From a virus (taxonomy: Duplodnaviria > Caudoviricetes): a DNA stretch of 58,174 bases. Positions within the stretch are counted from its first letter, which is position 1, and each line of letters starts with the position of its first letter. The DNA lies in IMG/VR virus record IMGVR_UViG_3300032309_000708, positions 1 to 58,174 of that record. One strand, written 5' to 3'. The notes under the pieces were generated by a model that worked only from the letters and a program-made list of their open reading frames with translations, was not told where the DNA came from and did not search any database. This document shows positions 1-58,174 of this stretch, piece by piece. A program made the translations under genes and the position numbers.

Positions 1-7
1 GTCATGG

Positions 8-295
8 CTACACACCATCTAACCATTCGACAATGTCTATCACGTTGGTTTCGTTTATGACAAAGGCTACCCCACCTGCGTCACGTATATGTTGTAGTTC
101 TCTTTCTTGTAATGCGGTTGTCTTGCCAGCACCTGCCTTTGTTTCTATAGCAAAGAAGTAACCGCGGTAACAACCTACTATGTCAGGTATACCGCTTCTT
201 CCATACCCACCAGTAGCGGGCATGAAGTGATACACGTCACGTTTGATTAACTCTGCACGAACTTTGATTTTGACTTTGCCTTCTGGTGTGGACAT
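8..295 (-). CDS. VRR-NUC domain nuclease / Holliday junction resolvase-like
   Basis: TPEGKVK, GIPDI and AIETKA..TTALQ PD-(D/E)xK pattern; start moved to ATG 295 behind AGGAG. Confidence 0.85.
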   Translation of the reverse strand: MSTPEGKVKIKVRAELIKRDVYHFMPATGGYGRSGIPDIVGCYRGYFFAIETKAGAGKTTALQERELQHIRDAGGVAFVINETNVIDIVEWLDGV

Positions 296-323
296 CACTT
301 CTCCTATGGCTACAGGTATACAT

Positions 324-352
324 AGTATAGGGAAATGAAGAGAGGAGCGCAA
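324..352 (-). promoter_or_regulatory. sigma70-like promoter for VRR-NUC and downstream genes
   Basis: TTGCGC-17-TATACT on minus strand with AT-rich inverted repeat upstream (354-370). Confidence 0.55.
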
Positions 353-378
353 GAAATATTTAAAATATTTTTAGGCAT

Positions 379-416
379 AAAAAAAGGACATAGTTACGTT
401 AAGTAAGTATGTCCTT
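379..416 (-). terminator. intrinsic terminator of the early operon (stem contains the 27-bp palindrome)
   Basis: AAGGACATACTTAC-TTAAC-GTAACTATGTCC followed by a T7 run on minus strand. Confidence 0.6.
387..413. promoter_or_regulatory. 27-bp palindromic site, copy 1
   Basis: GACA TAG TTAC GTTAA GTAA GTA TGTC, 16/16 consensus positions. Confidence 0.8.
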
Positions 417-445
417 GAAAGGGGAGGGAGTCCCCTGAATAAACA

Positions 446-1348
446 CTAGCAAGTCGTTAGTATATCACCACTCATTAAGAAGTACCAAACATTATCATCA
501 CTTCTGTTGTGTATCTTTACACCTACGTGCGCAACAGGTTGCCGTTCGTCAACTATCTTAAGAATAGAAAACTTAGCTTGATATACCTCTGGTAAATCGT
601 AAGACGATTCAATAGTTCGATAGGTGTTATTAGCTAGATCCGCAACTGCCAACTTGCCGTTTACCTCACCTACTAGCAAACCATCTTTCTTACATAGTGA
701 TTCGTTGATACTAACAGCTAGCTTGGCGGTGTCTAGGTCTTTCAATACCGACTCTTTATCTAGCTCATTACTAATAGCTTTCGGTATCTCAATATCCTGC
801 TCACCATTTTTCATACGTCTAAAGTATTCGACTACCTCCAACCCCGAATCGTCTAGCACTTTATTTACAGAACGTGCAGACCAGTACGTCATGTTGCTAG
901 TTTCGCCACTAATATTTTCGTAACACTTATGAACCATGTTAGCTTCAGGAGAAGTAACAAAAACTTTCAGGCAACGCTTCAACGCTTCCTTTGCATCTTT
1001 TGTTTTCTTCGTATCATTACGACCATTGTTCAGCCGGTGCTTATCCGACCTAATCTGATAGACGGTTTCCTTTGTATTACTACGATACACCTCATCGCTA
1101 ACACGAATGTAACCGACTTCTTCTATGCCGTTGTAGACTTTGACACAATTAATAAACTTAACCCATTCTGAATCTTCTATAAGATTAGCTTTGTCATCGT
1201 ACTTAGAACACTTAACAAGGTGCTGAGTATAATCATGTGCCACGAATGACAGCGATGGCATCTTCATGAATACGGTTTCCAGAAACGCATCTAGCTTCCG
1301 GCTAACTTCCATGTCTACAAAGCCTTCCTTATTTCTTTCTACTATCAT
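446..1348 (-). CDS. hypothetical phage protein
   Basis: 300-aa ORF in the operon, AGGAG upstream of ATG 1348. Confidence 0.75.
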   Translation of the reverse strand: MIVERNKEGFVDMEVSRKLDAFLETVFMKMPSLSFVAHDYTQHLVKCSKYDDKANLIEDSEWVKFINCVKVYNGIEEVGYIRVSDEVYRSNTKETVYQIRSDKHRLNNGRNDTKKTKDAKEALKRCLKVFVTSPEANMVHKCYENISGETSNMTYWSARSVNKVLDDSGLEVVEYFRRMKNGEQDIEIPKAISNELDKESVLKDLDTAKLAVSINESLCKKDGLLVGEVNGKLAVADLANNTYRTIESSYDLPEVYQAKFSILKIVDERQPVAHVGVKIHNRSDDNVWYFLMSGDILTTC

Positions 1349-1359
1349 ATTTTTTCTCC

Positions 1360-2253
1360 TTACCATTCGAATTTGTTAAGTATTGCATCAACCTTCTCTT
1401 TGACACCTTGACGGATATGGTCGCTGTCTTTCAGGTCTTCCATATCCGTACCTTTGATTGCTGCTTCTAAGCTAGCACGAGCGCTTTCTAACTCTGGGTC
1501 TTTGGCTACGTTTAAGTTCTTCAACAGCACCAGCAGCTCATCGGCATTTGATAGCAGAGTAGAGTGAAAGACTTTGCGACCACCCTCATCGGTATCGGTT
1601 AGTCTCTCGCTCATGTGAACTAAGCACTCATGCAACCTACCCCATATCTCTCGCATCGCATTATCAACACGACCTTGAAAGTGTTGCTCGTACTGCGTTA
1701 CTAACTCAGCTTTTGCTTGTTCGTTGATGTCAATACGAAAATCCCCTGCTGTCGGCACAGGTGATAATGCATACGTGAACCCGAACTTCTTAGCTACCGC
1801 TTCCTGAGAAGGATACTCATCTCGATCAAAGAGATCACCCAGCTGAAAAGCTGCCGCTGCTATCAGAGTAGGATACTGCTGAACAAAATTTTCAACGAGC
1901 TTATCGAAGTTACGCTTATGCTCATCAAGCTGTGACTTGTACTTACCATACAGATGTTCTGCTGTTACGATACGCAAACCACTATCTGACCAAGGCAAGG
2001 TGTTCAGGTTATTCCACAGTCGCACGTTAGCTGCATACTTAACTACCGCTTCCAATGCGGGACTACCTGCTAACAGGTTCTTGTTGTAGTTACCTGCTTT
2101 GACTTTTGTATTCTTACTTGCATCAACTTCCATTGATACCTTCTTATCTTTCTTTCGTGCAGTCCAACAAGATATAGAAAGCTCTACCAACATTGATGAT
2201 GAAGCTATGCCAAATGATTCGAACTTTGGCTGTTCGTTTGCTAGTGTTATCAT
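1360..2253 (-). CDS. DUF3150-like phage protein
   Basis: LVELSISCWTARKKD, TLPWSDSGLR and LGDLFDRDEYPS motifs; this family typically lies next to AAA/VWA pairs. Confidence 0.65.
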   Translation of the reverse strand: MITLANEQPKFESFGIASSSMLVELSISCWTARKKDKKVSMEVDASKNTKVKAGNYNKNLLAGSPALEAVVKYAANVRLWNNLNTLPWSDSGLRIVTAEHLYGKYKSQLDEHKRNFDKLVENFVQQYPTLIAAAAFQLGDLFDRDEYPSQEAVAKKFGFTYALSPVPTAGDFRIDINEQAKAELVTQYEQHFQGRVDNAMREIWGRLHECLVHMSERLTDTDEGGRKVFHSTLLSNADELLVLLKNLNVAKDPELESARASLEAAIKGTDMEDLKDSDHIRQGVKEKVDAILNKFEW

Positions 2254-2254
2254 T

Positions 2255-2440
2255 TTATTTTCCCTCGTTTAAGTTAGTTTTGTACTTAAGTATTAAATGT
2301 TCTACCACCTGAGTGACACTAGGTGTGAACCCCAACTCCTCTGCTACTGTGGACTTAATTGCTAACAACTTCTCACCTGCTTCAATACTAAGATTGATTG
2401 TTACTCTTTTGTTCTTCCCTTCTAACGTAGTGTTAGTCAT
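2255..2440 (-). CDS. small putative ribbon-helix-helix DNA-binding protein
   Basis: KRVTINLS beta-strand followed by two helices (SVTQVVEHLI). Confidence 0.5.
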   Translation of the reverse strand: MTNTTLEGKNKRVTINLSIEAGEKLLAIKSTVAEELGFTPSVTQVVEHLILKYKTNLNEGK

Positions 2441-3671
2441 ATATATCCCCTTCAACTAATACAGATTGACCATACATCGGAGTGAAACTTTTGTTACCTA
2501 CCACACACCACAACACAGGCACACCTAGCTCTGCCCACTTGTCTGCTTTTGATTCACCATAGAAGTAACCATCGGTTAGCATGATTAGTGCTTGTGGTTT
2601 AATCTTGTTCTCCATCATAAACACAGGCACACATTCTGGTGTAGTACCACCACCCCCCGCAGGTTGAGTAGAGTCGGCAAAGTTTTGTACCTCAGCACCC
2701 GTATACATTTCATGTTTTGCTACGTGCGCATCCCAATACAGTAGGTCAACTATCTCAGGCATTACCTCATCACAGATTGATTTGCTTTCACCTAAGAACC
2801 TACCAAGTATCGCTCCACCGATAGAACCTGATGTGTCAACACCGATAGAGAACCGTTCTGCCTTCTCTGTTATGCAACTCGGCATTACGATATCGATGCC
2901 TAAGTATCTGCGGTTAGGTCTGCGCCATGTCGATTGGTCTCCACCTTTCACATTGGTTTTGACAAACTCACGCAACGCTTCCTTCCAATCTACCTTTGGG
3001 TGCAGCATCTCATTGATGCCACGCATCACGTTACCTTTCATCTTACCTGCTAAGATTGAACCTTCACGCAAAGCATGGTCTATCTCGTTGGATAGTTCTT
3101 GTGCTTCTTCCTCAGTAAGTTCTTCAGCACCTTCCCAATCATGGTCGTCAAGGTCACCACCACTCGGTGATTTCTTATCACCTCTACCTTCACCGTCTCT
3201 ACCTCCCTTACATTCTTTCTTCAACAACTCGTACACCTGACGTGTATCCATGTCACGATACTTCTCGTCTAGCAAACCCATCAACCTACCATCTTCGTCT
3301 CTCGGCATAGCTACGATGTCTTGTGCTTTATCTGAGTCGGCAATCTGTAAGTTAATAACATAGTCCATCGCTGCATTAGCTAGATGCGCATTCTCTTTGG
3401 CTAAGTTCTTCCACACCATCAAGTGACGATACGCTTTGTGCATAGCTTCATGCACTACTAGGAAAGCCAACTGCTTATCATCTAAGCGATCAACAAACGC
3501 ACGACCATACGTTACATCTCTACCATTGGTCTTTGCTGTCGGTGTAATCTCATCGACTACCACCTTACCTACCATGAACACACCTGAGAACAAACAAAAA
3601 TCTTTGTGTCTCATCAATTGAGAGTGCGCTCTCTCGATACGCTGCTCTGCTGTTAGTTTTTTACTGGACAT
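2433..3671 (-). CDS. DUF2201-type metallopeptidase plus VWA domain protein
   Basis: HEAMH zincin motif, TWRRPNRR, VDTSGS MIDAS, GGGGT and LTDG motifs. Confidence 0.85.
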   Translation of the reverse strand: MSSKKLTAEQRIERAHSQLMRHKDFCLFSGVFMVGKVVVDEITPTAKTNGRDVTYGRAFVDRLDDKQLAFLVVHEAMHKAYRHLMVWKNLAKENAHLANAAMDYVINLQIADSDKAQDIVAMPRDEDGRLMGLLDEKYRDMDTRQVYELLKKECKGGRDGEGRGDKKSPSGGDLDDHDWEGAEELTEEEAQELSNEIDHALREGSILAGKMKGNVMRGINEMLHPKVDWKEALREFVKTNVKGGDQSTWRRPNRRYLGIDIVMPSCITEKAERFSIGVDTSGSIGGAILGRFLGESKSICDEVMPEIVDLLYWDAHVAKHEMYTGAEVQNFADSTQPAGGGGTTPECVPVFMMENKIKPQALIMLTDGYFYGESKADKWAELGVPVLWCVVGNKSFTPMYGQSVLVEGDIYD

Positions 3672-3912
3672 AGTCACCCCCTGTAAGTTTGTCTTCGCTT
3701 TCGAAATTGTCGTAAAGTAACTTGACTGATGAGTCTAAAGATTCCATCAATGCGTATTTATCAATCTCACAATCCATAGCTGCTTTTACTAGCACCATAG
3801 TCAATGCCATTAGCGCAGTACCAAACTCTACTTCGCTGTTAGTAAGAGTATTGGCTATCAGTAAAGCTGTACCCCTTACTTTTTCCGCTTCTTTCTCTTC
3901 ATCGCTTGTCAT
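3661..3912 (-). CDS. hypothetical protein
   Basis: 83-aa ORF with AGGAG RBS, packed between the AAA and VWA genes. Confidence 0.65.
   Translation of the reverse strand: MTSDEEKEAEKVRGTALLIANTLTNSEVEFGTALMALTMVLVKAAMDCEIDKYALMESLDSSVKLLYDNFESEDKLTGGDYVQ
3667..3693. promoter_or_regulatory. 27-bp palindromic site, copy 2 (covers RBS/start of VWA gene)
   Basis: GACA TAG TCAC CCCCT GTAA GTT TGTC, 15/16. Confidence 0.75.
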
Positions 3913-3921
3913 TTCTTTCTC

Positions 3922-4983
3922 CTAGAATAAGTATTGGTTCTCACGCATCCAAGTAACGAACGAACTGCTCGTCATTAAGATGTTTTTCTTGTCTTCGTTC
4001 TTCGCTGTGGTTAAGCAGAACACAGATTGCAACTCTTTCGGTGTACGCTTTAAGTAATCAAACCATGCAGCGATGTTGCTACGCTCAATGCGTTGTACTG
4101 CACCGTAAGCCATGATGCACAATGCAGCTGACGATGTTGGTACTTTGCAGTTCTTCGGGTCTTTAATTACTTCTTCCCATGTAGGTAACGTATCTGCAAC
4201 GTCAACGTATGCAAGTAAGTCTCTCGCTGTTGATTCACCGATAGTGCCAGTCAAACCTGCAAGCAAAGCATTACGACTTATCTCACTACGTTTCCATAGC
4301 ACGTTACTAGCACGATGACCTGAACGTGGAGAGAAGTAAGACTTTTGTGGAGTCTTAGGATTAAAGATATGGTAGTTCTCTTTCTGTGACGGGTCTTTGT
4401 ATGACGCAAAGATTTGCGGATACGCTTTTGCAAACGCTAACATCTCTGGTGCGATACCTGCTGATGCACCCCACTCAATCCACTCTTCTGAATAAGGATT
4501 GCGAATAGGTACGACAGTCATACGGTTTAAGCTGTGGCTCTTTAGCAAATCACCCACACCATCGGTTAGGTTGTTACCTGCTGTGATAACAATAGAGTCT
4601 TTATGCAAGTGCATACCACCAATACGTCGCTCGTTAAGCAGTGGGTGTAGCATGTTCTGCACAGCTTGTGACGTTGGCTTAGTAAACTCGTCAAGGAAAA
4701 TACAAAGCGGTTCGTTCTTGTGAAATCCCCATACCTCGTTAGGGTACAGCGATGTTGTGCGTGTCTCATGGTTCGGCATAGGTATGCCAATGTCACCCAA
4801 CTCGGTGTTAGGTATGTCGATGTACACACCACGATAACCTGTCTTTGCTACTACCCTATCAAACATGGCAGTCTTACCAATTCCAGGTTGTCCAACTAGG
4901 TGTATCGCATTTGTTTGACCACATGAAAGAATTAACTGCTCTGCTTCTGCGAGGGATACTTCTACGTTCATGTTAACTTGCAT
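3922..4983 (-). CDS. MoxR-type AAA+ ATPase
   Basis: Walker A GQPGIGKT, Walker B IFLDE, ITAGN sensor, SPRS motif; adjacent VWA partner. Confidence 0.9.
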   Translation of the reverse strand: MQVNMNVEVSLAEAEQLILSCGQTNAIHLVGQPGIGKTAMFDRVVAKTGYRGVYIDIPNTELGDIGIPMPNHETRTTSLYPNEVWGFHKNEPLCIFLDEFTKPTSQAVQNMLHPLLNERRIGGMHLHKDSIVITAGNNLTDGVGDLLKSHSLNRMTVVPIRNPYSEEWIEWGASAGIAPEMLAFAKAYPQIFASYKDPSQKENYHIFNPKTPQKSYFSPRSGHRASNVLWKRSEISRNALLAGLTGTIGESTARDLLAYVDVADTLPTWEEVIKDPKNCKVPTSSAALCIMAYGAVQRIERSNIAAWFDYLKRTPKELQSVFCLTTAKNEDKKNILMTSSSFVTWMRENQYLF

Positions 4984-5021
4984 TTTACTTCTCCTTGTTT
5001 GCTAGTGATTTAAGTTTATGT

Positions 5022-6092
5022 TTACTGCGACACACTTACGTCGTGTAAATTTGTCTTTACTGCTCTCGGCATTTGTCTGCCGTATGCTATGTACTTCTGG
5101 TTTGCTGCTGATGCGGGTTTATCTTTGCTTGCTAGCTCCTTATCAAATAGCATATACGCATACTCGTATCGGATTAGGTCGTACACATACTCTCTGAACT
5201 TCTTTGGCTCACATATCAACTGCCACCGTCTACCCGCACCTGTTGTTGCTGAGATTTGTACGTGCTGTGTCCATTCACGTTTTGCTGCATGAACAGAGAG
5301 AAACTGAAACAACTGATAAAACACCTGTGTCTTGTCCTCCTCTTTAGTAAAGGTAAGTGCTGCGTCTAAGTCATCGAACCATGCTGCTCTTGAGTCCTCA
5401 CAATCATCAACACCCCGATGTTTCAAAATACTAGTGTCGGTTGTCATGCGGTTGTACTTGGTTAAATCCAACTGCGTGTCCTGATGTGTGATTGTCACGT
5501 TGTCATTAAACTTCAACAACAAAGTACCGTAGTCGATGAACTCTTTGTACTTCTTACGCAGCGTTGACATCTTTGCCTTGTTTAGGGTGTAAATGTACTC
5601 AGGTGTTCCACCTTCTACTTCTCCGTTAGGGAGAATGGTTATCCCCTCTCTGATTAAGTGATACTGCTTGTTGTTGTCGATGTAGTAATTCATCGAACGA
5701 GTACGTGCAATGCGGTCTATGAAGTAATGATTTGGATTCGGCTGAAACGTGCCTAGTCCTGCTTTGATAGCTAGACCTGTTGAACATGAGTCCCAGAGAT
5801 AATTAACTGTTTCCCCATTGCGATGTACTGACGTATGGATTTGCCCTATCTTAATAGTCCCATCAGGAAAGTACGAAATAACATCTGTGCCGTAGTAGCT
5901 GCACACCACCACGTTCTCGATGCCACCAACGGTTCGCTTCTCTATTAGGGAGCGTGTGTACCTGCGATTGCCACCCCACGGTTTTTGCCCTACAAAGGTG
6001 CTGTTCTTTTGATAAGGTCTAGTCTCATCATAGCGATGCAGCGCATCTGTATAAGTCTTTAGTACGGGTATACCGTCTGCTGTCCATACCAT
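5022..6092 (-). CDS. hypothetical phage protein
   Basis: 356-aa ORF, TAATG coupling to the upstream gene, YYGTDVISYFPDG motif. Confidence 0.75.
   Translation of the reverse strand: MVWTADGIPVLKTYTDALHRYDETRPYQKNSTFVGQKPWGGNRRYTRSLIEKRTVGGIENVVVCSYYGTDVISYFPDGTIKIGQIHTSVHRNGETVNYLWDSCSTGLAIKAGLGTFQPNPNHYFIDRIARTRSMNYYIDNNKQYHLIREGITILPNGEVEGGTPEYIYTLNKAKMSTLRKKYKEFIDYGTLLLKFNDNVTITHQDTQLDLTKYNRMTTDTSILKHRGVDDCEDSRAAWFDDLDAALTFTKEEDKTQVFYQLFQFLSVHAAKREWTQHVQISATTGAGRRWQLICEPKKFREYVYDLIRYEYAYMLFDKELASKDKPASAANQKYIAYGRQMPRAVKTNLHDVSVSQ
5029..5055. promoter_or_regulatory. 27-bp palindromic site, copy 3
   Basis: GACA CAC TTAC GTCGT GTAA ATT TGTC, 16/16. Confidence 0.8.
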
Positions 6093-6304
6093 TATTCATC
6101 TCCCTTCTCTATATAGTTACGTTCAATGTGACTTGCAATTGTGTTAAGAAGAATTTGCACCGATGAAACTGCGAGTGCATCACCCTTGATTACGTGGAAC
6201 AAATCATTCATCGCTTCCTCTACTGTTTCTCTAGTAGCAAACAGATTAGATTGAATGCCCTTCGTGAACTCTTTCAGTTCTTCGGTTTTAGTTTTATCCA
6301 CCAT
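6092..6304 (-). CDS. small hypothetical protein
   Basis: GGAG RBS, abuts/overlaps neighbours. Confidence 0.65.
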   Translation of the reverse strand: MVDKTKTEELKEFTKGIQSNLFATRETVEEAMNDLFHVIKGDALAVSSVQILLNTIASHIERNYIEKGDE

Positions 6305-6488
6305 TTAAATCTCCCATTGTTAAGATGTTACGGAAAACTACTTTGCCTTTCGATTCGAGGATACGTTTCCATTCCTCTGCTGCTGCCTGAGTGTTAAAGA
6401 TTGCTATCTCTTCATCACCCTCTACTAACCACACCTTCGAGACTTCCTTACAGTATGTAAGTTTGTCTTGTTCGTTATCCTGTTTCAT
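6294..6488 (-). CDS. small hypothetical protein
   Basis: ATGA-type overlap with the upstream ORF. Confidence 0.6.
   Translation of the reverse strand: MKQDNEQDKLTYCKEVSKVWLVEGDEEIAIFNTQAAAEEWKRILESKGKVVFRNILTMGDLNGG
6441..6467. promoter_or_regulatory. 27-bp palindromic site, copy 4 (intragenic)
   Basis: GACT TCC TTAC AGTAT GTAA GTT TGTC, 15/16. Confidence 0.75.
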
Positions 6489-6694
6489 ACGATGTGCCTT
6501 ACGAGTTGGGCGGACAATTCCGCATTTACTTTGTTTGCTACGCTACTATCAAATGCCTTAACTCCATAGAAACGAGCGAGTAACTCATTGTGGTGTTTGA
6601 TAAGCATAGATTCGTGCTCTTGTTTCGCAGCAAGACGTACCTTCTTTGCGTGTTCCATCTTTACCCAATCCCTTGTTTGTTTGCTATTCGTCAT
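6485..6694 (-). CDS. small hypothetical protein
   Basis: coupled ORF in the early operon. Confidence 0.6.
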   Translation of the reverse strand: MTNSKQTRDWVKMEHAKKVRLAAKQEHESMLIKHHNELLARFYGVKAFDSSVANKVNAELSAQLVRHIV

Positions 6695-6848
6695 TCATTC
6701 CCCCCATTAATAAAGCACCGAATACTGCACCTGCCCAGAACAACATAAGCTGTTGTATATACCGACCATCTACATCAAAGCAGACAACCAGTACAACAAA
6801 TATAAATACCATTACACCCATCGTAAAAAGTCTATTGTTCATCTTCAT
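6684..6848 (-). CDS. small two-TM membrane protein
   Basis: two hydrophobic segments; GGGAGG RBS before ATG 6848. Confidence 0.55.
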   Translation of the reverse strand: MKMNNRLFTMGVMVFIFVVLVVCFDVDGRYIQQLMLFWAGAVFGALLMGGMNDE

Positions 6849-7173
6849 TCCCTCCCATAAAAGCTGCCATGTAACCTGATATATATGCTCGCAATACACC
6901 TGCGTTTACATCATCTAATAGACAATACCCATTCACCTGTTCTTCTGCCGGAAGTCCTTCATGGTCTAAAACCTTGTCTAAAAAACCATGCTCTAACAAC
7001 TTGTCAGCTGCCATGCTATCGGTGTTCAAATGCTTCAATGCCATTTTGTAAAGACTACCTTCTTCGGCATTGATACACTTCTCTATTAGCTGCATAGCAG
7101 GGCGGTCATATCGTAATGCTCTTAGCCTTTTATACTCCCGCCTTTCAGCGTCTTTATCCTCGTCTTCAATCAT
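6832..7173 (-). CDS. hypothetical protein
   Basis: 113-aa coupled ORF. Confidence 0.65.
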   Translation of the reverse strand: MIEDEDKDAERREYKRLRALRYDRPAMQLIEKCINAEEGSLYKMALKHLNTDSMAADKLLEHGFLDKVLDHEGLPAEEQVNGYCLLDDVNAGVLRAYISGYMAAFMGGNEDEQ

Positions 7174-7472
7174 TTCTTTTTACCTTTCTGTTTCTCCATC
7201 TTTTCCACCCAATCAAGCGCAGCTTGGAAACCACTCAGGAAAGTTTCTTCCATATCATCGTAGTTAAACAATGCTTCCTTGCCACCTTTGTCGCCCTCGT
7301 TATGCAACTGTTGAACACCTTCATCGTCTATTGAGAACTCAGGGTCGTAGTTATCCCATGCCTTGTAAGCAGCTTTTAGTCTTGGCAAAACGAGAACGAA
7401 TTCATTTGGCTCTCCCTCGACTGGCAATATGTCGTAGGCTTTGTTTTCTGTGTTGTATGTTTTGGTTGTCAT
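7170..7472 (-). CDS. hypothetical acidic protein
   Basis: 100-aa ORF, AGGAGG RBS. Confidence 0.65.
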   Translation of the reverse strand: MTTKTYNTENKAYDILPVEGEPNEFVLVLPRLKAAYKAWDNYDPEFSIDDEGVQQLHNEGDKGGKEALFNYDDMEETFLSGFQAALDWVEKMEKQKGKKK

Positions 7473-7702
7473 TTAACTAACCCTCCTTTGTTGTTGATAC
7501 CGATAGCAACTTCTCTGGCAGTTTCGGCTGTGAAGAACATTGCGCCTTGTTTGTGTGGTGTTAATACAGTCCACGATTTTCTTGCTGCTTCGGCAGCAGC
7601 ATCACCGCAGGGTAAACAAGTTTTTCTACCAATCTTCCATCGCTCAAACTCGTACTCTGCTCCACACATCATGCACTCTGGTGTATGTGTGACTTCAATC
7701 AT
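7469..7702 (-). CDS. C4 zinc-finger protein (DksA/TraR-finger-like)
   Basis: CMMC-x15-CLPC with a conserved-looking Arg between the Cys pairs. Confidence 0.6.
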   Translation of the reverse strand: MIEVTHTPECMMCGAEYEFERWKIGRKTCLPCGDAAAEAARKSWTVLTPHKQGAMFFTAETAREVAIGINNKGGLVK

Positions 7703-7949
7703 CTTTAACTCCCTTCTTCGCTAGGAAATCCTCTAATGCTATGAGAAGCTGCGTTTGTTCATCTCTCGCTTGCAGATACAAGTCTTTGTGCTCGTATTTG
7801 AATGGAGATTTGTACTTGAGGTGTTTTACACACAAGGTAAGCAGTTTTGTCATATTGGCATCAAACTCCTTGAAGTTATCTAATATGCTTTGCACTTTGG
7901 CTTTTACTTCTGCTCTGTTCTTTTCGTATGCTGCTTTGTCTTCAATCAT
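7695..7949 (-). CDS. hypothetical helical protein
   Basis: 84-aa coupled ORF. Confidence 0.6.
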   Translation of the reverse strand: MIEDKAAYEKNRAEVKAKVQSILDNFKEFDANMTKLLTLCVKHLKYKSPFKYEHKDLYLQARDEQTQLLIALEDFLAKKGVKDD

Positions 7950-8130
7950 GGTTCGAATCCCTATCTGTTGTTTGCAGGTTTTGCTGCTCTGCTATGCAAT
8001 CTTCCCTTGTGCTGCATGCCTGACATACTGTGTGACCGAATGCCATGCGATTCTTGCCGATGGTGTTGACCTTGCAGTTTCGGCAAATGTTCGGGTTGCG
8101 TGTGTTGTGTGGTTTGATTCGCTTGGACAT
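7942..8130 (-). CDS. first gene of early operon, C4 zinc-finger protein
   Basis: CRNC-x16-CQAC; AAGGGGT RBS before ATG 8130. Confidence 0.6.
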   Translation of the reverse strand: MSKRIKPHNTRNPNICRNCKVNTIGKNRMAFGHTVCQACSTREDCIAEQQNLQTTDRDSNHD

Positions 8131-8152
8131 ATTTACCCCTTGTAAGTTTGTC
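8126..8152. promoter_or_regulatory. 27-bp palindromic site, copy 5 (covers RBS/start of first early gene)
   Basis: GACA TAT TTAC CCCTT GTAA GTT TGTC, 16/16. Confidence 0.8.
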
Positions 8153-8218
8153 GTTGAAAAATGTTGAGTAGAACAATAGCGATGTAACAACAAAAACAAT
8201 CTCTACCCAACAGACTAC

Positions 8219-8247
8219 ATTATAACACAATAACTATACAATGTCAA
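8219..8247 (-). promoter_or_regulatory. consensus sigma70 promoter of the leftward early operon
   Basis: TTGACA-17-TATAAT with extended -10 TG. Confidence 0.9.
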
Positions 8248-8650
8248 GTAAGTGTCCACCTTTTGTTTCATTTTCTTTTGCTATTGCAATATGGAGAGTT
8301 TGGTGGTTTTGGTGTGGGGCAGATGTTGTTTGATTAGTAATTGTTCTGCCTATTTTTTAGGCAAAATTGGTTGTAATGTTCTAAAAAAGTGGTTAAAAAC
8401 AAGAAAAACAGAACAATCAAGAACAATACAACCCAGTGTTTATGCGGATTGTACGTAATGTTCTAATGTTCTTATGTTTGAGAGAGAGAAGCGCTGAAAC
8501 GAATTCGAACATTGGGTGGTGCAGAGATACACTTGCGGGATAGCTCGCTCGAAATAGTTTTTTCAATTTTCTCTAAAAAAACACGGAACAATAGGAACAT
8601 TAGAACAAATGCCACTTTGACAATGCGTTTTTGACCATGTTTATCTTTAT

Positions 8651-8663
8651 AATCAACGACTTA
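8651..8663 (+). promoter_or_regulatory. IHF consensus site
   Basis: AATCAACGACTTA matches WATCAANNNNTTR. Confidence 0.55.
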
Positions 8664-8731
8664 GCTGCGTTTTGTATTGTTCTATTTTTTTATTGTATTG
8701 TTCTAGCTTTTTAAAAACACAGAACAATAGG

Positions 8732-8758
8732 GACATGCTTACTTTGCGTAATTTTGTC
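8732..8758. promoter_or_regulatory. 27-bp palindromic site, copy 6
   Basis: GACA TGC TTAC TTTGC GTAA TTT TGTC, 16/16. Confidence 0.8.
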
Positions 8759-8798
8759 GCGCTTTTCCTGTGCGTCTAGGGAATTCCTAATTAATCGG

Positions 8799-8832
8799 CT
8801 ACCACGTTGGTATGACCGTTCCTTGTCTTTTT
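8799..8832 (+). repeat. 34-bp direct repeat, copy A
   Basis: CTACCACGTTGGTATGACCGTTCCTTGTCTTTTT, 32/34 identical to 9587-9620. Confidence 0.9.
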
Positions 8833-8877
8833 TGTATTGTTCTATCCTTTTTTCTGGTCTAAAATAAATAAAATAAT

Positions 8878-8907
8878 TTCACACATAATGTTTCATTTGT
8901 GTATAAT
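8878..8907 (+). promoter_or_regulatory. sigma70-like promoter, cassette 1
   Basis: TTCACA-18-TATAAT with A-tract upstream. Confidence 0.7.
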
Positions 8908-8915
8908 AGACCTTA

Positions 8916-8942
8916 GACAGACTTACATAGGGTAAGCGAGTC
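8916..8942. promoter_or_regulatory. 27-bp palindromic site, copy 7 (just downstream of -10)
   Basis: GACA GAC TTAC ATAGG GTAA GCG AGTC, 15/16. Confidence 0.75.
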
Positions 8943-8963
8943 TATTAATATAAAGGAAATAAA

Positions 8964-9521
8964 ATGATCACTACGTCAAAAGATGCAGGTAAACTATTTG
9001 CTAAAAGCGAAACCGATGCAGATGAGTCACTCGAATGTTTTGCTCGTATACTAGGTGATGCCCCTACTTACGATCACTTTGAGGCATGCCGAATCGACTG
9101 GTTAAACGGGTACTGTGAAATCAAACCGAACGCAAAAGGAGCAAGTGCCGATGTCGCTTTTAGTCGCTGTAAGGATAGACTAGTAGCAAAATATAATCTG
9201 GTCGTGCCGTCATCACCGAATAAAGCTGCAACCAAAAAACGTGAAGAGCGAGCGACCAAACAAGCTGACCTGATAGCAAAGTATGAAAACGTAGATTCAG
9301 ATGAAATACACGATAGAATCGAGCAAGTGTATTTAGACCTTGCAAAGAGTCCTAGTAGCAAGATACTAAAGTCACAATGCAGGGAACTAGAGCAAGTGAT
9401 TAGAATAAAAGATAAGGAAATAATAGACCAGATAAAAGATGCAAAAGCAACAATAAAAGAAAAACTTGCCGAATGTGACGACATCGGTTTACTAGAGCAA
9501 GTTATCGAACTATTGTCCTAA
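8964..9521 (+). CDS. early helical protein, paralog 1
   Basis: AAGGA RBS; shares LG..P.Y...EACRI.W..GY and PSS.N..A.KK motifs with 9775-10434. Confidence 0.85.
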   Translation: MITTSKDAGKLFAKSETDADESLECFARILGDAPTYDHFEACRIDWLNGYCEIKPNAKGASADVAFSRCKDRLVAKYNLVVPSSPNKAATKKREERATKQADLIAKYENVDSDEIHDRIEQVYLDLAKSPSSKILKSQCRELEQVIRIKDKEIIDQIKDAKATIKEKLAECDDIGLLEQVIELLS

Positions 9522-9532
9522 CCATCAAACCT

Positions 9533-9560
9533 AAACCCTCAAAACATCGAGGGTTTTTTT
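9533..9560 (+). terminator. intrinsic terminator
   Basis: AAACCCTC/GAGGGTTT stem with T-tract. Confidence 0.8.
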
Positions 9561-9586
9561 ACGTCCAGACTTTTTGGACTTTTTCC

Positions 9587-9620
9587 CTACCACGTTGGAA
9601 TGACCGTTCCCTGTCTTTTT
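9587..9620 (+). repeat. 34-bp direct repeat, copy B
   Basis: CTACCACGTTGGAATGACCGTTCCCTGTCTTTTT. Confidence 0.9.
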
Positions 9621-9679
9621 ATTAACTTTTTTGCTGGTATGCTAGGAAATTGTCTTATGAAACAAAATAAAACATTTTA

Positions 9680-9708
9680 TTTACTTTTTATTTGGTTTTC
9701 TGTATAGT
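9680..9708 (+). promoter_or_regulatory. sigma70-like promoter, cassette 2
   Basis: TTTACT-17-TATAGT with A-tract upstream. Confidence 0.65.
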
Positions 9709-9715
9709 CTTAATT

Positions 9716-9742
9716 GGCATAATTACATAGGGTAATTATGTT
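9716..9742. promoter_or_regulatory. 27-bp palindromic site, copy 8 (just downstream of -10)
   Basis: GGCA TAA TTAC ATAGG GTAA TTA TGTT, 14/16. Confidence 0.7.
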
Positions 9743-9774
9743 TTTATTAATTAATCTTTTTATTGGAGTTTAGA

Positions 9775-10434
9775 ATGACAAACGAGAAAACAATGCAAGC
9801 AACTGAAACAGCGATTGCAAATGCGATTAATGAAGCTGCAAGCTTAAAGCCTGAGCAAGCCGATCAAGCTTTCAACTGTGGTATGCGGTCTGCTAAGATT
9901 AAGGAAAGCAATTTTGAAAACCTGAACACCTATGCTGCTACACTAGGCAAAAACCCAAGCTATGCAACCTATGAGGCTTGCCGTATTCAGTGGGTTAGCG
10001 GTTATGTATCAGAGAATCCAAATAATACGGGAGAAGCTGCGGATAAGGCTTTTCATACGTTCGCTAAGCAATTGAAGGAATTATTCGGTCTGGATAAGCC
10101 GAGTTCAGAGAATCCAGTAGCTAAGAAAAAGGCTGAGCAAAGGGCGGCTAAAAAAGCCGAGTTACTAGCAGAGTATAAAGATGAAACAATAGCCGAATTG
10201 AATGATCGCATTAAGGCAAATTTCAATACGCTATCAGTGCAGCCAAGCAATAAAGACGCTAAGAAAACAATAGCTGAGCTCGAAAAGGTAATTAAGGAAA
10301 AGCAAGCCGAGCAAGTGAAGGCTATCGGTGCAGAGCTTAAAGAACTCAAAGCCGCAGCTATTGACGAGATCAAAGCTTGTATGAATGTGACAACCTTAGA
10401 AAATGTAATAGAACTATTAATGCAATCGGATTAA
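9775..10434 (+). CDS. early helical protein, paralog 2
   Basis: GGAG RBS before ATG 9775; aligns by eye with 8964-9521. Confidence 0.85.
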   Translation: MTNEKTMQATETAIANAINEAASLKPEQADQAFNCGMRSAKIKESNFENLNTYAATLGKNPSYATYEACRIQWVSGYVSENPNNTGEAADKAFHTFAKQLKELFGLDKPSSENPVAKKKAEQRAAKKAELLAEYKDETIAELNDRIKANFNTLSVQPSNKDAKKTIAELEKVIKEKQAEQVKAIGAELKELKAAAIDEIKACMNVTTLENVIELLMQSD

Positions 10435-10464
10435 TCTAGTCATTAAGCCGACAGTAGCAACCAA

Positions 10465-10490
10465 GCCCGCTAGCAATAGCGGGTTTTTTT
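10465..10490 (+). terminator. intrinsic terminator
   Basis: GCCCGCTA-GCAA-TAGCGGG followed by T7. Confidence 0.9.
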
Positions 10491-10734
10491 ACGTCTATTT
10501 GCACCCAGTACAATTTTCCAGATAAGCCGACCGTACTACCCGCCCACCCAGCCATTTTTAATTTTTTTGTTGTACTGCATATACACTATGATTCGCACGT
10601 TAAATGAGCAACTTTGGGAACACCCCCCCCATGCCTTTTCAAAATGGCAACCCCCCACCCCCTATTTTTTGTAATTTAGAATCGGTGGTTTCGGCATACA
10701 GAAACACCCCCCTTAAGGGGACCCAAAAACCCAC

Positions 10735-10762
10735 TTGCATTTTTAAAAATATGTTGTATTAT
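10735..10762 (+). promoter_or_regulatory. putative promoter of the packaging operon
   Basis: TTGCAT-16-TATTAT; same CTTGCATTTT block as at 20063. Confidence 0.5.
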
Positions 10763-10783
10763 TCGGCTAGCAATACGAAAGTC

Positions 10784-11434
10784 ATGCCTATGACTACACC
10801 AATTACACCTACTATGACAAATGCCGTTCCGGACAACTTGTCGGACGAACTAGCTCCTTCATTCCAAGAGAATGCGAGGGTTGCTGCCTCTACGGCTGCG
10901 TTAATGGCAGAGTTGGGTATGCCGTTTGAAATGACGGAAGAAGATGAGAAACTTGCACATGAGTTATTCAAGCAGGTTGACTCCAAGAAGAAACCAAACT
11001 CCCCCCAAGCTTCATATAACCCACCTAATTTATATCAAGGCAACGTTGCTTTAAAGCTATCGGCTTTACTGAACGAATACGACCATCGTGTAATTCTTGA
11101 TGCAACCCAAGCCCGTACATACATAACAAATAGGCTTCTGGAGATCAGCAGTTGCGGCGACGCAAAACAAGAACTGCGAGCCATCGAGTTGCTTGGAAAA
11201 CTTTCTGATGTCGGCGCTTTTGCAGAGAAGTCAGAGATCACAATTACCCACAGAACATCAGATGACTTAAAGAATGTCATTGCAGACAAAATACAGAAGT
11301 TGCTACTACAGCAACAGAACAAGACTATAGATATTACGCCAGACGATTCCTTAGAACGTGAGCTTGGACTAATAGAAGATGTAGAAGTAACAGATGTAGA
11401 TACGTTGCTACAAGATGGGGATGAAACTGAATGA
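10784..11434 (+). CDS. terS: putative terminase small subunit
   Basis: immediately upstream of and overlapping terL; ELRAIELLGKL..VGAF motif; start uncertain (10784 or 10790). Confidence 0.65.
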   Translation: MPMTTPITPTMTNAVPDNLSDELAPSFQENARVAASTAALMAELGMPFEMTEEDEKLAHELFKQVDSKKKPNSPQASYNPPNLYQGNVALKLSALLNEYDHRVILDATQARTYITNRLLEISSCGDAKQELRAIELLGKLSDVGAFAEKSEITITHRTSDDLKNVIADKIQKLLLQQQNKTIDITPDDSLERELGLIEDVEVTDVDTLLQDGDETE

Positions 11435-12942
11435 ATCCTCAAGAACTGCAAACACTATTAAAGATACTTCCTACGATGACGGAATCCCAGATGCGGGATT
11501 TATATGTATCATTAGAAGAACATGACCAATTAGAAAGCAGAGAAAATGCAGCCAATAACTTCATGGATTTTGTACATAAGGTCTGGCCTAATTTTATTAA
11601 TGGAGCACATCATGTCAGAATGGCTAGGGCGTTTGAAAGAGTGGCTAGTGGCAAGTGTAAAAGGCTTATTATTAATATGCCGCCGCGACACACAAAAAGT
11701 GAGTTTGCCTCCTATCTCCTCCCAGCATGGTTCCTCGGAAAATACCCGGGCAAAAAAGTTATCCAGACGTCTCACACAGCGGAACTTGCAGTAGGTTTTG
11801 GTCGTAAGGTTCGTAACTTGGTGGACAGTGAAGTGTATGGGCAGATATTTCCCGGCGTAGCTCTTCAATCTGATAGTAAAGCAGCAGGACGATGGAACAC
11901 AAACTCTGGCGGTGACTACTTCGCTATTGGTGTAGGTGGCGCAGTTACTGGTAAGGGTGCTGATATTCTTATAATTGATGACCCGCACAGTGAACAAGAG
12001 GCTGCATTAGCTGAAATAAACCCAGAAATCTACGATAAGGTCTATGAGTGGTACACATCTGGCCCTCGTCAACGTCTGCAACCGGGTGGATCTATCGTAG
12101 TTGTTATGACACGCTGGTCAAAAAAGGATTTGACTGGGCAAGTTTTGAAGTCTGCGGCCCAAAGAAGCGGTGAAGAGTGGGAAGTTATCGAATTTCCTGC
12201 TATTTTGCCCTCTGGAAACCCACTTTGGCCCGAGTTTTGGTCTTTAGACGAGCTTTCAGCGTTAAAAAACGAGCTGCCCAACCAGAAATGGATGGCTCAG
12301 TACATGCAAAACCCCACTTCGGACGTTTCTGCGATAGTAAAAAGGGAATGGTGGCAAATTTGGGAGAAAGATGACCCTCCATCATGTGAATTTGTACTGC
12401 AATCGTGGGATACTGCGTTTGAAAAATCAAACAGGGCTGACTATTCAGCATGTACAACGTGGGGTGTGTTTTATCAGCCCGACGATACTGGTGTTACACA
12501 AGCAAACATCATTCTTTTGAACGCTTTTAGGCAGCGAATGGAGTTCCCGCTACTAAAGAAGAAAGCGATAGAAGAGTTTAAAGAGTGGGACCCTGATAGT
12601 ATTATCATAGAGAAGAAAGCTTCTGGTGCTCCACTTATATATGAGTTGAGAGCAATGGGTATACCTGTACAAGACTTTACGCCATCAAAAGGTAACGATA
12701 AGATTAGCCGTCTAAATGCGGTATCGGATATTTTTGCTTCAGGAAGAGTATGGATACCCGGCACTAATTGGGCGGAAGAAGTAGTTGATGAGGTAGCTTC
12801 GTTTCCCGGCGGAGAGCATGACGACTATGTTGACTCTGTGTCTATGGCGTTAATGCGGTTTAGAAGAGGTGGGTATATACGCACTGACTTAGATGAGCCG
12901 GAAGAGATTAAAGAGTTCCGCCGCAAGCGGGAATACTATTAA
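11431..12942 (+). CDS. terL: terminase large subunit
   Basis: MPPRHTKS Walker A, IIDDP Walker B, SWDTA and HDDYVD nuclease motifs. Confidence 0.95.
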   Translation: MNPQELQTLLKILPTMTESQMRDLYVSLEEHDQLESRENAANNFMDFVHKVWPNFINGAHHVRMARAFERVASGKCKRLIINMPPRHTKSEFASYLLPAWFLGKYPGKKVIQTSHTAELAVGFGRKVRNLVDSEVYGQIFPGVALQSDSKAAGRWNTNSGGDYFAIGVGGAVTGKGADILIIDDPHSEQEAALAEINPEIYDKVYEWYTSGPRQRLQPGGSIVVVMTRWSKKDLTGQVLKSAAQRSGEEWEVIEFPAILPSGNPLWPEFWSLDELSALKNELPNQKWMAQYMQNPTSDVSAIVKREWWQIWEKDDPPSCEFVLQSWDTAFEKSNRADYSACTTWGVFYQPDDTGVTQANIILLNAFRQRMEFPLLKKKAIEEFKEWDPDSIIIEKKASGAPLIYELRAMGIPVQDFTPSKGNDKISRLNAVSDIFASGRVWIPGTNWAEEVVDEVASFPGGEHDDYVDSVSMALMRFRRGGYIRTDLDEPEEIKEFRRKREYY

Positions 12943-12962
12943 GAATTAAGTAAGGATTAAAA

Positions 12963-15488
12963 ATGGCTATAGATAAATCACTTAATCAAGCACCACTAGG
13001 GTTAGGCGCGATGGACCCGCTTATGCAACCAGAGATGGAGCAAGATGATATTGAGATTGAGATCGAAGACCCAGAAAGTGTGTCTTTGCGTATGGATGGG
13101 TTAGAGATTGATATTGAGCCTATCGACGAACAAGATGATGAGTTCAATGACAACTTAGCCGAGCATCTTGATGATGACGTGTTAGCTACTTTAGCTGGCG
13201 ATTTACTTGGTGATATCGACGATGATATCAGTGCTCGTAAAGACTGGATGCAAACTTATGTTGATGGCTTAGAGTTATTAGGCATGCGTCTGGAAGAACG
13301 AAGCGAACCTTGGGAAGGAGCTTGCGGTGTATATCACCCACTGTTATCAGAAGCTTTGGTTAAGTTTCAGTCCGAAACGATTATGGAAACTTTTCCGGCG
13401 GCGGGTCCTGTTAAGACACAGATTATTGGTAAAGAAACTCCACAAAAACGCAAAGCAGCAGAGCGTGTAAGAGATGATATGAATTATCAGCTCACCGACG
13501 TTATGAAAGAGTATCGTCCTGAGCATGAGCGTATGTTATGGGGCTTGGGCTTATCAGGTAATGCGTTTAAGAAAGTTTACTTCGACCCAGCGTTGGATCG
13601 TCAGGTATCTATATTTATTCCTGCGGAAGATGTAATTGTGCCTTATGGTGCAAGTAACTTAGAGTCTGCAGAACGTGTAACACACGTAATGCGTAAGACA
13701 AAGAATGAACTACGTAAGCTACAAGTAGCAGGTTTTTATCGTGACGTTGATCTGCCAGAACCTACTAATACATTAGATGACGTAGAGAAAAAGATTGCAG
13801 AGAAGATGGGCTTTAGAGCTACATCTGATGATCGCTATAAACTTCTTGAGACACAAGTATTTTTAGACTTAGAAGGCTTTGAAGATAAAGATGATAAGGG
13901 CGAACCTACTGGTATAGCATTGCCTTACATCGTCACAATCGATAAGTCGTCACAAGAAATATTAGCCATCCGTCGTAACTGGGAGCCTGATGATGAAGGC
14001 TGTCAGAAGCGTAACCACATGGTTCACTATGGTTATATACCGGGCTTTGGCTTTTACTGTTTTGGTTTAATACACTTAATAGGTGCATACGCTAAGAGCG
14101 GTACATCCATCTTAAGACAACTCGTAGATGCAGGTACATTAGCTAACTTGCCGGGTGGTTTAAAGTCAAAAGGTATGCGTACTAAAGGTGACGATACTCC
14201 TATCGCACCGGGTGAATGGCGTGATGTTGATGTAGCGTCTGGCACCATACGTGACAATATTCTTCCTCTTCCATACAAAGAACCAAGCCAAGTTTTATCT
14301 GGCTTAATGGATAAAATCATCGACGAAGGCCGTCGTTTCGCAAGTGCTGCCGACATGAAAATATCGGATATGAGTGCAAACAGCCCAGTTGGTACTACGC
14401 TTGCAATCTTAGAGCGTACGTTAAAGATCATGTCAGCGGTTCAAGCGCGTATTCACTATGCGATGAAAGAAGAGTTCCGCTTATTAAAGCGCATCATTGC
14501 CGACTACACACCAGAAGAGTATACATACGAGCCAGTTGAAGGTTCACGTCGTGCTAAGAAATCTGACTACGACAATGTAGAAGTGATACCAGTATCTGAC
14601 CCTAATGCGGCGACGATGTCGCAGAAGGTTGTTCAGTATCAAGCCGTCATGCAGATGGCACAGCAAAACCCACAAATCTACGACCAAGTAGAACTTAACC
14701 GACAGATGTTAGAAGTGCTTGGCATTAAAAACATAGGTAAATTAATACCGAGCGCAGAAGACCAGAAACCAAAAGACCCTGTGTCCGAGAACATGGCAGT
14801 CTTAAACAACAAGCCTGTAAAAGCATTCGTGTATCAAGACCACGAAGCGCACATCGCTGTACACACATCAGCTATACAAGATCCAAAGATAGCAAAGATT
14901 GTGGGGCAAAACCCACAGGCACAGATGATGATGGCAGCAATGATGGCCCACATCAACGAGCACGTAGCGTTCCAATATCGCAAAGAGATAGAGGAGCAAT
15001 TAGGCATCCCACTACCAAAGATGGACGAGGAGTTGGAGCCAGAGATGGAGCAAGAGATTTCTCGCATGATGGCTGCAGCAGCAATAAAACTGCTACAGAA
15101 AGATTCCGCAGAAGCTCAAGCACAACAAGCTCAGCAAATGCAACAAGACCCAATTATTCAGATGCAGCAACAAGAGTTGCAGATCAAGTCAAAAGAAGTA
15201 GAGTTGAAAGCTCAAAAACTTATGATAGACGCAGCTGCAAAGCAAGACCAGATAGAGATCGAGAAAGCGCGTATCGAAGCGCAAAGAGAAATCGCTGGTA
15301 TGCAAGTTGGAGCCAAAGCCCAGAAAGACAAACTGGAAATGGAATCAAAACAGCAGTTGGAAGGACTACGTATTGGGACAGAGGTTGCAAGAAACCGCGC
15401 TCAAATGTCGTTACAAGAACGTCAGTCTATGAGACAGGCGCAAATGCAAGCAAACAAACCTAAATCTACCCCTAAAAAAGGTGAATAA
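12963..15488 (+). CDS. portal protein
   Basis: 841 aa directly after terL; PWEGACGV.HP and PGFGFY motifs; Q-rich C-terminal coiled coil as in P22-like portals. Confidence 0.85.
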   Translation: MAIDKSLNQAPLGLGAMDPLMQPEMEQDDIEIEIEDPESVSLRMDGLEIDIEPIDEQDDEFNDNLAEHLDDDVLATLAGDLLGDIDDDISARKDWMQTYVDGLELLGMRLEERSEPWEGACGVYHPLLSEALVKFQSETIMETFPAAGPVKTQIIGKETPQKRKAAERVRDDMNYQLTDVMKEYRPEHERMLWGLGLSGNAFKKVYFDPALDRQVSIFIPAEDVIVPYGASNLESAERVTHVMRKTKNELRKLQVAGFYRDVDLPEPTNTLDDVEKKIAEKMGFRATSDDRYKLLETQVFLDLEGFEDKDDKGEPTGIALPYIVTIDKSSQEILAIRRNWEPDDEGCQKRNHMVHYGYIPGFGFYCFGLIHLIGAYAKSGTSILRQLVDAGTLANLPGGLKSKGMRTKGDDTPIAPGEWRDVDVASGTIRDNILPLPYKEPSQVLSGLMDKIIDEGRRFASAADMKISDMSANSPVGTTLAILERTLKIMSAVQARIHYAMKEEFRLLKRIIADYTPEEYTYEPVEGSRRAKKSDYDNVEVIPVSDPNAATMSQKVVQYQAVMQMAQQNPQIYDQVELNRQMLEVLGIKNIGKLIPSAEDQKPKDPVSENMAVLNNKPVKAFVYQDHEAHIAVHTSAIQDPKIAKIVGQNPQAQMMMAAMMAHINEHVAFQYRKEIEEQLGIPLPKMDEELEPEMEQEISRMMAAAAIKLLQKDSAEAQAQQAQQMQQDPIIQMQQQELQIKSKEVELKAQKLMIDAAAKQDQIEIEKARIEAQREIAGMQVGAKAQKDKLEMESKQQLEGLRIGTEVARNRAQMSLQERQSMRQAQMQANKPKSTPKKGE

Positions 15489-15682
15489 TGGACAGAACTT
15501 TAGAGATTATCAAGCACCAGATAAACGAGAAACAAGCACAAGTAGCACATGCTATGAGTGAAGGTGCGGCGAAAGATTACGCGGAATACCGCGGAATGTG
15601 CGGTGAAATTAGAGGTCTTTCCATCGCAGAAGGATACATACTTGACCTTGCAAACCAAATGGAGCGAAACAACGATGAGTGA
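15488..15682 (+). CDS. small protein downstream of portal
   Basis: DYAEYRGMCGEIRGL motif, TAATG coupling. Confidence 0.75.
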   Translation: MDRTLEIIKHQINEKQAQVAHAMSEGAAKDYAEYRGMCGEIRGLSIAEGYILDLANQMERNNDE

Positions 15683-16079
15683 AAACTTAATCATTGCGAC
15701 AGAACACGGTGAAATATCCGAGTTACCGCAAACTACGGAAGAAAAGGGTAAACAGTTGCCAGAACCAGTGGGATACCACATTTTGGTAGCACTTCCAGAA
15801 GCCGAAGAGAAGTTTGAAAGCGGCATTATTAAATCAGACGAAACACGTAGGTTTGAAGAAGTCTTAGCTACTGTATTTTTTGTAGTCAAGATTGGCCCAG
15901 ATGCTTATAAAGATGTTAATAAGTTCCCTACAGGTCCTTGGTGCAAAGAAGGCGACTTCGTTCTTGCAAGACCAAATAGCGGTACACGATTGAAAATACA
16001 CGGACGCGAGTTCCGACTTTTAAACGACGACACCATTGAGGCTGTCGTACAAGATCCACGTGGCATTAGCCGCGCATAA
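15675..16079 (+). CDS. groES: GroES-like co-chaperonin
   Basis: PVGYHILV, GII, VVKIGP, KEGDFV, GTRLKIHGREFRLLNDDTIEAVV; start moved to ATG 15675. Confidence 0.85.
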   Translation: MSENLIIATEHGEISELPQTTEEKGKQLPEPVGYHILVALPEAEEKFESGIIKSDETRRFEEVLATVFFVVKIGPDAYKDVNKFPTGPWCKEGDFVLARPNSGTRLKIHGREFRLLNDDTIEAVVQDPRGISRA

Positions 16080-16089
16080 GGAGGTAAAT

Positions 16090-17058
16090 ATGGCAGATAT
16101 AGAAAAGACAGAATTTGAGTTTCCCGATGAGATAGAAGCCAAAGACGGTGGTAAAGTTGAGGCTAAAAATAACGTCGAGGATGTAGATTTTGATATTATT
16201 GACGATACTCCTGAAGAGGATCGTGGTCGTGAGCCATTGCCAAAAGAGGTAGTGGATGAACTAGACAAAGATGAGTTAGAAGACTATTCTGAAAAGGTTA
16301 AGAAAAAACTAATTCAGATGAAGAAAGTCTGGCACGATGAGCGCCGTGAAAAGGAACGGGTTCAACGTGAGCAGCAAGAGGCTATTGCGTATGCACAGCG
16401 TATACTTAAAGAGAATGAAAAGCTAAAATCTAGGCTAACTGCTGGGGAGAAAACTTTCCTAGACACCTATAAAGGCGCTGCAGAATTAGAGTTAGATGCA
16501 GCTAAAAAGGCTTATAAAGATGCGTATGACAACGGCGATTCGGATAGATTAGTAGAAGCGCAACAGAAGATTTCTGACGCTAACTATAAACTTCGTAAAG
16601 CAGAAGAATACGTCCCCTCTTTACAAGATGATAAAAGTAGTGTACAAAGCGAACCAGAAGTACAAGTGTCTCGCCCTGACCCAAGAGCTACTGCGTGGCA
16701 ACAGCGCAATACATGGTTCGGTCAGGACGAGGAAATGACCAGTCTAGCACTTGGACTACATCAAAAATTGGTCAAAGAGCATGGGGCAAATTACCCATCA
16801 ACAGATGAATACTGGGAAAAAGTCGATAGCACTATGCGTCGCAGATTCCCAGACTATTTTCCAAATGAAACGTCTGAAGCGGAAACTAAACCTGCTGGAC
16901 GTACCGAAAGAGCCGCTACGGTAGTCGCTCCTGCAACACGTAGTACAGCTTCCAAAAAAGTTGTGCTCAAGCAGTCAGAATTGGCTATTGCCAAGAAACT
17001 GGGAGTTACCCCTGAGCGATATGCCCGTGAAAAACTTTTAACAAATGGAGGCCAATAA
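16090..17058 (+). CDS. putative capsid scaffolding protein
   Basis: acidic N-terminus, long coiled coil, C-terminal AIAKKLGVTPERYA; position before capsid genes. Confidence 0.7.
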   Translation: MADIEKTEFEFPDEIEAKDGGKVEAKNNVEDVDFDIIDDTPEEDRGREPLPKEVVDELDKDELEDYSEKVKKKLIQMKKVWHDERREKERVQREQQEAIAYAQRILKENEKLKSRLTAGEKTFLDTYKGAAELELDAAKKAYKDAYDNGDSDRLVEAQQKISDANYKLRKAEEYVPSLQDDKSSVQSEPEVQVSRPDPRATAWQQRNTWFGQDEEMTSLALGLHQKLVKEHGANYPSTDEYWEKVDSTMRRRFPDYFPNETSEAETKPAGRTERAATVVAPATRSTASKKVVLKQSELAIAKKLGVTPERYAREKLLTNGGQ

Positions 17059-17507
17059 TGGCTGAAAACAAATTAAGTAGAGAACTTGAAACCCGTGCTA
17101 TTCAGGAACGTCCTAAGCAGTGGACACAACCTGAGCTTTTGCCTGAACCAGATAAGCAGCCCGGTTTTGCGTACAGATGGATTCGCGTATCAACTTTACA
17201 GAATGCAGACCCACGTAATCTTTCAGCAAAAATGCGTGAAGGGTGGGAGCCAGTAAAGATTGAGGAGCAACCAAAATTTCAGCTGCTAGCCGATCCTAAT
17301 AGTCGTTTTAAAGACAACGTTGAGATTGGCGGACTGTTGTTATGCAAGACACCCATCGAGTTTGTGGAGCAGCGTAATAGCCACTACCAGAGACAGGCCG
17401 AAGGCCAGATGGAGTCTGTAGACCACAGCTTAATGCGTCAAAGTGACCCGCGTATGCCTCTCTTTAATGAGAAGAAATCTACGACGACCTTTGGCACTGG
17501 AAAATAG
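17058..17507 (+). CDS. head-module protein
   Basis: YRWIR, REGWEPV and IGGLLLCK motifs; between scaffold and capsid. Confidence 0.7.
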   Translation: MAENKLSRELETRAIQERPKQWTQPELLPEPDKQPGFAYRWIRVSTLQNADPRNLSAKMREGWEPVKIEEQPKFQLLADPNSRFKDNVEIGGLLLCKTPIEFVEQRNSHYQRQAEGQMESVDHSLMRQSDPRMPLFNEKKSTTTFGTGK

Positions 17508-17531
17508 TAAATAACTTTTTTGGAGCAATTT

Positions 17532-18167
17532 ATGGCTTATCCTACTGTAAACGCCCCTTACGGGCTAAAGCCAATCAATTTGATTGGTGGTCAGGTGTTC
17601 GCCGGTTCCACACGTAATCTTGCTATTACCACAGCGTCTGTTAACTACAACACACCAATTTTTTACGGTGATGTAGTTCAAATCAGCACTACTGGTACTA
17701 TCATTATTTCTACGTTGGACACTGAGTCTTCACCTGTTGCTGGTGTTGTTGGTGTATTTTTAGGTTGTACTTACACCAACCCTACTACTAACCAAGTACT
17801 ATTCTCTCAATCTTGGCCCGGCTTCGCATCTGGCGTTACTGATGCGTTTGCTATTGTTGCTGATGATCCAGATACATTGTTTAAAGTTGTTTCTGTTGGC
17901 GCTACTGCTGACACCACCGGTTTAGTACCAGTAGCTGTTGGTCAAACCATTATTGGTGGGAACATGACTTTGGTCTTGAACACTGGTGATTCACAATCAG
18001 GTAATTCAAGAATTGGTGTTACTACTCAAGCTACTGCATCCACAAGCGCAGCAATGCGTGTTGTTGACGTAGTACCTGATACTGCAACCTCGTCTGGTTA
18101 TGTTGAGTTGATCGTTAAGTTCAACTTTGGCTACCATTCGTACTATAACGCCACTGGCGTAGCATAA
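17532..18167 (+). CDS. putative head decoration/cement protein
   Basis: APYGLKP, IFYGD, GVFLGC and VADDPD motifs, beta-rich, directly before MCP. Confidence 0.65.
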   Translation: MAYPTVNAPYGLKPINLIGGQVFAGSTRNLAITTASVNYNTPIFYGDVVQISTTGTIIISTLDTESSPVAGVVGVFLGCTYTNPTTNQVLFSQSWPGFASGVTDAFAIVADDPDTLFKVVSVGATADTTGLVPVAVGQTIIGGNMTLVLNTGDSQSGNSRIGVTTQATASTSAAMRVVDVVPDTATSSGYVELIVKFNFGYHSYYNATGVA

Positions 18168-18179
18168 GGAGCTTAAATC

Positions 18180-19094
18180 ATGGCTATTTCACGCGCACAA
18201 CTATTGAAAGAGCTGCTCCCCGGCCTAAACGCATTGTTTGGTATGGAGTATGCTACTTACGGTGAACAACACAAAGAGATCTACGAAACAGAGACCTCTG
18301 AGCGTTCGTTCGAAGAAGAAACAAAGCTTTCCGGCTTCTCAGCTGCTCCTGTTAAAAACGAGGGCAGTGCTATTGCTTATGACAATGCACAAGAAGCATG
18401 GACAGCTCGATATAACCACGAAACAATTGCTTTGGGCTTCAGCTTAACTGAAGAAGCAATCGAAGATAACTTGTATGACTCGTTATCAGCTCGTTATACC
18501 AAAGCTTTGGCTCGTGCTATGGCATACACCAAGCAAGTTAAAGCTGCTTCTGTACTAAACAACGGCTTCACTAACTCCGCGCAATACTACGGTGGTGATA
18601 ATGTGCCTTTGTTCAGCGCATCGCATCCTTTGATCTCTGGTGGCACTAACAGCAACATCCCATCAACTCCCGCTGACTTGAACGAAACTTCGTTGGAAAA
18701 CGCTGTTATTCAGATCGCTGCATGGACTGATGAACGTAGTCTGTTAATCGCTGCTAAACCTAAGAAATTGATTGTTCCACCTGCTCTGCAGTTCGTTGCT
18801 ACTCGTTTGTTAGAAACCAGCCTCCGTGTTGGCACTACTGATAACGATATCAATGCTATCAAGAACAATGGCTCAATCCCAGAAGGCTACACTGTCAACA
18901 ACTTCTTGACAGATACAAATGCTTGGTTCTTAACAACCGACGTACCTAACGGTATGAAGCACTTTGTACGTACGCCTTTAAGCAACTCAATGGACGGCGA
19001 CTTTGATACTGGTAACGTACGTTACAAGTCTCGTGAGCGTTATTCATTCGGTTGGTCTGATCCACTCGGTATGTACGGTTCACAAGGCGCTTAA
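18180..19094 (+). CDS. major capsid protein
   Basis: MAISRAQLLKELLPGLNALFG, RYNHETIALGF and RERYSFGWSD motifs; strong RBS; followed by a terminator. Confidence 0.9.
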   Translation: MAISRAQLLKELLPGLNALFGMEYATYGEQHKEIYETETSERSFEEETKLSGFSAAPVKNEGSAIAYDNAQEAWTARYNHETIALGFSLTEEAIEDNLYDSLSARYTKALARAMAYTKQVKAASVLNNGFTNSAQYYGGDNVPLFSASHPLISGGTNSNIPSTPADLNETSLENAVIQIAAWTDERSLLIAAKPKKLIVPPALQFVATRLLETSLRVGTTDNDINAIKNNGSIPEGYTVNNFLTDTNAWFLTTDVPNGMKHFVRTPLSNSMDGDFDTGNVRYKSRERYSFGWSDPLGMYGSQGA

Positions 19095-19109
19095 TAGCGT
19101 TTTAGTGAG

Positions 19110-19131
19110 AGGGGGCTTCGGCCCCCTTTTT
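19110..19131 (+). terminator. intrinsic terminator after MCP
   Basis: GGGGGC-TTCG-GCCCCC-TTTTT. Confidence 0.9.
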
Positions 19132-19147
19132 ATTTAGTGAGGTAGAT

Positions 19148-19351
19148 ATGAATATTTTTATACAAAAACAGATTGAGTCGTCAGAACGCCTTTACAAAAT
19201 GATGTTCCAAGACCATGTGGATCGCGTCAAAAACGTTACTAATGTATATGAAGTAAGTGAAAGCTTACAAAAAAAGCTGGACCAACGTGATGCTGAAATA
19301 GCAAAATTACGCCGCCAACTACGTGCTTACGAGGTTATAGAGCGCATGTAG
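19148..19351 (+). CDS. small coiled-coil protein
   Basis: GAGGT RBS, 67 aa. Confidence 0.65.
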   Translation: MNIFIQKQIESSERLYKMMFQDHVDRVKNVTNVYEVSESLQKKLDQRDAEIAKLRRQLRAYEVIERM

Positions 19352-19391
19352 CTTGTTTTACGGTTGTAATATTTATGGCATAGTATTAGAT

Positions 19392-19416
19392 GGCAGCCAG
19401 GGGTGGTTGCCTTTTT
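19392..19416 (+). terminator. terminator-like hairpin
   Basis: GGCAGCC-AGGGGT-GGTTGCC-TTTTT. Confidence 0.5.
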
Positions 19417-19431
19417 GCTATGGAGAACACT

Positions 19432-19662
19432 ATGCACGTAACTATTATTTTTGAATGCGAATACGAAGAACTATTTGACGACGTTGAGTACGAAGAGTAC
19501 GAAGATGATGAAGACGGCGTTGAGTACGATGAAGATGGCGTAGCTTGGTGGTTTGATGAGGAGTCAGAAGTTTGGTACTTCTACGACGAAGATGCTGATG
19601 ACTGGTTCGAGTGGGATGAAGAAGCAGAGTATTATGAGTTTGAAGAAGTAGCAGCTGCGTAA
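19432..19662 (+). CDS. extremely acidic, aromatic-rich small protein
   Basis: 76 aa from GGAG-preceded ATG 19432; 35 D/E, no K/R. Confidence 0.65.
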   Translation: MHVTIIFECEYEELFDDVEYEEYEDDEDGVEYDEDGVAWWFDEESEVWYFYDEDADDWFEWDEEAEYYEFEEVAAA

Positions 19663-20030
19663 TTTAAGGAGGCTTCGGCCTCCTTTTTCTTTTTCTTTGC
19701 TTGGTATTCCGCATCATGTAATTTTCTGTGGCAGTTTGCGCATAGTACAATACAACGTTCTTCTATTTCCTTTAATGCACCTTTGTAATTACCGTTTGTA
19801 AGTAATTTGTTAACTTTTTTATTATCTTTTGCTCTTACAACATGGTGAAAATCAAATGTAGCGGGGTGGTTTTCTCCACACTGTACACACGATAAAGTTG
19901 CTTTATAGTCACGCCATTTTTGTCTGTATTTTTCCTTACCAATTTTTGTTGTGGCTTTAATTTTAGCGGCATGTTTAGCGTAATGCCGTTTAGCTATTTC
20001 TTTCTTTTTTTCTTTATCTTTGACTGGCAT
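19632..20030 (-). CDS. HNH endonuclease
   Basis: CVQC..HPATFDFHH and C.VLCANCHRKLH; antisense to the late operon. Confidence 0.85.
   Translation of the reverse strand: MPVKDKEKKKEIAKRHYAKHAAKIKATTKIGKEKYRQKWRDYKATLSCVQCGENHPATFDFHHVVRAKDNKKVNKLLTNGNYKGALKEIEERCIVLCANCHRKLHDAEYQAKKKKKEAEASLNYAAATSSNS
19666..19689 (+). terminator. intrinsic terminator
   Basis: AAGGAGGC-TTCG-GCCTCC followed by T-tract. Confidence 0.85.
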
Positions 20031-20063
20031 ATAAGCCTTTGAACGCTAGTTAATTAAAAGCGC

Positions 20064-20091
20064 TTGCATTTTATTATAACTCTGGTATAAC
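20064..20091 (+). promoter_or_regulatory. sigma70-like promoter
   Basis: TTGCAT-16-TATAAC with extended -10 TG. Confidence 0.65.
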
Positions 20092-20100
20092 AACAACATT

Positions 20101-20170
20101 CCGGGATTTCCGGTATATCTGAACAGCCCCGGCTGACGACATGCAGACAGATATGCCTAACTTGCATGTA
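20101..20170 (+). ncRNA. candidate structured 5' leader RNA (double pseudoknot)
   Basis: three interleaved helices: 20101-05/20128-32, 20112-21/20148-57, 20139-46/20162-69; ends at the SD of the next gene. Confidence 0.65.
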
Positions 20171-20183
20171 AGGAAAATTTACT

Positions 20184-20615
20184 ATGGCACTCTCAACCGC
20201 ATCCGGTCCTTGGCGTTCGCTCACGGGCTATATCGTCCCAATTACTTATGTTTTCGCAACCGACATCGTTGGTGGCGAGTACCAGATTTTAGACGCTGGT
20301 GCACGTATCCTAGTTTTATCTCCTGCTGATGGCGGTCCAGCATCTGCAGTTGATTTTGTTCTTCCTAATGTAACTTTGCCTACTGGAGTCACTGCGTTTA
20401 CTGGCCCACAATCCGCTCAACCACAATTCAATGGTATCGAAGGCTCAATTACTAACTATGGCGCAGTTACCCATAAGTTAAAAGGTTATGGCGCACAAGT
20501 TGTTTCTGGTGCTGCTGAAGTAACCGTAGCTGCTGGCACTATTGTTCAGTGGGCCGGTAATGGCAACCCAAATGCTCCTTGGATCGCTATCTCTACCGCT
20601 ATTCTGGCTGCTTAA
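20184..20615 (+). CDS. putative virion protein
   Basis: MALSTASGP N-terminus, beta-rich, AAGGA RBS. Confidence 0.65.
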   Translation: MALSTASGPWRSLTGYIVPITYVFATDIVGGEYQILDAGARILVLSPADGGPASAVDFVLPNVTLPTGVTAFTGPQSAQPQFNGIEGSITNYGAVTHKLKGYGAQVVSGAAEVTVAAGTIVQWAGNGNPNAPWIAISTAILAA

Positions 20616-20651
20616 TTAATCTCAAGGAATTCCCTATAAAGGAGATTAATC

Positions 20652-20942
20652 ATGATGCAAACAGACGTAAAAGCCGTTACTACAGGCGGAACACAGACAA
20701 ACCAAGCACTTATTTCCGGTCGTACTCGGATTAAATCTGTAGTCATTACTGGCGGCGCAGGTGCGGGTAAAGCTAGGTTTCTGAACGCTTCAGGCGGCAA
20801 TATCCTGTTAGAACTAGATACTGGGTCTAACTCCAACATGACTAACGTAATCCTGCCGGGCGAGGGTATTTTGTTCCCGAACGGTGTTTGGTACACGTCA
20901 GTTTCTGTAGCCCCTCTTGGTATTACGGTGTGTTATGGCTAA
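20652..20942 (+). CDS. small beta-rich putative virion protein
   Basis: MQTDVK, R.RIKS and LPGEGILF..GV motifs. Confidence 0.7.
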   Translation: MMQTDVKAVTTGGTQTNQALISGRTRIKSVVITGGAGAGKARFLNASGGNILLELDTGSNSNMTNVILPGEGILFPNGVWYTSVSVAPLGITVCYG

Positions 20943-21180
20943 GTCGCCCGCATGGCAACGCAAAGAGGGAAAGAATCCCAATGGCGGCTTGAACGCCAAA
21001 GGGAGAGCCTCTGCCAAAGCGCAAGGTATGAACTTGAAAGCTCCCCAGCCGGAAGGCGGAAGTCGGAAAAAATCATTCTGCGCCCGTATGTCAGGGATGA
21101 AAAAGAAGCTTACATCTGCGAAAACAGCAAATGACCCGAACAGCCGTATCAATAAATCTTTAAGAGCATGGAAGTGTTAA
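20935..21180 (+). CDS. small basic protein (DUF6321-like)
   Basis: AWQRKEGKNPNGGLNAKGRAS, RKKSFCARMSG, SRINKSLRAWKC. Confidence 0.7.
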   Translation: MAKSPAWQRKEGKNPNGGLNAKGRASAKAQGMNLKAPQPEGGSRKKSFCARMSGMKKKLTSAKTANDPNSRINKSLRAWKC

Positions 21181-21182
21181 TT

Positions 21183-21371
21183 ATGTCTGATATCGAACTG
21201 ACAGAACGCGAACGTTTAATCGCTAAAGAAGCCGCAAAGATTGCGCTTGAAGAGCTATCTTCTGAGTTTTACAGAAGAGTGGGTAAAACTGTTGTAGACA
21301 AAATACTAATCGTGCTTGGCATTTTGGCGGTTGGGTTTGTCTTTGGCAAAGGCTGGTTAATTAAAATTTAA
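21183..21371 (+). CDS. small membrane protein
   Basis: C-terminal TM helix ILIVLGILAVGFVF. Confidence 0.65.
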   Translation: MSDIELTERERLIAKEAAKIALEELSSEFYRRVGKTVVDKILIVLGILAVGFVFGKGWLIKI

Positions 21372-21382
21372 GGAGTAATGAA

Positions 21383-21550
21383 ATGAAAAAGATGGCAAAA
21401 GGTGGTCTTGGTGTAGCAAATAAAATGGGTCCAGTAAAGACAGCAGCCCCTAGCCGTGATGGTATTGCAGAAAAAGGCAAAACCAAAGGCAAGCAAGTAC
21501 GAATGGGTGGCACTGTAGCCGCATTAAAAGGCGCAAGCCGGGGTAGATAA
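21383..21550 (+). CDS. small basic K/G-rich protein (55 aa, not in ORF track)
   Basis: AGGAG RBS; MKKMAKGG...RDGIAEKGKTKGK. Confidence 0.7.
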   Translation: MKKMAKGGLGVANKMGPVKTAAPSRDGIAEKGKTKGKQVRMGGTVAALKGASRGR

Positions 21551-21552
21551 TT

Positions 21553-21837
21553 ATGATGGCCTCTCGTGGTATGGGCGCTATTAAAGCGTCCAAGATGCCC
21601 AAAGGCGTGAAAAAAGCACGTCGGGATGATACCGACTTCACCCAGTATAAAGAAGGTGGGAAGGTCAAATCCGGGGTAAACGCCGCTGGCAATTACACTA
21701 AGCCCGGAATGCGTAAGTCTATGTTTGAAAGTATTAAGGCTCGCGCAGTACAAGGCACAGGCGCAGGTCAGTGGTCTGCTCGTAAGGCACAGCTCTTAGC
21801 AAAGAATTACAAAGCCAAGGGTGGTGGTTACAAGTGA
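21553..21837 (+). CDS. small basic protein (DUF5872-like N-terminal half)
   Basis: NYTKP and GQWSARKAQLLAKNYKAKGGGY. Confidence 0.7.
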   Translation: MMASRGMGAIKASKMPKGVKKARRDDTDFTQYKEGGKVKSGVNAAGNYTKPGMRKSMFESIKARAVQGTGAGQWSARKAQLLAKNYKAKGGGYK

Positions 21838-22172
21838 CATGGTCTAAAAAGTACAAATCGTCAATTGATTGTGATAACCCAAAAGGTTTTTCGCAGAAGG
21901 CGCATTGTGCTGGTAAGAAGAAAATGGCAGGAGGCGGTTTAGCTGCGCCGCAACAATCGCTTAAAGCTTGGGGAGATCAGAAATGGCGAACCAAAAGTGG
22001 AAAGCCATCGTCAAAGACAGGAGAGCGGTACCTCCCAGAAAAGGCGATCAAGGCTCTAAGCCCAGCCGAGTATGCTGCCACTACGAGGGCAAAGCGGGCA
22101 GGGAAGAAAGTAGGAAAACAATTTGTAGCACAACCTAAAAGTATTGCGAAGAAAACAGCGGGGTATAGATAA
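21834..22172 (+). CDS. small basic protein (DUF5872-like C-terminal half)
   Basis: QSLKAWGDQKWRTKSG and ERYLPEKAIKALS. Confidence 0.7.
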   Translation: MTWSKKYKSSIDCDNPKGFSQKAHCAGKKKMAGGGLAAPQQSLKAWGDQKWRTKSGKPSSKTGERYLPEKAIKALSPAEYAATTRAKRAGKKVGKQFVAQPKSIAKKTAGYR

Positions 22173-22447
22173 TGGCAAGTAAATTTCCTGATCTCACCGG
22201 TGATGGTAAAGTAACTCAGGCAGATATTCTTAAAGGTCGTGGGGTCGAAACCATGAAAAAAGGCGGTATGGCGGGGGGCAAATGGATTCAAAAAGCTATA
22301 AAGAAACCGGGCGCACTTCGGAAAGAACTGGGCGTGAAGGCAGGCAAGACCATCCCGGCAAAGAAGCTGTCTGCAGCTGCGCAAAAACCCGGTATCTTAG
22401 GAAAACGTGCCCGACTTGCAGAAACGCTAAAAGGTTTCAAAAAATAA
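22172..22447 (+). CDS. small basic protein
   Basis: FPDLTGDGKVTQADIL EF-hand-like loop; WIQKAIKKPGALR; RARLAETLK. Confidence 0.7.
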   Translation: MASKFPDLTGDGKVTQADILKGRGVETMKKGGMAGGKWIQKAIKKPGALRKELGVKAGKTIPAKKLSAAAQKPGILGKRARLAETLKGFKK

Positions 22448-22455
22448 GGTAGATC

Positions 22456-23199
22456 ATGCCGTACACCACCACTACAACCAGTTTTAATCCTGAACTCAAT
22501 GAGTTGATGGAAGAGGCGTTTGAGCGCTGTGGCGTAGAGCTACGTACTGGTTATCAGTTCCGTACAGCAAGACGTAGTTTGAATTTTCTTATTACCGAGT
22601 GGGCTAATCGTGGTATTAACCTGTGGACTATTGAGCAAGGTCAGATTCCTCTTGTACAAGGGCAATACGTATATGATTTACCTAATGACACCGTGGATTT
22701 ATTGGAACATGTTATTCGCACTAATCCCGGATCAATTGGCAGCCAAACTGATATTAACATCAGTAGAATTAGCGTTTCCACGTACTCAACAATACCAAAC
22801 AAAATAACGCAAGGGCGTCCAATTCAAGTGTGGGTAAACCGCCGTTCTGGGCAGCAGATGGGTTCAGATTCAGCAACCCCACTAGTGCCGCAAATTAATG
22901 TATGGCCTTCTCCAGATCAGGGTACTACACAAGCTCCGTTTTATTATTTTGTGTATTGGCGTTTACGTCGTATGGTTGATGCTGGTACGGGTACTAATGT
23001 TGAAGATATACCATTCCGTTTTCAAAACTGTATGGTGGCTGGGCTAGCTTATATGTTATCTATGAAGCTACCTGAAGTATCTCCAGATCGTATTATGATG
23101 TTGAAGGCACAGTACGATGAAGCATGGGATTTAGCATCATCTGAAGATAGAGAGAAAGCACCTGATCGCTACGTACCACGCATGACCTTCTATAGGTGA
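22456..23199 (+). CDS. putative head-tail adaptor
   Basis: EEAFERCG, ARRSLN, WANRGINLWT and P.RF...AGLAY motifs. Confidence 0.65.
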   Translation: MPYTTTTTSFNPELNELMEEAFERCGVELRTGYQFRTARRSLNFLITEWANRGINLWTIEQGQIPLVQGQYVYDLPNDTVDLLEHVIRTNPGSIGSQTDINISRISVSTYSTIPNKITQGRPIQVWVNRRSGQQMGSDSATPLVPQINVWPSPDQGTTQAPFYYFVYWRLRRMVDAGTGTNVEDIPFRFQNCMVAGLAYMLSMKLPEVSPDRIMMLKAQYDEAWDLASSEDREKAPDRYVPRMTFYR

Positions 23200-23202
23200 T
23201 GT

Positions 23203-23631
23203 ATGGCAAGTAAATATTCGTCAGGTAAATATTCAATCGCCGAGTGCGATAGATGTGGATTTAGGTATAAGTTAAAAGAGTTACGTAAGCTTACAATTAA
23301 GACTAAACAGGTCAGTATTAAAGTTTGTCCTACTTGTTGGGAACCAGATCAACCGCAATTATCGTTAGGTCTGTATCCGGTTAATGATCCACAAGCGGTA
23401 AGAGAGCCAAGACCAGATGTTAGCTACTATCAGTCAGGCTATAACGGGTTGCAGATAACTGGTACTAATGGGCCGGGTATAGATCAGACTGGGTACCCAG
23501 AAGGCGGTAGTAGAGTATTTCAATGGGGTTGGTACCCTGTAGGTGGATCAAGTTCATTTGATGAGGTGTTGACTCCAAATTATCTGGTGTCAGCAAGTGA
23601 AGTAGGGACCGTGACGATCACGACGACATAG
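23203..23631 (+). CDS. Zn-ribbon-containing protein
   Basis: CDRCGF, CPTCWE and DPQA...PRPD. Confidence 0.7.
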   Translation: MASKYSSGKYSIAECDRCGFRYKLKELRKLTIKTKQVSIKVCPTCWEPDQPQLSLGLYPVNDPQAVREPRPDVSYYQSGYNGLQITGTNGPGIDQTGYPEGGSRVFQWGWYPVGGSSSFDEVLTPNYLVSASEVGTVTITTT

Positions 23632-23640
23632 GAGTTTAAA

Positions 23641-23859
23641 ATGGCAAAAGAGAACATGAAGATGGACAAAAAGCAAGACAAAGCAATGATTAAAAAAGCT
23701 ATGGGCCAGCACGACACTCAACAGCATAAGGGTAAGAAAACTACCCTTGCTTTGAAAAAAGGCGGTTCTGCGTGTTACGCAAAAGGTGGCAAAACTGATG
23801 CTCAAATGAAACAAATGGGTCGCGGTCTTGCTAAAGTAGCTAACCAAAAGACAGGCTAA
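23641..23859 (+). CDS. small basic protein
   Basis: DKKQDKAMIKKA, LKKGG, MGRGLAK; AGGAG RBS. Confidence 0.7.
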   Translation: MAKENMKMDKKQDKAMIKKAMGQHDTQQHKGKKTTLALKKGGSACYAKGGKTDAQMKQMGRGLAKVANQKTG

Positions 23860-23868
23860 GGAACGGTC

Positions 23869-24138
23869 ATGGCTAAATTTTCTCAGAAGGTAATGGGCAA
23901 AGAAGTGGGTCAAGCCGCTGTCTATGCTAAACCACATAGTATGTCTGGAGGTCCTATGACTATAAAGAAAATGGTTGACCCAAATACGTTGGCAGCCAAT
24001 AAGATGACTAGAAAAACCGCTACCCCACGCGTAAGCGCGGGCGACCCTGCTGCGGATAATGTAAAGACCGATGGTATTAAAATCCGTGGTACAGGCGCTG
24101 CTACCAAAGGTGTAATGGCACGAGGACCAATGGGCTAA
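23869..24138 (+). CDS. small basic protein
   Basis: GIKIRGTGAATKG motif. Confidence 0.7.
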   Translation: MAKFSQKVMGKEVGQAAVYAKPHSMSGGPMTIKKMVDPNTLAANKMTRKTATPRVSAGDPAADNVKTDGIKIRGTGAATKGVMARGPMG

Positions 24139-24147
24139 GGATTAACT

Positions 24148-25008
24148 GTGAACTACACAGAACTTGTTACTGAGATACAGAACTATACCCAAAACTACGA
24201 AGCAGTTTTCGTAGCTACTATACCTACGTTTGTTACACAAGCGGAAGAGCGTATCTATAATTCAGTGCAGATACCCGCTCTACGTAAGAATGTTACTGGT
24301 CTTACTACGACGGCTAATAAGTATTTGTCGTGTCCTAGTGATTTTTTATCATCTTTCTCAATGGCGGTTTTCCCATATGCGTCTACAACAGGCGTTAAAA
24401 CAGGCAACTTAACTATGCAGGTAGCATCTGCTGTTGGTGTTATTGTTGGGGCGTATGTATATGGCACAGGTATATCTAATGGCACTACGGTAGTTAGTAT
24501 AAATGGCACCACTGTAACTGTATCTTTACCGCTGACTAACTTTACATCAGGCGCTGTTACGTTTCAAGGTGAGTACGAATACTTACTTAACAAAGATGTT
24601 AATTTCATGCGGGCGTCTTATCCAAACCCAAACGATCAAGGCAAACCTAAATACTATGCGCTATTTGGGCCGACTGTAACTAGTAATGTTATTACAGATG
24701 AGTTGAGCTTTATTCTGGCTCCTACACCTGACAATATTTATAATGTTGAACTTCATTATTACTATTATCCAGAATCAATTACTGTTGCGGCAAATGGGCG
24801 TACGTGGCTTGGTGATAGCTATTCTCCCGTATTGTTATATGGTTCTTTAAGAGAAGCGTACGTTTACATGAAAGGTGAGCAAGATATTATTGCTTACTAT
24901 GAAAAAATGTACCAAGATGCTATGGCTCAGTTGAATCGTCTGGGTACAGGTCTTGAGCGCGGCGACGCATACAGAGATGGTCAGGCAAAAATTAAGGTTA
25001 ATCCGTAA
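24148..25008 (+). CDS. putative second adaptor/connector protein with beta-domain insertion
   Basis: MNY.EL, F..QAE.RI, PKYYA, LAPTPD and LLYGSL.EAY.YMKG motifs; GTG start. Confidence 0.65.
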   Translation: MNYTELVTEIQNYTQNYEAVFVATIPTFVTQAEERIYNSVQIPALRKNVTGLTTTANKYLSCPSDFLSSFSMAVFPYASTTGVKTGNLTMQVASAVGVIVGAYVYGTGISNGTTVVSINGTTVTVSLPLTNFTSGAVTFQGEYEYLLNKDVNFMRASYPNPNDQGKPKYYALFGPTVTSNVITDELSFILAPTPDNIYNVELHYYYYPESITVAANGRTWLGDSYSPVLLYGSLREAYVYMKGEQDIIAYYEKMYQDAMAQLNRLGTGLERGDAYRDGQAKIKVNP

Positions 25009-25427
25009 TGGCATTACAACAGACACTGACTACGAGTTTCAAACAAGAGATGCTGCAAGGTCAGCAGAACTTGGCGTCGGATACTTTATATATTGCCTTG
25101 TATACGGGGTTTGCTACATTAGGCCCTACTACAACTGTATATACAACAGATAGTGAAGTGGTTGGTACGGGATATACAGCTGGTGGGAAAGAATTGACTG
25201 GCGTTACTATTAGTTCAGATGCTAACGGTGTTGTATATGTGAACTTCAATAATGTAGTATGGGACCCAGCAGCATTTACCACCCGTGGAGCGTTAATATA
25301 TAACGTGACACAAAGTAATACATCTGTAGCTGTACTAGATTTTGGCTCAGATAAAGTTTGTTCTAATACATTCACCGTCACCATGCCAGTTAATTCTGCT
25401 ACGACGGCGCTTTTACGTTTTTCTTAA
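25008..25427 (+). CDS. putative tail protein
   Basis: SFKQE, IALYT, GTGYTAGG, GALIYN and VLDFGSDK motifs. Confidence 0.7.
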   Translation: MALQQTLTTSFKQEMLQGQQNLASDTLYIALYTGFATLGPTTTVYTTDSEVVGTGYTAGGKELTGVTISSDANGVVYVNFNNVVWDPAAFTTRGALIYNVTQSNTSVAVLDFGSDKVCSNTFTVTMPVNSATTALLRFS

Positions 25428-25436
25428 GGAGTTATC

Positions 25437-26012
25437 ATGCCTTTTATAACAAAATCAACGATGGGTGAAACCATCCAAGCTGGCGCTGGCAAAGCCGTGC
25501 AGGAATCTGAGAGCATGGGTTTTGGTGGTGTCTTTAAAGTTACTTGCTTTGACGTATCTGGCAACCTGAAATGGGAAGAGGTTTTCCATAATCTAGTTGT
25601 TAATGAAGGTCTACAAGACTTAAACACTAAATACTTTAAAGCTTCTGGTTATACCGCTGCTTGGTATTTGGGTTTAGTGCTTGGTCCCGGCTCTGGTACT
25701 ACTTATGCCGCTACTGATACATTAGCTTTGCATCCCGGCTGGACTGAAGATACTAACTACGCTGGCAGTCGTAAGGCTGTTACGTTTGGTACAGCTTCTT
25801 TAGCTGACCCATCTGTTATAGATAACTCAGCTTCTCCTTCTGTGTTTGTTATGAATAACACGACTACTGTTGCTGGCGCATTTTTAACTACTGTGGCTTC
25901 TGGTACGTCTGGTATTTTGTTTTCAGTAGGTGACTTCACTGGCGGCGATAAGATCGTAGCGTCCGGCGATACGTTGAATGTAACTTACACATTCTCTGCT
26001 GACGCAGTTTAA
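25437..26012 (+). CDS. putative tail protein
   Basis: KW..NLVVN.G and SGDTLNVTY motifs. Confidence 0.65.
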   Translation: MPFITKSTMGETIQAGAGKAVQESESMGFGGVFKVTCFDVSGNLKWEEVFHNLVVNEGLQDLNTKYFKASGYTAAWYLGLVLGPGSGTTYAATDTLALHPGWTEDTNYAGSRKAVTFGTASLADPSVIDNSASPSVFVMNNTTTVAGAFLTTVASGTSGILFSVGDFTGGDKIVASGDTLNVTYTFSADAV

Positions 26013-26025
26013 TTAAGGAGCAGTA

Positions 26026-26205
26026 ATGGCTACTACATTTAAAAAAGGTGATACGGTTAAATTAACCGTCACCGTACCGCAGGGTCCAGTTGAGGCGTTG
26101 CGTATGGATGAAGACGGTAATGTTCAGTACATGATGTCATGGACTGATGTTAATGGTGTTACTCAGACTCGTTGGTTTGATGAGGCAGAATTAACGGCAG
26201 CTTAA
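26026..26205 (+). CDS. small SH3-like protein (YodC/DUF2158-like; 59 aa, not in ORF track)
   Basis: AAGGAG RBS; FKKGDTVKL...W...RWFDEAEL. Confidence 0.65.
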   Translation: MATTFKKGDTVKLTVTVPQGPVEALRMDEDGNVQYMMSWTDVNGVTQTRWFDEAELTAA

Positions 26206-26221
26206 TAAAGGTTGAAGGCGC

Positions 26222-27730
26222 ATGTTTGGTTTCTCAGCATTTTCACAAGCGCCTTTTTCCACGTTAGGCGGGGCTAATGTTTTTACGGCTTCTGTTTCGG
26301 AGTCTATACAAGCATTAGCTGTTGATAGTGCAACAAGTGAACGGTTCGCTAGTTTATCGGAGTCTATAAACTTAAGTAGTACATTTGTAGTTACAGCGGA
26401 TTACTTTGGTAGTTTTGCAGACAGTGTTTTATTTGTAGACGTTATTAATGGTGATAGATTTTTATCAGCGGATATAGATGAGGATGCACAGTTTGATGCA
26501 GTTAATTCTGTTTTGCAAACAGCAGTTGGTGTCGTAGCTGAGCAAGTAGGGTTTAGTAACACGCAGTCTGTACAAGCAGATGTGTTAGGCGCAGCTTCTG
26601 AATCAACTAGATTTAGTGATGCTGTTAACAGAGCGTACTTTACAAACGTTGATGTTTTTGAGCCTATTCATGTTAGTGGGGTATTTACTGGCGGTTTCCA
26701 GAACCTTGCTGACTTTAACGACTCGATTGAATTATATGAGTTTAATATTGCTACATTCTTTCCGATTGTATTGTTTTTTGATAGGGTTAGAGTTAGTAGT
26801 AATGTTTCTGTACAGACAGACTTTGTAGCAGCACAAGACGAAGATATAAACGTAAGCGATACGGTATCAGGGCTACAAGAAGCAAATGCAGCTGTTACAG
26901 ATGCAATAGAAGTTACAGATACAAACGTAGCGCAAGTAGATTTTGCTGTAGATATAGATGAAGACGCGCAGTTTAATGCTATAAATTCTGCGGATCAAAC
27001 AGCGTTCGGCGCAGTTGACGAGACGGTAGAGTTTTCTAGTACAGAAACAGCTAGTTTACAATTTGTAGCCGCACGAAATGAAGCAATTAATGTAAGTGAA
27101 ATAAACGTAGTACAAGTTGATTTCTCTGTAGATATTGATGAGGATGCACAGTTAAATGCGATAGATGCAGTGCAGGTAGATTTTGCAGCGGCGGTAATAA
27201 ACGCAGCAAGGTTTAGTAGTAGTCAGGCAGTGCGTACAGAATTTGTAGCAGCAGTTAATGAGTTAGTGCAAGTTCAAGATTTGTTTATTGCGTTTTTGTC
27301 TTTCTTTGCGACACAAGCTGAGACAATAGAAGTAAGTAGTACCGAAGTCTCCCAGATAGATTTTGGTGCTGAAGTTGATGAAGTGGTACTAGCTGAGAGT
27401 GCTTTGACTGTACAAACTGATTTTGTTGTGGCGCGGAATGAATTTGTTAGACTGTTATCTATAGATAGCGGAAATGCAGATTTTGCAATACAGGTAATTG
27501 AGCAGATAAGATTATCTTCAGCGTTTTATGCAAGGTTCTTGTGGGAGCTGATTGAAGACGGTCAGATACCTAACTGGGACAATATAAATAGTGATGTGGT
27601 AGCTGGTTGGGCGTTAATGGATGACAGTCCGCCAGTAACTTGGCAAAATATTGACAGTGATGTAAACGCTGGTTGGGGTACGGAAGATACAAATCCTACT
27701 CCAACTTGGGACAAAATAAACACGGTATAA
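26222..27730 (+). CDS. acidic repetitive putative fibre protein
   Basis: MFGFSAFSQAPFSTL N-terminus, about 20-aa V/D/E/F periodicity, DIDEDAQ three times, W-rich C-terminal repeats. Confidence 0.65.
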   Translation: MFGFSAFSQAPFSTLGGANVFTASVSESIQALAVDSATSERFASLSESINLSSTFVVTADYFGSFADSVLFVDVINGDRFLSADIDEDAQFDAVNSVLQTAVGVVAEQVGFSNTQSVQADVLGAASESTRFSDAVNRAYFTNVDVFEPIHVSGVFTGGFQNLADFNDSIELYEFNIATFFPIVLFFDRVRVSSNVSVQTDFVAAQDEDINVSDTVSGLQEANAAVTDAIEVTDTNVAQVDFAVDIDEDAQFNAINSADQTAFGAVDETVEFSSTETASLQFVAARNEAINVSEINVVQVDFSVDIDEDAQLNAIDAVQVDFAAAVINAARFSSSQAVRTEFVAAVNELVQVQDLFIAFLSFFATQAETIEVSSTEVSQIDFGAEVDEVVLAESALTVQTDFVVARNEFVRLLSIDSGNADFAIQVIEQIRLSSAFYARFLWELIEDGQIPNWDNINSDVVAGWALMDDSPPVTWQNIDSDVNAGWGTEDTNPTPTWDKINTV

Positions 27731-27733
27731 ACA

Positions 27734-28222
27734 ATGGCCTTTGTATTAAAAGACAGGGTAAAAGAAAGCACAACCACAGTTGGTACCGGCTCTGTTGTTT
27801 TAACTGGGGCGGCGACTGGGTTTCAATCTTTTTCTGCTATTGGTGACGGTAATAATACGTATTACACGATTGCTGGACAAGGAACAAGTGAGTGGGAAGT
27901 TGGTATTGGCACTTATACGTCATCAACTACAAGTTTATCCCGCGATACAGTTTTAGCGTCAAGTAATAGTGGCAGCTTAGTTTCGTTTTCCGCTGGAACT
28001 AAAGACGTATTTGTTACTTATCCTGCGCTGCAAGCTGTATATGAGGATACGGGTAATGCAATAATACCCGGTATATCAGGTGCTATTTATTTAAACGCAG
28101 CAACAGTAACGCAGAACACTACGATTTCCGCTGGGTATAATGGCTCAAGTGCTGGCCCAATGACTGTGGCAAATGGTATTACCGTGACTTTAGATAATGG
28201 CACAAGATGGGTTGTGAACTAA
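27734..28222 (+). CDS. putative tail fibre-associated protein
   Basis: [20 protein letters not shown] and KDVFVTYPA motifs. Confidence 0.7.
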
Positions 28223-28232
28223 GGATTATGAA

Positions 28233-29249
28233 ATGACAACTACGTATTCAAACAACCTACGATTAAACCTGATTGGTACAGGCGATCAAGCTGGTGTCTG
28301 GGGCAATACTACTAACACTAACTTGGGTACGCTACTAGAGGCAGCGATTGCGGGTGTTACTTCAGTTGCAGTTACTTCCACTTCACAAGCGCTAACGGCA
28401 TTTAACGGCGCAGCAGACCAATCAAGACAAGCAGTAGTAGTACTTACAGGTACTCCGGGCGGTGCGGCTTCTGTTTATATACCACCTGCTACTAAGACTT
28501 ACATCATAAAAAATAGTACCAATCAAATCGTTACTATTGTAGTTTCAACAGCATTAAATGGTACTACACCATCAGGTGGTACTACGGTAGTTATCCCAGT
28601 TGGAAGAATAACGATTGTTGCTTGCGATGCGGTAAACGTAACTACAGCTATAGATCATGTGGCAGGTGCGTTTAGTGCGGCAGGTAACTTAAGTGCTACT
28701 GGTAATTTATCTATATCAGGTAATGGTACGTTTAGTGGTACAGGCGGTGTAACTCTACCAGTCGGTACAACAGCTCAACAAGCTGGTGGTCAGGGTACGA
28801 TCCGCTACAACACATCTTTATCCCGTTTTGAAGGTAATGACGGCTCACAGTGGGCTGCTATTGCTGGGGGTGGTGGCGGTGCTACAGGTGGTGGTACTAA
28901 CCAAGTGTTCTTAGAGAATGACCAGCAGATAACAGCGAGCTATACAATACCTGCTACAAAGAACGCAATGAGTACTGGTCCAATTGCAGTAGTATCTGCC
29001 GAAGTTACAGGTTCTATATTTGGCACTACATTAACTGTTACAGCTGTTACTTCCGGTGCTTTATATGTCGGTGCAGTTATTGAAGGTACAGGTGTTACAG
29101 TAGGTACAACAGTTACAGCTTTTGTTACGGGTACAGGCGGCGTAGGCGACTATACAGTTAGCGCATCCCAAACAGTAGCTAGTACAACAATCACATCAAA
29201 CGTAACCGTGACGGTATCAAACGGTGCGAACTGGGTAGTTATAGGTTAA
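28233..29249 (+). CDS. tail fibre protein
   Basis: TG.QAG.WG.TTN.N N-terminus, [13 protein letters not shown] knot, GATGGG linker. Confidence 0.75.
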
Positions 29250-29259
29250 GGAGTAACAC

Positions 29260-30219
29260 ATGGCAAGTACAATTAAAGCCGGTAATGCAACAACTGGTCT
29301 GGCAATGTCGTCAGACGGTACAGGCACACTAAATATATTAACGGGCACGGGTAGCGGTACAACCGCGATGACGATTGATGCTTCTCAAAATGTGGGGATT
29401 GGCATAAGTTCAACAAATGGGTATTGGGGTTCAACAAATACAGATGCAAAAGTAAATATTGCGTATTCGTCTTCTGGAACTACTTTTGATACTTCTACCA
29501 AAGGTTTAGTTTTGCAAAATACAAATACAACCACAAGCAATACCACTTCTTTAATTTTTGGAAGTCAAAACACTGGGGGCACTGGAATTGCACAAGCCGC
29601 CATTTATTCAATAAATGGAACAAGAGGCGGTGCATTTAACTCCGGTCAACTTGGTTTTTCTTATGCAAATTCTTCTGGTGTTCTTACAGAAGCAATGCGT
29701 ATTGATGCTAGCGGTAATTTGTTTGTAAATACAACAAGTCAAATTGGAAGCGCATCAAAGATGGCAATTTTATGTCCGTCTGGTTTTTCTGGTTTAAATA
29801 TTCAAATTGGCTTAAACGGTCAAAATGGTGTTGTTTTTTACAATACAAGTGTTGGTGTAGTAGGCGCAATTGCTATTAATGCGTCAACAACAACTTATGG
29901 CACAACTTCTGATTATCGCCTCAAAGAAAACGTGCAGCCTATGATTGGCGCATTAGATAAGGTGGCATTACTTAAACCAGTTACTTATAACTGGAAAGCT
30001 GATGGTTTAGATGGCCAAGGGTTTATAGCGCACGAATTGCAAGCTGTTGTACCTGATGCTGTTATTGGTGGAAAAGACGATGTTGATGATGAAGGTAACC
30101 CAAAGTATCAAAGCATAGATACATCATTCTTGGTAGCTACATTAACCGCAGCAATTCAAGAGCAACAAGTAATGATTCAAGAACTTAGCGCAAAAGTTGC
30201 GGCATTGGAGGCTAGATAA
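29260..30219 (+). CDS. tail fibre with C-terminal intramolecular chaperone (peptidase S74)
   Basis: MRIDASGN repeats, SDYRLKENV cleavage motif, GFIAHE, terminal coiled coil. Confidence 0.85.
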   Translation: MASTIKAGNATTGLAMSSDGTGTLNILTGTGSGTTAMTIDASQNVGIGISSTNGYWGSTNTDAKVNIAYSSSGTTFDTSTKGLVLQNTNTTTSNTTSLIFGSQNTGGTGIAQAAIYSINGTRGGAFNSGQLGFSYANSSGVLTEAMRIDASGNLFVNTTSQIGSASKMAILCPSGFSGLNIQIGLNGQNGVVFYNTSVGVVGAIAINASTTTYGTTSDYRLKENVQPMIGALDKVALLKPVTYNWKADGLDGQGFIAHELQAVVPDAVIGGKDDVDDEGNPKYQSIDTSFLVATLTAAIQEQQVMIQELSAKVAALEAR

Positions 30220-30830
30220 TGACAGCGGGAATTAAAGCAAACGTAGACGGCTCCGGTGCCATACAGACAAATGGTATTGATGCTATTCAGATTAGTACAG
30301 GACAAGCTGTTACCGTCCCACAAACTTTGACTGTAACTGGAACGTTAAATGCTAATGGTGGTGGCACTATTAAATCAGGTACAGCGCAAGCGTCTACTAG
30401 CGGAACAAGCATTGACTTTACGGGCATCCCTTCATGGGTAAAGCGCATTACTGTAATGTTTAATGGTGTTTCTACTAATGGCTCAAGCTCTGTACAAATA
30501 CAGATAGGCTCTGGTTCTATAACAACATCAGGATATGTTAGTGCTAGTGCATATACAGGGGCATCTGCTTCTGGCGTAACTTCATCAACTGGATTTTCTA
30601 TAACAGCTAATGCAACAGGAGCTTCAAATTTATATAGTGGACAATGCACAATAAGTCTTATTAGTTCTAATTCTTGGATTCAAGCATCTACCGTAGCTAG
30701 AACAGATGGATATGCAATTATGGGCGGTGGTTCTATTACTTTAGGCGGAGCGTTAGACAGAGTTCGTATCACTACAGTTAACGGCACAGATACATTCGAT
30801 GCTGGTTCAATAAATATTTTGTACGAATAA
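30219..30830 (+). CDS. tail fibre tip-like protein
   Basis: STSGTSIDFTGIPSWVKRIT and FDAGSINILYE motifs. Confidence 0.65.
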   Translation: MTAGIKANVDGSGAIQTNGIDAIQISTGQAVTVPQTLTVTGTLNANGGGTIKSGTAQASTSGTSIDFTGIPSWVKRITVMFNGVSTNGSSSVQIQIGSGSITTSGYVSASAYTGASASGVTSSTGFSITANATGASNLYSGQCTISLISSNSWIQASTVARTDGYAIMGGGSITLGGALDRVRITTVNGTDTFDAGSINILYE

Positions 30831-30840
30831 GAGGTAACAA

Positions 30841-31269
30841 ATGCCTATATCTATAAGTGCAACTAACGGCTTGAGCGGGATGCCCGCTATCTATGAGAAC
30901 GCTACTGTCTCTGCTATTGCGGCTACTGGTACGATTAACTACGACGTGCTAACTCAGTCTATCCTGCAATACACAACCAATGCGTCAGCTAACTGGACAT
31001 TAAACATCCGTGGCAATAGTTCTACTACGCTGAACTCAATAATGCTTACCGGTCAGGCTATCACTGTTGTTTTCTCAGCAGCTCAAGGCGGCACGGCTTA
31101 TTACAACAATGTATTCCAAATTGATGGTGTTACTGTTACACCAAAGTGGCAAGGTAACGCCGCACCGACATCAGGTAATACAAGTGCTACTGACGTGTAT
31201 ACATACGCTATTATTAAGACCGGCAGTGGTACATACAACGTACTTGCTTCGCAATCCAAGTTTGTATAA
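30841..31269 (+). CDS. tail fibre-associated beta protein
   Basis: PKWQG..PTSG and DVYTY.IIKT motifs. Confidence 0.65.
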   Translation: MPISISATNGLSGMPAIYENATVSAIAATGTINYDVLTQSILQYTTNASANWTLNIRGNSSTTLNSIMLTGQAITVVFSAAQGGTAYYNNVFQIDGVTVTPKWQGNAAPTSGNTSATDVYTYAIIKTGSGTYNVLASQSKFV

Positions 31270-31278
31270 GGAATAGTT

Positions 31279-32070
31279 ATGCCATTATTAGGAACAACTG
31301 GCACGGCTTCTGCAAAAGCTTTTAACCTATACGGTATTAAGAGTAGGGCAACTATCCCTTTGACTATTTCATCTAACTCCTATAACTACGATGTTTTTAC
31401 AAACCGTGGACCAACTTACGTTGCTGGCGCATCCGACCTTGTTGTAACTGTAAACCCCGGCATTACATTAGGTAGTACTTCTACAGGCACTTATGCTTTA
31501 CTTGTACCAAACGCGTTTAGCCCATTAGATACAGTAACAATTGTTAATAACGGTGTTATTCAAGGTATGGGCGGTGCTGGCGGTAGAGGCTCAGGGATTT
31601 TTCCGACTACTGCCGCAATAGCCGGTTCTGTTGGAGGAAATGCGATTTATGTTAACCGCCCAACTACTATTACTAATAACGGTACTGTAGCTAGTGGAGG
31701 CGGTGGCGGTGGCGGTGGTGGCAACAATACTAACCCAAAAACAGGTAATGGCGTACGTGGCGGTGGCGGAGGCGGCGGTGCTGGTTTTGATGGCGGTGCA
31801 GGTGGTGCAGTTGGTCCGGGTCCGGGTCCGGGTAGCGCTGGCTCTCCCGGTACATCTCCGGGTGGAGGCGCAGGCGGTGCGGGGGGTGTTGCCCCCGGTT
31901 TTACTAGTGGTACGGGCGGAGCCGGTGGCGGACGAGGTGCGGTAGGAACACCGGGAGGAAACGGCGGTAGTACTAGTGGTGCTGGCGGCGGCGCAGCGGG
32001 AAATTATATAGTAGGCAATCCGTTTGTAACTTGGTCTGTAACAGGAACGCGACAAGGTAATGTGGCTTAA
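31279..32070 (+). CDS. glycine-rich adhesin (T-even gp38-like architecture)
   Basis: NNG.IQG.GG.GG, NNGTVASGGGGGGGG, many polyglycine runs, terminal GGGAAG..I.G..W...G. Confidence 0.7.
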   Translation: MPLLGTTGTASAKAFNLYGIKSRATIPLTISSNSYNYDVFTNRGPTYVAGASDLVVTVNPGITLGSTSTGTYALLVPNAFSPLDTVTIVNNGVIQGMGGAGGRGSGIFPTTAAIAGSVGGNAIYVNRPTTITNNGTVASGGGGGGGGGNNTNPKTGNGVRGGGGGGGAGFDGGAGGAVGPGPGPGSAGSPGTSPGGGAGGAGGVAPGFTSGTGGAGGGRGAVGTPGGNGGSTSGAGGGAAGNYIVGNPFVTWSVTGTRQGNVA

Positions 32071-32085
32071 ATTTAGGAGTAAAAA

Positions 32086-32430
32086 ATGCAATATATAAGA
32101 ATGAAAGTCGTATCGTTTGATGAATCAACATACTCATTACTTTGCTCATTTGCATCGGACGAAACACAATCACATAATCCAGCAGACTACCCTGCGTACG
32201 CGTACCAACCTATGAATATGTGGCCTGATATTTCTGACCCAGAAATAATTAAACAGCGTATTGCATTAGCTGGGGTAGGTGTAGCTGAGAACGAAGCGCG
32301 TGAAGAAAAATTTAAAGCTGACCCTGTAAAAGTTGAACAATATAAAGCTATGGTTGGTTCAGTTGTTGAATACCCTGTTACGCCATTACTCTCAGGAAAA
32401 ACAGTTTATCCTACTGAGGTAATACTATGA
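32086..32430 (+). CDS. hypothetical protein
   Basis: AGGAG RBS, 114 aa; follows the adhesin. Confidence 0.65.
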   Translation: MQYIRMKVVSFDESTYSLLCSFASDETQSHNPADYPAYAYQPMNMWPDISDPEIIKQRIALAGVGVAENEAREEKFKADPVKVEQYKAMVGSVVEYPVTPLLSGKTVYPTEVIL

Positions 32431-32921
32431 TTATGCTAAATACAGTTAACTGTCGTGGGTTTGTATCGTGTTCTGTTGCGCTATCCCCGTCAGAAAAATT
32501 TATGCATCCTAATGCGGGTACAGGTATTAATAATCAGTTTATATACTTGCTTAGTGGTTCAATAGAAGCCGCTCCCGCTAACGGCGAAAAATTTATTATG
32601 CAGGAAAAAACATTGTATGATATGGAAGCATATATGGGTTCCCCTATTACATTTACTGATATGGGTACAGGATGCTATTCATTCGGCATAAACCCCGTTC
32701 CAGAGAATAAATTTTTTTCTGAAGAATTATTAGTTGGTCCAGTTACAAAAACTATTAACGGCACAGTACAAGAGCAATTTATTATCTGTATAGAAGGTAA
32801 CATAGTATGTAATAGTGTTTCGCTAAACTCAACGCAATATGCCAATATACTCAATAACAAAGTTGTAAATGTAGATATACCGGAAGGGGCTGTTGCTATT
32901 GTTTTTACTGTTAGAAGCTGA
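32427..32921 (+). CDS. putative cupin-like beta-barrel protein
   Basis: IYLLSGSI and IICIEGNI duplicated cupin-type strands. Confidence 0.5.
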   Translation: MIMLNTVNCRGFVSCSVALSPSEKFMHPNAGTGINNQFIYLLSGSIEAAPANGEKFIMQEKTLYDMEAYMGSPITFTDMGTGCYSFGINPVPENKFFSEELLVGPVTKTINGTVQEQFIICIEGNIVCNSVSLNSTQYANILNNKVVNVDIPEGAVAIVFTVRS

Positions 32922-32922
32922 A

Positions 32923-33471
32923 ATGAAACATGCAAAAAAACTTCCATTTACTTTTGAAAATGGGGTTAACGCGCTTAATGCATTTAAACGTTTACGCGTA
33001 TTAGATGCGTATGGCAAAAATAAAAACACAGGTAAATATAGTATAACTAAAAAATACATACCTAAAAAAGCAGTACATGAATTTAAACAAGTTATACCTG
33101 AAGAATTAATGCCACACTTACTAGGCATAATAGAGTCTGAAATTTCATCGCTTGCGCCCCATGTACATACAGAGGAACAGTGCGTAATTAATTTTTATAA
33201 GAATACAAATCAAGAAGTTACTTCAATGTATGAGGGTCGTATAGAAAAATATGAAGATAATATGGAAGATAACGGTAACGGATACTATTTAGTTAATCCA
33301 CACTTATTAGAAAAAACAGAAGAATTTGTAGCTAAAGATGGTGATGTTTGGTTATTAAATACTAGACAACCTCACTCTGTACAAGAAACCGCAACTATTA
33401 GTGGAAAACCTAGAACAGTTATACAAGCGTTTTTTGATATTCCTTACGAAAAAGCAGCTAAATTATTATGA
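32923..33471 (+). CDS. putative double-stranded beta-helix oxygenase
   Basis: PHVH, DGDVWLLN..PHSV and distal R. Confidence 0.55.
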   Translation: MKHAKKLPFTFENGVNALNAFKRLRVLDAYGKNKNTGKYSITKKYIPKKAVHEFKQVIPEELMPHLLGIIESEISSLAPHVHTEEQCVINFYKNTNQEVTSMYEGRIEKYEDNMEDNGNGYYLVNPHLLEKTEEFVAKDGDVWLLNTRQPHSVQETATISGKPRTVIQAFFDIPYEKAAKLL

Positions 33472-34064
33472 GCCAAACAAGAGAAATATTTAATAAACAC
33501 GGCGCGGTGCATGTAACAAAGCTAGTGCCACCAGACTTTTATAAGTTCTTTACTCATGTGTTAATGCGTCAGGCGGACCTAAACCCCCACGGTGACATAC
33601 AGATACCAAACGCTAAAGCTATTCTTGAGCATGAGTATATGTTTGAGACGCTGCACGAGTTGTACTGGGATTCTGTAGAAGAAATTGTAGGTGAAGAGCT
33701 ACTGCCGACCTATGCGTATGCTAGGCTATATAGTAATGGTGATGTACTAACAAAACACACTGATCGTCCTGCATGTGAAGTTAGTGTAACAATACAACTT
33801 GGTAGATCGCATCACTACGCATGGCCTATCTATATGGGTGGACAACGATTCGATCTTGGTGAAGGTGACGGCGTTATATATAAAGGCTGTGATATAGAAC
33901 ATTGGCGTGACAAGTGTGATGGTCCTGATGGTTATTACTCAGGGCAAGTGTTTTTGCATTACGTACGTAAAAATGGCTCTTATGCTTCAGAAGCAGGTGA
34001 TTCTACATACCGTAGTGCATATTCATACGTTAAAAACAGAACAGACTTAATGGAGAATAAGTGA
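33468..34064 (+). CDS. 2OG-Fe(II) oxygenase
   Basis: YARLY, HTDRPACE, HWR and QVFLHYV. Confidence 0.85.
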   Translation: MSQTREIFNKHGAVHVTKLVPPDFYKFFTHVLMRQADLNPHGDIQIPNAKAILEHEYMFETLHELYWDSVEEIVGEELLPTYAYARLYSNGDVLTKHTDRPACEVSVTIQLGRSHHYAWPIYMGGQRFDLGEGDGVIYKGCDIEHWRDKCDGPDGYYSGQVFLHYVRKNGSYASEAGDSTYRSAYSYVKNRTDLMENK

Positions 34065-34549
34065 TTGTTGTTATTGACAATGTATTACCTGAAGATAAAA
34101 GATTAGCTGTTAAAGATTATTTTTCGTTTCAGCCAAAAGAGGCAACAACTTATTGGCATGGCGGGAAAATAAATTATTTTTTAGAAGATAATTCTCCGTT
34201 AAGTGATTTAGTAAAACACGCAGCTAAATTTATAGATGTAAATAATATGGTTGGTAGTGAATATTGGACGCATTACGGTACAAAACCAGATTGGCATGTC
34301 GATAAAGATGAAAAAAAGTTAGCTAAAACAGGCGAAATTAGCTTACCTTTATGTGTGGTTGTTTACTACCCTATAGTTGAAAATTTACTAGGTGGGAAAT
34401 TTATGACAAGAACAGAAGTTATAACACCTAAAACTAATAGGGCAATTATTATGTCGTCTGATATAGAACATATGGTTGAAGACTATAGCGGGAATCGTAT
34501 GTCAGTAGCTGTAAATATATGGGATTACGTTTTAGAGGAATTTAAATGA
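34061..34549 (+). CDS. 2OG-Fe(II) oxygenase
   Basis: WHVDKDE, PK.NR, H.V and R.S..VN.W. Confidence 0.8.
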   Translation: MIVVIDNVLPEDKRLAVKDYFSFQPKEATTYWHGGKINYFLEDNSPLSDLVKHAAKFIDVNNMVGSEYWTHYGTKPDWHVDKDEKKLAKTGEISLPLCVVVYYPIVENLLGGKFMTRTEVITPKTNRAIIMSSDIEHMVEDYSGNRMSVAVNIWDYVLEEFK

Positions 34550-35148
34550 TATATCCAATTCCACCACGTAACGTACCCGGCAAAGAAACAATTGCGTATT
34601 GGGAAGGATTTTTAACTCCTGAAGATATTACTTTGATTCTCTCGCAGCCAGAATGGCTACAGCTGCAACCCGGCTGTATAGGTGGTGCTACAGATAACGG
34701 TACAGTGAATAAAGAAGTACGGTCTACAGAATTAGCGTGGCTTGGTGTTAAACCAGAACTACGTCACATTTGGGAAAAGTTTGCGCAAGCAACGGCTGAA
34801 GTTAACAGTCGTTTTTTCCATTTTGATTTAACAGGCTTTCATGAACCCATGCAGTTAGGTGTGTATCACGCATCAGATAATGGGCATTACAACTGGCACG
34901 TTGATGCAGGGATGGGAGATAGAAACGCGCCTCGTAAATTATCTTTATCTATGTTGTTATCTGACCCGTCTGAATTTGAGGGTGGTGAGTTTCAGGTAAA
35001 GACGGATGACGACAATGTAAAACAATTAGAAACAGTAAAAGGACGTGCGTGGTTTTTCCCGTCTTACACCCTGCATAGAGTTGCTCCAGTAACAAAAGGT
35101 GTGCGCCGCTCGTTAGTATTATGGGTAGGTGGCCCACCGTTTAGATAA
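34546..35148 (+). CDS. 2OG-Fe(II) oxygenase (prolyl-4-hydroxylase/PKHD-like)
   Basis: YNWHVD, RKLS, FEGGE, FPSYTLHRVAPVTKGVRRSLVLW. Confidence 0.9.
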   Translation: MIYPIPPRNVPGKETIAYWEGFLTPEDITLILSQPEWLQLQPGCIGGATDNGTVNKEVRSTELAWLGVKPELRHIWEKFAQATAEVNSRFFHFDLTGFHEPMQLGVYHASDNGHYNWHVDAGMGDRNAPRKLSLSMLLSDPSEFEGGEFQVKTDDDNVKQLETVKGRAWFFPSYTLHRVAPVTKGVRRSLVLWVGGPPFR

Positions 35149-35160
35149 GAAAGATGAATC

Positions 35161-35319
35161 ATGGATACGTTTGATCTTTTAGTTAAAGGATGGCCTATTT
35201 TGTTGGCGTTAATTACGCTGATTATTGTGCTGTCTAAGTTAGACTTGCGTGTTGCAGTTCTTGAAGAAAAAGTCAAAGTGCTGTTTGAACAAATGAACAA
35301 AATAAGGGATAAACAATGA
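35161..35319 (+). CDS. small single-TM lysis-module protein (52 aa, not in ORF track)
   Basis: WPILLALITLIIVL TM segment plus coiled coil; overlaps the holin start. Confidence 0.65.
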   Translation: MDTFDLLVKGWPILLALITLIIVLSKLDLRVAVLEEKVKVLFEQMNKIRDKQ

Positions 35320-35816
35320 TTCCATTACTTGTACCAATCCTTACTCAACTTGCAGGTGCAGGCATGCAAAAGGTCGTTGACGCTGTATTAGATAAGGGCG
35401 TTGACGTTGTTGAAGAAAAGCTCGGTATTACTTTGACACCCGACGTTGACGGCAAGTTATCAGAGGAAAAGATTGCATCGCTAAAAGAAGCCGCAATGAA
35501 GCACGAAGAGTTTATGTTTGAGCAGGAAGTCAAAGACCGTAGCAGCGCTCGTCAGCGTGAAGTTGATATTGCCACTAACGAGAACGTACCACTAATTAAC
35601 AAGATCATAACCCCAGCGTTAGCTATATTTGTAGTGCTTTCATCGTTTATCTTGTTTGGTATTTTGATCTTTGTAGATGTACGTCCTGAAGCTAAAGACA
35701 TCCTGGTCTATATATTAGGCGTGCTGTCTGCGGCGGTTACTCAGATTCTTTCATACTACTTTGGCTCATCCCAAGGCAGCAAGGATAAGTCAGAACTAAT
35801 GGCGCTAAAAAAATGA
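35316..35816 (+). CDS. putative holin
   Basis: DR.SAR.RE, two C-terminal TM helices, YYFGSS.GS; directly before the endolysin. Confidence 0.7.
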   Translation: MIPLLVPILTQLAGAGMQKVVDAVLDKGVDVVEEKLGITLTPDVDGKLSEEKIASLKEAAMKHEEFMFEQEVKDRSSARQREVDIATNENVPLINKIITPALAIFVVLSSFILFGILIFVDVRPEAKDILVYILGVLSAAVTQILSYYFGSSQGSKDKSELMALKK

Positions 35817-36259
35817 ACTTATCACCGAGCTTTACCCTAGAGGAAATGACCTCTAGTCAGACAGCGGAACGGCATGGTATTGATAACACACCAGATAATG
35901 ATGTACTGATGAATCTGCGCCGGTTGGCTTTGTTTTTGGAAGACGTGCGTACTGCTGTAGGTATGCCATTACGCATTAGTTCTGGTTATCGCAGCCCCGA
36001 AGTAAACCAAAAAGTTGGTGGAAAATCAACCAGCCAACATTGCCGTGGGGTTGCAGCAGACCTCAAAGTAAAAGGCATGACACCTGACCAAGTTGTCAGA
36101 GCAATAATAAAAGCTGGGCTACCCTACGATCAAGTAATACGCGAATTTGATAGCTGGACACATGTTAGTATTTCTAATACAAAAGATGAAAAGCCCCGTA
36201 AAATGGCGCTAATTATTGACAAAAATGGGGCAAGACCATTCCCTAAAACTGAGGTTTAA
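35813..36259 (+). CDS. endolysin, peptidase M15A family
   Basis: SSGYRS..VN..VGG..TSQH..G.AAD and W.HVS motifs. Confidence 0.9.
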   Translation: MNLSPSFTLEEMTSSQTAERHGIDNTPDNDVLMNLRRLALFLEDVRTAVGMPLRISSGYRSPEVNQKVGGKSTSQHCRGVAADLKVKGMTPDQVVRAIIKAGLPYDQVIREFDSWTHVSISNTKDEKPRKMALIIDKNGARPFPKTEV

Positions 36260-36261
36260 AT

Positions 36262-38373
36262 ATGGCGTTACAAAAACTTTCATTTCGTCCGGGAATAAAT
36301 AGAGAAGGTACTACGCTTGCCAATGAAGGCGGCTGGTATGACGGCGATAAGATTCGTTTTCGTTCTGGCTATCCTGAAAAGATTGGTGGCTGGGCGCTTG
36401 CGTCTAACGCGACTTTCTTAGGTACATGCCGTTCTTTATGGAATTGGATCACCCTGCAAGGCTTTAACTTGATGGGCGTAGGTACAGAGTTAAAGTTTTA
36501 CGTTGAATTTGGTGGTACTTATTTTGATATTACACCTATCCGTAGGACAGTAACATTAAACGACCCGTTTGCCACTACAAACACTTTACCTATCGTCACA
36601 GTAACTGACGTTAATCACGGCGCTATTACAGGCGACTTTGTAATCTTCTCCGGTGCCGCTACTGTAGCTGGTTTAAACTTAAACAATGAGTACCAGATTA
36701 CGTACGTTGATTCTAATACCTACACAATTACTGCTTCAGCAAATGCTAATGCTACTGTAGCTGCTGGTGGTGGCGCTTCTGTTGTAGCAAGTTATCAAAT
36801 AAATAATGGTACTAACGTAGGCACATTGCAGGTTGGTTGGGGTGCAGGTCTTTGGGGCGGTGTAATTACAGGCGCTGCTCTTACTCAGTTAAATGGTGCT
36901 ATTAATAATTCTGTAACTACAGTCATAGTGGATTCAACTACAGGTTTCCCTGCATCCGGCACTATTGCTATTGACTCAGAATTAATTACTTACACAAGTA
37001 AAACAGGCACTCAATTTAACGGGTGTGTACGTGGGGCATTAGGTACAACCGCTGCCTCTCATTTAGATAATACTCTGACTTACAATGCTAGTGGATACAA
37101 TGGTTGGGGTCAGTCTATATCTCAGACATCTAGCAATCAATTACGTCTATGGAGTCAAAGTAACTTTGGACAGGACTTGTTGTTTGCTCCTATGCAAGGT
37201 GCGTTGTATTACTGGAGTCCCGGTACTGGCACTACCCCTGATATTACTACACGAGCAGTGTTAGTATCAGGTACAGACGTACCATCCATAATGAATGAGG
37301 TTCTTGTTTCAGATTCTTCTCGTATTGTTATTTGCTTTGGCTGTAATGATTACGGTGCATACGGCACAACACCGCAAGACCCTATGTTAATTCGTTGGTC
37401 TGCACAAGAGAGCTATACAAACTGGACACCAGCAATAACAAACCAAGCAGGTAGTTACCGACTGTCTCACGGTTCTAAAATTATCGGTGCGTTACAGACA
37501 CGTCAAGAAATATTAGTTTGGACTGATGCGGCTATTTACGCTATGCAGTATTTGGGTCCACCTCTTGTATGGGGTTTTACTTTATTAGCTGACAATATTT
37601 CTATAGCATCTTCAAACGCTATGGCAACCGCCGCTGGTGTTGTTTATTGGATGGGCGTAGATAAATTCTATGTGTACTCAGGTCGTGTAGAAACATTACC
37701 TTCTTCATTACGTACTTATGTTTTTGAAGATATAAACCGTGATCAGTTTTCTCAGATTTTCTCTGGTACTAACGAAGGCTACAGCGAGATATGGTGGTTT
37801 TACTGTTCTACTAATTCCAACGTCATAGACCGTTACGTCATATTTAATTACCTTGATCGTGTATGGTACTACGGCACTTTGGGTAGAACTGCTTGGATAG
37901 ATTCGCCTTTACGTGATTTTCCTACTGCGGCAACTTTAGGTAATCAGCTTGTCTATCACGAAGCGGCGGTTGATGATGGCACGACTAATCCGCCAAGCGC
38001 AATAAATGCTTATGTACAGTCGTCTGACTTTGATATTGGTGATGGACATAACTATGGGTTCGTGTGGAGAATGATTCCTGATATTACGTTTGATGGGTCA
38101 ACTACACCTTCTCCTCTGTTCCCGCAAGTTAGCATGACTATGCGTCCAAGACAGAATCCCGGCTCGCCTTATGGCACTGCTCCATCACCGACTGTAACGA
38201 CAACACAAAGTTATGGTGCGCAGAGTGTGTATAACGTGCAAGAGTTTACCGAGATTATTTATACCCGCATACGTGGTAGACAGATGGCGTTTAAGATTGA
38301 GTCTAATACTGTAGGTACACAGTGGCAGCTAGGTGTTCCACGTATGGATGTACGTCCTGATGGAAGAAGATAA
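36262..38373 (+). CDS. tail nozzle / tubular protein B-like
   Basis: 703 aa beta-propeller-like; RFRSG.PEKIGGW, IRWS, C-terminal R.RGRQ..PDGRR. Confidence 0.75.
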   Translation: MALQKLSFRPGINREGTTLANEGGWYDGDKIRFRSGYPEKIGGWALASNATFLGTCRSLWNWITLQGFNLMGVGTELKFYVEFGGTYFDITPIRRTVTLNDPFATTNTLPIVTVTDVNHGAITGDFVIFSGAATVAGLNLNNEYQITYVDSNTYTITASANANATVAAGGGASVVASYQINNGTNVGTLQVGWGAGLWGGVITGAALTQLNGAINNSVTTVIVDSTTGFPASGTIAIDSELITYTSKTGTQFNGCVRGALGTTAASHLDNTLTYNASGYNGWGQSISQTSSNQLRLWSQSNFGQDLLFAPMQGALYYWSPGTGTTPDITTRAVLVSGTDVPSIMNEVLVSDSSRIVICFGCNDYGAYGTTPQDPMLIRWSAQESYTNWTPAITNQAGSYRLSHGSKIIGALQTRQEILVWTDAAIYAMQYLGPPLVWGFTLLADNISIASSNAMATAAGVVYWMGVDKFYVYSGRVETLPSSLRTYVFEDINRDQFSQIFSGTNEGYSEIWWFYCSTNSNVIDRYVIFNYLDRVWYYGTLGRTAWIDSPLRDFPTAATLGNQLVYHEAAVDDGTTNPPSAINAYVQSSDFDIGDGHNYGFVWRMIPDITFDGSTTPSPLFPQVSMTMRPRQNPGSPYGTAPSPTVTTTQSYGAQSVYNVQEFTEIIYTRIRGRQMAFKIESNTVGTQWQLGVPRMDVRPDGRR

Positions 38374-38687
38374 TGAGTACAGGAACTACAAGAGCGCCGT
38401 CATTACCATTTGCCCCTGTTGAGTACGATAGGCAGTATCAAGATACTCTTAACAATATATTACGACAGTACTTTTCTCAGATTGATAACGCGGGTCCGTC
38501 AGCAGCTTCAACGCTAAGACCTGATACAGCCACAGTTGTAGCAGCGTTAAACTTTAGTGAAGTAGACCAAGCAACGGGGTTAAGACGGATTAGCTGCCCA
38601 ACACAGGTGGAGTACGCTGCGGGTAAGTTAAGAACTGGGGATATTTACTACGATACGTCTACGTACGTGCTTAAAATTACGCCTTAA
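38373..38687 (+). CDS. small tail protein
   Basis: P.LP.AP.EY..QY and LR.YF motifs; coupled to nozzle. Confidence 0.7.
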   Translation: MSTGTTRAPSLPFAPVEYDRQYQDTLNNILRQYFSQIDNAGPSAASTLRPDTATVVAALNFSEVDQATGLRRISCPTQVEYAAGKLRTGDIYYDTSTYVLKITP

Positions 38688-38736
38688 AAGCATTAATAAT
38701 GTTAAACTTTGACAAATTTCTCAGATTGAGGTAGCG

Positions 38737-40461
38737 ATGAGCCTCCACGCACTAGCCAACCACTTGCAAGAAGCCGGACGCGGACAAGATAAAGTCCTAG
38801 TTCACATGACCCCTAAAGAAGTTAGTGGCCTTCAGTCACTTGCTATGGCACATGGCGGCTCCTTAACTGTTAACCCACAGACTGGCCTTCCAGAGGCGGG
38901 ATTCTTATCGTCAATACTCCCAATGATTGCGGGCTTTGCGCTTAATGCATTTCTACCCGGTGTTGGAACAGCTGTTGGTAGTGCGCTTGGTGGGTTAAGT
39001 GGCGCAGCGGGTACTGGTATTCTAGTCGGTGGTGTTACTGGCTTAGCAAAAGGAAGTTTAAAAGACGGCATCATGGCTGGCTTGGGTGCTTACGGTGGTG
39101 CGGGCTTGAGCGAAGGGTTGGCTTCAGCGGGGGCGGATAAACTAGGAAATGGGCTAGGTGAATTTGGTTCAACAGCAGGTCAAGGCACTGGTGCCGACTA
39201 TGCAAAGATGATGGCGGATAACAATATACAAGCCGTGTCTAATATGCCAAAAACCGTAGTAGACGCAAGTGGGGCTGGGGTTAATTCACTGAATAATGGT
39301 TTTGCAGGTTATCAAGCGCAAGGCCCATTTGCTAATGCTACAGGAACCAATGTGGCTCACATGTATGCGCCACAACCATCAGTATTACCCGGTTCTGCAG
39401 ACACTTTACGGGCTGGAATAGCTAACCCAACTATTACTACTCCTGTTAACCCTGCTGATTACGCATACGACCCAATTAGCAAAGCTATTGGTGAAGGACA
39501 AATTAAAGCGGCTAATTCACCGTTTGGGGTTGGGGCTGATGTTAACTCTATGGCTCAGCAATACGCAAAACCAATTCAAGAAGCAGCCACATATCAAACT
39601 GGAACGTATACCCCTCCACCAAGCAAATTTGATAAGATTGGTGCTGGCTTTGATCGTGCAACTAGTAGCTTTGAAGGCGCTAAAGAAGTATGGAACGCAA
39701 CCCCTAAAGGTACTGGACTTGGCTTAGCCGCAACCGGTATGAGCATAATGCAGGACCAACAAGAAGAAGCCGCCAGAGAAGCCGCCGCTGCCAATGCTGC
39801 CGCTGCCGCCGAACGTCGTGGAAGTTATCGCCCTTACGAATTCTCAACATCATTAGTAGACAATGCTTTTGCACCTAGAGAATCAACTTCTGAATTTGCT
39901 TACTTCAACGAACCTAGATATAAAGCCGGACCAGTTACAAAAGTAGCTAAAGAAGGCGGCATGATGTCTTTGGCAGTGGGTGGTCCAGTAGAAGAGATGT
40001 CTGCTCAAAATGCTATAAGCGGCAACATGATGTACCCACAGGCACAACTTCAAACTGACATGTACTCAAACCCTATGGTGCAGCGTCCAATGCCTAATAA
40101 TGTAATCTCGTCTGGCATTGATACCCCTGTTGGTATGTACACTGGCGAACAAAGAATGGCTGTTGGGGGCATATCTAGTTTAGGTGGTTATTCCGATGGT
40201 GGTCATTTACTGAAAGGACCCGGCGATGGAGTTAGCGATTCTATTCCTGCTTCTATTGGTGATCGTCAGCCTGCTCGCTTGGCTGACGGAGAGTTTGTGG
40301 TACCCGCTAGAATCGTATCGGAAATCGGTAACGGAAGCACGGAAGCGGGAGCAAGAAAACTCTATGCAATGATGGATCGTGTACAGAAAGCCCGTAAGAA
40401 AACAGTGGGTAAAAACCAAGTAGCTAAAAATACTAAAGCAGATAATCTATTGCCAGCATGA
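38737..40461 (+). CDS. putative internal virion (ejection) protein
   Basis: GR..D..LVHM, NP.TGLPEA, Gly-rich hydrophobic block, GPGDG.SDSIPA..RLADGEFV. Confidence 0.7.
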   Translation: MSLHALANHLQEAGRGQDKVLVHMTPKEVSGLQSLAMAHGGSLTVNPQTGLPEAGFLSSILPMIAGFALNAFLPGVGTAVGSALGGLSGAAGTGILVGGVTGLAKGSLKDGIMAGLGAYGGAGLSEGLASAGADKLGNGLGEFGSTAGQGTGADYAKMMADNNIQAVSNMPKTVVDASGAGVNSLNNGFAGYQAQGPFANATGTNVAHMYAPQPSVLPGSADTLRAGIANPTITTPVNPADYAYDPISKAIGEGQIKAANSPFGVGADVNSMAQQYAKPIQEAATYQTGTYTPPPSKFDKIGAGFDRATSSFEGAKEVWNATPKGTGLGLAATGMSIMQDQQEEAAREAAAANAAAAAERRGSYRPYEFSTSLVDNAFAPRESTSEFAYFNEPRYKAGPVTKVAKEGGMMSLAVGGPVEEMSAQNAISGNMMYPQAQLQTDMYSNPMVQRPMPNNVISSGIDTPVGMYTGEQRMAVGGISSLGGYSDGGHLLKGPGDGVSDSIPASIGDRQPARLADGEFVVPARIVSEIGNGSTEAGARKLYAMMDRVQKARKKTVGKNQVAKNTKADNLLPA

Positions 40462-40919
40462 GCTACACATTCCATTTAGGTAGGTTTAAAGAAACGTATG
40501 ACGAACTGGAGCCGTTGTACCGCCAGCACTATTTTGAGATGTGCGAGCGATTGGCAAAAGATGGAATACAGTATCCTCCTTATAACCCAAGGCTGGATAA
40601 GTATATTGAATCAGGCGAGAGTGGTTGGCTATTAACATTTTTAATTAGGCTAGATGGTCAGCCTGTTGGATATAGCAATGTTTATTTAACAAATGACATG
40701 CACAACGGTGATTTAATAGCGCAGGAAGATACTATCTTTGTACTAAAAGACCACCGTAATGGTGTAGGCAAGAAGCTAGTAAAAGTTATTCTTGAAGAAT
40801 TGAAAGAGCGCGGAGTGAAACGAGTAATAGTCTCCGCAATGACAGACCTGCGTGTAGCTAAACTATGGGGCCGAATGGGTTTCAAAGAAGCAGCAACGCA
40901 AATGATATATACATTTTGA
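40458..40919 (+). CDS. GNAT acetyltransferase
   Basis: IFVLKDHRNGVGKKL acetyl-CoA motif and RMGF. Confidence 0.8.
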   Translation: MSYTFHLGRFKETYDELEPLYRQHYFEMCERLAKDGIQYPPYNPRLDKYIESGESGWLLTFLIRLDGQPVGYSNVYLTNDMHNGDLIAQEDTIFVLKDHRNGVGKKLVKVILEELKERGVKRVIVSAMTDLRVAKLWGRMGFKEAATQMIYTF

Positions 40920-40927
40920 GGTAAATT

Positions 40928-41905
40928 ATGTGCGGCTCATCAGCTCCTCCACCACCATCAAGTCAAACCGTAACTCAGACTTCCATACCTGAGTACGCGC
41001 AACCGTATGTAGAAAGAATGCTTGGTAAAGCAGAGGCTTTTAGTGAAGCCCCTTATCAAGCTTACGGTGGTGAACGTATTGCTGGGTTTACGCCTATGCA
41101 ACAACAAGCGCAACAAGCAGCTGCTAATCTTGGTCCTTCACAACAATTAGGATTAGGTACACAGATGGCAGGTATTGCGGGACTTGGTCAGCTTGGTGCA
41201 GGTCAGCAGTACGCAATGCAAGCAACCAACCCGTATGCAATGGGTGCGTATATGTCTCCGTATATGGAGAATGCGTTAGCACCACAAATGCGTGAAGCTG
41301 CTCGTCAGTCTGCTATACAAGGTCAGATGGATCAAGCTAGAGCTGTACAGCAAGGCGCGTTCGGTGGTGCGCGTACTGGAATTGTAGAGGCAGAGCGTCA
41401 ACGTAATTTACAAACTCAGCTTGGTGATATATATGGCAGAGGTATGCAAACTGCTTATGATCAAGCTCGTCAAGCACAACAGTTCGGTGCAACACTTGGA
41501 CTACAGGGCGCGCAAGGTGCAGCACAGACAGCAGGTACTCTTGGCCAATTAGGTCAAACACAGTTTGGTCAGCAAAGAGATATTATCAATGCCCAAGCCA
41601 CTGCAGGTGCACAACAACAGGCATTGCAGCAAGCACAACTACAACAGAAGTATCAAGACTTCTTGACGCAAAAGGCTTATCCACAACAACAACTGGCGTT
41701 CATGTCGGACATGTTGCGTGGTGCGCCATTAGGTCAACAGACACAACAGCAATACACAGCAGCAGCTCCATCAGGTATGGGTCAAGTGGCGGGTTTAGGA
41801 CTAGCCGCACTCGGTGCTAGTAAAGCAGGTTTGCTCGGTGCTAAAGGTGGTAGCGTTCCATACGGCTTAGATAAAGTAGCAATCGACCAGTTGATGAAGG
41901 GTTAA
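40928..41905 (+). CDS. putative ejection protein
   Basis: Q/G/A-rich; IPEYA.PY, YMSPY and GAFGG.R motifs. Confidence 0.7.
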   Translation: MCGSSAPPPPSSQTVTQTSIPEYAQPYVERMLGKAEAFSEAPYQAYGGERIAGFTPMQQQAQQAAANLGPSQQLGLGTQMAGIAGLGQLGAGQQYAMQATNPYAMGAYMSPYMENALAPQMREAARQSAIQGQMDQARAVQQGAFGGARTGIVEAERQRNLQTQLGDIYGRGMQTAYDQARQAQQFGATLGLQGAQGAAQTAGTLGQLGQTQFGQQRDIINAQATAGAQQQALQQAQLQQKYQDFLTQKAYPQQQLAFMSDMLRGAPLGQQTQQQYTAAAPSGMGQVAGLGLAALGASKAGLLGAKGGSVPYGLDKVAIDQLMKG

Positions 41906-41907
41906 TT

Positions 41908-43350
41908 ATGTCAATCAATTACGGCCCAATAAACGAGATTAAAGATTTAGCGTTTAAATACTCTAAGCCACAACTTGGACGTATGGCGCAGCTTGGGTTG
42001 ATCGATACCCAAAAAGCTGTATTAGCAGCTATGATGAGAGAACGTGTTGCTAAACAAGATGCACAACCGCCGACCGCAACAGTAGCGCAAGATGCACTTG
42101 GCTTACAACCTCCACCACAACAACAAGCTCAACCGCAGCCGCAACAAATGGGCATGCAGCAAGGGCAACCTCAACAGGCTCAGCCACAACCACAACTAGC
42201 TCAAGCCCCTGCTGGCATAGAGTCTTTACCTGCCGGTAATGTTGGCAACTACGCTGGTGGTGGCATTGTTGCGTTTGATGAAGGTGGTGAGGTACCGGGT
42301 TACGCTCGTGGTGGGTTTCCTACTATGCCAAGTACAAATATTCAGTTAGGTCAACTTAAAGGCCCACAGGAAAAAACAATTGAAGAAATAATTGCTGAAC
42401 AACAAGGCGTATACGAGCAACAAGGCTTAGTAAACCCGTATGAAGGGTTAATGCAACAGCAAGAAGCTAAGCGTGGTGAACTCGATACACGTAGAGAACA
42501 AGCTAAAGGTGAGTTCTTAATGAATCTTGGCACCGGTTTAATGCAGGCTCAAAAAGGTAGAGAGTTAGCAGCTTTAGGTACAGGTGCGCTTAAAGGCATG
42601 GCAGACTACAAAGATGCTATGAAAGATTTACGTGCATCTGAAGAAAAACTTGACGATAGAATCGGCGCATTTAAGTTGGCTGATTATCAGGCTAAGAAAA
42701 CCGGCACAGATGCTGCTATTGCTAGACGTGACTCGCTTCGTGATAAAGTTATAGAAACCGAAAATAAAAATATCGAAGCTCAAAATGCTGTTGCAGTTGA
42801 AGGCAAGAAACTTGAGATGCAAGGGTTTAATACCGCAATGGGTTATAAAGGCACTGTCGATGCCGCAAGTATACGCAACGCAGCTATGCCTGACTTATAT
42901 AAGATGGCAAATTCACCCGACATGTTAAAATCTATGCCTAACTCTACGTTTGCTCAACGACTAGAAGCAGTAGGTAAATACGCGCATCCTAAAGATTCGT
43001 ATAACGCATTAACATCACGTTTTAACTTATTAAATAAAACCATTGCTGAGACTAACTATCCATTAAGTATATCGTACAACTTGGCAAAGACAGATGCGGA
43101 GAGAAAAGAAATTTTAGATAAGATGAATGCAAATGCTACTAGAATTAGAACAGAGCAGCAGTGGACCGCGTCTGATAATGCTAGACTGCAACGCGAACAA
43201 GCTCAATTAGATGGTACAACACAAACACAAGGTCAAGCTTTACCACTGCCCCCTACCGAAGCAGAACTTCAAAAAGGGCAGCTATATACTACTGCAAGAG
43301 GCCCAGCTATTTGGAATGGAACAGCGTTTGTAGCAGCACCTGCAAGATAA
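41908..43350 (+). CDS. putative ejection protein
   Basis: Q/P linker, YAGGGIVAF motif, coiled coil. Confidence 0.65.
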   Translation: MSINYGPINEIKDLAFKYSKPQLGRMAQLGLIDTQKAVLAAMMRERVAKQDAQPPTATVAQDALGLQPPPQQQAQPQPQQMGMQQGQPQQAQPQPQLAQAPAGIESLPAGNVGNYAGGGIVAFDEGGEVPGYARGGFPTMPSTNIQLGQLKGPQEKTIEEIIAEQQGVYEQQGLVNPYEGLMQQQEAKRGELDTRREQAKGEFLMNLGTGLMQAQKGRELAALGTGALKGMADYKDAMKDLRASEEKLDDRIGAFKLADYQAKKTGTDAAIARRDSLRDKVIETENKNIEAQNAVAVEGKKLEMQGFNTAMGYKGTVDAASIRNAAMPDLYKMANSPDMLKSMPNSTFAQRLEAVGKYAHPKDSYNALTSRFNLLNKTIAETNYPLSISYNLAKTDAERKEILDKMNANATRIRTEQQWTASDNARLQREQAQLDGTTQTQGQALPLPPTEAELQKGQLYTTARGPAIWNGTAFVAAPAR

Positions 43351-46300
43351 TGGCAAATACATTTTCGTTTGAAGACGCTTTAAAACCAGCGCCACAACAA
43401 GGGCCTACTACGTTTTCGTTTGAAGATGCGTTTAAGCCCGCCGTAACTTCTGGGCCGAATCCACTAGACCCACAACAACCTGCGCCAGTACAAGCAGCTC
43501 AACCTGCGCCTACACCTACACCTGTTGCTAAAGAAGAACCCGGCCTTTTAAATGATATATCTAAAGGCTTTCAACGTATACCAGCTAGCTTAGCTGAACA
43601 ATACGAAGGGATATTTACACGTAAAACTGCGCAGATGGCCAAGGGCAATCAAGTCCAAACTGCGTTGTATAACATGATTGATGCTGGTCAAATTAAATCC
43701 GACAGCGATCTTAATAAAGCTTATTTAAAATTACTGTATGGTAAAGAGCAACTATCTCCAAAAGAAATACTAGCGCATGGTAATTTAAAACAAAGTTTGG
43801 CAGCCGCAGATGCGTATGAGTATATGAACTCGTCACCAGAGCATCGTGCTGCTATGAGAAAAGGCGTTGAAACTGCAGCGTCTCAATCTTTAACTAGGTT
43901 TGAAGAATCACGAGCACGTAGTAAAGAACGTGAAGCAGAACTAGAAAAGCTTGCCCCAAGAGTTAGACAGTTTACTGATATTGGTAGTCCGTATGAAGCG
44001 GCTAGTTGGGCGGCTGGTAGATTGCCTGAGTTTGTCGGTACAAACCTTCCACAGATAGCTGCGGGTTATTTTACTGGTCCCGGCGGTCTTGCCCTTACTA
44101 GCGTAATACCAGAACTTTCAGGTGGAACTAAAGAACGTGTTAAGTACATGGAAGGTATTGTTAAAGACGAACCTGATCCAGCTAAACGCAGTCAAGCTTT
44201 AATTGATTACATAAATAAAACGCAAGATGTTACGTTGCAGGCGGCTGTGCTTAATGGTCTAACGGACATGATTATTGGTCCTGAAGCCGAAGCAGTTAAG
44301 CTTGGTGTACAAAGCGCATTTAAAGAAGAGGTACGCAAAGAAATTCTTAAGAAGCTACCAAAAGTTGTAGGTGGTGAAGCTTTAGGTGAAGGCGCTACTG
44401 GCGGCATCCAAGAAATTACCAATATGGTAGCGGAAAGATCTTTGGGTGAGATGCAAGGTGGCGTATTTACTGCTGAGAATGCTAAACGTATTATCAACTC
44501 AATGGCTGATGAAGCACTTGGGGGCGCAGGTGTATCTACTGGAATGCAACTAACTAAAGCCGCGTTAGCTAAGAAAAACTTAGCCGACACAGATACGCCT
44601 GAAGGCAGGGCAATGCGTGGCCTTGATGATTTAGTTAATCGAGAAGAAGCCGGAACAACAGAAGATATGACCGTTCCGCCTGCCCCACCTGCTCCACCCA
44701 CAGCACCACAACGTGCAATACCTACCGAACCACTATTTACGTTTGATACCCCTGAACAGGCGCAAGAGCGTACTAACCTATTAAAAGTTAACCGCCCTAA
44801 AGAAAACTTTGCGGTTCAAGAAACAGAAGATGGCAAATTCGGCGTATATCAAATACCAGTCGGAGAAACAGGAGGTACAAATGTTACCCCACCTGCAGTA
44901 AATAAAAAAGAAGTAGAACAAATAGCTAGAGGTGGGTGGTTTGAGTTATCCGATGCAGAGCGTTTAGAACTGCAGGGGGATTTACAGTTTCTTAAAGATT
45001 CAGGAAGAACTATAACCATAAATAGTATACCCGAAGAAATTCGAGCAAAACTAAGCCATTCTGCATTAATAAATTTAAAATCCGCGTTAAACCAAGATAT
45101 CAATGCAACTATAGCTGCGCTAACGCCGTCTAGCAAAAAAGAAACAGCCACAGGAGGTGAAGATGTTACCCCACCTATCACAGACGCAGATGGAGCTGGC
45201 ACTGAAAATATTGGCGAACCCCCACAAGGTACCGGTGCCGGAATCCCTCCATCATCTGAGGGAACAGGACTGGGTGTTTCTGATACAGATGTTACGGGAG
45301 CTGGAGTATCAGAAGGAATTCAGCCTCATACACTAACCAGAAAGCAATTCCAAGAAGCTAATACAGACCTTCAAACGTTTAATAATTTATTTTCGCCAAA
45401 CTTTGAACTTACAGACAACTTAGATACGTTATTAACTAGCGGCACTGAAAGCGATCTTCACGTTGCAAGCAAAATATTTGGGCTTAAACCTGTTATAGGT
45501 AAAAAACGCGCTGCGGAAAATATTTCAGCGACTATTAAAAAAATGAAATTGGCAGAGGGTTTAGATCCCGCACAAGTGGCGGGGATGAAGTTGCCTGAGC
45601 TAAAAGAATTAGCCAACGAACTTGGAATATCTACATACGGAAATAAAGATGTACTTATATCAAAAATTAATAACTTCTACCCTAATTTAGAAAGTAAAGT
45701 TGAAGAAAATTTAAAAAATTATGCCCACGAAACCGCTGTTCGTAGTGCTGTAGTAAATGGAAAACCTGTAAGTGATGAGGTACTAAAAGACTATCCGGAG
45801 ATTGCTGCGTACGCAACCCCATTGGGATCAGGGGCATATACTCAAGCTATAAAAACGTTGTCAAGGAAAATGCTACCGCAACATCTAATGGACGTGCCAT
45901 CTACTGCGCGACACCTTAGAGAAGATGCAGAGCAATCAGGTGATGGAAGACAAGCTGCCGTGCTAAGGGACATTGCCGATGCAATGGAAGAGTATTACAA
46001 AAACGCTTTTGGTATAAAAGAAGAAGCACCTGCAGCTGAAGAAACTGTACCTACAGAAGAAGAAGTAACCGCGCTTAACGACACTATTGAAAAAGGTATA
46101 AAGGATAAACTTGAAGGTTTATTAGTCGGCGATGAAGTTAGATTTGGTAACACCCCCGGCGTTGTTGTCGGCTTAGAAGGTGATTATGCTAAGTTTCATT
46201 CCGCTAGTTCATCTAATCCTAAAGCGTACACACGCGTACTAAAAAAACAATTAACTTTTGTATCGCGTCCTAATACAAATTTTACATCTGCGTCTTCAAA

Positions 46301-49300
46301 AGAACCTACAAAATTTGGCGAAGAATCGGGGATGCTTGACGTAAACAAAGCTAGGCTTACTAAGACGCTTGGCGCAAATATGTATAAGGAAAACCTTGCC
46401 GACGTTGCAGTTAAAGAGATGCTGCAAAATTCTTTTGACTCTGTAAAAGCTAATGTTTTCTTTGGAAATATTAAAGAAGGCAAAATAGATATTAAATTTG
46501 ATTCAGGTAAGCGAACTATAACTATTACAGATAACGGGGAAGGCATGACGCCTGAAATCGTTAGAAAAGCTTTCTTTACTATCGGTGGGTCACACAAAGC
46601 TGGTGTACCTATGGAACTGCAAAGTGGCGGTTTTGGTATGGCAAAGCTTGGCTTTATTATGGGGTCCGAAAGTATACAGTTAAATACTGTTAAAGATGGC
46701 GTGCGCACTAAAGTTGATGCTACTTCTGAAGATATAGGCAGTGACAACTTTAAGATACAAAAAAGCCCTGCTCCAGCAAATGAGCATGGCACTACTATAA
46801 CAGTAAAAATACCTGAAACCTATACCGATGCCCGCAGTGGTGATGAAAAATCAGTTTATTTTCCTTATGGCTTATATGGTGTAAGTGCATTAAATCGTCC
46901 ATTAATAGGGCCAGTAGAAGTAAATGTAGATTTTGATGGGGATAAGAAGACCCTTCCTATTGGGGTTAACTTTGATTTTGAAGCTACGCCAAAACTAACT
47001 ACAGTTAAGTTCCCTTGGGGTACAGCAGATGTGTATTTTGGTGTAGAGCGCAAGCCAGAAAGATACGAACCAAAACATAGAGTTTTAAGTAGCGGTGTAT
47101 ATCAGTTTGATTATAATAAATTTAATTTAGGGCAAAATGAACCAATACCATACGACATCATAGTAGATGTTAAATCTGCTGTGGAAGCTACAGATAGAGA
47201 ATATCCGTTTGAAAAAAATAGAGGAAGTTTTAATGAAGTAATTATAGAAGATATAGCATCATTAGCGCAGTATCTTGCAAAAGTAGCTAGAGGCCACGAA
47301 GCAGAAGGATTGCAAGAAACATTTAAAGATATTGTAACTATGCCTCGTACAGAGGTGGGTACAGAAACGGCTGAAGCATCTGCAAAACTTAGAAAAGTTT
47401 TTGACCAGCGTGGCGCAGACAAGGGTACGTACGAGTTACCACCAATGCCTAAAGAAATTATAATATCAGGCGGTACAGTTACAGATAACAAAGGTGCTGT
47501 GCTAGTAGAAAAAGAAAAAACAGAAGATAGAAAACGTGAGTCTGGGTTTGAAGCGGATAAAGCTGCGCCTGAAATGTCCCAGTTCTTAGTGGATATGAAG
47601 CAGGACCCACGACAGCCAATATTTCATAGTAATGTAAATACAGACTTATTAGAAATTGGTCGTAAATATGGTAACCCAGAACAGTTCTTTGCCGAGTTAG
47701 GTACTCTAGTAGTAGAGATGAAAGAGGAACTATCTAAGAGTGGTATATGGACATACGACCAGTTATCTCCAGAAAATCTATTTTTTGCCGGTGTATCCAT
47801 AGATAAAGGCTACGGCGGTGTGTTTATAAGAGTGCCATTTAAAGGTATTTTACTTAACCCGTTCTATGACTGGGGTGCAAAAACTTTATTCGGCGTTCGT
47901 CAAAACTTTTTAAACACAATGATTCATGAGATTGCACACCAAACAAGTGGTGAGCATGATCGCTCTCATGAAAATGCCATGCTAAAGATAGAACAGTATT
48001 TAGCAGATACTGGCACATTAGATTATTTTAGAGACGCTATACTAGATATTCTAGTAAAGCATGAGTCAACTTTTACCGCAATGCGGGAGGCGTATGGAAG
48101 ATCAACAACAAAGAACGTTGCAAAGTCTCTTGAGGATTACGGGAAATCTCCCACCTCAGCAGAAATTGGAAGAGATGAGGGCCGCCGCACAGACACGTCT
48201 GGTAAATTATCAGAACGAGGGGAACCAGTACGGAGTAGCGACTTACGTACCGATAGTGGCGAAACTGGAAAAAGCGAAGTCGGTAGAGGAGGCCCTAAGT
48301 TTTCTGTAAGCAACGAAGAGAAGATTATTAACCAAGGCATGGTTGGGGGTGACTTACACCCAACAGTAGTAGACGCTATTGCTAATAACGACCTTAACGG
48401 TGCGCTAAAACTAGTAGCTGATCGTTTATCTAGTATTGGGTTTAAAACCAAATCGGGTTACTTTTTAGGGCAGCTTGCAAATAGACTAGCAGATTTAAAC
48501 TTGCCTACAGGTATACGTATTGGCGACCAACGTAATTTAACGCGTAGGTCTATTGATTTATCCACTGCCCCTGCACAGATACAACTGTTTAATTTTATAC
48601 GTGTGGCTATGCCAGATGTGTATAACAAGTATTTCCAAGGTTACGATAAAGCTGAAAACCTTGAACAAGTGTATGCCGGTCTAAAGCATATTCAAAACAA
48701 TCCAAAGTTAAAGTCAGTGTTGCCACAGTACGAATCAATATTGCGGTCGTTTGACAACAACATGGTTGCTTTAAAAGCTCTTGGTGTTTACTACCCAAGA
48801 TTCGATGAAATAAATTTAAACGATAAACTCAAAGACGGGCTTTCGTATCAAACGTTTTTACATGAAGTAGTACACGCTGCTACAGAAATACTTTTGCAAA
48901 CGCCAGCAAATGAGCGTACCGCTGAACAAAATGAAGCTATTGCAGAGTTAGAGAAACTATTTAATGCAGCAAAAGCTAATTCGAATGTTGCCCATTATGG
49001 GTTTACAGATTTATCAGAATTTATAGCAGAGGTGTTTACAAACCCGGTATTTATAAAAGACTTAAAGGGTATACCATATCCACCTGCACGTACAAATATA
49101 TTTAATAGGTTTGTAAAGATAATAATGGATTTGATTGGTATGGACAACGTTGCTGGCCGTGCAATGATAGAGGCCCAAAAGTTGTTTAATGCTGACCGTC
49201 CAAACATACCAATGTCGGCGGGTCCTAGATTTGCAACAAGGCAACGTGGACCTATTAGTTCTAAATGGCGAATTGTAGAAGATACCATGAAGAGCGTTAA

Positions 49301-52300
49301 GAATTGGGAAGTTATTAAGAACGACTTAGTTCCTGCAATGTGGGACGCTACTAATGGTGTGTTCCGTAGCGCTATGCTTGGTGTTATGAACTTACGTCAG
49401 ATTGCTGACGTTACTAAAACTAAGTTCCCGCAGATTGACGCTGCTATTCGTACGATTGAAAAGATGCTTGCTTATCGTGGCAAGATTATGAACGACGGCG
49501 GTGAAATTGTTCAACGTTGGACTAAGGCTCAAGCTAAGAACTTAAAAGGTTCGCAGTTGCTAGGTCGTGTTATGTTAGAAGCTACTATTCGTGGGGTAGA
49601 AGTTGACCCACAAAGTAGTCAATATAATCCACTTAATTTTGTAGTAAATAAAGAATTAGTGGACGCTTGGGACGCATTAGGTCCAGACTTCCAACAGATA
49701 TACAGGGATGTACGGGATTTCTATAAACGTGCCGTAGAAGAAACAGTACGCCTAATGAAAGAACGTGCTAACAGTGTAACTGACCCTGTAGAGCGCCAAG
49801 AACTTTTAGACAGGATTGATGCACAGTTTGGCCCTGATAAATTAAAAGGTCCGTACTTCCCGTTGCGTCGTTTCGGTGAGTTCTGGTTCCAAGTGGGTGA
49901 AGGTAACTTTAAAGAATTCTATATGTACGAAAACCGTATAACTAGAACTATAGCTATGCGTGTTAGAAAGCGTGAATTATCCAAAGGTAATGCGCGACAA
50001 CGTGCGCTAGCAGAAACAATAAGTAAGGGTAACGGCGTGTCTACGTTGTACAGTCAGAACGTGGGTACTACTAAAATACTACAAGACGTACAAGATATAG
50101 TTGATAGTATAGGTAATAGCGTGGTTGATACAGCTACAGGCTTACCTAGAGATAAAACTCAAGATGAGTTAAAGGGCGAGATCAGAGATAGCTTAAACCA
50201 GCTTATCTACATACTGCTACCACAACAGAGCATGCGTAAGATGTTTATTAACCGCAAAGCAATTCAAGGCGCAAGCGGCGATATGTTACGTGTGTTTGCT
50301 ACACATGCGGTTCACAGTGCTTACCAACGTTCACGCTTTAAATATGCTCAAGACTTTATGGATAACTTATCCAATGCGCAAAATTGGATTGCTTCGTTTG
50401 CAAAAGGTGATAAGGCTGAAGTTTATCGTGATTATGTAAATGAAGTAGAAAAACGTTCTAAAACAATTTTAGGTACTGAAGATACTAGTTTGGCTGCAAG
50501 AGCTGCGGGTAAGGCTTCTGAGGCAGTGTTCTACTTTATGTTGTCTGCACCGTTTACTGCTATGTTAAACCTAGTGGGCTTTGCTCAAATAGCTATGCCG
50601 TACATTGGTGGTAGATATGGCTACGCAAAAACTAATGCCCGTATATTAGAAAACATGGGTAAGTATTTGCAGACAGTACCGAAGCGTACATTCTCACCTT
50701 TAGTAAACGGTGCTGTAATGGATATGTCTTTCCCTTCTATAGTAGAAGGTGGTAACTTAACTGGCATATTAAAAGACGCGGCACAACAGCTTTTAGACGA
50801 AGAGCAAATTAATATTTCTTTAACTAATGATGTTTTAAATGTTGGTTCAGGCCCAACAGCGGCATATACTGGCACATACAACGCTGTTAAACGTGGTATA
50901 TCCGCTTTGTTCCATCAATCAGAACGTCTGAACCGTGAGATTACATTACTGTCGGTTGTGGAACTTGCATATGAAAAGCTCATGTCCGAGCCTATCAAAG
51001 ATGTTAAAGGTATTGTTAAACGTGACGCACAGGGTCAACCTATGCGTTATACCGACAATGCTACAACCTCTGATGGTACAACTCAGTATTCACAAGAAGC
51101 TTTAGAGTTAGCTATTAACGAAGCTAAAGATATTGCGGGCTTATCGCTTGGTGACTTTACTCGCCAAATGAAACCTAGATTTTTTACGCCACCAATATTA
51201 AGTGTATTAACTAAGTTTAAACAGTATGCAGTTTTAGCTTCTTATGCAGTTATTCGCAATGCACATTTAGGATTACTCAAACCGTTTTCGAAAGCAGAGT
51301 TAAATGAGTTGCGTGGTGTACTAGAAGAGCATTACAAAACTGCTGTAGATAAAGATAAGATAATTGAACAGCAAATGGCTGAAGCGCAAACGCGCCAAAA
51401 AGAAATTGCTAAAGAAGCGCGTCGTAGGCTAGCAGGTATATTAGGTATGACGTATTTGTTTGGTGGCTATGTTGCCTTGCCGTTTTTTAGCACGGTTACA
51501 CCTATACTGGTTGGCATGTTGGCGGGTGACGAAGACGATGAGGACGACTTCTTTGACTGGGAAAATTGGTTTAAGAATTATATGGAAACCGAATTTGGTG
51601 GTTATGTCGGCGCTATGTTACAGAAGTTCGGTGTTGACCAAGAAAAAGCAAATAAGGTAGGTAAAAAAGTTAGTGAGACCCTTGTATATGGTCCAGCTTC
51701 TACAGTTACTGGCGGTGCTTTATCTGATCGTGTTAGCTTAGACTTAAAAAATCTATGGTACAGAGATGGTCGTTATTCACCTGACACCCGTGAAAGTATT
51801 GTAGAAAGCATGATTGCTAACGCAGGTCCTGTGGTTGGTTTAACTGTAAACGCAGCAGACGCATGGGATATGATACAAGAGGGTAAAGTTGGCCGTGCGT
51901 TTGAGAGAATGGCTCCAGCTCTATTTGCTAAACCAGTAACCGCAGCTCGTTTAGCTACTGAAGGCGCTAAAACAAAAGGTGGTGACGTTCTTGTAGATGA
52001 ACTTACAACTACAGAAATAGCATTGCAAGCAATTGGTCTACAACCTTTACGTGTAGCAAAAGCACAAAAAGCTTCAATTGAAACAGTAGAAAAAGTGCAG
52101 AAGATTCAGGACCAGTACAGCTCCTTAATGAATAGGTTATGGATGGAGCGTAACAACCCACAAGAATTTAATGACGCACTTGAAAAACTAAACGAGTTTG
52201 CTATGAAACATCCGGGGTATAAAATAAACGGCAGGACTATAAAAGAGTCGTTTAAGAAACGTGCTGAAGATGCAGCGTTGGCAGATGTGTTTGGTGCTCG

Positions 52301-52364
52301 TATACCTAAGCCGTTACAAAGCGACCCTACAGTTACGAACATGCCAAACTACGGTAAGGATTAA
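43350..52364 (+). CDS. giant polyvalent ejection protein (3004 aa): SAP-like motif, GHKL ATPase, two HExxH metallopeptidase domains
   Basis: TAATG-coupled start; LPELKELA..LGI..GNK..LI; EMLQNSFD, DNGEGM, GGFG and HGT GHKL boxes; HEIAH; HEVVH...EFIAE. Confidence 0.85.
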   Translation: MANTFSFEDALKPAPQQGPTTFSFEDAFKPAVTSGPNPLDPQQPAPVQAAQPAPTPTPVAKEEPGLLNDISKGFQRIPASLAEQYEGIFTRKTAQMAKGNQVQTALYNMIDAGQIKSDSDLNKAYLKLLYGKEQLSPKEILAHGNLKQSLAAADAYEYMNSSPEHRAAMRKGVETAASQSLTRFEESRARSKEREAELEKLAPRVRQFTDIGSPYEAASWAAGRLPEFVGTNLPQIAAGYFTGPGGLALTSVIPELSGGTKERVKYMEGIVKDEPDPAKRSQALIDYINKTQDVTLQAAVLNGLTDMIIGPEAEAVKLGVQSAFKEEVRKEILKKLPKVVGGEALGEGATGGIQEITNMVAERSLGEMQGGVFTAENAKRIINSMADEALGGAGVSTGMQLTKAALAKKNLADTDTPEGRAMRGLDDLVNREEAGTTEDMTVPPAPPAPPTAPQRAIPTEPLFTFDTPEQAQERTNLLKVNRPKENFAVQETEDGKFGVYQIPVGETGGTNVTPPAVNKKEVEQIARGGWFELSDAERLELQGDLQFLKDSGRTITINSIPEEIRAKLSHSALINLKSALNQDINATIAALTPSSKKETATGGEDVTPPITDADGAGTENIGEPPQGTGAGIPPSSEGTGLGVSDTDVTGAGVSEGIQPHTLTRKQFQEANTDLQTFNNLFSPNFELTDNLDTLLTSGTESDLHVASKIFGLKPVIGKKRAAENISATIKKMKLAEGLDPAQVAGMKLPELKELANELGISTYGNKDVLISKINNFYPNLESKVEENLKNYAHETAVRSAVVNGKPVSDEVLKDYPEIAAYATPLGSGAYTQAIKTLSRKMLPQHLMDVPSTARHLREDAEQSGDGRQAAVLRDIADAMEEYYKNAFGIKEEAPAAEETVPTEEEVTALNDTIEKGIKDKLEGLLVGDEVRFGNTPGVVVGLEGDYAKFHSASSSNPKAYTRVLKKQLTFVSRPNTNFTSASSKEPTKFGEESGMLDVNKARLTKTLGANMYKENLADVAVKEMLQNSFDSVKANVFFGNIKEGKIDIKFDSGKRTITITDNGEGMTPEIVRKAFFTIGGSHKAGVPMELQSGGFGMAKLGFIMGSESIQLNTVKDGVRTKVDATSEDIGSDNFKIQKSPAPANEHGTTITVKIPETYTDARSGDEKSVYFPYGLYGVSALNRPLIGPVEVNVDFDGDKKTLPIGVNFDFEATPKLTTVKFPWGTADVYFGVERKPERYEPKHRVLSSGVYQFDYNKFNLGQNEPIPYDIIVDVKSAVEATDREYPFEKNRGSFNEVIIEDIASLAQYLAKVARGHEAEGLQETFKDIVTMPRTEVGTETAEASAKLRKVFDQRGADKGTYELPPMPKEIIISGGTVTDNKGAVLVEKEKTEDRKRESGFEADKAAPEMSQFLVDMKQDPRQPIFHSNVNTDLLEIGRKYGNPEQFFAELGTLVVEMKEELSKSGIWTYDQLSPENLFFAGVSIDKGYGGVFIRVPFKGILLNPFYDWGAKTLFGVRQNFLNTMIHEIAHQTSGEHDRSHENAMLKIEQYLADTGTLDYFRDAILDILVKHESTFTAMREAYGRSTTKNVAKSLEDYGKSPTSAEIGRDEGRRTDTSGKLSERGEPVRSSDLRTDSGETGKSEVGRGGPKFSVSNEEKIINQGMVGGDLHPTVVDAIANNDLNGALKLVADRLSSIGFKTKSGYFLGQLANRLADLNLPTGIRIGDQRNLTRRSIDLSTAPAQIQLFNFIRVAMPDVYNKYFQGYDKAENLEQVYAGLKHIQNNPKLKSVLPQYESILRSFDNNMVALKALGVYYPRFDEINLNDKLKDGLSYQTFLHEVVHAATEILLQTPANERTAEQNEAIAELEKLFNAAKANSNVAHYGFTDLSEFIAEVFTNPVFIKDLKGIPYPPARTNIFNRFVKIIMDLIGMDNVAGRAMIEAQKLFNADRPNIPMSAGPRFATRQRGPISSKWRIVEDTMKSVKNWEVIKNDLVPAMWDATNGVFRSAMLGVMNLRQIADVTKTKFPQIDAAIRTIEKMLAYRGKIMNDGGEIVQRWTKAQAKNLKGSQLLGRVMLEATIRGVEVDPQSSQYNPLNFVVNKELVDAWDALGPDFQQIYRDVRDFYKRAVEETVRLMKERANSVTDPVERQELLDRIDAQFGPDKLKGPYFPLRRFGEFWFQVGEGNFKEFYMYENRITRTIAMRVRKRELSKGNARQRALAETISKGNGVSTLYSQNVGTTKILQDVQDIVDSIGNSVVDTATGLPRDKTQDELKGEIRDSLNQLIYILLPQQSMRKMFINRKAIQGASGDMLRVFATHAVHSAYQRSRFKYAQDFMDNLSNAQNWIASFAKGDKAEVYRDYVNEVEKRSKTILGTEDTSLAARAAGKASEAVFYFMLSAPFTAMLNLVGFAQIAMPYIGGRYGYAKTNARILENMGKYLQTVPKRTFSPLVNGAVMDMSFPSIVEGGNLTGILKDAAQQLLDEEQINISLTNDVLNVGSGPTAAYTGTYNAVKRGISALFHQSERLNREITLLSVVELAYEKLMSEPIKDVKGIVKRDAQGQPMRYTDNATTSDGTTQYSQEALELAINEAKDIAGLSLGDFTRQMKPRFFTPPILSVLTKFKQYAVLASYAVIRNAHLGLLKPFSKAELNELRGVLEEHYKTAVDKDKIIEQQMAEAQTRQKEIAKEARRRLAGILGMTYLFGGYVALPFFSTVTPILVGMLAGDEDDEDDFFDWENWFKNYMETEFGGYVGAMLQKFGVDQEKANKVGKKVSETLVYGPASTVTGGALSDRVSLDLKNLWYRDGRYSPDTRESIVESMIANAGPVVGLTVNAADAWDMIQEGKVGRAFERMAPALFAKPVTAARLATEGAKTKGGDVLVDELTTTEIALQAIGLQPLRVAKAQKASIETVEKVQKIQDQYSSLMNRLWMERNNPQEFNDALEKLNEFAMKHPGYKINGRTIKESFKKRAEDAALADVFGARIPKPLQSDPTVTNMPNYGKD
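45163..45336 (+). CDS. nested +1-frame gene A inside the giant ORF (57 aa)
   Basis: AGGAGGT-4nt-ATG; MLPHLSQTQMELALKILANPHKVPVPESLHHLREQDWVFLIQMLRELEYQKEFSLIH; host frame is a G/T/E/P low-complexity linker. Confidence 0.7.
   Translation: MLPHLSQTQMELALKILANPHKVPVPESLHHLREQDWVFLIQMLRELEYQKEFSLIH
48094..48309 (+). CDS. nested +1-frame gene B inside the giant ORF (71 aa)
   Basis: GGGAGG-3nt-ATG; amphipathic helical MEDQQQRTLQSLLRI...AKSVEEALSFL; host frame is a G/R/S/E linker. Confidence 0.6.
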   Translation: MEDQQQRTLQSLLRITGNLPPQQKLEEMRAAAQTRLVNYQNEGNQYGVATYVPIVAKLEKAKSVEEALSFL

Positions 52365-52397
52365 AAAAGCCCCGCAAAACCAAAAGGCTAGCGGGGC
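52363..52397 (-). terminator. intrinsic terminator at the convergence of the two arms
   Basis: GCCCCGC/GCGGGGC stem followed by T6 on minus strand. Confidence 0.7.
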
Positions 52398-52452
52398 AAA
52401 ACTTGAACGAAGGAGAAAGTAACGAAAGATCGCTAAATTCAAGACCATCATA

Positions 52453-52650
52453 CTACCTAATCCGCCAAACACGCAAGCCCCTAATCCCTTCCTCAATTAC
52501 CAATTTCATAACTACCTTGTACCCGAGTCGGCGGGTCACTGTTTTTATTTCTTCTTTTGCAATATCTTTGTGTATGCACGGGACAAAAAAAGAAGCTCCA
52601 AGTTTGAAGCCTCTCCAATTTATCTCGTAGCTAACACCATCAATTAGCAT
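52453..52650 (-). CDS. small putative DNA-binding protein
   Basis: W....G.SFFVPC and GLRVWR motifs; GAGG RBS before ATG 52650. Confidence 0.7.
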   Translation of the reverse strand: MLIDGVSYEINWRGFKLGASFFVPCIHKDIAKEEIKTVTRRLGYKVVMKLVIEEGIRGLRVWRIR

Positions 52651-55459
52651 CTTCCTCGGTACGTTCTGCTGCGACTTGTTCAGCCAAAAGTGTGGTATCC
52701 ATAAACTCACCTTTAGCGCAGTCAAATACATATGTGTCTACAGGCGGGGTGCTAGATAACTTTGTACCCTTAGACATACGCTTCTTAACCGTGCCTACAT
52801 AGATACCTTCGGTTGCCAAAGAGTTAAGCACATCCTTCATAGTGATTTGGTTCTCAGCACAATACTCTCTGAACTTCTTAGCTATGATGAATAACTTCTG
52901 GGTATCTGGCTCCATGCGTAAAATAAGCTCATACCGTGGCTCCAGTATTGGCAATAGCTCTACCCCTGTACGCTTATCTACATCATCGTTAATTACCAAA
53001 GTATTCATGCGATGCTCATTCCAGAACTCACCTATCACGCTAGCAACAGAAGAAGCTGGTGGCTTAATCTCCTGACGCATTTGGGTAAACTCTTTCAGCA
53101 TCCACTTAAATACCTTGCCGACATCAATATCGATAATCCCAAGACGTTTAGCGAACATCGCACCTGCTAAGTTGCAAGCAGCCACACCCGACCAAAATCT
53201 CTCCCTATTCGTAAAACCAATCTTACGGTCGATAATAATTTGCAAATCTTTAACTTCTTGGATACGTTCCTCAAGATTACAAACCAAGTCACGAAGGTAG
53301 ATACGCCCCGCATGCCCATAGTTTGTGTACAGCTTGGGGAATATCTCGTCGGCCTCTTCCTTTGGTATCTGTGTACTAGCAGGTATCTGCCATTCAACCA
53401 AACGCATAAGCTCACCATCTGGTGTGGACTTCAACGACTTCAGCTTATCCACGCCGGAAGCATTAGAAGAAGATAGAACCATGTTCTGCCATTTAGCAAA
53501 GTTCATACGCTCTACGTTCTCACTAGCTTTCATCCTGCTACGACCACGACCTTGTGAAATAGCATAGGCAAAGTCAGAGAAAGCATCAGGGTGCATCTTG
53601 GTAATCTCATCGCAACCTAAAGGCAGGTTGTTCATAACTCCAAGACGGTGTAGCCGTGTCGCTAAAGTATCCCGCTCAATCAACATAGCTTCTTCTGGAT
53701 GACCATACACACTGTGCATAGCCTTAATAACTGTAGTCTTACCAGTACCAGATTCGTTGTTAATCATGTTTAATAGCGCACCTTTTAGGTTCAAGTGCCT
53801 GAGTAGTGGCCCACCAAAAGCAGTGAAGAACCCAAACGCCATAGGCTCAAAACCCTCACGTCCATACGTATTGATTACTCTCTTCCATTCATCATAGTCG
53901 CCAACAGGTGTAAAGTGATCTGCGATTGGCGATGTGTAACTGGAAGGTGGGCTGTATCTATCTCCATCTGCACAAATTTCTGTATCTCCTACTACAAAAG
54001 ATTTGTTCTTATCTGTCCACCCAAACTGGGTTCTCATAATAGCTGCTCCTTCTTTGTACTGTAGCTCTTTGGTAAACTTAACAATATAGCCCATGATTAA
54101 ATCCATCTGCTTCTTCATAGCTATAACACCATACCAAGCAAGTTTTTCTTTTAGTTTGTCCGGAGTCAATAAATCAACCGCCGGTAACGCAAACTCTTTG
54201 ATGCCATCTTTCGGTGTATGTAAACGCATCCAAACAACTTCGCCGTTCTGTGGGTCTTTCATACGCTTAACTACATACAGGTCATGCTCATACACAAGCA
54301 CTGGGTCATCACCTTCATCCTTTGGTTTAACATATACGCCACCCATCCTGCCCCTAAAATAAGGAAAAGGATATTCAGGTATTGTGTACGTTACTGGCTT
54401 AGAAGCATCGGCTGCTGTGTACTCAACAACGTTATCCTCCGGAGCGGCCTCAACAATCTCTTGTCCTAGCGTAATAGGAGAATTAACTTTCCCTTGATTG
54501 GGGCACCCTGCACAGCCACCCGGATTGATACGCTCAAACGCATCACAAGTATACGGACCCTTGATCTTCGTTATCTTTTGTTGCGTACCTTCTGGTGAGT
54601 AGTCAGGATGACCTAACGATACTTCGTGAATACCAGTAGCCGAGTCAACACAGAATGCAGGTATAGATAAAGCTGCTCTCCATCTTGGCTCTTCAAGAGA
54701 TTCACGATTCTTAATCGCATCTTCAAGCTGCTTACACCCAGTACCCTTTTCATTCTTCAACATGATTGTGCTGAAGCGATGCTGCTTATTACCCATCAAC
54801 GCACGAGTCAACTCATTGATCTGCCCAACAGCATAATCAGGAATCTCATCCATGCTGCCACCAAGTGCTGCTCTAAATGTTTCAAAGTCAGTAGCTGGAG
54901 CTGGCAGTATCACCGTCACGTTAAGTGGTGGGTCAACCTTAAAGTTAAAGGTCTCAGGTACACGAAGAATAGATGCAACGTCCGCAGTTCTAGCAGGGTC
55001 GGCATCAAGCCCATGCTCGTGACACACAACTTTAAGGCGATCAGCTACAGGCTTCCATTGCTGCTTTGTTATGTCAGCAGTAAGAGGCCAATAGGCATGA
55101 ACACCACGTCCTGAGTCAACAAGGTATGGTCTTGGTAAACCTGCAGCAGCACAAAAATCTTTAAGTGCATCAACCCCTTCGGCTTTATCTTTATATGGCT
55201 TACCTTCACCACAATCAATATCTAACCAAAATGCACGAACAGCTTTTATGTTGTCGCCAGTACGAGTTTTCTTAGCTTCGTACTTAGCGCATGCAAAGTA
55301 TGCGTCGTAATGCTTTGCTACTAAATCATCTATTTCTTTTTCAGCTTCTTCTAAGGTCTGCACGAATACTTGTTTCGGCGTTCCTGTCTTCTTTAGTCCA
55401 ACTATGCAGTACCATCCCTCAGACGAGAGGACTGCAGACAGTAAGTCTGTTTTTGCCAT
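52640..55459 (-). CDS. primase-helicase (AEP-type primase plus DUF927 ATPase)
   Basis: WLDID, DSGRGVHAYW, RILRVP-like SILRVPET, C-x9-C..C cluster, SGTGKT Walker A, NYGHAG. Confidence 0.85.
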   Translation of the reverse strand: MAKTDLLSAVLSSEGWYCIVGLKKTGTPKQVFVQTLEEAEKEIDDLVAKHYDAYFACAKYEAKKTRTGDNIKAVRAFWLDIDCGEGKPYKDKAEGVDALKDFCAAAGLPRPYLVDSGRGVHAYWPLTADITKQQWKPVADRLKVVCHEHGLDADPARTADVASILRVPETFNFKVDPPLNVTVILPAPATDFETFRAALGGSMDEIPDYAVGQINELTRALMGNKQHRFSTIMLKNEKGTGCKQLEDAIKNRESLEEPRWRAALSIPAFCVDSATGIHEVSLGHPDYSPEGTQQKITKIKGPYTCDAFERINPGGCAGCPNQGKVNSPITLGQEIVEAAPEDNVVEYTAADASKPVTYTIPEYPFPYFRGRMGGVYVKPKDEGDDPVLVYEHDLYVVKRMKDPQNGEVVWMRLHTPKDGIKEFALPAVDLLTPDKLKEKLAWYGVIAMKKQMDLIMGYIVKFTKELQYKEGAAIMRTQFGWTDKNKSFVVGDTEICADGDRYSPPSSYTSPIADHFTPVGDYDEWKRVINTYGREGFEPMAFGFFTAFGGPLLRHLNLKGALLNMINNESGTGKTTVIKAMHSVYGHPEEAMLIERDTLATRLHRLGVMNNLPLGCDEITKMHPDAFSDFAYAISQGRGRSRMKASENVERMNFAKWQNMVLSSSNASGVDKLKSLKSTPDGELMRLVEWQIPASTQIPKEEADEIFPKLYTNYGHAGRIYLRDLVCNLEERIQEVKDLQIIIDRKIGFTNRERFWSGVAACNLAGAMFAKRLGIIDIDVGKVFKWMLKEFTQMRQEIKPPASSVASVIGEFWNEHRMNTLVINDDVDKRTGVELLPILEPRYELILRMEPDTQKLFIIAKKFREYCAENQITMKDVLNSLATEGIYVGTVKKRMSKGTKLSSTPPVDTYVFDCAKGEFMDTTLLAEQVAAERTEEDAN

Positions 55460-55483
55460 TGCTAGTGTCGTCCCATCTGACGG

Positions 55484-55735
55484 TTATGTTTTGAATCTAG
55501 CCTTTGCTAATACCCCAACGATGGCTTCAGCATGCGTTTTACGGGGCAACCATTCCCCAGAGAACCATTTATAGATGGTCATCCGGCTTACACCGAAATA
55601 CTCGGCAATATCTTTTACTGGAATGTCTTTATGTATGCAGAACCGCCCCAGCATTACACCGGGGCTTTCTGTACTAGCGGCTAGGTTCGCCTTTATGATG
55701 CTCGAAGCGTACCCACGTGGTTCCATCTCTATCAC
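55484..55735 (-). CDS. HTH (Cro/XRE-like) DNA-binding protein
   Basis: VKDIAEYFGVSRMTIYKWFSG. Confidence 0.8.
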   Translation of the reverse strand: MIEMEPRGYASSIIKANLAASTESPGVMLGRFCIHKDIPVKDIAEYFGVSRMTIYKWFSGEWLPRKTHAEAIVGVLAKARFKT

Positions 55736-56607
55736 GCATCGTCGTCAGACGCCCAACTATTGATGACATCTGCAAAGTCTTTTTTCGCCGCAGGTTCCGC
55801 GTTCTTCTTAGCCGTGCGTTTAGTCGGCTCAGCAATCGCCTCTTCTTTAGCTGCAGCCGTGGGTGCAGATTTAGCCAAAGTTTTTTGCTTTGCACCATCA
55901 GTAGTCGCAGGGGTTTGCGTAATTGCCGATTTCGCTGCAGCGGAGTTACCCTTTTCAGTCGCAATTTCCCACTCCTCTCTTGTTAAGAAACGAATTGGTT
56001 TGAACGTTAACTTAGGTGTATCAGAGTCTGAGTCAAGACGCATTTCGGTAACGAGAGTATTAATGCTCTTACCTTGTGAACCAACATACTTAGCATACTG
56101 TTGGAACGGCATCTTATCTGAGTCACCACGACCAAAGATAGAAGTAGATGGTAATGTTAACTGGTATACATCACCTTTAATATCGTCAGCCAATACTACT
56201 GCCAAGCGTTGTTGGAATCGGCAAGCACGTGAGTCACCTTGACCAGAACCTTTAATGTTCTGTGGGCATGCTTCGCAAGTTGCAGATTGTGGTTTTTCCA
56301 AACTAGCGTCAGGCTCTTTACCATCATTAGACCAGCAATCAGGCGCAGCTGTTTCACCGGCTACATATTTACCTGCGTAGAATTGACGTGCGATATCACG
56401 ACCACCGTTAACGATAACAACATTCATTGAACGGTTTTCATTCTTAGCGATCTCTTCACCTGCAACCATCAAACGAAATACGCTACCACGAATCGATATA
56501 CGTTTTGTTGAAGTATTACCTGCAAGTGCTTTAGTAAGCTCGTCAAGCTCAACGTCTTTTAAATAGTCAGGTAAATTGTTTGATTGGAATAGAGTAATAT
56601 CACTCAT
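55732..56607 (-). CDS. putative single-stranded DNA-binding protein
   Basis: KRISIRG, PDCWS.DG, C..CPQN..GS..ACR, A/K linker and acidic tail with W; between helicase and primase. Confidence 0.6.
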   Translation of the reverse strand: MSDITLFQSNNLPDYLKDVELDELTKALAGNTSTKRISIRGSVFRLMVAGEEIAKNENRSMNVVIVNGGRDIARQFYAGKYVAGETAAPDCWSNDGKEPDASLEKPQSATCEACPQNIKGSGQGDSRACRFQQRLAVVLADDIKGDVYQLTLPSTSIFGRGDSDKMPFQQYAKYVGSQGKSINTLVTEMRLDSDSDTPKLTFKPIRFLTREEWEIATEKGNSAAAKSAITQTPATTDGAKQKTLAKSAPTAAAKEEAIAEPTKRTAKKNAEPAAKKDFADVINSWASDDDA

Positions 56608-56622
56608 TTGTATTTCTCCTAG

Positions 56623-57012
56623 TTACTTACGTTTAATTGTAAATTCATATTCACTATCTACATTTAGTCCGGGTGGGTGTAAGTCAGGGTTACCCTCCAT
56701 AAACTCTTTCATGTTAGTTTGATGAATACGTTTTTCTAACAACCCCATTGCATCATTGTCCTGCATAAAACCATAAAAGCTTTCCCAGTCGTTAGTCCAA
56801 TAACGATTCTTGACTGTACGGTACGCTGTGTAATTGGGTGTTGAAAAAGTTGTTGCGCCGGTGTCTTTAGATAACTCAAGTAGCTTATGCTTTAGCACTT
56901 TCATTTGCTCTTCAAGTTCGGCTGTGCTTTCTTTATATGCACGATACAGCTCTTCTTTTTTGTCACGTATTTTTACATACGTTTCAACAATCTTATCTAT
57001 GGGTACATCCAT
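56623..57012 (-). CDS. replication-module protein
   Basis: Y.KIRD, DW..FY.F, LLEKRI.Q and PPGLN motifs; AGGAGG RBS. Confidence 0.7.
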   Translation of the reverse strand: MDVPIDKIVETYVKIRDKKEELYRAYKESTAELEEQMKVLKHKLLELSKDTGATTFSTPNYTAYRTVKNRYWTNDWESFYGFMQDNDAMGLLEKRIHQTNMKEFMEGNPDLHPPGLNVDSEYEFTIKRK

Positions 57013-57032
57013 ACTTCCTCCTTTCGTGTTGG

Positions 57033-57144
57033 TTGTTGGTGGCCGGTGCTGATCTCCGACTTTCTGAGTTTGTCATGGATCGCCCACTTTGGATTCACTT
57101 CAGCTAACCCTTGCTTGCGTATCAGCCTACGCATTCACCAACAA
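57033..57144 (-). ncRNA. candidate tRNA-like / kissing-loop structured RNA
   Basis: 9-bp closing stem TTGTTGGTG/CACCAACAA; hairpins TGCGTA-GGCTGA-TACGCA and GTCGG-AGATCAGCA-CCGGC with complementary loops; own promoter. Confidence 0.7.
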
Positions 57145-57148
57145 ATTT

Positions 57149-57176
57149 ATTCTACTCCTATTCTTTACAATGTCAA
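57149..57176 (-). promoter_or_regulatory. sigma70-like promoter
   Basis: TTGACA-16-TAGAAT. Confidence 0.75.
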
Positions 57177-58174
57177 GTGATTTCATTAATTTCGTTCTTA
57201 TATAAATCAATTATTTTCTTGTGGATTTCTAACTTACCTTGCAACATCGCATACAACTTTGTCTCTACTGGACTGCCTTCTATATGCACAACAGTTACAG
57301 GATTCTTTTGTCCTTGTCTATGCACACGTGCGTTTGCTTGTAAGTAGAACTCTATGGATGTTACTGGAGCGTACCAGATGACTACGTTTGCTGCGGTTAG
57401 AGTCACACCATGCGCTGCAGCTTGCGGTTGTATTAATAAAACCTTTGGGTCTTTCTCTTCTTGAAACTTTTTAAATACTTCTGTGCGTTTAGTAACAGGT
57501 ACTTCCCCGTTAATAATTTCGCTAGTAATACCATTCTTGTTTAAGAAATCTTTTAATAAAGCTAACGTATGTGTGAATGGCACAAAGATAAGAACTTTAG
57601 CTGTAGCTTCTTCAATAACTTCTAGTATTACGTTGAGTCGGTTAGATACATCAAACTCAATAACATTTTTGTTATCAGAGTACACAGCACCGCATGATAT
57701 CTGTAGTAGTTTTGTTAGGTTAGCAGCAGCATTTACTGCCGACACATCTTCACCAACAGCACTAATCAAAAAGTCTTTCTTTAGTTGATCGTAATATTTC
57801 TTTTGCTGTGGGGTCAACGGTGCTATGCGGGATACGTGTGTTACTTCAGGAAGATCAAGGCATTCTTCTTTTGTGTATCTGATAGCGGGTTGCAGCATAG
57901 CGTGTACTATTTTGTCTGCGTTAGGTTTAGGTATCCATTTGAATCTGGTTAGTTGATACATGACGCTATCACGGTACGCTCCGAACAGATTCGGCGCTTT
58001 TTCTGGCACGCACATCTTGGCTAAACCATAAGCATCAAGCGGGGATTGTGCAGCAGGTGTACCCGTCATCATCCACAACCAAGTCTTTGGTGTAACTATT
58101 TCACGTAATGCTTTAAAGCGTTTTGTCTTTGCGTTCTTGTATGCGTTGGCTTCATCAACAATGATTAAATCAAA
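57173..58174 (-). CDS. SNF2-family helicase (5' part outside the window)
   Basis: frame open to the window end: IIVDEAN Walker B, MTGTP, KLLQI, HGVTLT.A, QANARVHRQGQ. Confidence 0.9.
   Translation of the reverse strand, partial: FDLIIVDEANAYKNAKTKRFKALREIVTPKTWLWMMTGTPAAQSPLDAYGLAKMCVPEKAPNLFGAYRDSVMYQLTRFKWIPKPNADKIVHAMLQPAIRYTKEECLDLPEVTHVSRIAPLTPQQKKYYDQLKKDFLISAVGEDVSAVNAAANLTKLLQISCGAVYSDNKNVIEFDVSNRLNVILEVIEEATAKVLIFVPFTHTLALLKDFLNKNGITSEIINGEVPVTKRTEVFKKFQEEKDPKVLLIQPQAAAHGVTLTAANVVIWYAPVTSIEFYLQANARVHRQGQKNPVTVVHIEGSPVETKLYAMLQGKLEIHKKIIDLYKNEINEIT

Follow-up and report, generated by a model that had tools for sequence, protein, structure and literature searches.

What is the segment that lies directly upstream of the gene at 20184: a chance run of complementary bases, an RNA that acts elsewhere, or a structured leader that serves the gene behind it? 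The window (the whole stretch of 58,174 nt that was analysed, record IMGVR_UViG_3300032309_000708) was originally predicted to carry here a double pseudoknot abutting a Shine–Dalgarno (SD) sequence. The analysis below concludes that the element is a cis-acting 5' leader of a capsid-accessory mRNA; what the leader does for that mRNA is then weighed among several readings of differing probability.

Genomic setting

Three genes define the locus:

18180–19094, + strand: major capsid protein, Mu gpT-like (phrog_371, E = 1.5e-21), the conserved upstream neighbour
19632–20030, − strand: HNH endonuclease gene in the interval between capsid gene and leader (phrog_3106, E = 3.1e-17)
20184–20615, + strand: P0001, the gene with the leader, 143 aa, a beta-sandwich with a disordered, conserved N-terminal arm

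The capsid protein places the phage with those of the HTVC023P, DSL-LC04 and Pag-Yong1 types. The upstream ORF is a major capsid homologue in 51 of 65 loci, carrying the name 'Mu-like prophage major head subunit gpT' in records of relatives, and in many relatives promoter and leader come straight after the capsid terminator. An N4-like affiliation, guessed from a 3017-aa ORF, was discarded: its PHROG matches are to DarB-like and unknown-function families, with no virion RNA polymerase.

P0001 is likely a capsid accessory (cement or spike-like) protein, as judged from its modelled structure and its position. The AF2 model has a pLDDT of 76, with residues 1–16 below 50 and predicted to be disordered, and its Foldseek matches are phage tailspike N-terminal domains and a capsid spike. 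Pfam and PHROG gave no family for P0001 or for 14 positional counterparts, and neither profile A1 nor the DSL-LC04 'cement protein' found a credible sequence match in the PDB. Records of cultured relatives call the positional counterpart 'cement protein' or 'minor capsid protein'; BLASTP of P0001 against the DSL-LC04 'cement protein' found no significant similarity, and the name therefore stays the depositors' label for the positional counterpart. The gene is hypervariable but its N-terminus is conserved (TTFSGPV-like). In an otherwise hypervariable locus, conservation is limited to the leader and ∼15 initial codons.

Predicted fold of the leader

The elements of the fold (hereafter the knot) are given below in order, with frequencies from 31 distinct leaders gathered via the downstream protein (protein-anchored) or from a larger set of 88:

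20101–20105, + strand: H1 5' strand, CCGGG; its partner is the loop of hairpin Hp, CCCGG at 20128–20132
20112–20121, + strand: H2 5' strand, GGTATATCTG (GGUAUAUCUG), pairing with CAGATATGCC at 20148–20157 in 10 bp, one of them U.G
20124–20135, + strand: Hp, a 3-bp hairpin, CAG at 20124–20126 with CUG at 20133–20135, read from the sequence and from homologous leaders
20136–20138, + strand: junction ACG, from Hp to H3; ACG in 25 of the 31 protein-anchored leaders, AUG in 4
20139–20146, + strand: H3 5' strand, ACATGCAG (ACAUGCAG), pairing with TTGCATGT at 20162–20169 in 8 bp, one of them G.U
20147, + strand: single unpaired A from the H3 5' strand to the H2 3' strand; G-A-C is the majority local motif
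20148–20157, + strand: H2 3' strand, CAGATATGCC (CAGAUAUGCC), with the same support as the H2 5' strand
20158–20161, + strand: linker L3, UAAC; 3–6 nt in 77 of 88 leaders, UAAC being the commonest form (21 of 88)
20162–20169, + strand: H3 3' strand, TTGCATGT (UUGCAUGU), adjoining the SD, with the same support as the H3 5' strand
20170–20186, + strand: SD AAGGA (20170–20174), spacer and start codon ATG (20184–20186)

The three interleaved helices that had been predicted can thus be read from the sequence at 20101–20169, where H1 crosses H2 and H2 crosses H3 to give a double pseudoknot whose last helix ends at the AAGGA of the 20184 gene. The fourth element, Hp, was absent from that earlier description. 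The core is three-way: H2 encloses it, Hp and H3 are the other arms, and the joints consist of single unpaired A's and ACG. The Hp loop is made of one C and the CCCGG of H1, which lies flush against the Hp 3' strand, and is thereby pinned by the RNA's own 5' terminus, while the closing strand of H3 comes from 3' of H2 and stops at the SD. Simultaneous formation of all helices is uncertain, because an L3 of 3–6 nt must bridge a helix of 9–10 bp.

Folded singly and without pseudoknots, the leader sequence reaches a minimum free energy of −20.4 kcal/mol (z = −0.80), which 43 of 200 shuffles match. Single-sequence thermodynamics therefore do not set the region apart from chance; the comparison with homologues clearly does.

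Conservation and covariation

Every one of the 31 protein-anchored leaders has the same architecture with many compensatory changes, and so do ∼60 leaders gathered by DNA pattern. Among the 31, the four helices have canonical pairs in all leaders at nearly all positions, with two to six pair types per position, and the comparison shows the predicted fold at 20101–20169 to be a conserved RNA structure of four helices. In H1 each of the five positions has canonical pairs in all 31 leaders, in two to four pair types, and paired cells amount to 87 per cent in a structure-blind MAFFT alignment and 97 per cent in alignment A6. H2 was predicted independently by RNAalifold, as nine pairs with compensatory changes in all of them, and is paired in 87–92 per cent of cells (alignments A4, A3 and A6). 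The three pairs of Hp are canonical throughout, the middle one with five pair types, and its paired cells reach 88 per cent (A4) and 97 per cent (A6) in alignments neither of which was fitted to Hp.

H3 needs a different treatment. Its threaded positions 1–5 are canonical in 31 of 31 leaders with three to four pair types, yet column-based counts come to only 52–63 per cent on the MAFFT and CM alignments, which we attribute to the variable length of L3 and to a large subgroup lying one column out of register. Support for H3 therefore comes from a register-searching script and its shuffle control: at least six contiguous base pairs were found in 75 of 88 leaders as against 7 per cent of shuffles, in 31 distinct strand combinations. 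A partner-swap control discriminates weakly (7.0 vs 5.7 of 8), probably because many leaders have H3 sequences in common.

Absence of covariation among homologous leaders would have spoken against the structure; instead, covariation is strong. In the structure-blind alignment of the 31 leaders 76.5 per cent of cells are paired, compared with 60.4 per cent after shuffling, and the covariation score is 0.459 vs 0.194, with slid controls at or below 0.152; none of 500 shuffles matches either value. With 90 distinct sequences the figures are 84.7 vs 67.8 per cent and 0.429 vs 0.161, and again 0 of 500 shuffles reach them. G.U cells outnumber A.C cells by 154 to 32, and the folded strand is therefore the + strand. 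While the helices vary, the junction nucleotides (A, ACG, A and the G-C closing pairs) are near-invariant.

These data bear on three readings that together we consider very improbable: an accidental arrangement, an element that works as DNA, and a free small RNA with a role in trans or in assembly. The first is ruled out by the shuffled and slid controls. As to the second, the compensatory changes and the surplus of G.U over A.C cells mean that selection has acted on RNA of the + strand. A small RNA with a role in assembly had been offered as an alternative in the original prediction, and it draws some support from Rfam, which files a positional relative, Mu-gpT-DE (RF03012), as 'Gene; sRNA'. 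However, in 41 of the 42 protein-anchored sources the gene has the element directly 5' of it, and every copy runs on into SD and start codon without an intervening terminator; the RF03012 model likewise includes the start, ending GGAGAU..ACAUG. Evidence for a free small RNA in assembly was not found. That the leader abuts the SD of a gene in a virion-structural block and begins near the predicted transcription start had also been claimed, and this description fits a leader now found to be structured and conserved among homologues.

Relation to known RNAs

Scanned against Rfam, neither the window nor any of 16 homologous loci gave a family at threshold, and a search of 20040–20240 at E ≤ 10 returned only ceN61 and Ysr201, which were taken as noise. 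A resemblance to Polynucleobacter-1 (RF01718), suggested earlier, did not hold up: the 141-position model (gathering threshold 37 bits) of this environmental candidate cis-regulatory motif from freshwater and estuary, as listed in PMC2864571, had no match in the window at E ≤ 10 and was absent from all Rfam scans, those of the 16 homologous loci included.

The RNA that shares most with the knot is RF03012 (Mu-gpT-DE), a bioinformatic candidate of unknown function that occupies the same slot in related marine phages, from a Mu-gpT-like capsid gene to a gene starting MAxTTFSGPV. As a positive control its model scored 72.3 bits on the leader of Roseobacter phage CRP-902 (gathering threshold 49 bits), and all 73 distinct pattern-found copies of the RF03012 type precede the MAxTTFSGPV gene family, with a −10 box just upstream. 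The two RNAs have a core in common: the 5' strand of an outer helix ending in G, a single A, a hairpin, AC(A/G), 8–9 nt, a single A, and the 3' strand of the outer helix starting with C. They differ in most else. RF03012 is 53 nt long, and its outer helix has 4 bp with a 3' strand, CAGG, that lies within the SD-containing CAGGAG; in the window, by contrast, the enclosing helix H2 is of 10 bp, with 12 nt from its end to the SD and H3 in between. The 8–9 nt segment is conserved sequence (UAGCCA) in RF03012 and a covarying helix strand in the knot, and RF03012 has neither H1 nor H3 in Rfam. Inspection by eye of RF03012-type leaders for H1- or H3-like pairings found nothing consistent. The RF03012 model had no match at E ≤ 10 in the window's genome and none at E ≤ 1 in HTVC023P or HTVC027P, and the knot model R1 found 0 of 21 RF03012-type loci at E ≤ 1. 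Like RF03012, the window's leader sits downstream of a Mu gpT-like major head gene, with the HNH gene intervening, but it falls short of the RF03012 gathering score and lacks a 4-bp outer helix overlapping the SD. On these comparisons, the locus carries at least two distinct predicted leader architectures, RF03012 and the knot, and the intergenic region of Pag-Yong1, read by eye, may be a third. Mu-gpT-DE, a 'downstream element' and sRNA in Rfam, is to be reread as the 5' leader of a capsid-accessory gene that includes its SD and start codon.

Known self-cleaving ribozyme classes (HDV-like, twister, twister-sister, pistol, hatchet and hammerhead), all of which have models in Rfam 15, gave no Rfam match. 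HDV-like ribozymes have the strand order P1-P2-P3-P1'-P4-P2', and a mapping of the knot onto them is ruled out by the H1 3' strand lying inside a hairpin loop and not after the hairpin. Flavivirus xrRNAs combine a three-way junction with two pseudoknots involving the 5' end in a compact fold of ∼70 nt, in which the junction is the partner of the 5' end and a 3' strand that of the loop; in the knot the partners are swapped, the 5' end pairing with the hairpin loop and the junction strand with the 3' strand. It is improbable, then, that the knot stops a 5'-to-3' exonuclease in the manner of an xrRNA or is a new self-cleaving ribozyme that trims read-through transcripts. The three-way core, the two pseudoknots involving the extreme 5' end and the conserved junction nucleotides would suit such a role, as would the promoterless leaders that follow a terminator hairpin and would need processing or protection within a longer transcript. 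Against this stand the lack of any match to a ribozyme or xrRNA family known to Rfam and a strand order unlike that of HDV-like ribozymes or of xrRNAs; moreover, most copies have their own promoter at the 5' edge, and cleavage would be unnecessary.

The 5' edge and the Shine–Dalgarno sequence

The boundaries of the knot are set by a promoter on one side and the SD on the other:

20064–20091, + strand: putative sigma-70-type promoter, with −35 TTGCAT (20064–20069), a 16-nt spacer, TG (20083–20084) and −10 TATAAC (20086–20091)

The boxes of this promoter, part of the original prediction, are present in the sequence, although a consensus promoter scan passes over it for want of the final T in TATAAC. 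In homologous leaders −35 and −10 boxes of canonical form stand at equal distance (TTGCAA-like and TAnnAT in most of 83), and from the end of the −10 box to H1 there are 7–9 nt in most of the 83, which fixes the 5' boundary. Judging by promoter spacing alone, we infer a transcription start 0–2 nt before H1. A few leaders (by eye; e.g. L035, L039, L050, L096 and L119) lack a visible promoter and follow immediately on a terminator-like hairpin, and in these the knot cannot be at the primary 5' end.

At the 3' edge, taking the first base past H3 as reference, the SD core starts at −1 to +3 nt in 73 of 88 leaders, which fixes the 3' boundary. With the knot imposed the modelled SD is mostly unpaired (mean 0.70, as against 0.59 unconstrained; above 0.5 in 62 of 75 leaders); the window's own SD moves opposite to this small family-wide gain, its accessibility falling from 0.53 to 0.42. 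In HTVC027P, L029 and L087 the 3' strand of H3 overlaps the SD, as CUAGG inside CUAGGAG in the first two.

A second conformation would compete for the same 5' end:

20101–20113, + strand: alternative 5' hairpin, CCGG (20101–20104) with CCGG (20110–20113), its 3' arm overlapping the first two bases of H2

This competing hairpin, which had also been foreseen, is present and is conserved in a subset: 56 of 84 leaders can form at least 4 bp of it, where 200 permutations gave a mean of 32 and a maximum of 40. It covaries there (CCGGG/CCGG, CUGGG/CCAG and CCAGG/CCUGG). The CUAGG and GGAAG clades are without it.

Possible functions

The reading that we tentatively favour, over a factor-responsive switch, is that of an element which caps the 5' end and presents the SD. 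Transcription from the adjacent promoter would leave the 5' end buried in the knot, and a buried end could shield the mRNA against 5'-end-dependent decay. The compact fold would take up the entire untranslated region and hold the SD single-stranded beside a helix end, where its exposure would help a protein of which each capsid needs many copies to be translated steadily and at a high rate; the alternative hairpin may be a co-transcriptional intermediate that guards the 5' end until H2 and the Hp loop are made. The position of the gene within the capsid block, with a positional counterpart annotated as a cement or minor capsid protein, counts for this reading. Terminal pairing with few unpaired 5' nucleotides stabilises bacterial mRNAs, and in stabilisers of this kind, the ompA leader and the RNase III-processed T7 leaders, structure begins at, or a few nt from, the 5' end of an abundant mRNA and the SD is free downstream. 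These, however, are simple hairpins, whereas the knot is a double pseudoknot, conserved as such, whose junction nucleotides do not vary. Since protection would need no more than a plain hairpin, the elaborate fold and its near-invariant junction hint at a specific partner. The covarying alternative hairpin, too, counts against capping, being as expected of a functional second state, and the outer helix of RF03012 within the SD, along with the overlap of H3 and SD in HTVC027P, L029 and L087, would fit repression better than SD presentation.

These same features raise the possibility, to our minds a doubtful one, of a factor-responsive translational operator, in which a stabilised knot would occlude the ribosome-binding site at H3 and the SD or trap the 30S subunit. 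A phage protein might serve as effector, or else a small molecule, with the alternative 5' hairpin as the other state of the switch, and free capsid-accessory protein might act through its conserved N-terminal arm to give an assembly-coupled feedback. The near-invariance of junction nucleotides and closing pairs while the helices vary would suit an operator, as would the mutually exclusive, covarying 5' hairpin and the contact or overlap of the 3'-most strand with the SD across the family (CAGG in RF03012, CUAGG in HTVC027P and L029). So would the restriction of conservation in the locus to the leader and to codons for an N-terminus that is predicted to be disordered. Binding to the capsid protein, which is itself highly conserved, nevertheless suffices to account for the conserved N-terminus, and P0001 has no RNA-binding domain recognisable by Pfam, PHROG or Foldseek. 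Nor does any result point to a ligand or binding protein; the SD is unpaired in most leaders, and the knot has few conserved unpaired nucleotides in comparison with most riboswitch aptamers.

Precedents for an operator exist. Pseudoknotted leaders at the ribosome-binding site are found in E. coli rpsO (bound by S15), the alpha-operon (S4) and T4 gene 32, and the P22 scaffolding protein autoregulates. The rpsO pseudoknot is in equilibrium with hairpins, a behaviour that the alternative 5' hairpin of the knot resembles. Yet the rpsO, alpha-operon and gene 32 operators bind known nucleic-acid-binding proteins (the binding of gp32 to a 5' pseudoknot is cited in PMC10690425), and the knot has no sequence or model similarity to them.

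A wider proposal, which we hold possible without leaning towards it, is that the knot represents a new class of sensing RNA in very abundant ocean and lake phages, as an assembly- or metabolite-coupled operator with the 5' hairpin and the H1 pseudoknot as its two states, or else a phage counterpart of xrRNAs, with Mu-gpT-DE as the minimal form. If it is true that the knot senses a factor or blocks nucleases, the regulation of phage late genes would gain a new principle; as nothing more than a stabiliser, the knot would still be a compact natural 5'-UTR module. It is a strongly supported double-pseudoknot RNA of ∼70 nt that no Rfam family recognises. It is short, its promoter and SD are defined, and it should be open to tests in vitro and probably also through reporters in E. 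coli.

Distribution

The element occurs once in the window (20093–20186, 75.6 bits; the next best score is 14.7 bits). A blastn search of 19600–20700 against a phage collection gave no match. A single DNA pattern finds the element in more than 100 viral contigs. It recurs in many aquatic phages, the cultured Pelagibacter (SAR11) phages HTVC023P and HTVC027P included, and is present in phage DSL-LC04. The hosts named in cultured records are diverse, comprising Alpha- and Gammaproteobacteria, which argues against a host-specific factor as the effector of an operator. In a pattern scan of bacterial and archaeal genomes, 79 of the 80 matches examined were due to chance; the true copy (L382) lies on a 12-kb Gammaproteobacteria contig and scores 85.6 bits.

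The leader fold and its conservation

The 143-codon ORF that begins at 20184 is preceded by a double-pseudoknot RNA, and comparison with homologous leaders shows a conserved fold that fills the whole untranslated region of the capsid-block mRNA with both of its boundaries fixed. The finding is real, and its support is stronger than the original prediction could know. The elements, read from the window sequence and its ORF listing, are as follows.

20101–20105 with 20128–20132, plus strand: helix H1, CCGGG paired with CCCGG
20112–20121 with 20148–20157, plus strand: helix H2, GGTATATCTG paired with CAGATATGCC
20139–20146 with 20162–20169, plus strand: helix H3, ACATGCAG paired with TTGCATGT
20124–20126 with 20133–20135, plus strand: hairpin Hp, 3 bp, CAG paired with CUG
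20101–20104 with 20110–20113, plus strand: competing 5′ hairpin, CCGG paired with CCGG
20170–20174, plus strand: Shine–Dalgarno sequence (SD) AAGGA, directly after H3
20184, plus strand: ATG of the 143-codon ORF

The three interleaved helices and the SD are present exactly as originally described, with H1 crossing H2 and H2 crossing H3; Hp had not been noticed. The loop of Hp consists of a single C and the 3′ strand of H1, which runs straight into the 3′ strand of Hp, and H1 is therefore a pairing of the 5′ end with a hairpin loop. Taken alone, the window leader is thermodynamically unremarkable (nested minimum free energy −20.4 kcal/mol, z = −0.80, 43 of 200 shuffles as stable or more).

The comparative evidence begins with set P, 31 distinct leaders gathered through the downstream protein alone by scanning viral contigs twice and metagenome contigs once, and thus blind to the RNA. 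The order of elements is identical in all 31: the 5′ strand of H1, a variable linker (usually 5–9 nt), the 5′ strand of H2, one A, Hp (whose loop holds the 3′ strand of H1), ACG, the 5′ strand of H3, another single A, the 3′ strand of H2, a 3–6 nt linker, the 3′ strand of H3 and the SD. Each of the five H1 positions is canonical in 31/31 leaders with two to four pair types, as are Hp and positions 1–5 of H3 (the latter with three to four pair types), and positions 5–9 of H2 are canonical in 30–31 with four to five. These counts come from a custom script that searches small register ranges, and pairs were therefore also counted separately by alignment column. In A4, a structure-blind MAFFT alignment of the 31 sequences trimmed to begin 2 nt before H1, 76.5 per cent of cells are paired against 60.4 per cent after shuffling, and covariation scores 0.459 rather than 0.194; none of 500 shuffles attains either observed value, and sliding the partners by 1–3 columns lowers the score to at most 0.152. 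H1, H2 and Hp have 87–88 per cent of their cells paired on A4, from which RNAalifold predicts H2 unaided, with compensatory changes in 9/9 pairs.

Further variation was supplied by set D, the matches to a degenerate 18-mer that spans Hp together with its flanks, found in at least 120 viral stretches of which 80 were fetched; an ORF start of the form M-x-x-T-T-F-S-G-P lies downstream in 69 of the 80. This set carries no independent information on Hp or its flanks and is used for H1, H2 and H3. A covariance model of H1 and H3 (R2) was run on 100 sources: the 31 leaders of set P, phage HTVC023P and 68 of the 80 loci fetched with the pattern. It matches 91; the nine misses, all pattern loci without an ORF, are taken as chance matches. 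Alignment A6, made from the R2 matches (90 distinct rows), has 84.7 per cent of cells paired against 67.8 per cent shuffled and a covariation score of 0.429 against 0.161, again reached by 0/500 shuffles in either case. H2 and Hp, neither of them part of R2, are paired in 91.9 and 97.3 per cent of cells. The fold was to be doubted if homologous leaders lacked covariation, and both A4 and A6 contain it.

H3 has just 52–63 per cent of its cells paired in every column-based count, which is attributed to the length-variable linker and to a large subgroup lying one column off register. A register search gives 75 of 88 leaders with six or more contiguous pairs, compared with 7 per cent of shuffled downstream regions, and the 31 distinct strand combinations are mostly complementary (CAUACA/UGUAUG, ACAUGC/GCAUGU, UUAUAG/CUAUAA, AUGCAC/GUGCAU and GCUUAG/CUAAGU, for example). 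Two set D leaders, L075 and L125, were left unparsed by the script though both match R2, and a few others were mis-threaded from a wrong choice of ATG. G·U cells outnumber A·C cells by 154 to 32, and the selected structure therefore lies on the plus strand, in the sense of the mRNA; that the motif is instead a free small RNA, an element of the DNA or a product of chance is very unlikely.

Boundaries and copy number

Most of 83 leaders follow a TTGCAA-like −35 and a TAnnAT −10 box, the latter ending 7–9 nt before H1, so that transcription is predicted to start 0–2 nt before the first paired base. The TATAAC −10 box of the promoter proposed at 20064 is absent from the output of the consensus promoter scan. 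A few leaders, L035, L039, L050, L096 and L119 among them, lie by eye directly behind a terminator-like hairpin and show no promoter. At the other boundary, the SD core begins −1 to +3 nt relative to the first base after H3 in 73/88 leaders, and in a few the H3 3′ strand overlaps it (CUAGGAG in L029 and HTVC027P, AAGGAG in L087). The junction nucleotides are nearly invariant even within set P: ACG follows Hp in 25/31 leaders, and G-A-C is the majority form at the remaining two junctions.

A covariance model of H2 and Hp (R1) finds one copy in the window (20093–20186, 75.6 bits, E = 2.7e-19; next best 14.7 bits). Among 42 protein-anchored sources it finds one copy directly upstream of the gene in 41, including six metagenome loci outside model building, and the lone exception is without the gene start.

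Relation to Mu-gpT-DE

Neither in the window nor in any of 16 homologous loci does an Rfam 15 family reach its threshold, and at E ≤ 10 there are only two noise-level matches. The suggested likeness to Polynucleobacter-1 (RF01718; PMC2864571) was not borne out, that family being without a match at E ≤ 10. The Rfam relative of importance is Mu-gpT-DE (RF03012; PMC7657543), which Rfam classes as an sRNA or ‘downstream element’ and which is not mentioned in the main text of Weinberg et al. 2017. RF03012 is without a match in the window, HTVC023P and HTVC027P; it scores 72.3 bits on phage CRP-902 (L182 3496–3548), in the leader of the corresponding gene (MATSTFSGPI...). A pattern derived from its consensus occurs in at least 120 viral contigs, and all 73 distinct copies among the matches listed (loci L190–L269) stand upstream of the TTFSGPV gene family and behind a −10 box. 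Since the Rfam model itself ends in SD and AUG and the motif always precedes this family, Mu-gpT-DE should be reinterpreted as a 5′ leader, that of the gene following the capsid gene.

The two motifs share an outer helix, a single A, a hairpin and AC(A/G), followed by 8–9 nt, a single A and the 3′ strand of the outer helix. In RF03012, however, the SD includes CAGG, the 3′ strand of an outer helix of 4 bp, and the 8–9 nt segment is conserved in sequence instead of being a strand of a third helix, whereas in the window class the outer helix is lengthened to 10 bp and H1 and H3 are added. R1 finds 0/21 RF03012-type loci. The window motif is a new, larger structural variant related to Mu-gpT-DE.

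Genome context and the gene behind the leader

The window, an IMG/VR virus record of 58,174 bases, has an estimated completeness of 92 per cent. Terminase, portal and GroES-like genes lie farther upstream of the leader and tail-fibre-like genes downstream, with the following features nearest to it.

18180–19094, plus strand: major capsid gene (phrog_371), upstream of the leader
19107–19130, plus strand: terminator-like hairpin after the capsid gene
19632–20030, minus strand: HNH endonuclease gene, between capsid gene and leader

In many related contigs the promoter and leader come directly after the capsid terminator, and in 14/65 loci another ORF of 126–249 aa occupies the slot between capsid gene and leader, a pattern suggestive of an insertion hotspot, for homing endonucleases or otherwise. 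Between the capsid and HNH genes of the window, plus-strand terminator-like hairpins (19107–19130, 19392–19411 and 19666–19685) flank two small ORFs (19148–19351 and 19390–19662) that have no family match. The GroES-like co-chaperonin gene (15558–16079, plus strand, phrog_3188) lies upstream of the capsid module, and the same annotation occurs in HTVC023P, Pag-Yong1, DSL-LC04 and CRP-902. A 3017-aa ORF (43311–52364, plus strand) was considered as an N4-type virion RNA polymerase and rejected; its C-terminal third matches DarB-like antirestriction proteins and large PHROGs of unknown function, and its product is probably a giant virion protein, internal or ejected. By capsid protein the cultured relatives are the Synechococcus/Planktothrix phages MinM2, Pag-Yong1 and Pra-JY27 (71 per cent), phage DSL-LC04 (64 per cent), the Pelagibacter phages HTVC023P and HTVC027P (63–64 per cent), the Roseobacter phages CRP-901 and CRP-902 (56–57 per cent) and, more distantly, Caulobacter phages.

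The products encoded behind the leader range from 64 to 293 aa and are mutually unrelated in sequence except for the first ∼15 residues, a TTFSGPVxSxNGF-like stretch (STASGPWRSLTGY in the window). Third codon positions of this stretch vary freely in the printed sequences, and it is therefore conserved at the protein level. Pfam and PHROG hold no fitting family. AlphaFold models the window protein as a beta sandwich (pLDDT 76, pTM 0.71, residues 1–16 below pLDDT 50) whose best structural matches are the CBA120 tailspike TSP4 over its N-terminal part (E = 2e-4, TM 0.52), baseplate and tail-fibre proteins, and the Pseudomonas phage Pa223 capsid spike (E = 3e-3). Of the 65 loci with an upstream ORF on the same strand, 51 have there a homologue of the window capsid protein (38–94 per cent identity). 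In cultured relatives, positional counterparts are annotated ‘cement protein’ in DSL-LC04 and ‘minor capsid protein’ in Pag-Yong1, labels that sequence comparisons did not bear out. We infer a capsid-attached accessory protein whose conserved N-terminal arm would dock on the conserved capsid protein while the exposed domain is freely exchanged; a conserved leader and first ∼15 codons ahead of a hypervariable remainder suggest that this exchange is cassette-like. Across the window and loci L059–L138 the C-terminal parts of the products are mutually unrelated, and some products carry GNVTGNVTG-type repeats.

A second state and possible modes of action

The competing 5′ hairpin (20101–20113) was likewise correctly called, and it covaries in a subset of leaders. 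In 56/84 leaders the H1 3′ strand is repeated immediately 5′ of H2, in a segment that takes in the first bases of H2 and can therefore pair with the H1 5′ strand; swapping H1 strands among leaders (200 permutations) gives 32 on average and 40 at most. The repeat changes jointly with H1 (CCGGG with CCGG, CUGGG with CCAG, CCAGG with CCUGG) and is absent from clades in which H1 is CUAGG, UAGGG or GGAAG. Given this excess and the joint change, the alternative hairpin is a selected, non-universal second state: an intermediate in folding, or else an arm of a switch.

We infer that the leader acts in cis on its mRNA, and tentatively favour a constitutive role of the knot. The 5′ end would be buried in H1 from the first nucleotides, an arrangement that protects bacterial mRNAs from 5′-end-dependent decay, and the knot would leave the SD unpaired beside a helix end. 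Under a knot-mimicking constraint the six nt after H3 have a mean unpaired probability of 0.70, against 0.59 unconstrained, a small gain that runs in the opposite direction in the window's own sequence. The H3 strands meet only if the 3–6 nt linker bridges the 9–10 bp of H2, and because of this span the helices may not all be fully formed at once.

Almost as likely is an operator responsive to some factor. In its favour are the invariant junction nucleotides, the covarying alternative hairpin and a 3′-most strand that tends to reach or overlap the SD, explicitly so in RF03012. The leader is also conserved together with the N-terminal arm of the protein, which points the same way, but capsid binding explains that arm well enough, the protein has no RNA-binding features, and conserved unpaired nucleotides are few. 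A nuclease-blocking knot or a new ribozyme would suit the promoterless leaders and is improbable beside the constitutive role favoured here.

Distribution

The element is widespread in aquatic phages, HTVC023P type included. R1 places it upstream of gp41 in HTVC023P (53.3 bits), of the ‘cement protein’ in DSL-LC04 (42.1 bits) and of gp62 in HTVC027P (26.9 bits, E = 2e-5), and finds no copy in Pag-Yong1, CRP-902, 023Pt_psg01, an Alcaligenes phage or Caulobacter phage RW. Literature searches returned no description of this fold; it may be among the 8,495 candidate structured RNAs catalogued from IMG/VR (PMC10690425). In Pag-Yong1 the intergenic region upstream of the ‘minor capsid protein’ (L180 3404–3507) is rich in GC and by eye has two hairpins; one stretch of it, CCGUCUCC, is complementary to the region of the SD, GGAGACGG. 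It may be a third, different leader architecture that sequesters the SD. Among 80 fetched matches of the 18-mer in bacterial and archaeal genomes one is a true copy and the rest are chance; in this sample the element looks essentially phage-borne. The true copy (L382 3771–3856, 85.6 bits) lies on a 12-kb contig of a Gammaproteobacteria assembly, which may be a phage contig binned with its host or a prophage and could hint at the host.

What the first reader, a model, noticed from the sequence alone, without database searches (positions are those of the whole stretch)
45152..45336. Hidden +1-frame gene nested in a linker of the giant ejection protein
Seen: a perfect SD (AGGAGGT, 45152-45158) four bases before an ATG opens a 57-codon +1-frame ORF (MLPHLSQTQMELALKILANPHKVPVPESLHHLREQDWVFLIQMLRELEYQKEFSLIH). 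It is missing from the ORF track, whose shortest entries are 60 aa. It reads like a folded helical protein, while the host frame over the same bases is a G/T/E/P low-complexity linker. Inference: the +1 frame carries the structural constraint, so this is a real overprinted gene, possibly an inhibitor, chaperone or packaging partner of the giant protein that travels with it genetically.
Basis: partly seen in the sequence, partly recalled or inferred. Interest (0 to 1): 0.9.

Follow-up and report, generated by a model that had tools for sequence, protein, structure and literature searches.

The report
Real small gene nested in giant phage gene
A 57-codon gene for a small acidic helical protein is written one base out of step inside the flexible linker of a 3,000-codon phage virion gene, and many related uncultured phages keep it there, so standard annotation misses a widespread protein.

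Summary
AGGAGGT (45152-45158), ATG 45163 and TAA ending at 45336 bound a 57-codon ORF in the +1 frame of the giant gene 43311-52364.

Length alone is unremarkable: it is one of 3 such +1 ORFs in that gene. Comparative data are decisive.
- In 84 of 84 loci found through the peptide, a 53-67-codon homologue lies in the +1 frame of a giant gene.
- Start codons are ATG 62, GTG 11, TTG 1. An SD-like motif precedes 65 of 74, against a 7% background.
- Variation peaks at +1 third codon positions. pN/pS is 0.21 in +1 and 2.18 in the host frame.
- In a sample chosen through the giant protein instead, 56 of 65 loci carry it. The 9 without it form one clade.
- In two phages the homologue is free-standing, 17 and 34 nt after the stop of the giant gene. 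L175's C-terminus was shown homologous to the window's; L181's was not compared.

The product is an acidic three-helix protein with no Pfam, PHROGs, PADLOC or PDB match.

Its function is unknown. Persistent linkage to the giant ejected "polyvalent" protein suggests a partner role.

The scan has noted other small genes nested in giant phage genes on other DNA, but not this family.

The parts
45152..45158 (+). Shine-Dalgarno sequence AGGAGGT of the nested gene, 4 bases before its ATG; in frame 0 it encodes part of T-G-G
   Evidence: An SD-like GGAG/GAGG/AGGA at -16..-5 is present in 65 of 74 distinct homologous ORFs, against 7.1% of positions in the giant ORFs.
45163..45336 (+). Nested gene: 57 codons plus TAA, in the +1 frame of the giant gene; encodes a small three-helix protein (P0001)
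   Evidence: sequence. (close relatives: changes sit at +1 third positions). (homologues, all nested +1). (selection). (fold).
43311..52364 (+). Host gene: giant virion/ejected 'polyvalent' protein (3017 codons from TTG 43311; the ATG at 43350, MANTF..., matches the start of relative P0008)
   Evidence: Pfam LPD39, HATPase_c_3, SAP. PHROGs 'DarB-like antirestriction' C-terminus. It lies after a 'DNA ejection protein' gene. Its C-terminus is 21-25% identical to giant proteins of cultured podoviruses.
44868..44894 (+). Upstream duplicate of the SD-start of the nested gene (AGGAGGT 44870-44876, ATG 44881), which runs only MLPHLQ-stop
44881..45162 (+). 282-base (94-codon) in-frame segment between the two repeat copies. 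It is present in the window and absent in some natural variants, which keep one intact nested gene
   Evidence: A contig of run X3 joins 44880 to 45163. The giant relative P0006 lacks the segment.

Best explanation
Positions 45163-45336 are a genuine protein-coding gene embedded in the +1 frame of the giant virion-protein gene.

Shown:
- The ORF, its start, its stop and its peptide are conserved across very divergent phages.
- The host frame over the same bases behaves like an unconstrained flexible linker.

Strongly inferred: ribosomes start on it independently, at its own SD and ATG inside the long late mRNA. It is not made by frameshifting out of the giant frame.

Its product is a 57-residue, mostly acidic protein of three helices (7-18, 27-31, 34-56), with no membrane or lipoprotein signal.

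Inferred, about even odds: the small protein works together with the giant ejected protein, for example as a folding or packaging helper or as a keeper of one of its domains in the producing cell. The reason is that the two genes stay linked whether the small gene is embedded in the linker or sits free-standing just after the giant gene's stop.
For: (1) Closest relative (L003/L004, 92% nt identity):
- The peptide differs at 2 of 57 residues. Frame 0 differs at 13 residues over the same bases.
- In 150-nt bins along the giant gene, substitutions are dominated by frame-0 third positions in nearly every bin.
- The exception is 45151-45300, with 12 at frame-0 position 1 (which is +1 position 3), 2 at position 2 and 0 at position 3.
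- Contigs from other runs show 17 variant places in the ORF, 14 of them at +1 position 3.

(2) L005: the flanks cannot be aligned, but the block from SD to stop is about 93% identical, with the same start and stop.

(3) Homologues:
- A full HMMER scan of 1.84 billion proteins found 10 small proteins at E 2e-7 to 8e-4, all aligned to the C-terminal end.
- A profile search found 63 clusters, with a modal length of exactly 57 aa.

(4) Loci found through the peptide: in 84 of 84 (window, L005, L008, L009, L010-L089) the ORF is wholly inside a giant same-strand ORF and always +1 to it.

(5) The 74 distinct ORFs:
- Starts are ATG 62, GTG 11, TTG 1.
- An SD-like motif is present in 65 of 74, against a 7.1% background.
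- A +1-frame stop lies 0-1 codons before the start in 13 of 74.
- Nucleotide entropy at +1 codon positions 1/2/3 is 0.94/0.59/1.19.

(6) Conservation and selection:
- Mean pairwise amino-acid identity is 58% in +1, 35% in frame 0 and 38% in the non-coding +2 frame (1128 pairs).
- pN/pS is 0.21 in +1 and 2.18 in frame 0. It is lower in +1 in 48 of 48 pairs at 80-98% nt identity.

(7) Sample drawn through a C-terminal motif of the giant protein:
- 65 loci have a complete 5' end of the giant ORF. Of these, 55 carry the ORF nested +1 and 1 (L160) carries it in a split giant gene; 9 have none.
- That is 41 of 49 clusters at 95% identity.
- The loci without it form one clade.

(8) Free-standing homologues:
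- In L175 and L181 the homologue stands 17 and 34 nt after the stop of a giant ORF, with TAGGAGG(T) in front.
- L175's C-terminus is homologous to the window's: 21% identity over 1005 aa, E 2e-32. L181's giant ORF was not compared with the window's.
- L175's record (58.9 kb, 100% complete) holds only that one copy.

(9) Internal control: another low-complexity linker of the same gene with a long +1 ORF (48058-48306) shows substitutions at all positions (11/4/7) and a non-conserved +1 peptide.

(10) Fold: AlphaFold2 on 81 sequences gives mean pLDDT 80.9 with three helices. Median pI is 4.6, and 77 of 81 members have pI below 6.
Against: - There is no direct evidence of translation: no proteomics or ribosome profiling exists for these uncultured phages.
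- The first 84 loci were found through the peptide itself, so their conservation is partly circular. The second, host-based sample answers this only within one part of the family.
- Pairs used for identity and pN/pS are not phylogenetically independent, and dN/dS in overlapping frames is biased.
- Nine loci (8 clusters) with related giant genes lack any detectable copy, nested or downstream, so the gene is dispensable there or replaced.
- Five cultured phages with distantly related giant genes have no detectable homologue.
- The window's peptide is a divergent member, 32-46% identical to most others. It is less acidic than the family: pI 6.2 against a median of 4.6.
- The partnership with the giant protein rests on gene linkage only. 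The N-terminal thirds of the giant proteins that precede the nested gene are very diverse, which argues against a specific contact with that part.
Confidence: 0.6

Rival explanations
1. It is a real, independently translated nested gene, but its product acts on something other than the giant protein, such as a host takeover or counter-defence target, or a late regulator. On this reading it lies in or next to the giant gene only for compactness and late co-expression.
For: All the evidence that the gene is real fits this equally. Small acidic helical proteins are common among phage inhibitors of host proteins (own knowledge). The giant proteins' N-terminal regions vary greatly while the small protein is conserved. 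One clade keeps the giant gene without the small gene.
Against: Linkage to the giant gene is kept in both architectures, embedded and directly downstream. The only copy in a complete genome sits next to the giant gene. Linkage alone cannot separate the two readings.
Confidence: 0.32
2. The peptide is not made on its own. It is the C-terminal tail of a truncated form of the giant protein, produced by programmed +1 (or -2) ribosomal frameshifting in the linker.
For: The ORF is on the same strand and in the +1 frame of a translated gene. In the window the +1 frame is open for 13 codons before the ATG.
Against: A +1-frame stop lies 0-1 codons before the start in 13 of 74 distinct ORFs. A start codon sits at the homologous first position in all 74, and an SD-like motif precedes 65 of 74. 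Free-standing homologues have their own SD.
Confidence: 0.02
3. The conserved block is a nucleotide-level element, such as a structured RNA, a regulatory site or a recombination cassette. On this reading the open +1 frame is a by-product.
For: In L005 the block from SD to stop is about 93% identical while both flanks cannot be aligned, as for a cassette that moves by recombination.
Against: Across the family mean nucleotide identity is 65%, yet the +1 peptide stays 58% identical with a position-3 > position-1 > position-2 pattern of variation and pN/pS of 0.21. The RNA fold of 45140-45340 is no better than shuffles, z = -0.88. No Rfam scan was run.
Confidence: 0.02
4. It is a chance ORF in a low-complexity linker. 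Such linkers, rich in G/A/P/T codons, are poor in +1 stops, and exchanges among P/A/T/S change frame-0 first positions, which mimics +1 conservation.
For: The +1 frame of the giant gene has 3 ATG ORFs of 57 codons or more. The frame-0 changes against L003 are mostly P/A/T/S/V exchanges at position 1.
Against: A comparable linker with a longer +1 ORF (48058-48306) shows no such pattern. Homologous 57-aa peptides occur in giant genes whose linkers cannot be aligned in frame 0. Free-standing homologues exist. The E-values are for billions of proteins.
Confidence: 0.01

Closest known systems
Lambda Rz/Rz1 two-component spanin genes (embedded architecture)
   Same: A small gene with its own SD and start lies wholly inside a larger same-strand phage gene in the +1 frame, over a genetically flexible linker of the host protein. 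Gene callers often miss the inner gene. The two products are partners, and spanin pairs occur as embedded, overlapped and separated genes (PMC6139136: abstract and passages read; PMC5295617: abstract in the listing).
   Different: The product here has no lipoprotein signal, no lipobox and no membrane segment (9 Cys in 81 sequences, longest apolar run 7). The host is a 2000-3000-codon virion protein, not a lysis protein. That paper found no spanin family with both embedded and separated members (passage), whereas this one family has both. Partnership of the two products is not shown here.
Helper proteins of the phage P1 Dar system (Hdf, DarA, DdrA) needed to pack the giant DarB
   Same: A giant (about 2000 aa) internal protein is ejected with the DNA, and its incorporation into heads depends on other, smaller phage proteins (PMC12810830: introduction and discussion passages read). 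The window's giant protein hits the PHROG 'DarB-like antirestriction' at its C-terminus.
   Different: There is no sequence or fold relation of the 57-aa protein to any Dar protein (no hit in PHROGs, Pfam or PDB). The P1 helpers are separate genes, not nested. This is an analogy for function only.
Overprinted genes of small viruses (review PMC8227390; abstract seen)
   Same: One stretch of DNA encodes two proteins in two frames, and one of the two is compositionally odd or disordered.
   Different: Here the frame that looks like the by-product is the long host gene's linker, not the small gene. Free-standing homologues argue against simple de novo birth inside the linker. The genome is a 58-kb dsDNA phage, not under the size limits of small viruses.
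Other small genes nested in giant phage virion genes noted earlier by this scan (e1-5853690, e1-6066081, e1-6062712, e1-5965141, e1-5988040, e1-3280993; AI notes)
   Same: The layout is the same: a 40-63-codon ORF with its own SD, +1 in a linker of a giant ejection/polyvalent gene, conserved in relatives. Some are reported also as free-standing genes.
   Different: They lie on other genomes. No look-alike of this peptide family was found among them by sequence look-up. I did not check their claims.

Membership tests
Embedded out-of-frame phage gene (Rz1-in-Rz type architecture) | Inner ORF wholly inside a larger same-strand gene, in another frame | tested here: met
   +1 in 84 of 84 peptide-found loci and in 55 of 55 nested hits of the host-based sample.
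Embedded out-of-frame phage gene (Rz1-in-Rz type architecture) | Own start codon and ribosome-binding site | tested here: met
   Starts are ATG 62, GTG 11, TTG 1. SD-like motif in 65 of 74 against a 7.1% background.
Embedded out-of-frame phage gene (Rz1-in-Rz type architecture) | Purifying selection on the inner frame; host frame relaxed over the overlap | tested here: met
   (pN/pS 0.21 against 2.18).
Embedded out-of-frame phage gene (Rz1-in-Rz type architecture) | Translation of the inner gene demonstrated | not testable with these tools
   No RNA holder among the runs. No proteomic or ribosome-profiling data were available.
o-spanin (Rz1 family proper) | Lipoprotein signal with lipobox Cys; outer-membrane lipoprotein | tested here: not met
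   9 Cys in 81 sequences, longest apolar run 7 residues, acidic soluble helical protein.
Any curated protein family (Pfam-A, PHROGs v4, PADLOC, PDB sequences) | Significant HMM match of the 57-aa protein or its relatives | tested here: not met
   Pfam: 0 of 12 members. PHROGs: 0 of 81. PADLOC: only 4 of 81 at E 0.0018 or weaker. PDB profile: best E 0.29.
Known three-dimensional fold | Structural match clearly above background | tested here: inconclusive
   Foldseek against PDB found nothing at E<=0.001. VIA-align wide gave a best Z of 5.2, within the noise for helical models.
Large polyvalent proteins of phages (host gene; Iyer et al. 2017, PMC5512222) | Several LPD or effector domains in one giant polypeptide encoded among virion genes | tested here: met
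   LPD39 at 9e-18, HATPase_c_3 at 6e-12, SAP at 2e-5. DarB-like C-terminus at 7e-44. Neighbours are an ejection protein, portal, terminase and tail fibres.
Programmed-frameshift product (lambda G/GT type) | No independent start; alternative frame open from the shift site | tested here: not met
   A +1 stop lies 0-1 codons before the start in 13 of 74, and a start codon is present in 74 of 74.

The most novel reading that the evidence does not exclude
The 57-aa protein is a dedicated, cis-encoded partner of the giant ejected polyvalent protein. It would be a chaperone, packaging adaptor or in-cell inhibitor made from the same mRNA next to the nascent chain. Small genes hidden in the linkers of giant phage virion genes would then be a general, so far unannotated coding layer, and this family, seen both embedded and free-standing, would show how such genes move into and out of the giant frame.
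Probability: 0.35. Interest if true: 0.85.

Novelty: new variant of a known kind. Interest (0 to 1): 0.7.

Why it matters
- **Annotation.** The family lies in hundreds of uncultured phage contigs: 325 stretches in IMG/VR by one scan. It is largely invisible to routine annotation, because gene callers do not allow a gene inside another on the same strand. Where sources did call it (63 clusters) they name it at most 'hypothetical protein'.
- **Overlapping genes.** It is a clean, statistically strong example of a same-strand nested gene in a large dsDNA phage. The long gene's frame is the unconstrained one. The same family also occurs free-standing, which makes the origin of embedded genes testable.
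- **Giant virion proteins.** Giant ejected polyvalent proteins are poorly understood. A conserved, tightly linked small partner gene gives a handle for experiments on how they are folded, kept inactive or packed.

Tried and rejected
- **Searches of the 'phages' collection.** blastn and tblastn with the linker region found nothing. tblastn with two family members also found nothing. Only the giant protein's C-terminus finds cultured relatives. A profile search of five of those records for the small protein found nothing. The same search hits 3 of 3 records known to carry it.
- **Metagenome contigs.** P0020 in viral contigs also found none, so the context of the 53-aa members on long JGI contigs stays unknown.
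- **The look-up of encoding contigs.** The DNA of P0005-P0013 could therefore not be read, and the +1 frame of the more divergent window-clade relatives (P0007, P0008, P0009) is untested.
- **Family and fold searches.** ESM Atlas gave no usable hit; best score 0.81. Foldseek against PDB, VIA-align wide and a PDB sequence profile gave nothing specific. Pfam, PHROGs and PADLOC gave nothing.
- **Complex prediction.** The N-terminal 401 residues of the giant protein (A9) with the small protein (A7) returned 'no answer', score 0.00. This is no evidence either way. Other domains and self-association were not tried, because the cap is 1 job.
- **The look-up of sequencing runs.** No RNA holder was listed.
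- **RNA fold.** The fold of 45140-45340 is ordinary, z = -0.88. No Rfam scan was made.
- **Second long +1 ORF (48058-48306).** I considered it as another nested gene and rejected it.
- **Loci without the gene.** The best profile score in the +1 and +2 frames of their giant genes was E 0.028 at 9.3 bits, so no remnant was recognised.
- **Literature.** Searches listed no report of a gene nested in a polyvalent, ejection or PLxRFG giant gene. PMC5512222 has 0 occurrences of 'overlapping'.
- **Tree.** The tree is FastTree only. The slower search did not finish. Long branches (window, L175) make their placement unsure, and L181 was not in the tree.
Full report
**What is in the window**

The window is an IMG/VR virus record of 58,174 bases, estimated 92% complete. 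It carries genes for a large terminase, a portal, tail fibres and a 'DNA ejection protein'. These are followed by one giant gene at 43311-52364 (3017 codons).

The giant protein has Pfam LPD39, HATPase_c_3 and SAP domains. Its C-terminus matches the PHROG called 'DarB-like antirestriction'. It is therefore a 'large polyvalent protein' in the sense of PMC5512222 (passages read).

Its last 1000 residues are 21-25% identical to giant proteins of cultured podoviruses. These include Skulduggery, PBC5, Pavtok, POI1126, PEp14, LASTA, Parlo and others. They are annotated as DarB-like or PLxRFG proteins.

**The observation**

- AGGAGGT lies at 45152-45158, ATG at 45163, and TAA ends at 45336.
- The 57-residue peptide is exactly as reported, in the +1 frame of the giant gene.
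- Length is not special: the +1 frame of this gene holds three ATG ORFs of 57 codons or more.
- The SD heptamer is rarer, with three copies on the + strand of the window. Two belong to a 27-base direct repeat, 44868-44894 and 45150-45176.

**Close relatives**

One IMG/VR contig (L003/L004) is 92% identical in DNA here.
- Its +1 peptide differs at 2 of 57 residues. The giant frame differs at 13 residues over the same bases.
- Counting substitutions by codon position in 150-base bins along the whole alignment, nearly every bin of the giant gene is dominated by frame-0 third positions.
- The exception is 45151-45300, which has 12 changes at frame-0 position 1, 2 at position 2 and 0 at position 3. 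Frame-0 position 1 is the third position of the +1 frame.
- Bin 48151 is a second, weaker departure (9/4/5). It is the control linker treated below.

Contigs of four other sequencing runs show 17 variant places inside the ORF. Many are the same alleles seen in L003/L004 and L005.
- 14 are at +1 third positions.
- One is a synonymous CTG>TTG.
- Two change the peptide (M10V, L55P).

A second contig (L005) has flanks that do not align at all. Even so, the block from the SD to the stop is about 93% identical, with the same start and stop and again +1 in a giant gene.

As an internal control I examined another low-complexity linker of the same gene with an even longer +1 ORF (48058-48306). There, substitutions fall at all codon positions (11/4/7) and the +1 peptide is not conserved.

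**A family**

- A full HMMER scan of 1.84 billion representative proteins with the 57-aa peptide gave 10 small proteins (50-97 aa). E-values ran from 2e-7 to 8e-4, all aligned up to their C-terminal ...(L/I/V)(H/Q) end.
- A profile search then gave 63 clusters, most of them exactly 57 aa, named at most 'hypothetical protein'.
- Scans of genome and virus collections with a family alignment found two MAG contigs (L008, L009). They also found 325 stretches in IMG/VR, of which the best 80 were kept (L010-L089).

In all 84 loci examined (window, L005, L008, L009, L010-L089), the 53-67-codon ORF lies wholly inside a same-strand open frame of about 600 to more than 2800 codons. It is always +1 to that frame.

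Among the 74 distinct ORF sequences:
- Starts are ATG 62, GTG 11 and TTG 1.
- Stops are TAA 42, TAG 24 and TGA 8.
- A GGAG-type motif lies at -16..-5 in 65 of 74, against 7.1% of positions in the giant ORFs.
- In 13 of 74, a +1-frame stop lies 0-1 codons before the start. This excludes expression as a frameshifted tail.

**Selection**

- Nucleotide entropy at +1 codon positions 1, 2 and 3 is 0.94, 0.59 and 1.19. This is the usual coding pattern for the +1 frame and the inverse of what the giant frame would give.
- Over 1128 pairs of 57-codon members, mean identity is 58% for the +1 peptide and 35% for the giant frame. It is 38% for the +2 frame, which has stops in 47 of 48.
- Over the ORF the giant frame is G, A, P, V and T rich, while the +1 peptide is L, E and Q rich.
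- Nei-Gojobori proportions on the 48 pairs at 80-98% identity give pN/pS of 0.21 in +1 and 2.18 in frame 0. The ratio is lower in +1 in 48 of 48 pairs.
- The pairs are not independent and the method is biased for overlaps, but the contrast is large.
- The window's giant C-terminus is only about 22% identical to those of the main clade. The nested peptide is 32-46% identical to most other members.

**A sample not chosen through the peptide**

A motif region of the giant protein (alignment A8) found 249 relatives in IMG/VR, of which 80 were kept.

Of the 65 loci where the 5' end of the giant ORF lies inside the locus:
- 55 have a full profile hit nested +1.
- One (L160) has it nested in the N-terminal piece of a giant gene whose frame is broken just downstream.
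- 9 have none, nested or within the flanks that were held.

Of the 15 loci cut at the 5' end, 3 show it. After clustering at 95% identity, 41 of 49 clusters have the gene and 8 do not. In a FastTree of the giant protein's conserved region, the 8 form one clade with support 100, inside a group whose other members carry the gene. This fits a single loss (long-branch caveats apply to the window and L175).

**Free-standing copies**

The divergent P0047-type members are not nested.
- In L175 the 62-codon gene starts 17 nt after the stop of a giant ORF and is preceded by TAGGAGG. L175 comes from a 58.9-kb record rated 100% complete.
- That giant ORF's C-terminus is homologous to the window's: 21% identity over 1005 aa, E 2e-32.
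- L175's small gene is the only copy in the record.
- In L181 a 64-codon homologue starts 34 nt after the stop of a giant ORF, behind TAGGAGGT. I did not compare that giant ORF with the window's.
- In both loci an opposite-strand gene of about 950 codons follows. This matches the 939-codon ORF at 52640-55459 downstream of the window's giant gene.
- L180, from the same search, is nested +1.

One family thus occurs both embedded and separated, always tied to the giant gene.

**The product**

- AlphaFold2 with 81 sequences gives mean pLDDT 80.9 and pTM 0.56, with helices at 7-18, 27-31 and 34-56.
- Invariant residues are A13, P26, L32, W37, L40, L44 and L47.
- The family is acidic: median pI 4.6, and 77 of 81 members below 6. 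The window's member has pI 6.2.
- It has no long apolar run and almost no Cys, and it ends in Q (42) or H (39).
- There is no Pfam, PHROGs, PADLOC, PDB-sequence or clear structural match.

**How it most likely works**

Shown: the gene is real in the evolutionary sense, and the giant frame across it is an unconstrained linker.

Strongly inferred: it is translated from its own SD and start on the late mRNA.

Inferred, with about even odds: it acts with the giant ejected protein. The linkage persists in both layouts.

A functional analogy is phage P1, where the giant DarB enters heads only if smaller Dar proteins are present (PMC12810830, passages). The architectural analogy is Rz/Rz1, whose inner gene also overlies a flexible linker of the outer one (PMC6139136, passages).

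The main rival is that the protein acts on a host target and merely shares timing and space with the giant gene.

**Novelty**

My four literature searches and the polyvalent-protein paper show no report of a gene nested in such giant genes, or of this protein family. Supplements could not be read.

This scan's own earlier notes describe other small genes nested in giant phage genes on other genomes, so the layout is recurrent. None matched this family by sequence look-up. I rate it a new variant of a known kind: a new family in a new host-gene context, with both embedded and separated members.

Noticed in passing
window 44868-44894 and 45150-45176; 44881-45162: There is a 27-base direct repeat that contains the SD and start of the nested gene. 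The first copy opens only MLPHLQ-stop. The 282 bases between the copies (94 codons of the giant frame) are missing in a contig of run X3 and in giant relative P0006, so the insertion is polymorphic in nature and both forms keep one intact nested gene.
   Followed up: partly
window 48058-48306: This is the longest +1-frame open stretch of the giant gene (83 codons), over another low-complexity linker. Against L003 the substitutions fall 11/4/7 by frame-0 codon position and the +1 peptide is not conserved. It is an ordinary relaxed linker, not a second nested gene.
   Followed up: yes
L160 393-807: In one relative the giant frame is broken 47 bases after the nested gene. The N-terminal piece ends at 679 and the rest restarts at GTG 807 in the frame of the small gene. 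This is either a truly split giant gene or an assembly error.
   Followed up: partly
L098, L106, L117, L122, L128, L145, L149, L155, L172: This is a tight clade of giant genes (2310-2586 codons) with no detectable copy of the small gene. Their linkers share Cys-rich +1 translations that look like by-products of frame-0 conservation.
   Followed up: partly
window 45150-45336 versus L005 2990-3174: The SD-to-stop block is about 93% identical while both flanks cannot be aligned. Alleles in the window, L004 and L005 share variants in a mosaic way, as if the block were exchanged between giant genes by recombination.
   Followed up: no
window 43311-44720 versus L008, L009, L010-L089 upstream regions: The N-terminal thirds of the giant proteins are extremely diverse. 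They nonetheless share a short motif near the start (G-F-I/M-P/R-S-...) and glycine-rich amphipathic stretches. Their role (membrane insertion?) was not examined.
   Followed up: no
window 52640-55459 (- strand); L175 6373-9216; L181 5359-8208: A gene of about 940-950 codons lies on the opposite strand downstream of the giant gene in the window (a primase/helicase by PHROGs). ORFs of like size and position follow the giant/small gene pair in L175 and L181, which hints at conserved synteny across very divergent phages. Homology of the three was not tested.
   Followed up: no

Follow-up and report, generated by a model that had tools for sequence, protein, structure and literature searches.

A conserved small gene nested in the +1 frame of a giant phage polyvalent-protein gene, and a candidate role for its product in masking the adjacent zincin domain

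The window analysed here, a 58,174-nucleotide stretch of DNA from an uncultured Caudoviricetes phage (record IMGVR_UViG_3300032309_000708), carries on its forward strand a giant open reading frame of 3017 codons (positions 43311-52364), inside which a second frame of 71 codons opens in the +1 phase (48094-48309). This raises the question of whether the same bases encode two proteins and, if they do, what the smaller one is for. A preliminary description of the locus had proposed that the small frame is an immunity gene neutralising the enzymatic module encoded just before it.

Residues of the giant protein are numbered here from position 43311, and the true start of the gene is likely the ATG at 43350, which shares the sequence TAATG with the stop of the upstream gene. 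The giant protein had Pfam matches to SAP (residues 757-790), HATPase_c_3 (1031-1157, E-value 5.6e-12), and LPD39 (2019-2184, E-value 9.3e-18), its PHROG match was to a DarB-like C-terminus, and the adjoining genes matched a DNA ejection protein, the portal, and tail fibres; on the basis of the reading frame, these matches, and the neighbours we annotated the gene as encoding a polyvalent virion or ejection protein. It is large and multidomain and combines LPD-type with effector domains, as polyvalent proteins do (Iyer et al. 2017). Upstream of the nested frame it encodes a GHKL ATPase domain (46401-46781, the HATPase_c_3 match) that is similar to the N-terminal domain of HtpG/Hsp90, its profile matching HtpG 2ior_A in the PDB with an E-value of 8.2e-9. 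Further along is a compact zincin domain (residues 1405-1612, 47523-48146), with the HExxH motif HEIAH at 47925-47939, in which H1539, E1540, H1543, H1549, and H1553 were invariant among 37 sequences (L029, which is short at its upstream end, was omitted from these alignments and from the sliding windows described below). The AlphaFold2 model of this domain had a pLDDT of 85.4; its best fold match was Wss1 (5xbn_A; Z 8.0, rmsd 3.2, 113 aligned residues) and others were SPRTN (Z 5.6) and aminopeptidase catalytic domains, all at middling Z values, with the zymogen structures 4jiu and 4jix also among the matches. Zincin metallopeptidases are characterised by a zincin fold that carries HExxH together with a conserved third ligand, and the domain has this combination. 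The Pfam WLM gathering threshold was missed (E-value 0.095, 13.2 bits vs a cut-off of 26); the domain resembles a small Wss1-type zincin in its predicted working, yet it is no scored WLM/SprT-like member. A variable main-frame linker rich in G, R, S, and E follows (residues 1613-1667, 48147-48311).

The nested frame runs from ATG 48094-48096 through 71 sense codons to TAA 48307-48309, and a Shine-Dalgarno-like GGGAGG (48085-48090) ends 3 nt before the ATG, all as the preliminary description had placed them. That description was also correct in placing it in the +1 phase, which it shares with another nested frame beginning at 45163; this sister frame (45163-45336) has the same substitution signature as the one reported below. 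The nested frame had been said to span the linker, which it does, and it covers the end of the zincin domain too. In the window the +1 frame is open already from 48058, and an earlier ATG at 48061 would give 82 residues; of the two candidate starts, only ATG 48094 was kept in relatives. The short 3-nt spacing, noted earlier as a point of doubt, is true of the window and confined to it and its closest relatives, as most relatives have GAGG or AGGGA 5-7 nt upstream of the nested ATG. For comparison, SD-like motifs preceded 22 of the 32 genes in the window. Of 48 homologous loci, 47 have the nested ATG at this position, and in the exception (L022), where a Tyr to Phe change in the giant frame had removed it, an ATG was present two codons upstream. 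Synonymous choice in the giant frame preserves the start codon: Tyr codons at this site were TAT in 37 of 37 cases, vs 411 of 866 (47%) background Tyr codons. Arg codons at the SD site were AGG, which builds the SD-like run, in 22 of 29 cases, vs 8% of 988 background Arg codons. A change of TAT to TAC at 48093-48095, silent in the giant frame, would remove the nested start codon. Judged from these sequences, the nested frame has its own conserved translation start signals.

To describe conservation we used the 48 homologous loci, which collapsed to 38 distinct sequences after removal of ten duplicates; L052 (a 47-residue match with in-frame stops) was left out of all counts, and L051 was treated separately. 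These phages occur in freshwater samples. The preliminary description held that conservation among homologous modules would bear on its proposal, and the +1 frame was indeed open in all 48 loci, of which 47 had lengths of 69-83 codons and the remaining one had 110, and was retained in L051, which is only 30% identical (local HMM E-value 2e-8). In a main-frame-guided alignment, diversity at giant-frame codon positions one, two, and three was.26,.17, and.59 in the upstream domain and.56,.45, and.39 in the linker under the nested frame. Third positions were the most variable in 45 of 48 sliding windows, falling below first positions only in the three windows covering residues 1597-1656. When nine independent close pairs that align without gaps were compared, 18, 28, and 65 differences fell on nested positions one, two, and three (chi-square p 6e-8); variability in these pairs ranked third, second, first, while across the wider alignments it ranked third, first, second. 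For the same nucleotides of the linker, pairwise identity was 0.42 in the nested frame vs 0.27 in the main frame, and for the upstream control it was 0.675 in the main frame vs 0.316 in the +1 frame. The linker sequence is thus set mainly by the nested gene. The main frame has also been kept open: given the nested protein, the probability of an open main frame had a median of 0.0076, it was open in 38 of 38 sequences, and none of 794 risky nested codons came after a codon ending in T. Binomial-type probabilities of this kind are upper-bound impressions and inexact, since the sequences are related by descent. As far as substitution patterns can tell, purifying selection acts in the nested +1 frame and the 216 bases 48094-48309 are dual-coding, and we consider the nested frame very probably a real, translated gene.

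The protein of about 8 kDa that it would encode was predicted by AlphaFold2, from the 38-row alignment, to be a bundle of three to four helices (pLDDT 88.4, pTM 0.74), in agreement with the helical nature ascribed to it earlier. Searches for relatives of this model by Foldseek against PDB and BFVD gave no match at E≤0.001, and the best score in the ESM Atlas (0.81) was under the usable range; a PDB sequence-profile search returned nothing below an E-value of 0.02, i.e., no solved relative by sequence. None of the 38 nested members had a family in Pfam or PHROGs, and GenBank phages, queried at the DNA and protein level with the region and the module as well as the zincin and the nested protein, gave nothing beyond two Listeria-phage fragments with weak similarity to the GHKL domain; gene callers discard reading frames inside longer genes, which explains why the family is unnamed in those collections and absent from GenBank phage records. 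Among abstracts in the literature, and in passages of PMC5512222 and PMC13299392, whose supplements may hold domain tables bearing on the zincin family, we found no account of such a nested gene in any polyvalent or ejection protein.

A profile of the nested protein, run against 1.84 billion proteins, did identify relatives in ordinary frames; 54 proteins scored E≤1e-3, and 34 of these E≤1e-10. The domain lies in frame within a 637-residue protein that has an RNase_T domain (P0010) and within another longer protein (P0005), and a local search found a free-standing ordinary-frame gene for it (L060, E-value 1.3e-17) whose neighbours were amidohydrolases, a LysR regulator, and a dehydrogenase. 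None of the nine reading frames checked around this free-standing gene had an HExxH motif, nor did 16 of the 18 matches longer than 110 residues; single, probably chance HExxH motifs occurred in P0055 (293 residues, among the 18) and in P0048 (82 residues). Among the in-frame relatives, P0039 was located once, in a MAG contig with no zincin neighbour; it was not found in viral contigs, nor was P0005. A search with P0010 returned exonuclease-domain relatives only, the search for longer homologous proteins with the nested domain gave P0010 alone, and cluster members of the relatives had no informative names.

Within the giant genes, the partners of the nested frame were consistent. GHKL domain, middle region, and zincin were matched in 36 of 37 loci, the exception being the short L029, and the nested gene was tied to the 3' end of the zincin in all 38 distinct sequences and in L051. 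Of the 37 loci, 13 matched the domain that comes next in the window, 11 of them directly and two after an insertion, and the other 24 lacked it within the roughly 1.3 kb that we examined. The comparison indicates that the nested frame travels with the upstream Hsp90-like ATPase and zincin module, whatever domain comes next, and that gene and module are genetically linked and co-inherited. The co-occurrence expected earlier was therefore borne out in one direction, as the frame was present in every GHKL-HExxH homologue examined; the expectation that it be absent otherwise failed, given the free-standing gene and the in-frame proteins lacking HExxH.

The structure co-prediction suggested in the preliminary description was carried out with giant-protein residues 1000-1612 and the nested protein, using custom alignments that were unpaired or of unknown pairing. 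The ipSAE values were 0.79, 0.78, and 0.77 vs 0.00 for the best of three controls; the partner pLDDT was 84 or higher, and runs shared 88% or more of their contacts. In the calibration of the method, 58 of 80 solved complexes and two of 110 mismatched pairs passed its mark, a calibration that is only rough for custom alignments. Modelled contacts on the giant protein included residues 1501-1503 (YGG), 1521-1536, H1539, 1549-1551, and 1553-1554, and those on the nested protein included the conserved E26, Y39, and position 41. The catalytic Glu (chain residue 541) and second His (544) lay outside the residues that touch confidently. The nested protein is thus predicted to sit on the active-site face of the zincin (ipSAE 0.78 vs 0.00 for controls), and from this modelling we think it probable that the two proteins bind.

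Dual coding, conserved start signals, a confident fold, and linkage to the module we regard as established, and the explanation of the whole that we favour, with modest confidence, is a dual-coding, module-tied small protein that masks the adjacent zincin. In it, the giant frame of 48094-48309 would encode the last helix of the compact zincin and then a flexible interdomain linker, while the +1 frame would encode an independent 71-residue helical-bundle protein, translated from the late mRNA with an ATG and SD-like purine run of its own. Selection would act mainly on the small protein, the giant frame needing little beyond staying open, and the small protein, physically tied to the Hsp90-like ATPase and zincin module, would move with it between mosaic polyvalent proteins. 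In the producing cell it may bind to the face of the adjacent zincin that bears the active site and hold the enzyme inactive, much as an immunity protein would, or a prodomain acting in trans; the giant protein, packaged into the virion, would be delivered without the small protein and so be active for self-processing or against host targets. That the nested protein is inhibitory we put forward tentatively on the strength of the model, at a little below an even chance. As to origin, the linker may have arisen when the module reading frame read through the small gene and fused with the domains downstream. Of the two frames the small gene is probably the older, because the same domain is found free-standing and in frame elsewhere.

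The earlier idea of a neutralising gene gains in-silico support here because the frame travels with the module and the predicted complex involves the active-site face. Its extension, that each module carries its own such gene, is not general, since the second zincin of the giant protein (HEVVH) has no nested frame of comparable length after it. Nor is the enzyme established as a toxic effector, since peptidase domains of polyvalent proteins were proposed, in the main text of Iyer et al. 2017 (PMC5512222), to serve mainly in their self-processing. A broader and rather doubtful conjecture is that in polyvalent ejection proteins of phages the linkers between domains can be small genes that were read through. 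Each enzymatic module would then have a trans-acting, out-of-frame keeper in the linker behind it, synthesised solely in the producer cell and silencing the module up to the packaging and injection of the giant protein, with two keepers here (the second being 45163-45336). If the keeper reading is true, there would be a hidden layer of regulators within genes that annotation pipelines treat as single reading frames.

Among other explanations, one we consider possible is that the gene is real and translated and its product is no inhibitor, acting instead as an assembly or packaging chaperone or adaptor, as an activator or cofactor of the ATPase-zincin, or as a host-directed factor accommodated in a permissive linker. 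All of the evidence for a real gene fits this, predicted binding cannot separate inhibition from chaperoning or activation, and the occurrence of the domain in zincin-free contexts would suit a general protein-binding helical module. However, the predicted interface is the conserved active-site helix with His 1539 and the His 1549/1553 region and no peripheral surface, and the tie to the zincin 3' end is strict.

Much less probable is a locus without any protein product, in which the open +1 frame would be a by-product of a hydrophobic-poor linker, as a +1 stop requires a T in the second codon position, and its conservation a result of nucleotide- or RNA-level constraints. The probability of an open +1 frame given the linker amino acids had a median of 0.36 (0.026 for the window), and when the codons of the giant gene were shuffled 1000 times, 6.5% of the shuffles contained an ATG-started +1 reading frame of at least 82 codons (P 0.065); by length alone the window frame is not significant, and openness by itself is weak evidence, largely expected from linker composition. 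The same gene also has two further +1 frames, of 80 and 69 codons, that look like chance. However, both of these were broken already in the closest relative, whereas the nested frame survives to 30% identity, and variability follows its codon periodicity, the predicted fold is confident, and its profile matches proteins in ordinary frames, such as the free-standing one. Conservation in 48 of 48 loci, inverted codon-position variability, and conserved start signals led us to reject a chance reading frame.

Equally improbable is programmed frameshifting into the +1 frame, giving a truncated ATPase-zincin isoform that ends in the helical domain, as might be imagined from P0010 and P0005, which have the domain in frame within longer proteins, and from prfB, where +1 frameshifting is stimulated by an SD-like element placed 3 nt before the shift site. 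We rejected such an isoform as the alternative frame is not open upstream to a slippery site: 45 of 48 loci have a stop in the +1 frame three codons ahead of the conserved ATG, so that any shift would be confined to a three-codon window, no slippery sequence was seen there by eye, and synonymous retention of the ATG (37 of 37 Tyr codons) with its replacement by a new ATG in L022 fits the need of an initiation codon and not of a shift site.

Returning to the nested gene, if its product truly masks the adjacent zincin, the locus would show how phages silence a virion-delivered enzyme during its production. The locus also suggests a concrete assembly route for mosaic polyvalent proteins, in which a reading frame reads through a small gene and fuses with the sequence beyond. 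As in the polyvalent proteins described by Iyer et al. 2017 (PMC5512222), the carrier is mosaic, of very large size, and delivered by the virion, and it combines LPD domains with peptidase, ATPase, and DNA-binding ones; a linker-nested gene is not part of the architecture described in the main text of that paper, where the word 'overlapping' occurs 0 times. Parts of the literature on overprinted genes (phiX174, RNA viruses) describe, as we see here, two frames under simultaneous selection with one dominating constraint. Unlike those genes, the nested domain has ordinary-frame relatives and it is the linker frame that looks younger; the nested gene is probably no de novo product of overprinting, because its domain has such relatives elsewhere.

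The Rz/Rz1 genes of phage lambda likewise consist of a larger gene and a small one embedded wholly within it in the +1 phase; both are translated and their products bind. Here, however, the host gene encodes a 3017-codon virion protein, the overlap falls on a zincin-adjacent linker, and there is no lysis context. Cysteine was absent from all 38 nested sequences, so the nested protein has no lipoprotein signal, and with a soluble helical bundle predicted we rejected an Rz1-type spanin.

Comparable in arrangement are the effector-immunity cassettes (CdiA-CT/CdiI, Rhs, and T6SS Tse/Tsi), in which the immunity gene normally comes after the stop codon of the toxin. They share with this locus a small, fast-evolving binding protein (binding being predicted here) encoded directly 3' of the enzymatic domain that it would neutralise and shuffled together with it; they differ in that the putative immunity gene here lies inside the same reading frame, in another phase, with more domains after it, and in that the carrier is a phage-ejected polyvalent protein and no secreted toxin. 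Comparable in predicted action are the metalloprotease inhibitors and prodomains, i.e., serralysin-Inh, protealysin-emfourin, and the minigluzincin zymogens, in which a small protein or segment on the active-site face keeps a zincin silent, as the nested protein is modelled to be placed. Unlike these, it is a 71-residue bundle with no sequence or fold relationship to them, supplied in trans from an overlapping frame, which, if the masking is true, would be a third way to link inhibitor and target, besides a neighbouring gene or a prodomain.

The ORF set out in the preliminary description was found as described, with GGGAGG at 48085-48090, an ATG at 48094 and a TAA at 48307-48309 marking out 71 codons in the +1 frame of a giant gene of the 58,174-base IMG/VR virus record (43311-52364, + strand, 3017 residues; residue numbering starts from 43311). 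It covers the last helix of the giant protein's zincin domain and a G/R/S/E-rich linker. By itself the nested ORF is not remarkable; among 1000 codon shuffles of the giant gene, 6.5% held an ATG-initiated +1 ORF reaching 82 codons or more, and since +1 stops require T at codon position 2, a hydrophobic-poor linker is open almost for free. When main-frame residues were fixed and synonymous codons were sampled according to each gene's own usage, the probability of an open +1 frame had a median of 0.36 (range 0.013-0.76; 0.026 for the window). Two further +1 stop-free stretches in the giant gene, at 50197-50439 (80 codons) and 51451-51660 (69 codons), are broken by stops in the closest relative (locus L002), which marks them as chance ORFs, and they served as internal controls for the nested ORF.

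A search seeded with an alignment (A1) of three zincin-region sequences identified 20 homologous loci on viral contigs, and metagenome contigs contributed 29 more. One of these (L052, a 47-residue match with in-frame stops) was left out and a diverged one (L051, 30% identical) was handled separately, so that the comparison set comprised the window and 47 loci, 48 in all, with 38 distinct sequences. Conservation of the ORF among homologous modules, on which the earlier proposal depended, was borne out: the +1 frame is open in 48/48 loci, over 69-83 codons in 47 of them and 110 codons in L047, and the nested ORF is 66-78 codons long measured from the conserved ATG. This ATG is at an identical site in 47/48 loci, the exception being L022, where a main-frame Tyr to Phe change removes it and another ATG lies two codons upstream; a +1-frame stop is found three codons 5' of the ATG in 45/48. 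The +1 translation is visibly conserved among loci (consensus MxxQQxKTLQSLLRxTxxxPPQHxLEELxxAxxTxLxLYxQExDxEGxxxYxPLxxxxxxAKSxxELExL), and the main-frame linker is not. L051 also has a +1 ORF in this position, and it matches the nested-family profile (E 2e-8, local search). The L051 module (L051:1326-1830) ends its protein ~28 codons past the nested ORF stop; what the nested ORF overlaps there is a C-terminal tail and not an interdomain linker, a layout that could be an intermediate arrangement.

Nucleotide diversity at giant-frame codon positions (m1/m2/m3, main-frame-guided alignment) was.26/.17/.59 over 100 codons of the zincin domain,.16/.16/.36 over 28 codons with both products conserved and.56/.45/.39 over the 55 codons of the linker; for the linker part the nested-frame equivalents (p1/p2/p3, nested-frame-guided alignment) were.45/.35/.56. 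In the linker, therefore, variability is lowest at the giant-frame wobble position and highest at the nested-frame one. Over aa 915-1656 (37 sequences, the truncated locus L029 left out), m3 was the highest value in 45 of 48 sliding windows and fell below m1 only in the three covering aa 1597-1656. An alignment-free count over nine independent ungapped close pairs gave 18/28/65 differences at nested positions 1/2/3 (p 6e-8). Mean pairwise identity for the same linker nucleotides was 0.42 in the nested frame versus 0.27 in the main frame, and in the upstream control 0.675 in the main frame versus 0.316 in the +1 frame. Conditional on the nested protein, an open giant frame had a median probability of only 0.0076, yet that frame is open in 38/38 sequences, and 0/794 nested codons beginning AA, AG or GA were preceded by a codon ending in T. 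The giant frame is thus actively kept open, and with both frames maintained the coding is truly dual. At the start site, the nested ATG takes its AT from a main-frame Tyr codon, which is TAT in 37/37 (background 411 TAT among 866 Tyr codons), and the next main-frame codon starts with G in all cases where the conserved nested ATG is used. Two codons upstream, Arg is encoded by AGG in 22/29 cases (background 8% of 988 Arg codons), a choice that in most relatives places GAGG or AGGGA 5-7 nt 5' of the nested ATG; the exception is the GGGAGG of the window, 3 nt from the ATG. SD-like motifs were seen 5' of 22/32 other window genes.

The giant protein is a polyvalent virion or ejection protein as Iyer et al. 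2017 (PMC5512222) use the term, and genes upstream of it match a DNA ejection protein, an acetyltransferase, tail fibres and a portal. The listed start, TTG 43311, is probably not the true one, which is likely ATG 43350; this ATG and the stop codon of the preceding 480-aa gene share bases in TAATG (window 43346-43352), suggesting translational coupling. Along the protein are a SAP motif (aa 757-790), a GHKL ATPase domain (aa 1031-1157; HATPase_c_3, E 5.6e-12) that is nearest by sequence to HtpG/Hsp90 N-terminal domains (PDB 2ior_A, E 8e-9), a conserved middle region of ~230 residues without a family match (GHKL and middle region together lie in window 46308-47520, aa 1000-1404), the first zincin motif HEIAH (aa 1539), a second HExxH region (HEVVH; aa 1822-1861, window 48775-48893) with weak SprT-like, DUF6782 and DUF3810 matches (E 0.014-0.066), LPD39 (aa 2019-2184, E 9e-18) and a match to a DarB-like C-terminal PHROG. 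GHKL, middle region and zincin were matched in 36/37 loci (the other being L029) and in part in L051; the window's next domain was found in only 13/37 (11 directly, 2 after an insertion, within the ~1.3 kb retrieved). As the nested gene is present in all loci whatever follows, it belongs to the upstream module, within whose last helix its start sits. Gene A (45163-45336, + strand, 57 aa), another ORF in the same +1 frame, lies in a P/T/G-rich linker. Its comparison is thin, with two close relatives found (L061:1501-1674 and L062:1501-1674), in which 12/15 and 13/19 of the nucleotide differences are at third positions of gene A's own codons; the gene A protein is 96% and 93% identical in these, and giant-frame residues change freely. 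Judged from these sequences, gene A is probably a second genuine embedded gene, so that the phenomenon would occur twice in the giant protein.

The fold of the zincin domain is predicted with confidence (pLDDT 85.4) and resembles small zincins, with top matches to Wss1 (5xbn_A, Z 8.0, rmsd 3.2, 113 aligned) and 5ln5 (Z 7.5) and further ones to YbeY-like proteins, SPRTN (Z 5.6) and aminopeptidase catalytic domains; these Z values are middling, and the best Foldseek match, to Wss1, had an E-value of 0.13. Finding an Hsp90-like ATPase and a small Wss1-like zincin joined in one virion protein is unusual in its own right. Co-folding of giant aa 1000-1612 with the nested protein, each from our own alignment (A3 and A2), gave ipSAE values of 0.79/0.78/0.77, the best of three controls reaching 0.00, with partner pLDDT of at least 84 and contacts agreeing between runs by at least 88%. 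In calibration the ipSAE mark was reached by 58/80 solved complexes and 2/110 mismatched pairs, which holds only roughly here because own alignments were used. Confident giant-side contacts are aa 1501-1503 (YGG), 1521-1536 (a loop and the first turns of the active-site helix), His 1539, 1549-1551, 1553-1554 and 1557-1574; the catalytic Glu and second His are absent from this list. On the nested protein, contacts involve residues 4-17, 23-41 and 43-50, including the conserved polar E26, Y39 and position 41; invariant L9, L12 and Y51 are absent from the contact list, which would fit a core role for them. The overlapping residues (chain 1, 596-612) are outside the interface, so the 50-nt coding overlap cannot explain it. 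No solved complex resembling the pair was found by sequence. The suggested co-prediction thus placed the nested protein on the zincin's active-site face; as a model it supports binding there, and does not show it.

The nested protein is predicted to be a 3-4-helix bundle (pLDDT 88.4, pTM 0.74; AlphaFold2, 38-row alignment), and its family (66-78 aa, 0 cysteines, median pI 6.6) had no Pfam or PHROG match, no sequence relative in the PDB and no fold match of significance. When 1.84 billion representative proteins were searched with the family profile, 54 reached E<=1e-3 and 34 of these reached E<=1e-10; most are ~70-100 aa long. Some longer proteins also carry the domain in their ordinary frame (P0010, P0005, P0026, P0028 and the P0050 group); P0010 (637 aa, metagenome) has it at residues 415-481, together with an N-terminal RNase_T-type exonuclease, and may be another mosaic phage protein using the domain in cis. 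A Sphingomonadaceae MAG contig carries a free-standing 197-aa gene (L060:4554-5147) that matches the nested family over its N-terminal 70 residues (E 1.3e-17, local search) and has a strongly hydrophobic C-terminus; its neighbours are three amidohydrolase_2 genes, a LysR regulator and a zinc dehydrogenase, and neither phage genes nor a zincin lie nearby. Since the domain exists in ordinary frames and free-standing elsewhere, a de novo overprinting origin of the nested gene is unlikely; the likelier course, as we infer it, is that a small gene was there first and the module's ORF was extended through it, the out-of-frame reading becoming the linker.

The reading we lean towards is that the embedded gene is genuine and that its product serves as keeper of the neighbouring zincin: the producer cell would make the nested protein, which would act in trans, and the injected giant protein would arrive without it. 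Co-occurrence with the module, as proposed, held in all loci. Against the wider proposal stand the presence of the domain elsewhere without zincins and the lack of a nested ORF after HEVVH, with no +1 ORF longer than 41 codons between that region and 50197. A further point against it is that peptidase domains of polyvalent proteins are proposed (PMC5512222) to self-process rather than be toxic. A real nested gene with some other role, as chaperone, adaptor, activator or host factor, would fit a domain that occurs without zincins, and the modelled placement on the active-site face speaks against it; we regard it as a possible but less likely alternative. A frameshift isoform, or an untranslated by-product of a linker that opens so cheaply, seems very improbable to us beside a conserved ATG and two maintained frames. 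Spanin identity was rejected, as the nested gene has no defining spanin feature. Among 8.1 million papers and 0.36 million preprints searched, none was found to describe a nested gene within a polyvalent or ejection protein. The nearest case in architecture is Rz/Rz1, and the nearest in function are effector-immunity cassettes and protease-inhibitor pairs.

What the first reader, a model, noticed from the sequence alone, without database searches (positions are those of the whole stretch)
57033..57176. Promoter-driven tRNA-like RNA with kissing loops inside the replication operon
Seen: TTGACA-16-TAGAAT followed by an RNA of about 110 nt closed by a 9-bp stem containing CACCA. Two hairpins have complementary loop sequences (GCTGAT and ATCAGC) in D-arm and T-arm-like positions, around an inner segment of about 55 nt; the SD of the next gene follows about 10 nt later. 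It has no canonical anticodon arm or TTCRA. I recall similar end sequences in lambdoid prophages but cannot assign a family. Inference: a processed scaffold RNA presenting a variable antisense or decoy segment, or a tRNA mimic against anticodon-nuclease defences.
Basis: partly seen in the sequence, partly recalled or inferred. Interest (0 to 1): 0.7.

Follow-up and report, generated by a model that had tools for sequence, protein, structure and literature searches.

The report
Phage tRNA-like scaffold RNA, variable cargo
The flagged stretch is a real, conserved, cloverleaf-shaped phage RNA that keeps a nearly fixed frame around a highly variable middle arm, and it belongs to a large unannotated family also present in phages P1, HK620 and Stx2 phages.

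Summary
A TTGACA-16-TAGAAT promoter overlaps the stop codon of an SNF2 helicase gene. It is followed by a ~110-nt RNA: a 9-bp closing stem, two hairpins with complementary loops and a 55-nt inner segment. The SD of a DUF7307 gene lies 10 nt downstream.

It is not a tRNA (ARAGORN) and matches no Rfam 15 family. It belongs to a large phage family with a near-invariant frame (GGUGAAU-GCGCA-GGCUGA-UGCGC ... GCCGG-AGAUCAGCA-CCGGC-CACC).
- Two capped IMG/VR scans gave more than 160 distinct members.
- A blastn query with one member matched 147 cultured-phage records, among them HK620 and Klebsiella and Stx2 phages.
- The 5' frame is in at least 924 of 5426 complete E. coli genomes, unannotated in every row shown.

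All three stems covary. The loop-loop pairing is kept in 99% of cells, but with almost no covariation. The middle arm is highly variable: 142 distinct cargos fall into 118 unrelated clusters.

Members sit in tRNA clusters, before terminators, in late or immunity leaders, and upstream of terS. The closest relatives of this phage lack the element, so it is an accessory insertion.

Best reading (about 0.45): a stable tRNA-like scaffold RNA that displays a variable cargo. Its function, processing and expression in this phage were not shown.

The parts
57173..58174 (-). 3' part of an SNF2-type helicase gene (runs off the window end); its stop codon TGA (57175-57173) overlaps the -35 hexamer
   Evidence: ORF list; Pfam SNF2-rel_dom and Helicase_C, PHROG 62 DNA helicase
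57171..57176 (-). -35 hexamer TTGACA
   Evidence: the promoter pattern is conserved in 79 of 81 related loci
57149..57154 (-). -10 hexamer TAGAAT, 16-nt spacer. The inferred start about 7 nt downstream falls at the first G of GUUGGUG, so the RNA would begin inside the closing stem
   Evidence: the start site is inferred from spacing only
57136..57144 (-). 5' strand of the closing ('acceptor-like') stem, UUGUUGGUG
   Evidence: this helix covaries across the family (column pairs 3/235, 4/234 and 6/232 have 4-5 pair types and 0 unpaired)
57116..57133 (-). 5' hairpin in the D-arm position: U-GCGUA-GGCUGA-UACGC-A
   Evidence: all 5 pairs show changes on both sides in A1
57061..57115 (-). variable cargo arm, 55 nt, in the anticodon-arm position; unique to this phage
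   Evidence: singleton among 142 distinct cargos; no Rfam hit; fold z +0.44
57042..57060 (-). 3' hairpin in the T-arm position: GUCGG-AGAUCAGCA-CCGGC. Loop AUCAGC (57053-57048) is complementary to GCUGAU (57126-57121)
   Evidence: the stem shows changes on both sides at all 5 pairs in A2; loop-loop pairs are 99.5% paired
57033..57041 (-). 3' strand of the closing stem, CACCAACAA
57025..57032 (-). CCAACACG, identical to the first 8 nt of the module that follows such elements in arrays elsewhere; probably a remnant left at the insertion boundary
   Evidence: compare (L222, L244, L255 continue ...CCAACACGCAUG...); L001 and its close relatives resume at ACGAAAGGAGG
57010..57022 (-). SD AGGAGG (57022-57017) and ATG (57012-57010) of the downstream gene
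56623..57012 (-). 129-aa gene of the DUF7307 (Pam3 gp33-like) / phrog_13900 family. It is followed by a 291-aa gene, an HTH gene and a DUF927 primase-helicase gene

Best explanation
The element is one member of a widespread, horizontally exchanged family of phage non-coding RNAs built as a tRNA-like four-way junction.

A closing stem stacks on a 5-bp 3' hairpin, as the acceptor stem stacks on the T arm in a tRNA. A 5' hairpin occupies the D-arm position. The two hairpin loops pair with each other (GCUGA with UCAGC) in place of the canonical D-loop/T-loop elbow. The arm in the anticodon position is a freely exchangeable cargo of 25-160 nt.

In this phage the RNA is made from the conserved promoter at the end of the helicase gene, as the extreme 5' part of the DUF7307-primase transcript.

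Inferred working: the compact frame makes the RNA nuclease-resistant. It probably also lets host tRNA-processing enzymes cut it out of operon and tRNA-cluster transcripts. The cargo would carry the specific activity, such as a decoy, aptamer or sponge for a host or rival-phage factor.

Shown: the family, its structure, the strand, the accessory and mobile character, and the genomic contexts. Inferred: processing, stability, trans action and what the cargo does.
For: Family:
- A scan for the 3' 18-mer gave 71 stretches. 64 elements with a matching 5' half were found, 56 distinct. Leaving out the window's own copy and one false match (L236) gives 54. The 5' half was not part of that pattern.
- Model R1 scores the window copy at 91.4 bits. 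The window was in the training alignment, so this match is by construction.
- R1 scores members outside the training set: HK620 68.7, P1 59, a P1-like plasmid 73.9 and 59, and three other cultured phages 72.7-79.5 bits.

Structure:
- In A1 (46 sequences) all 5 pairs of the 5' hairpin change on both sides.
- In A2 (94 distinct rows) 6 of 9 closing-stem pairs and 5 of 5 pairs of the 3' hairpin change on both sides.
- 96.4% of A2 cells are paired, against 25-61% when the 3' partners are slid by 1-3 columns. 0 of 500 shuffles reach the observed values.
- Loop-loop pairs are 99% paired. At one position there are 13 G-U and 1 A-U. In L217, two changes both keep pairing as wobbles.

RNA strand:
- G-U/U-G cells number 74 against 32 A-C/C-A cells.
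- Terminators follow within 120 nt in 15 of 150 flanks, against 6 of 148 in the opposite direction.
- SD plus start codon follows within 60 nt in 29 of 150, against 3 of 148.

tRNA company:
- 8 of 53 loci carry tRNA genes, 7 of them within about 200 nt of the element and one about 1.3 kb away. All 8 are on the element's strand.
- In P1 the element lies in the ban operon after trnA and trnT. In phage swi2 it lies before tRNA-Met.

Accessory and mobile character:
- L001, L003, L004 and L005 (94-100% identical DUF7307 protein) have a short leader without the element. R1 finds no copy in any of the 80 related loci.
- An identical 78-nt cargo occurs in P1-like, lambdoid and Stx2 phages.

Cargo:
- 142 distinct cargos fall into 118 clusters.
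- Two cargo types copy host stable-RNA pieces in the sense orientation.
Against: - No discrete RNA, no 5' or 3' ends and no processing were seen. The only expression data are RNA-library contigs covering an HK620-type relative. These can stem from DNA carry-over or read-through, and the one raw-read run held no read.
- The loop-loop helix has almost no covariation. Several members with loop GACUGA keep UCAGC, which gives an A-C mismatch.
- A 5-6 bp kiss between two short neighbouring hairpins may be sterically strained. This was not modelled.
- Cargos are only weakly structured on average (mean z -0.38, 28% below -1). The window's own cargo is not structured (z +0.44) and matches nothing, so filler cannot be excluded.
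- T-loop and D-loop consensus sequences are absent, so recognition by tRNA enzymes is an assumption.
- Both large member sets came from exact-pattern scans. Frame conservation is therefore overstated on whichever half was used as the anchor.
Confidence: 0.45

Rival explanations
1. Cis-acting leader element. The structure acts only on its own transcript. It could be a 5'-terminal stabiliser against 5'-end-dependent decay, a processing ('punctuation') site that separates mRNAs and tRNAs, or a put-like RNA that makes RNA polymerase read through terminators. The cargo would then be unconstrained filler.
For: - In the window it starts at or next to the inferred transcription start and ends 10 nt before an SD.
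- In HK620 it lies between pR'/qut and the late terminator.
- In an Stx2a phage it lies just after the CI-like repressor gene, ahead of the next same-strand genes.
- 6 of 24 examined downstream genes are terS, at the head of late operons.
- 15 of 150 members are followed by terminators.
- Cargos are weakly structured on average.
Against: - Arrays of modules end in a terminator that is followed by a fresh promoter, for example in L251 and L255. This looks like a stand-alone RNA unit.
- Near-identical phages run the same operon without the element.
- Identical cargo is kept at 100% identity in unrelated phage backbones. One compensatory change was read by eye within a cargo family (L283 against L273, from the rows). 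Both argue that the cargo is under selection.
- HK620 already has a Q/qut antitermination system.
Confidence: 0.22
2. Decayed tRNA-derived relic. The modules are remnants of phage tRNA genes that persist in tRNA clusters and hitch-hike between phages, with no function of their own.
For: - The cloverleaf topology, and location beside real tRNA genes.
- Neighbouring modules keep canonical T arms, as in L211 and the P1-like plasmid.
- Some units with the same closing stem have canonical D and T arms, as in L109 and L155.
Against: - The frame is nearly invariant across phages of gamma- and beta-proteobacteria, with compensatory changes in three helices. Relics would drift.
- The loops are conserved to a non-tRNA sequence.
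- The 5' frame is present in 17% of complete E. coli genomes and in many phage types.
Confidence: 0.08
3. DNA-level element. It would be a miniature inverted-repeat mobile element or a recombination site whose inverted ends are the 'closing stem', with no role as RNA.
For: - Presence/absence polymorphism among close relatives.
- Inverted ends.
- Identical copies in unrelated phages.
- Modules are bounded by repeated CACCAACA/UGUUGGUG-type words.
Against: - Strand asymmetry: 74 G-U cells against 32 A-C cells.
- Orientation bias towards downstream terminators and SD sites.
- Always co-oriented with neighbouring tRNA genes, 8 of 8.
- No target-site duplication at the window's insertion. The junctions share only ACG.
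- Only one copy in the 58-kb genome.
Confidence: 0.05
4. Small self-cleaving or other catalytic RNA. The core would be formed by the junction and the loop-loop contact.
For: - Strict conservation of the junction residues (AAU, AA) and of both loops.
- Frequent occurrence in phage intergenic regions and in arrays, as for known small ribozymes.
Against: - No match to any ribozyme family in Rfam at E<=10 in the window or at E<=1 in 15 other loci.
- No conserved candidate cleavage site was identified.
- The conserved residues are largely accounted for by pairing.
Confidence: 0.05

Closest known systems
Canonical tRNA genes of phages (Rfam RF00005)
   Same: Four-way cloverleaf topology. A 7-9 bp terminal stem abuts a 5-bp stem in the T-arm position. 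Lies in or beside phage tRNA clusters, on the same strand.
   Different: No T-loop or D-loop consensus and no 7-nt anticodon loop. The arm in the anticodon position is 25-160 nt and unrelated between members. Not called by ARAGORN or the Rfam tRNA model. The elbow contact is replaced by 5-6 Watson-Crick pairs.
P1/P7 C4 and P4 CI antisense immunity RNAs (Rfam C4, RF01695; properties recalled, not from a call)
   Same: Small phage RNAs with a cloverleaf-like fold that sit promoter-proximal ahead of the genes in their operon. Recalled: they are cut out by RNase P, and their loops differ between heteroimmune phages.
   Different: No Rfam C4 match. No complementarity to nearby sequence above control. 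The frame sequence is unrelated. In P1 the element lies in the ban operon; from recall, C4 lies in the immI region.
Bacterial Y RNAs of the YrlA type (recalled)
   Same: A non-coding RNA with a tRNA-like module joined to another domain; recalled to occur in some phages.
   Different: YrlA keeps canonical T and D loops and is linked to rsr (recalled). Here the loops are non-canonical, no Y RNA family was hit in Rfam, and rsr linkage was not examined.
Engineered 'tRNA scaffold' for recombinant RNA expression, and herpesvirus tRNA-like/miRNA chimeras (both recalled)
   Same: A cargo RNA is embedded in or attached to a tRNA-like frame, so that the cell's tRNA machinery stabilises or releases it. 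This is the working analogy for the present family.
   Different: Those use genuine tRNA bodies. This family is natural, bacterial-viral, and has its own non-tRNA loops. Processing is unproven.
Candidate structured RNAs of phages catalogued from IMG/VR (Fremin et al. 2023, PMC10690425; abstract and passages read)
   Same: That survey reports tRNA-like candidates and motifs upstream of terminase and other genes in the same collection. This family may be among its 10,006 candidates.
   Different: No description matching this frame appears in the passages read. The candidate lists are in supplements that were closed, so overlap could not be checked.

Membership tests
tRNA (canonical) | Detected by tRNA finders or the covariance model | tested here: not met
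   ARAGORN finds 0 genes in the window and none at the elements in the loci scanned. Rfam tRNA does not hit the frame at E<=10. Only the cargo of L104/L216 hits model positions 5-66.
tRNA (canonical) | T-loop (GTTCRA-type) and D-loop consensus; 7-nt anticodon loop | tested here: not met
   The loops are GGCUGA and AGAUCAGCA in nearly all members. The cargo arm has no conserved loop.
tRNA (canonical) | Cloverleaf topology with the terminal stem abutting a 5-bp stem | tested here: met
   Helices are supported by covariation, and the 3' hairpin directly abuts the 3' strand of the closing stem.
C4 / CI antisense RNA (RF01695) | Match to the family model | tested here: not met
   No hit at E<=10 in the window or at E<=1 in 15 member loci.
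C4 / CI antisense RNA (RF01695) | Loops complementary to target sites in the same operon | tested here: not met
   The longest complementary runs in the window are 10-11 nt, at chance level. In 55 members the mean longest complement within +-3 kb is 8.64 nt, against 8.62-8.84 in controls.
C4 / CI antisense RNA (RF01695) | Excision by RNase P | not testable with these tools
   Needs in vitro cleavage or RNase P depletion.
The scaffold family defined here (model R1) | Closing stem ending in GGUG/CACC | tested here: met
   Window: UUGUUGGUG / CACCAACAA. The helix covaries in the family.
The scaffold family defined here (model R1) | 5' hairpin GCGYA-GGCUGA-URCGC after AAU | tested here: met
   Window: AAU-GCGUA-GGCUGA-UACGC. 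It differs from the consensus by one compensatory pair.
The scaffold family defined here (model R1) | 3' hairpin GYCGG-AGAUCAGCA-CCGGC directly before CACC | tested here: met
   Window: GUCGG-AGAUCAGCA-CCGGC-CACC. R1 gives 91.4 bits, but the window was in the training alignment.
The scaffold family defined here (model R1) | Complementary loops (GCUGA / UCAGC) | tested here: met
   6 pairs are possible in the window. 99% of family cells are paired, but covariation is minimal.
Miniature inverted-repeat mobile element | Target-site duplication and random orientation | tested here: not met
   No duplication at the window junctions. Orientation is biased with transcription signals and tRNA genes.
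Bacterial Y RNA (YrlA type) | Match to a Y RNA model; linkage to an rsr (Ro) gene | tested here: inconclusive
   No Y RNA family hit in Rfam. I did not check whether Rfam 15 holds a YrlA model, and rsr linkage was not searched.

The most novel reading that the evidence does not exclude
Phages of proteobacteria share a natural RNA display cassette. A nearly invariant tRNA-like frame, recognised by conserved host machinery, carries interchangeable cargo RNAs. Phages swap these cargos horizontally and deploy them as decoys, sponges or guides in phage-host and phage-phage conflicts. This would be an RNA-level counterpart of accessory anti-defence gene slots. It would also mean that model phages such as P1 (where the plp/upl ORFs are annotated on the opposite strand) and HK620 carry an overlooked class of functional RNAs.
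Probability: 0.25. Interest if true: 0.9.

Novelty: new variant of a known kind. Interest (0 to 1): 0.72.

Why it matters
Phage-encoded tRNA-like RNAs are known, but they are few, and each has a fixed sequence.

This is a family with a fixed frame and more than a hundred unrelated inserts. It has no match in Rfam 15 and is unannotated in every record row shown by the searches. It is present in classical model phages (P1, HK620), in Stx2-converting phages, in Klebsiella phages and in about one in six complete E. coli genomes.

If the frame is a stabilising or processing handle and the inserts are the active parts, the family opens a directly testable route to new RNA-based functions in infection, lysogeny or counter-defence. 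It would also offer a natural scaffold for RNA expression.

There is also a small annotation consequence: in P1 and in Klebsiella phage SopranoGao, annotated hypothetical ORFs overlap these RNAs.

Tried and rejected
- blastn of the 401-bp window stretch against cultured phages found no match. The conserved halves are too short and are split by the unique cargo. A query from another member succeeded.
- The scan for the window's exact 9-mer stem ends gave 117 stretches, mostly chance matches in coding DNA. Reading the rows by eye, 4 share the frame.
- The exact 23-mer in one genome per species gave only 3 hits, because the closing stem differs between lineages. This says little about host range.
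- Antisense targets in cis: none above control.
- Cargo against the E. coli rrn operon: one cargo type matches 16S rRNA (L348 and L358), and two other cargos give only 12-13-nt matches. A general rRNA-mimic idea is dropped.
- rydB of E. coli K-12 shares an 18-nt hairpin (17 of 18 identical) but nothing else of the frame. It is not a member.
- Pas sRNAs of E. coli prophages (PMC13192938, passages read) are Hfq-type RNAs with terminators, confined to Escherichia and Shigella. No sequence was available to compare, so they are not equated.
- P22 small RNAs (PMC13397905, passages read): one lies upstream of the holin gene. Whether P22 carries this element was not checked.
- RNA-library contigs and one raw-read run for an HK620-type relative gave no verdict on transcription or ends.
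- The P1 genome paper could not be opened, and a search for it failed.
- The literal frame sequences occur in no held paper.

Full report
**What is in the window.** The genes here run on the minus strand. In order they are an SNF2-type helicase gene (57173..58174, open at the window end), a 160-nt gap, a 129-aa DUF7307/phrog_13900 gene (56623..57012), a 291-aa gene, a small HTH gene and a 939-aa DUF927 primase-helicase gene. The window is a 58,174-base virus record rated 92% complete.

- TTGACA (57176-57171, overlapping the helicase stop codon), a 16-nt spacer, and TAGAAT (57154-57149).
- A 9-bp stem, UUGUUGGUG (57144-57136) with CACCAACAA (57041-57033).
- Hairpin GCGUA-GGCUGA-UACGC (57132-57117).
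- A 55-nt inner segment (57115-57061).
- Hairpin GUCGG-AGAUCAGCA-CCGGC (57060-57042).
- Ten bases downstream, the SD AGGAGG, followed by the ATG.

The loops carry GCUGAU and AUCAGC. By spacing, transcription should start at about the first G of GUUGGUG, so the RNA would form the very 5' end of the transcript. This start site is inferred, not measured.

ARAGORN finds no tRNA in the window. Rfam 15 gives nothing at the element even at E<=10.

**The element is an insertion.** 160 viral contigs encode a relative of the DUF7307 protein, and 80 were kept. A promoter-like site sits at the helicase end in 79 of 81 loci, counting the window.

The closest relatives are L001, L003, L004 and L005, with 94-100% protein identity. 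In these the -10 hexamer is followed by a short leader that joins the window sequence again at ACGAAAGGAGG. They lack the ~110 nt.

Other relatives carry different inserts in the same slot: L002, L018/L019 and L020/L024. Model R1 finds one copy in the window and none in the 80 related loci.

**A large family.** The window's exact stem ends were a poor probe. They gave 117 stretches, mostly chance matches, and by eye 4 rows share the frame. Those few rows did reveal a shared frame, which made better probes possible.
- The 3' 18-mer found 71 stretches. 64 elements had a matching 5' half, 56 of them distinct. Leaving out the window's own copy and one false match (L236) gives 54. In 10 stretches no 5' motif was found; most of these are chance matches inside coding DNA, and two hold part of an element.
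- The common frame is GGUGAAU-GCGCA-GGCUGA-UGCGC, then cargo, then AAGCCGG-AGAUCAGCA-CCGGC-CACC. Outside it lies an outer stem that differs between lineages.
- The exact 23-mer of the window's lineage occurs in only 3 of the one-per-species genomes: a Burkholderiales MAG, Paludibacterium and a Pseudomonadota MAG.
- blastn with one member (L296) found 147 cultured-phage records: Klebsiella 65, Escherichia 43, and also Salmonella, Stx2 phages and HK620.
- The 5' frame is in at least 924 of 5426 complete E. coli genomes, at 806 chromosomal and 239 plasmid places. No feature is annotated on it in the rows shown, apart from an occasional 'hypothetical protein'.

**Structure.** Two member sets were used because each scan fixes one half of the frame.
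- In the 3'-anchored set (A1, 46 sequences), all 5 pairs of the 5' hairpin change on both sides.
- In the 5'-anchored set (A2, 94 distinct rows), 6 of 9 closing-stem pairs and all 5 pairs of the 3' hairpin change on both sides. Three closing-stem pairs show 4-5 pair types with no unpaired cell.
- Overall, 96.4% of A2 cells are paired, against 25-61% when the 3' partners are slid. No shuffle out of 500 reaches the observed values.
- The loop-loop pairs are 99% paired in both sets. They vary at essentially one position: G-C 77, G-U 13, A-U 1, other 1.
- One diverged copy (L217) keeps six pairs through two wobble changes. Several members with GACUGA keep UCAGC, which gives an A-C mismatch.

The kiss is therefore conserved but not proven by covariation.

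The structure is read on this strand. G-U cells outnumber A-C cells 74 to 32. Terminators (15 of 150 against 6 of 148) and SD-plus-start sites (29 of 150 against 3 of 148) follow the element far more often than they lie in the opposite direction.

**Not a known family.** No Rfam family hits the frame in the window, in 18 loci at gathering scores, or in 15 loci at E<=1. rydB shares only one hairpin. The literal frame strings occur in no held paper. A survey of IMG/VR candidate RNAs may include this family, but its lists are in closed supplements.

**Where members sit.**
- 8 of 53 member loci have tRNA genes, always on the element's strand. In 7 they lie within about 200 nt of the element, and in L261 about 1.3 kb away.
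- In P1 the element lies in the C1-controlled ban operon, after a dicF-like region, trnA and trnT. It sits under the ORFs plp and upl, which are annotated on the opposite strand. A P1-like plasmid has two copies.
- In HK620 it lies between pR'/qut and the late terminator.
- In an Stx2a phage it lies just downstream of the CI-like repressor gene.
- In swi2 it precedes tRNA-Met. In SopranoGao it follows the lysis genes. In an Ackermannviridae phage it lies in a 3-kb unannotated stretch.
- I picked 24 nearest same-strand downstream ORFs from the 53 elements of the first set. Of these, 6 are terS, 2 are HTH regulators, 1 is a methyltransferase/ParB, 1 is a major head protein, 1 matches an uncharacterised PHROG, and 13 match nothing.
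- In freshwater contigs the element alternates with a second module (ACGCAUGRGGAUUG ... AGUCCYCAGCC). These arrays end in a terminator followed by a new promoter. The window retains the first 8 nt of such a following module.

**Cargo.**
- 142 distinct cargos (25-160 nt, median 64.5) fall into 118 clusters. The window's cargo is a singleton.
- On average they are weakly structured (n = 53, mean z -0.38, 28% below -1).
- They show no complementarity to their surroundings above control.
- One 78-nt cargo is 100% identical in P1-like, lambdoid, Stx2 and Salmonella/Klebsiella phage records.
- Two cargo types copy host stable RNAs in the sense orientation. One is a tRNA lacking its acceptor ends and anticodon arm (L104/L216). 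The other is 16S rRNA helix 11 (L348/L358; E 6e-8).

**Expression.** For an HK620-type relative, 12 RNA runs from 5 studies hold most of a 501-bp stretch as contigs. Three of these runs were laid and each covers it, one as a 1440-nt contig at depth 412. Contigs show neither transcription nor ends, and the one raw-read run held no read. Nothing is known for the window's own phage.

**Reading.** Shown: a strand-specific, covarying, four-way-junction RNA with a fixed frame and an exchangeable arm. It is accessory in this phage, is shared across very different phages, and keeps company with tRNA genes and transcription signals.

Inferred: the frame gives stability and a handle for tRNA-processing enzymes, and the cargo carries the function. 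I give this 0.45.

The main rival is a purely cis-acting leader, acting as a stabiliser, a punctuation site or a put-like antiterminator (0.22). It fits the promoter-proximal position here and in HK620. It fits poorly with stand-alone terminated arrays and with cargos preserved unchanged across unrelated backbones.

A decayed tRNA relic (0.08), a DNA-only mobile element (0.05) and a ribozyme (0.05) are less likely, for the reasons given under the rival explanations.

**Limits.**
Counts are therefore lower bounds, and conservation of the anchored half is by construction.
- R1 was trained on an alignment that included the window.
- No host is known for this phage.

Noticed in passing
L211:1700-2340, L251, L255, L258, L222; L392:2430-2700: A second conserved module (ACGCAUGRGGAUUG ... 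AGUCCYCAGCC in freshwater contigs; GGUAAGGG ... CCCUUACC with a canonical T arm in P1-like plasmids) precedes the element. Arrays of alternating modules end in a terminator. Its 3' strand abuts the element's closing stem, and part of its flank could compete for the same strand.
   Followed up: partly
L020:2390-2490, L024:2390-2490, L018:2380-2470, L191:6997-7101: A different frame (…ACGGGUUAGCGCCG … CUGCUUUAUGUGAGA…) with the same or a covarying closing stem occupies the same promoter-SD slot in relatives of this phage. It is also found elsewhere and is probably a sister family. L002 carries yet another ~90-nt insert.
   Followed up: no
L393:865-1434 (P1 record 69472-70041): The P1 ORFs plp and upl are annotated on the strand opposite to the RNA element (R1 hit at L393:1210-1312) and to the ban operon. 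They may be spurious calls over a non-coding RNA region. Similarly, a 'hypothetical protein' overlaps the element in SopranoGao.
   Followed up: partly
L348:4600-4646 and L358; L104:3978-4026 and L216:4160-4208: Two cargo types are sense-strand copies of host stable-RNA pieces. One is 16S rRNA helix 11. The other is a tRNA body without acceptor ends and anticodon arm.
   Followed up: partly
L251:1719-1755 (-): An abiF RNA motif (RF03085, 55.6 bits against a gathering score of 37) lies directly after the last element of an array and doubles as its terminator hairpin. The same hairpin sequence follows the element in L366.
   Followed up: no
L348:4721-4770; P1 record 68791-68892: DicF-like sequences lie close to the elements. 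There is a weak DicF hit (E 0.065) just downstream in several enterobacterial members, and an annotated 'dicF-like region' in the same P1 operon.
   Followed up: no
L390:1223-1239 (E. coli K-12 rydB): The sRNA RydB contains a hairpin that matches the element's 3' hairpin at 17 of 18 positions, but none of the rest of the frame. This is either coincidence or a relic.
   Followed up: yes
L389:1907-2281: ARAGORN calls a 'tmRNA' that spans the element and the neighbouring tRNA-Met in phage swi2. This is most likely a false call built on the tRNA.
   Followed up: no
window 43311-52364 (+): A 3017-aa ORF sits at the end of the structural module. It was not examined.
   Followed up: no
window 57417-57481 (+): A weak Rfam hit to the Aggregatibacter sRNA JA04 (31.4 bits against a gathering score of 81, E 0.023), antisense inside the helicase gene. 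Probably chance.
   Followed up: no
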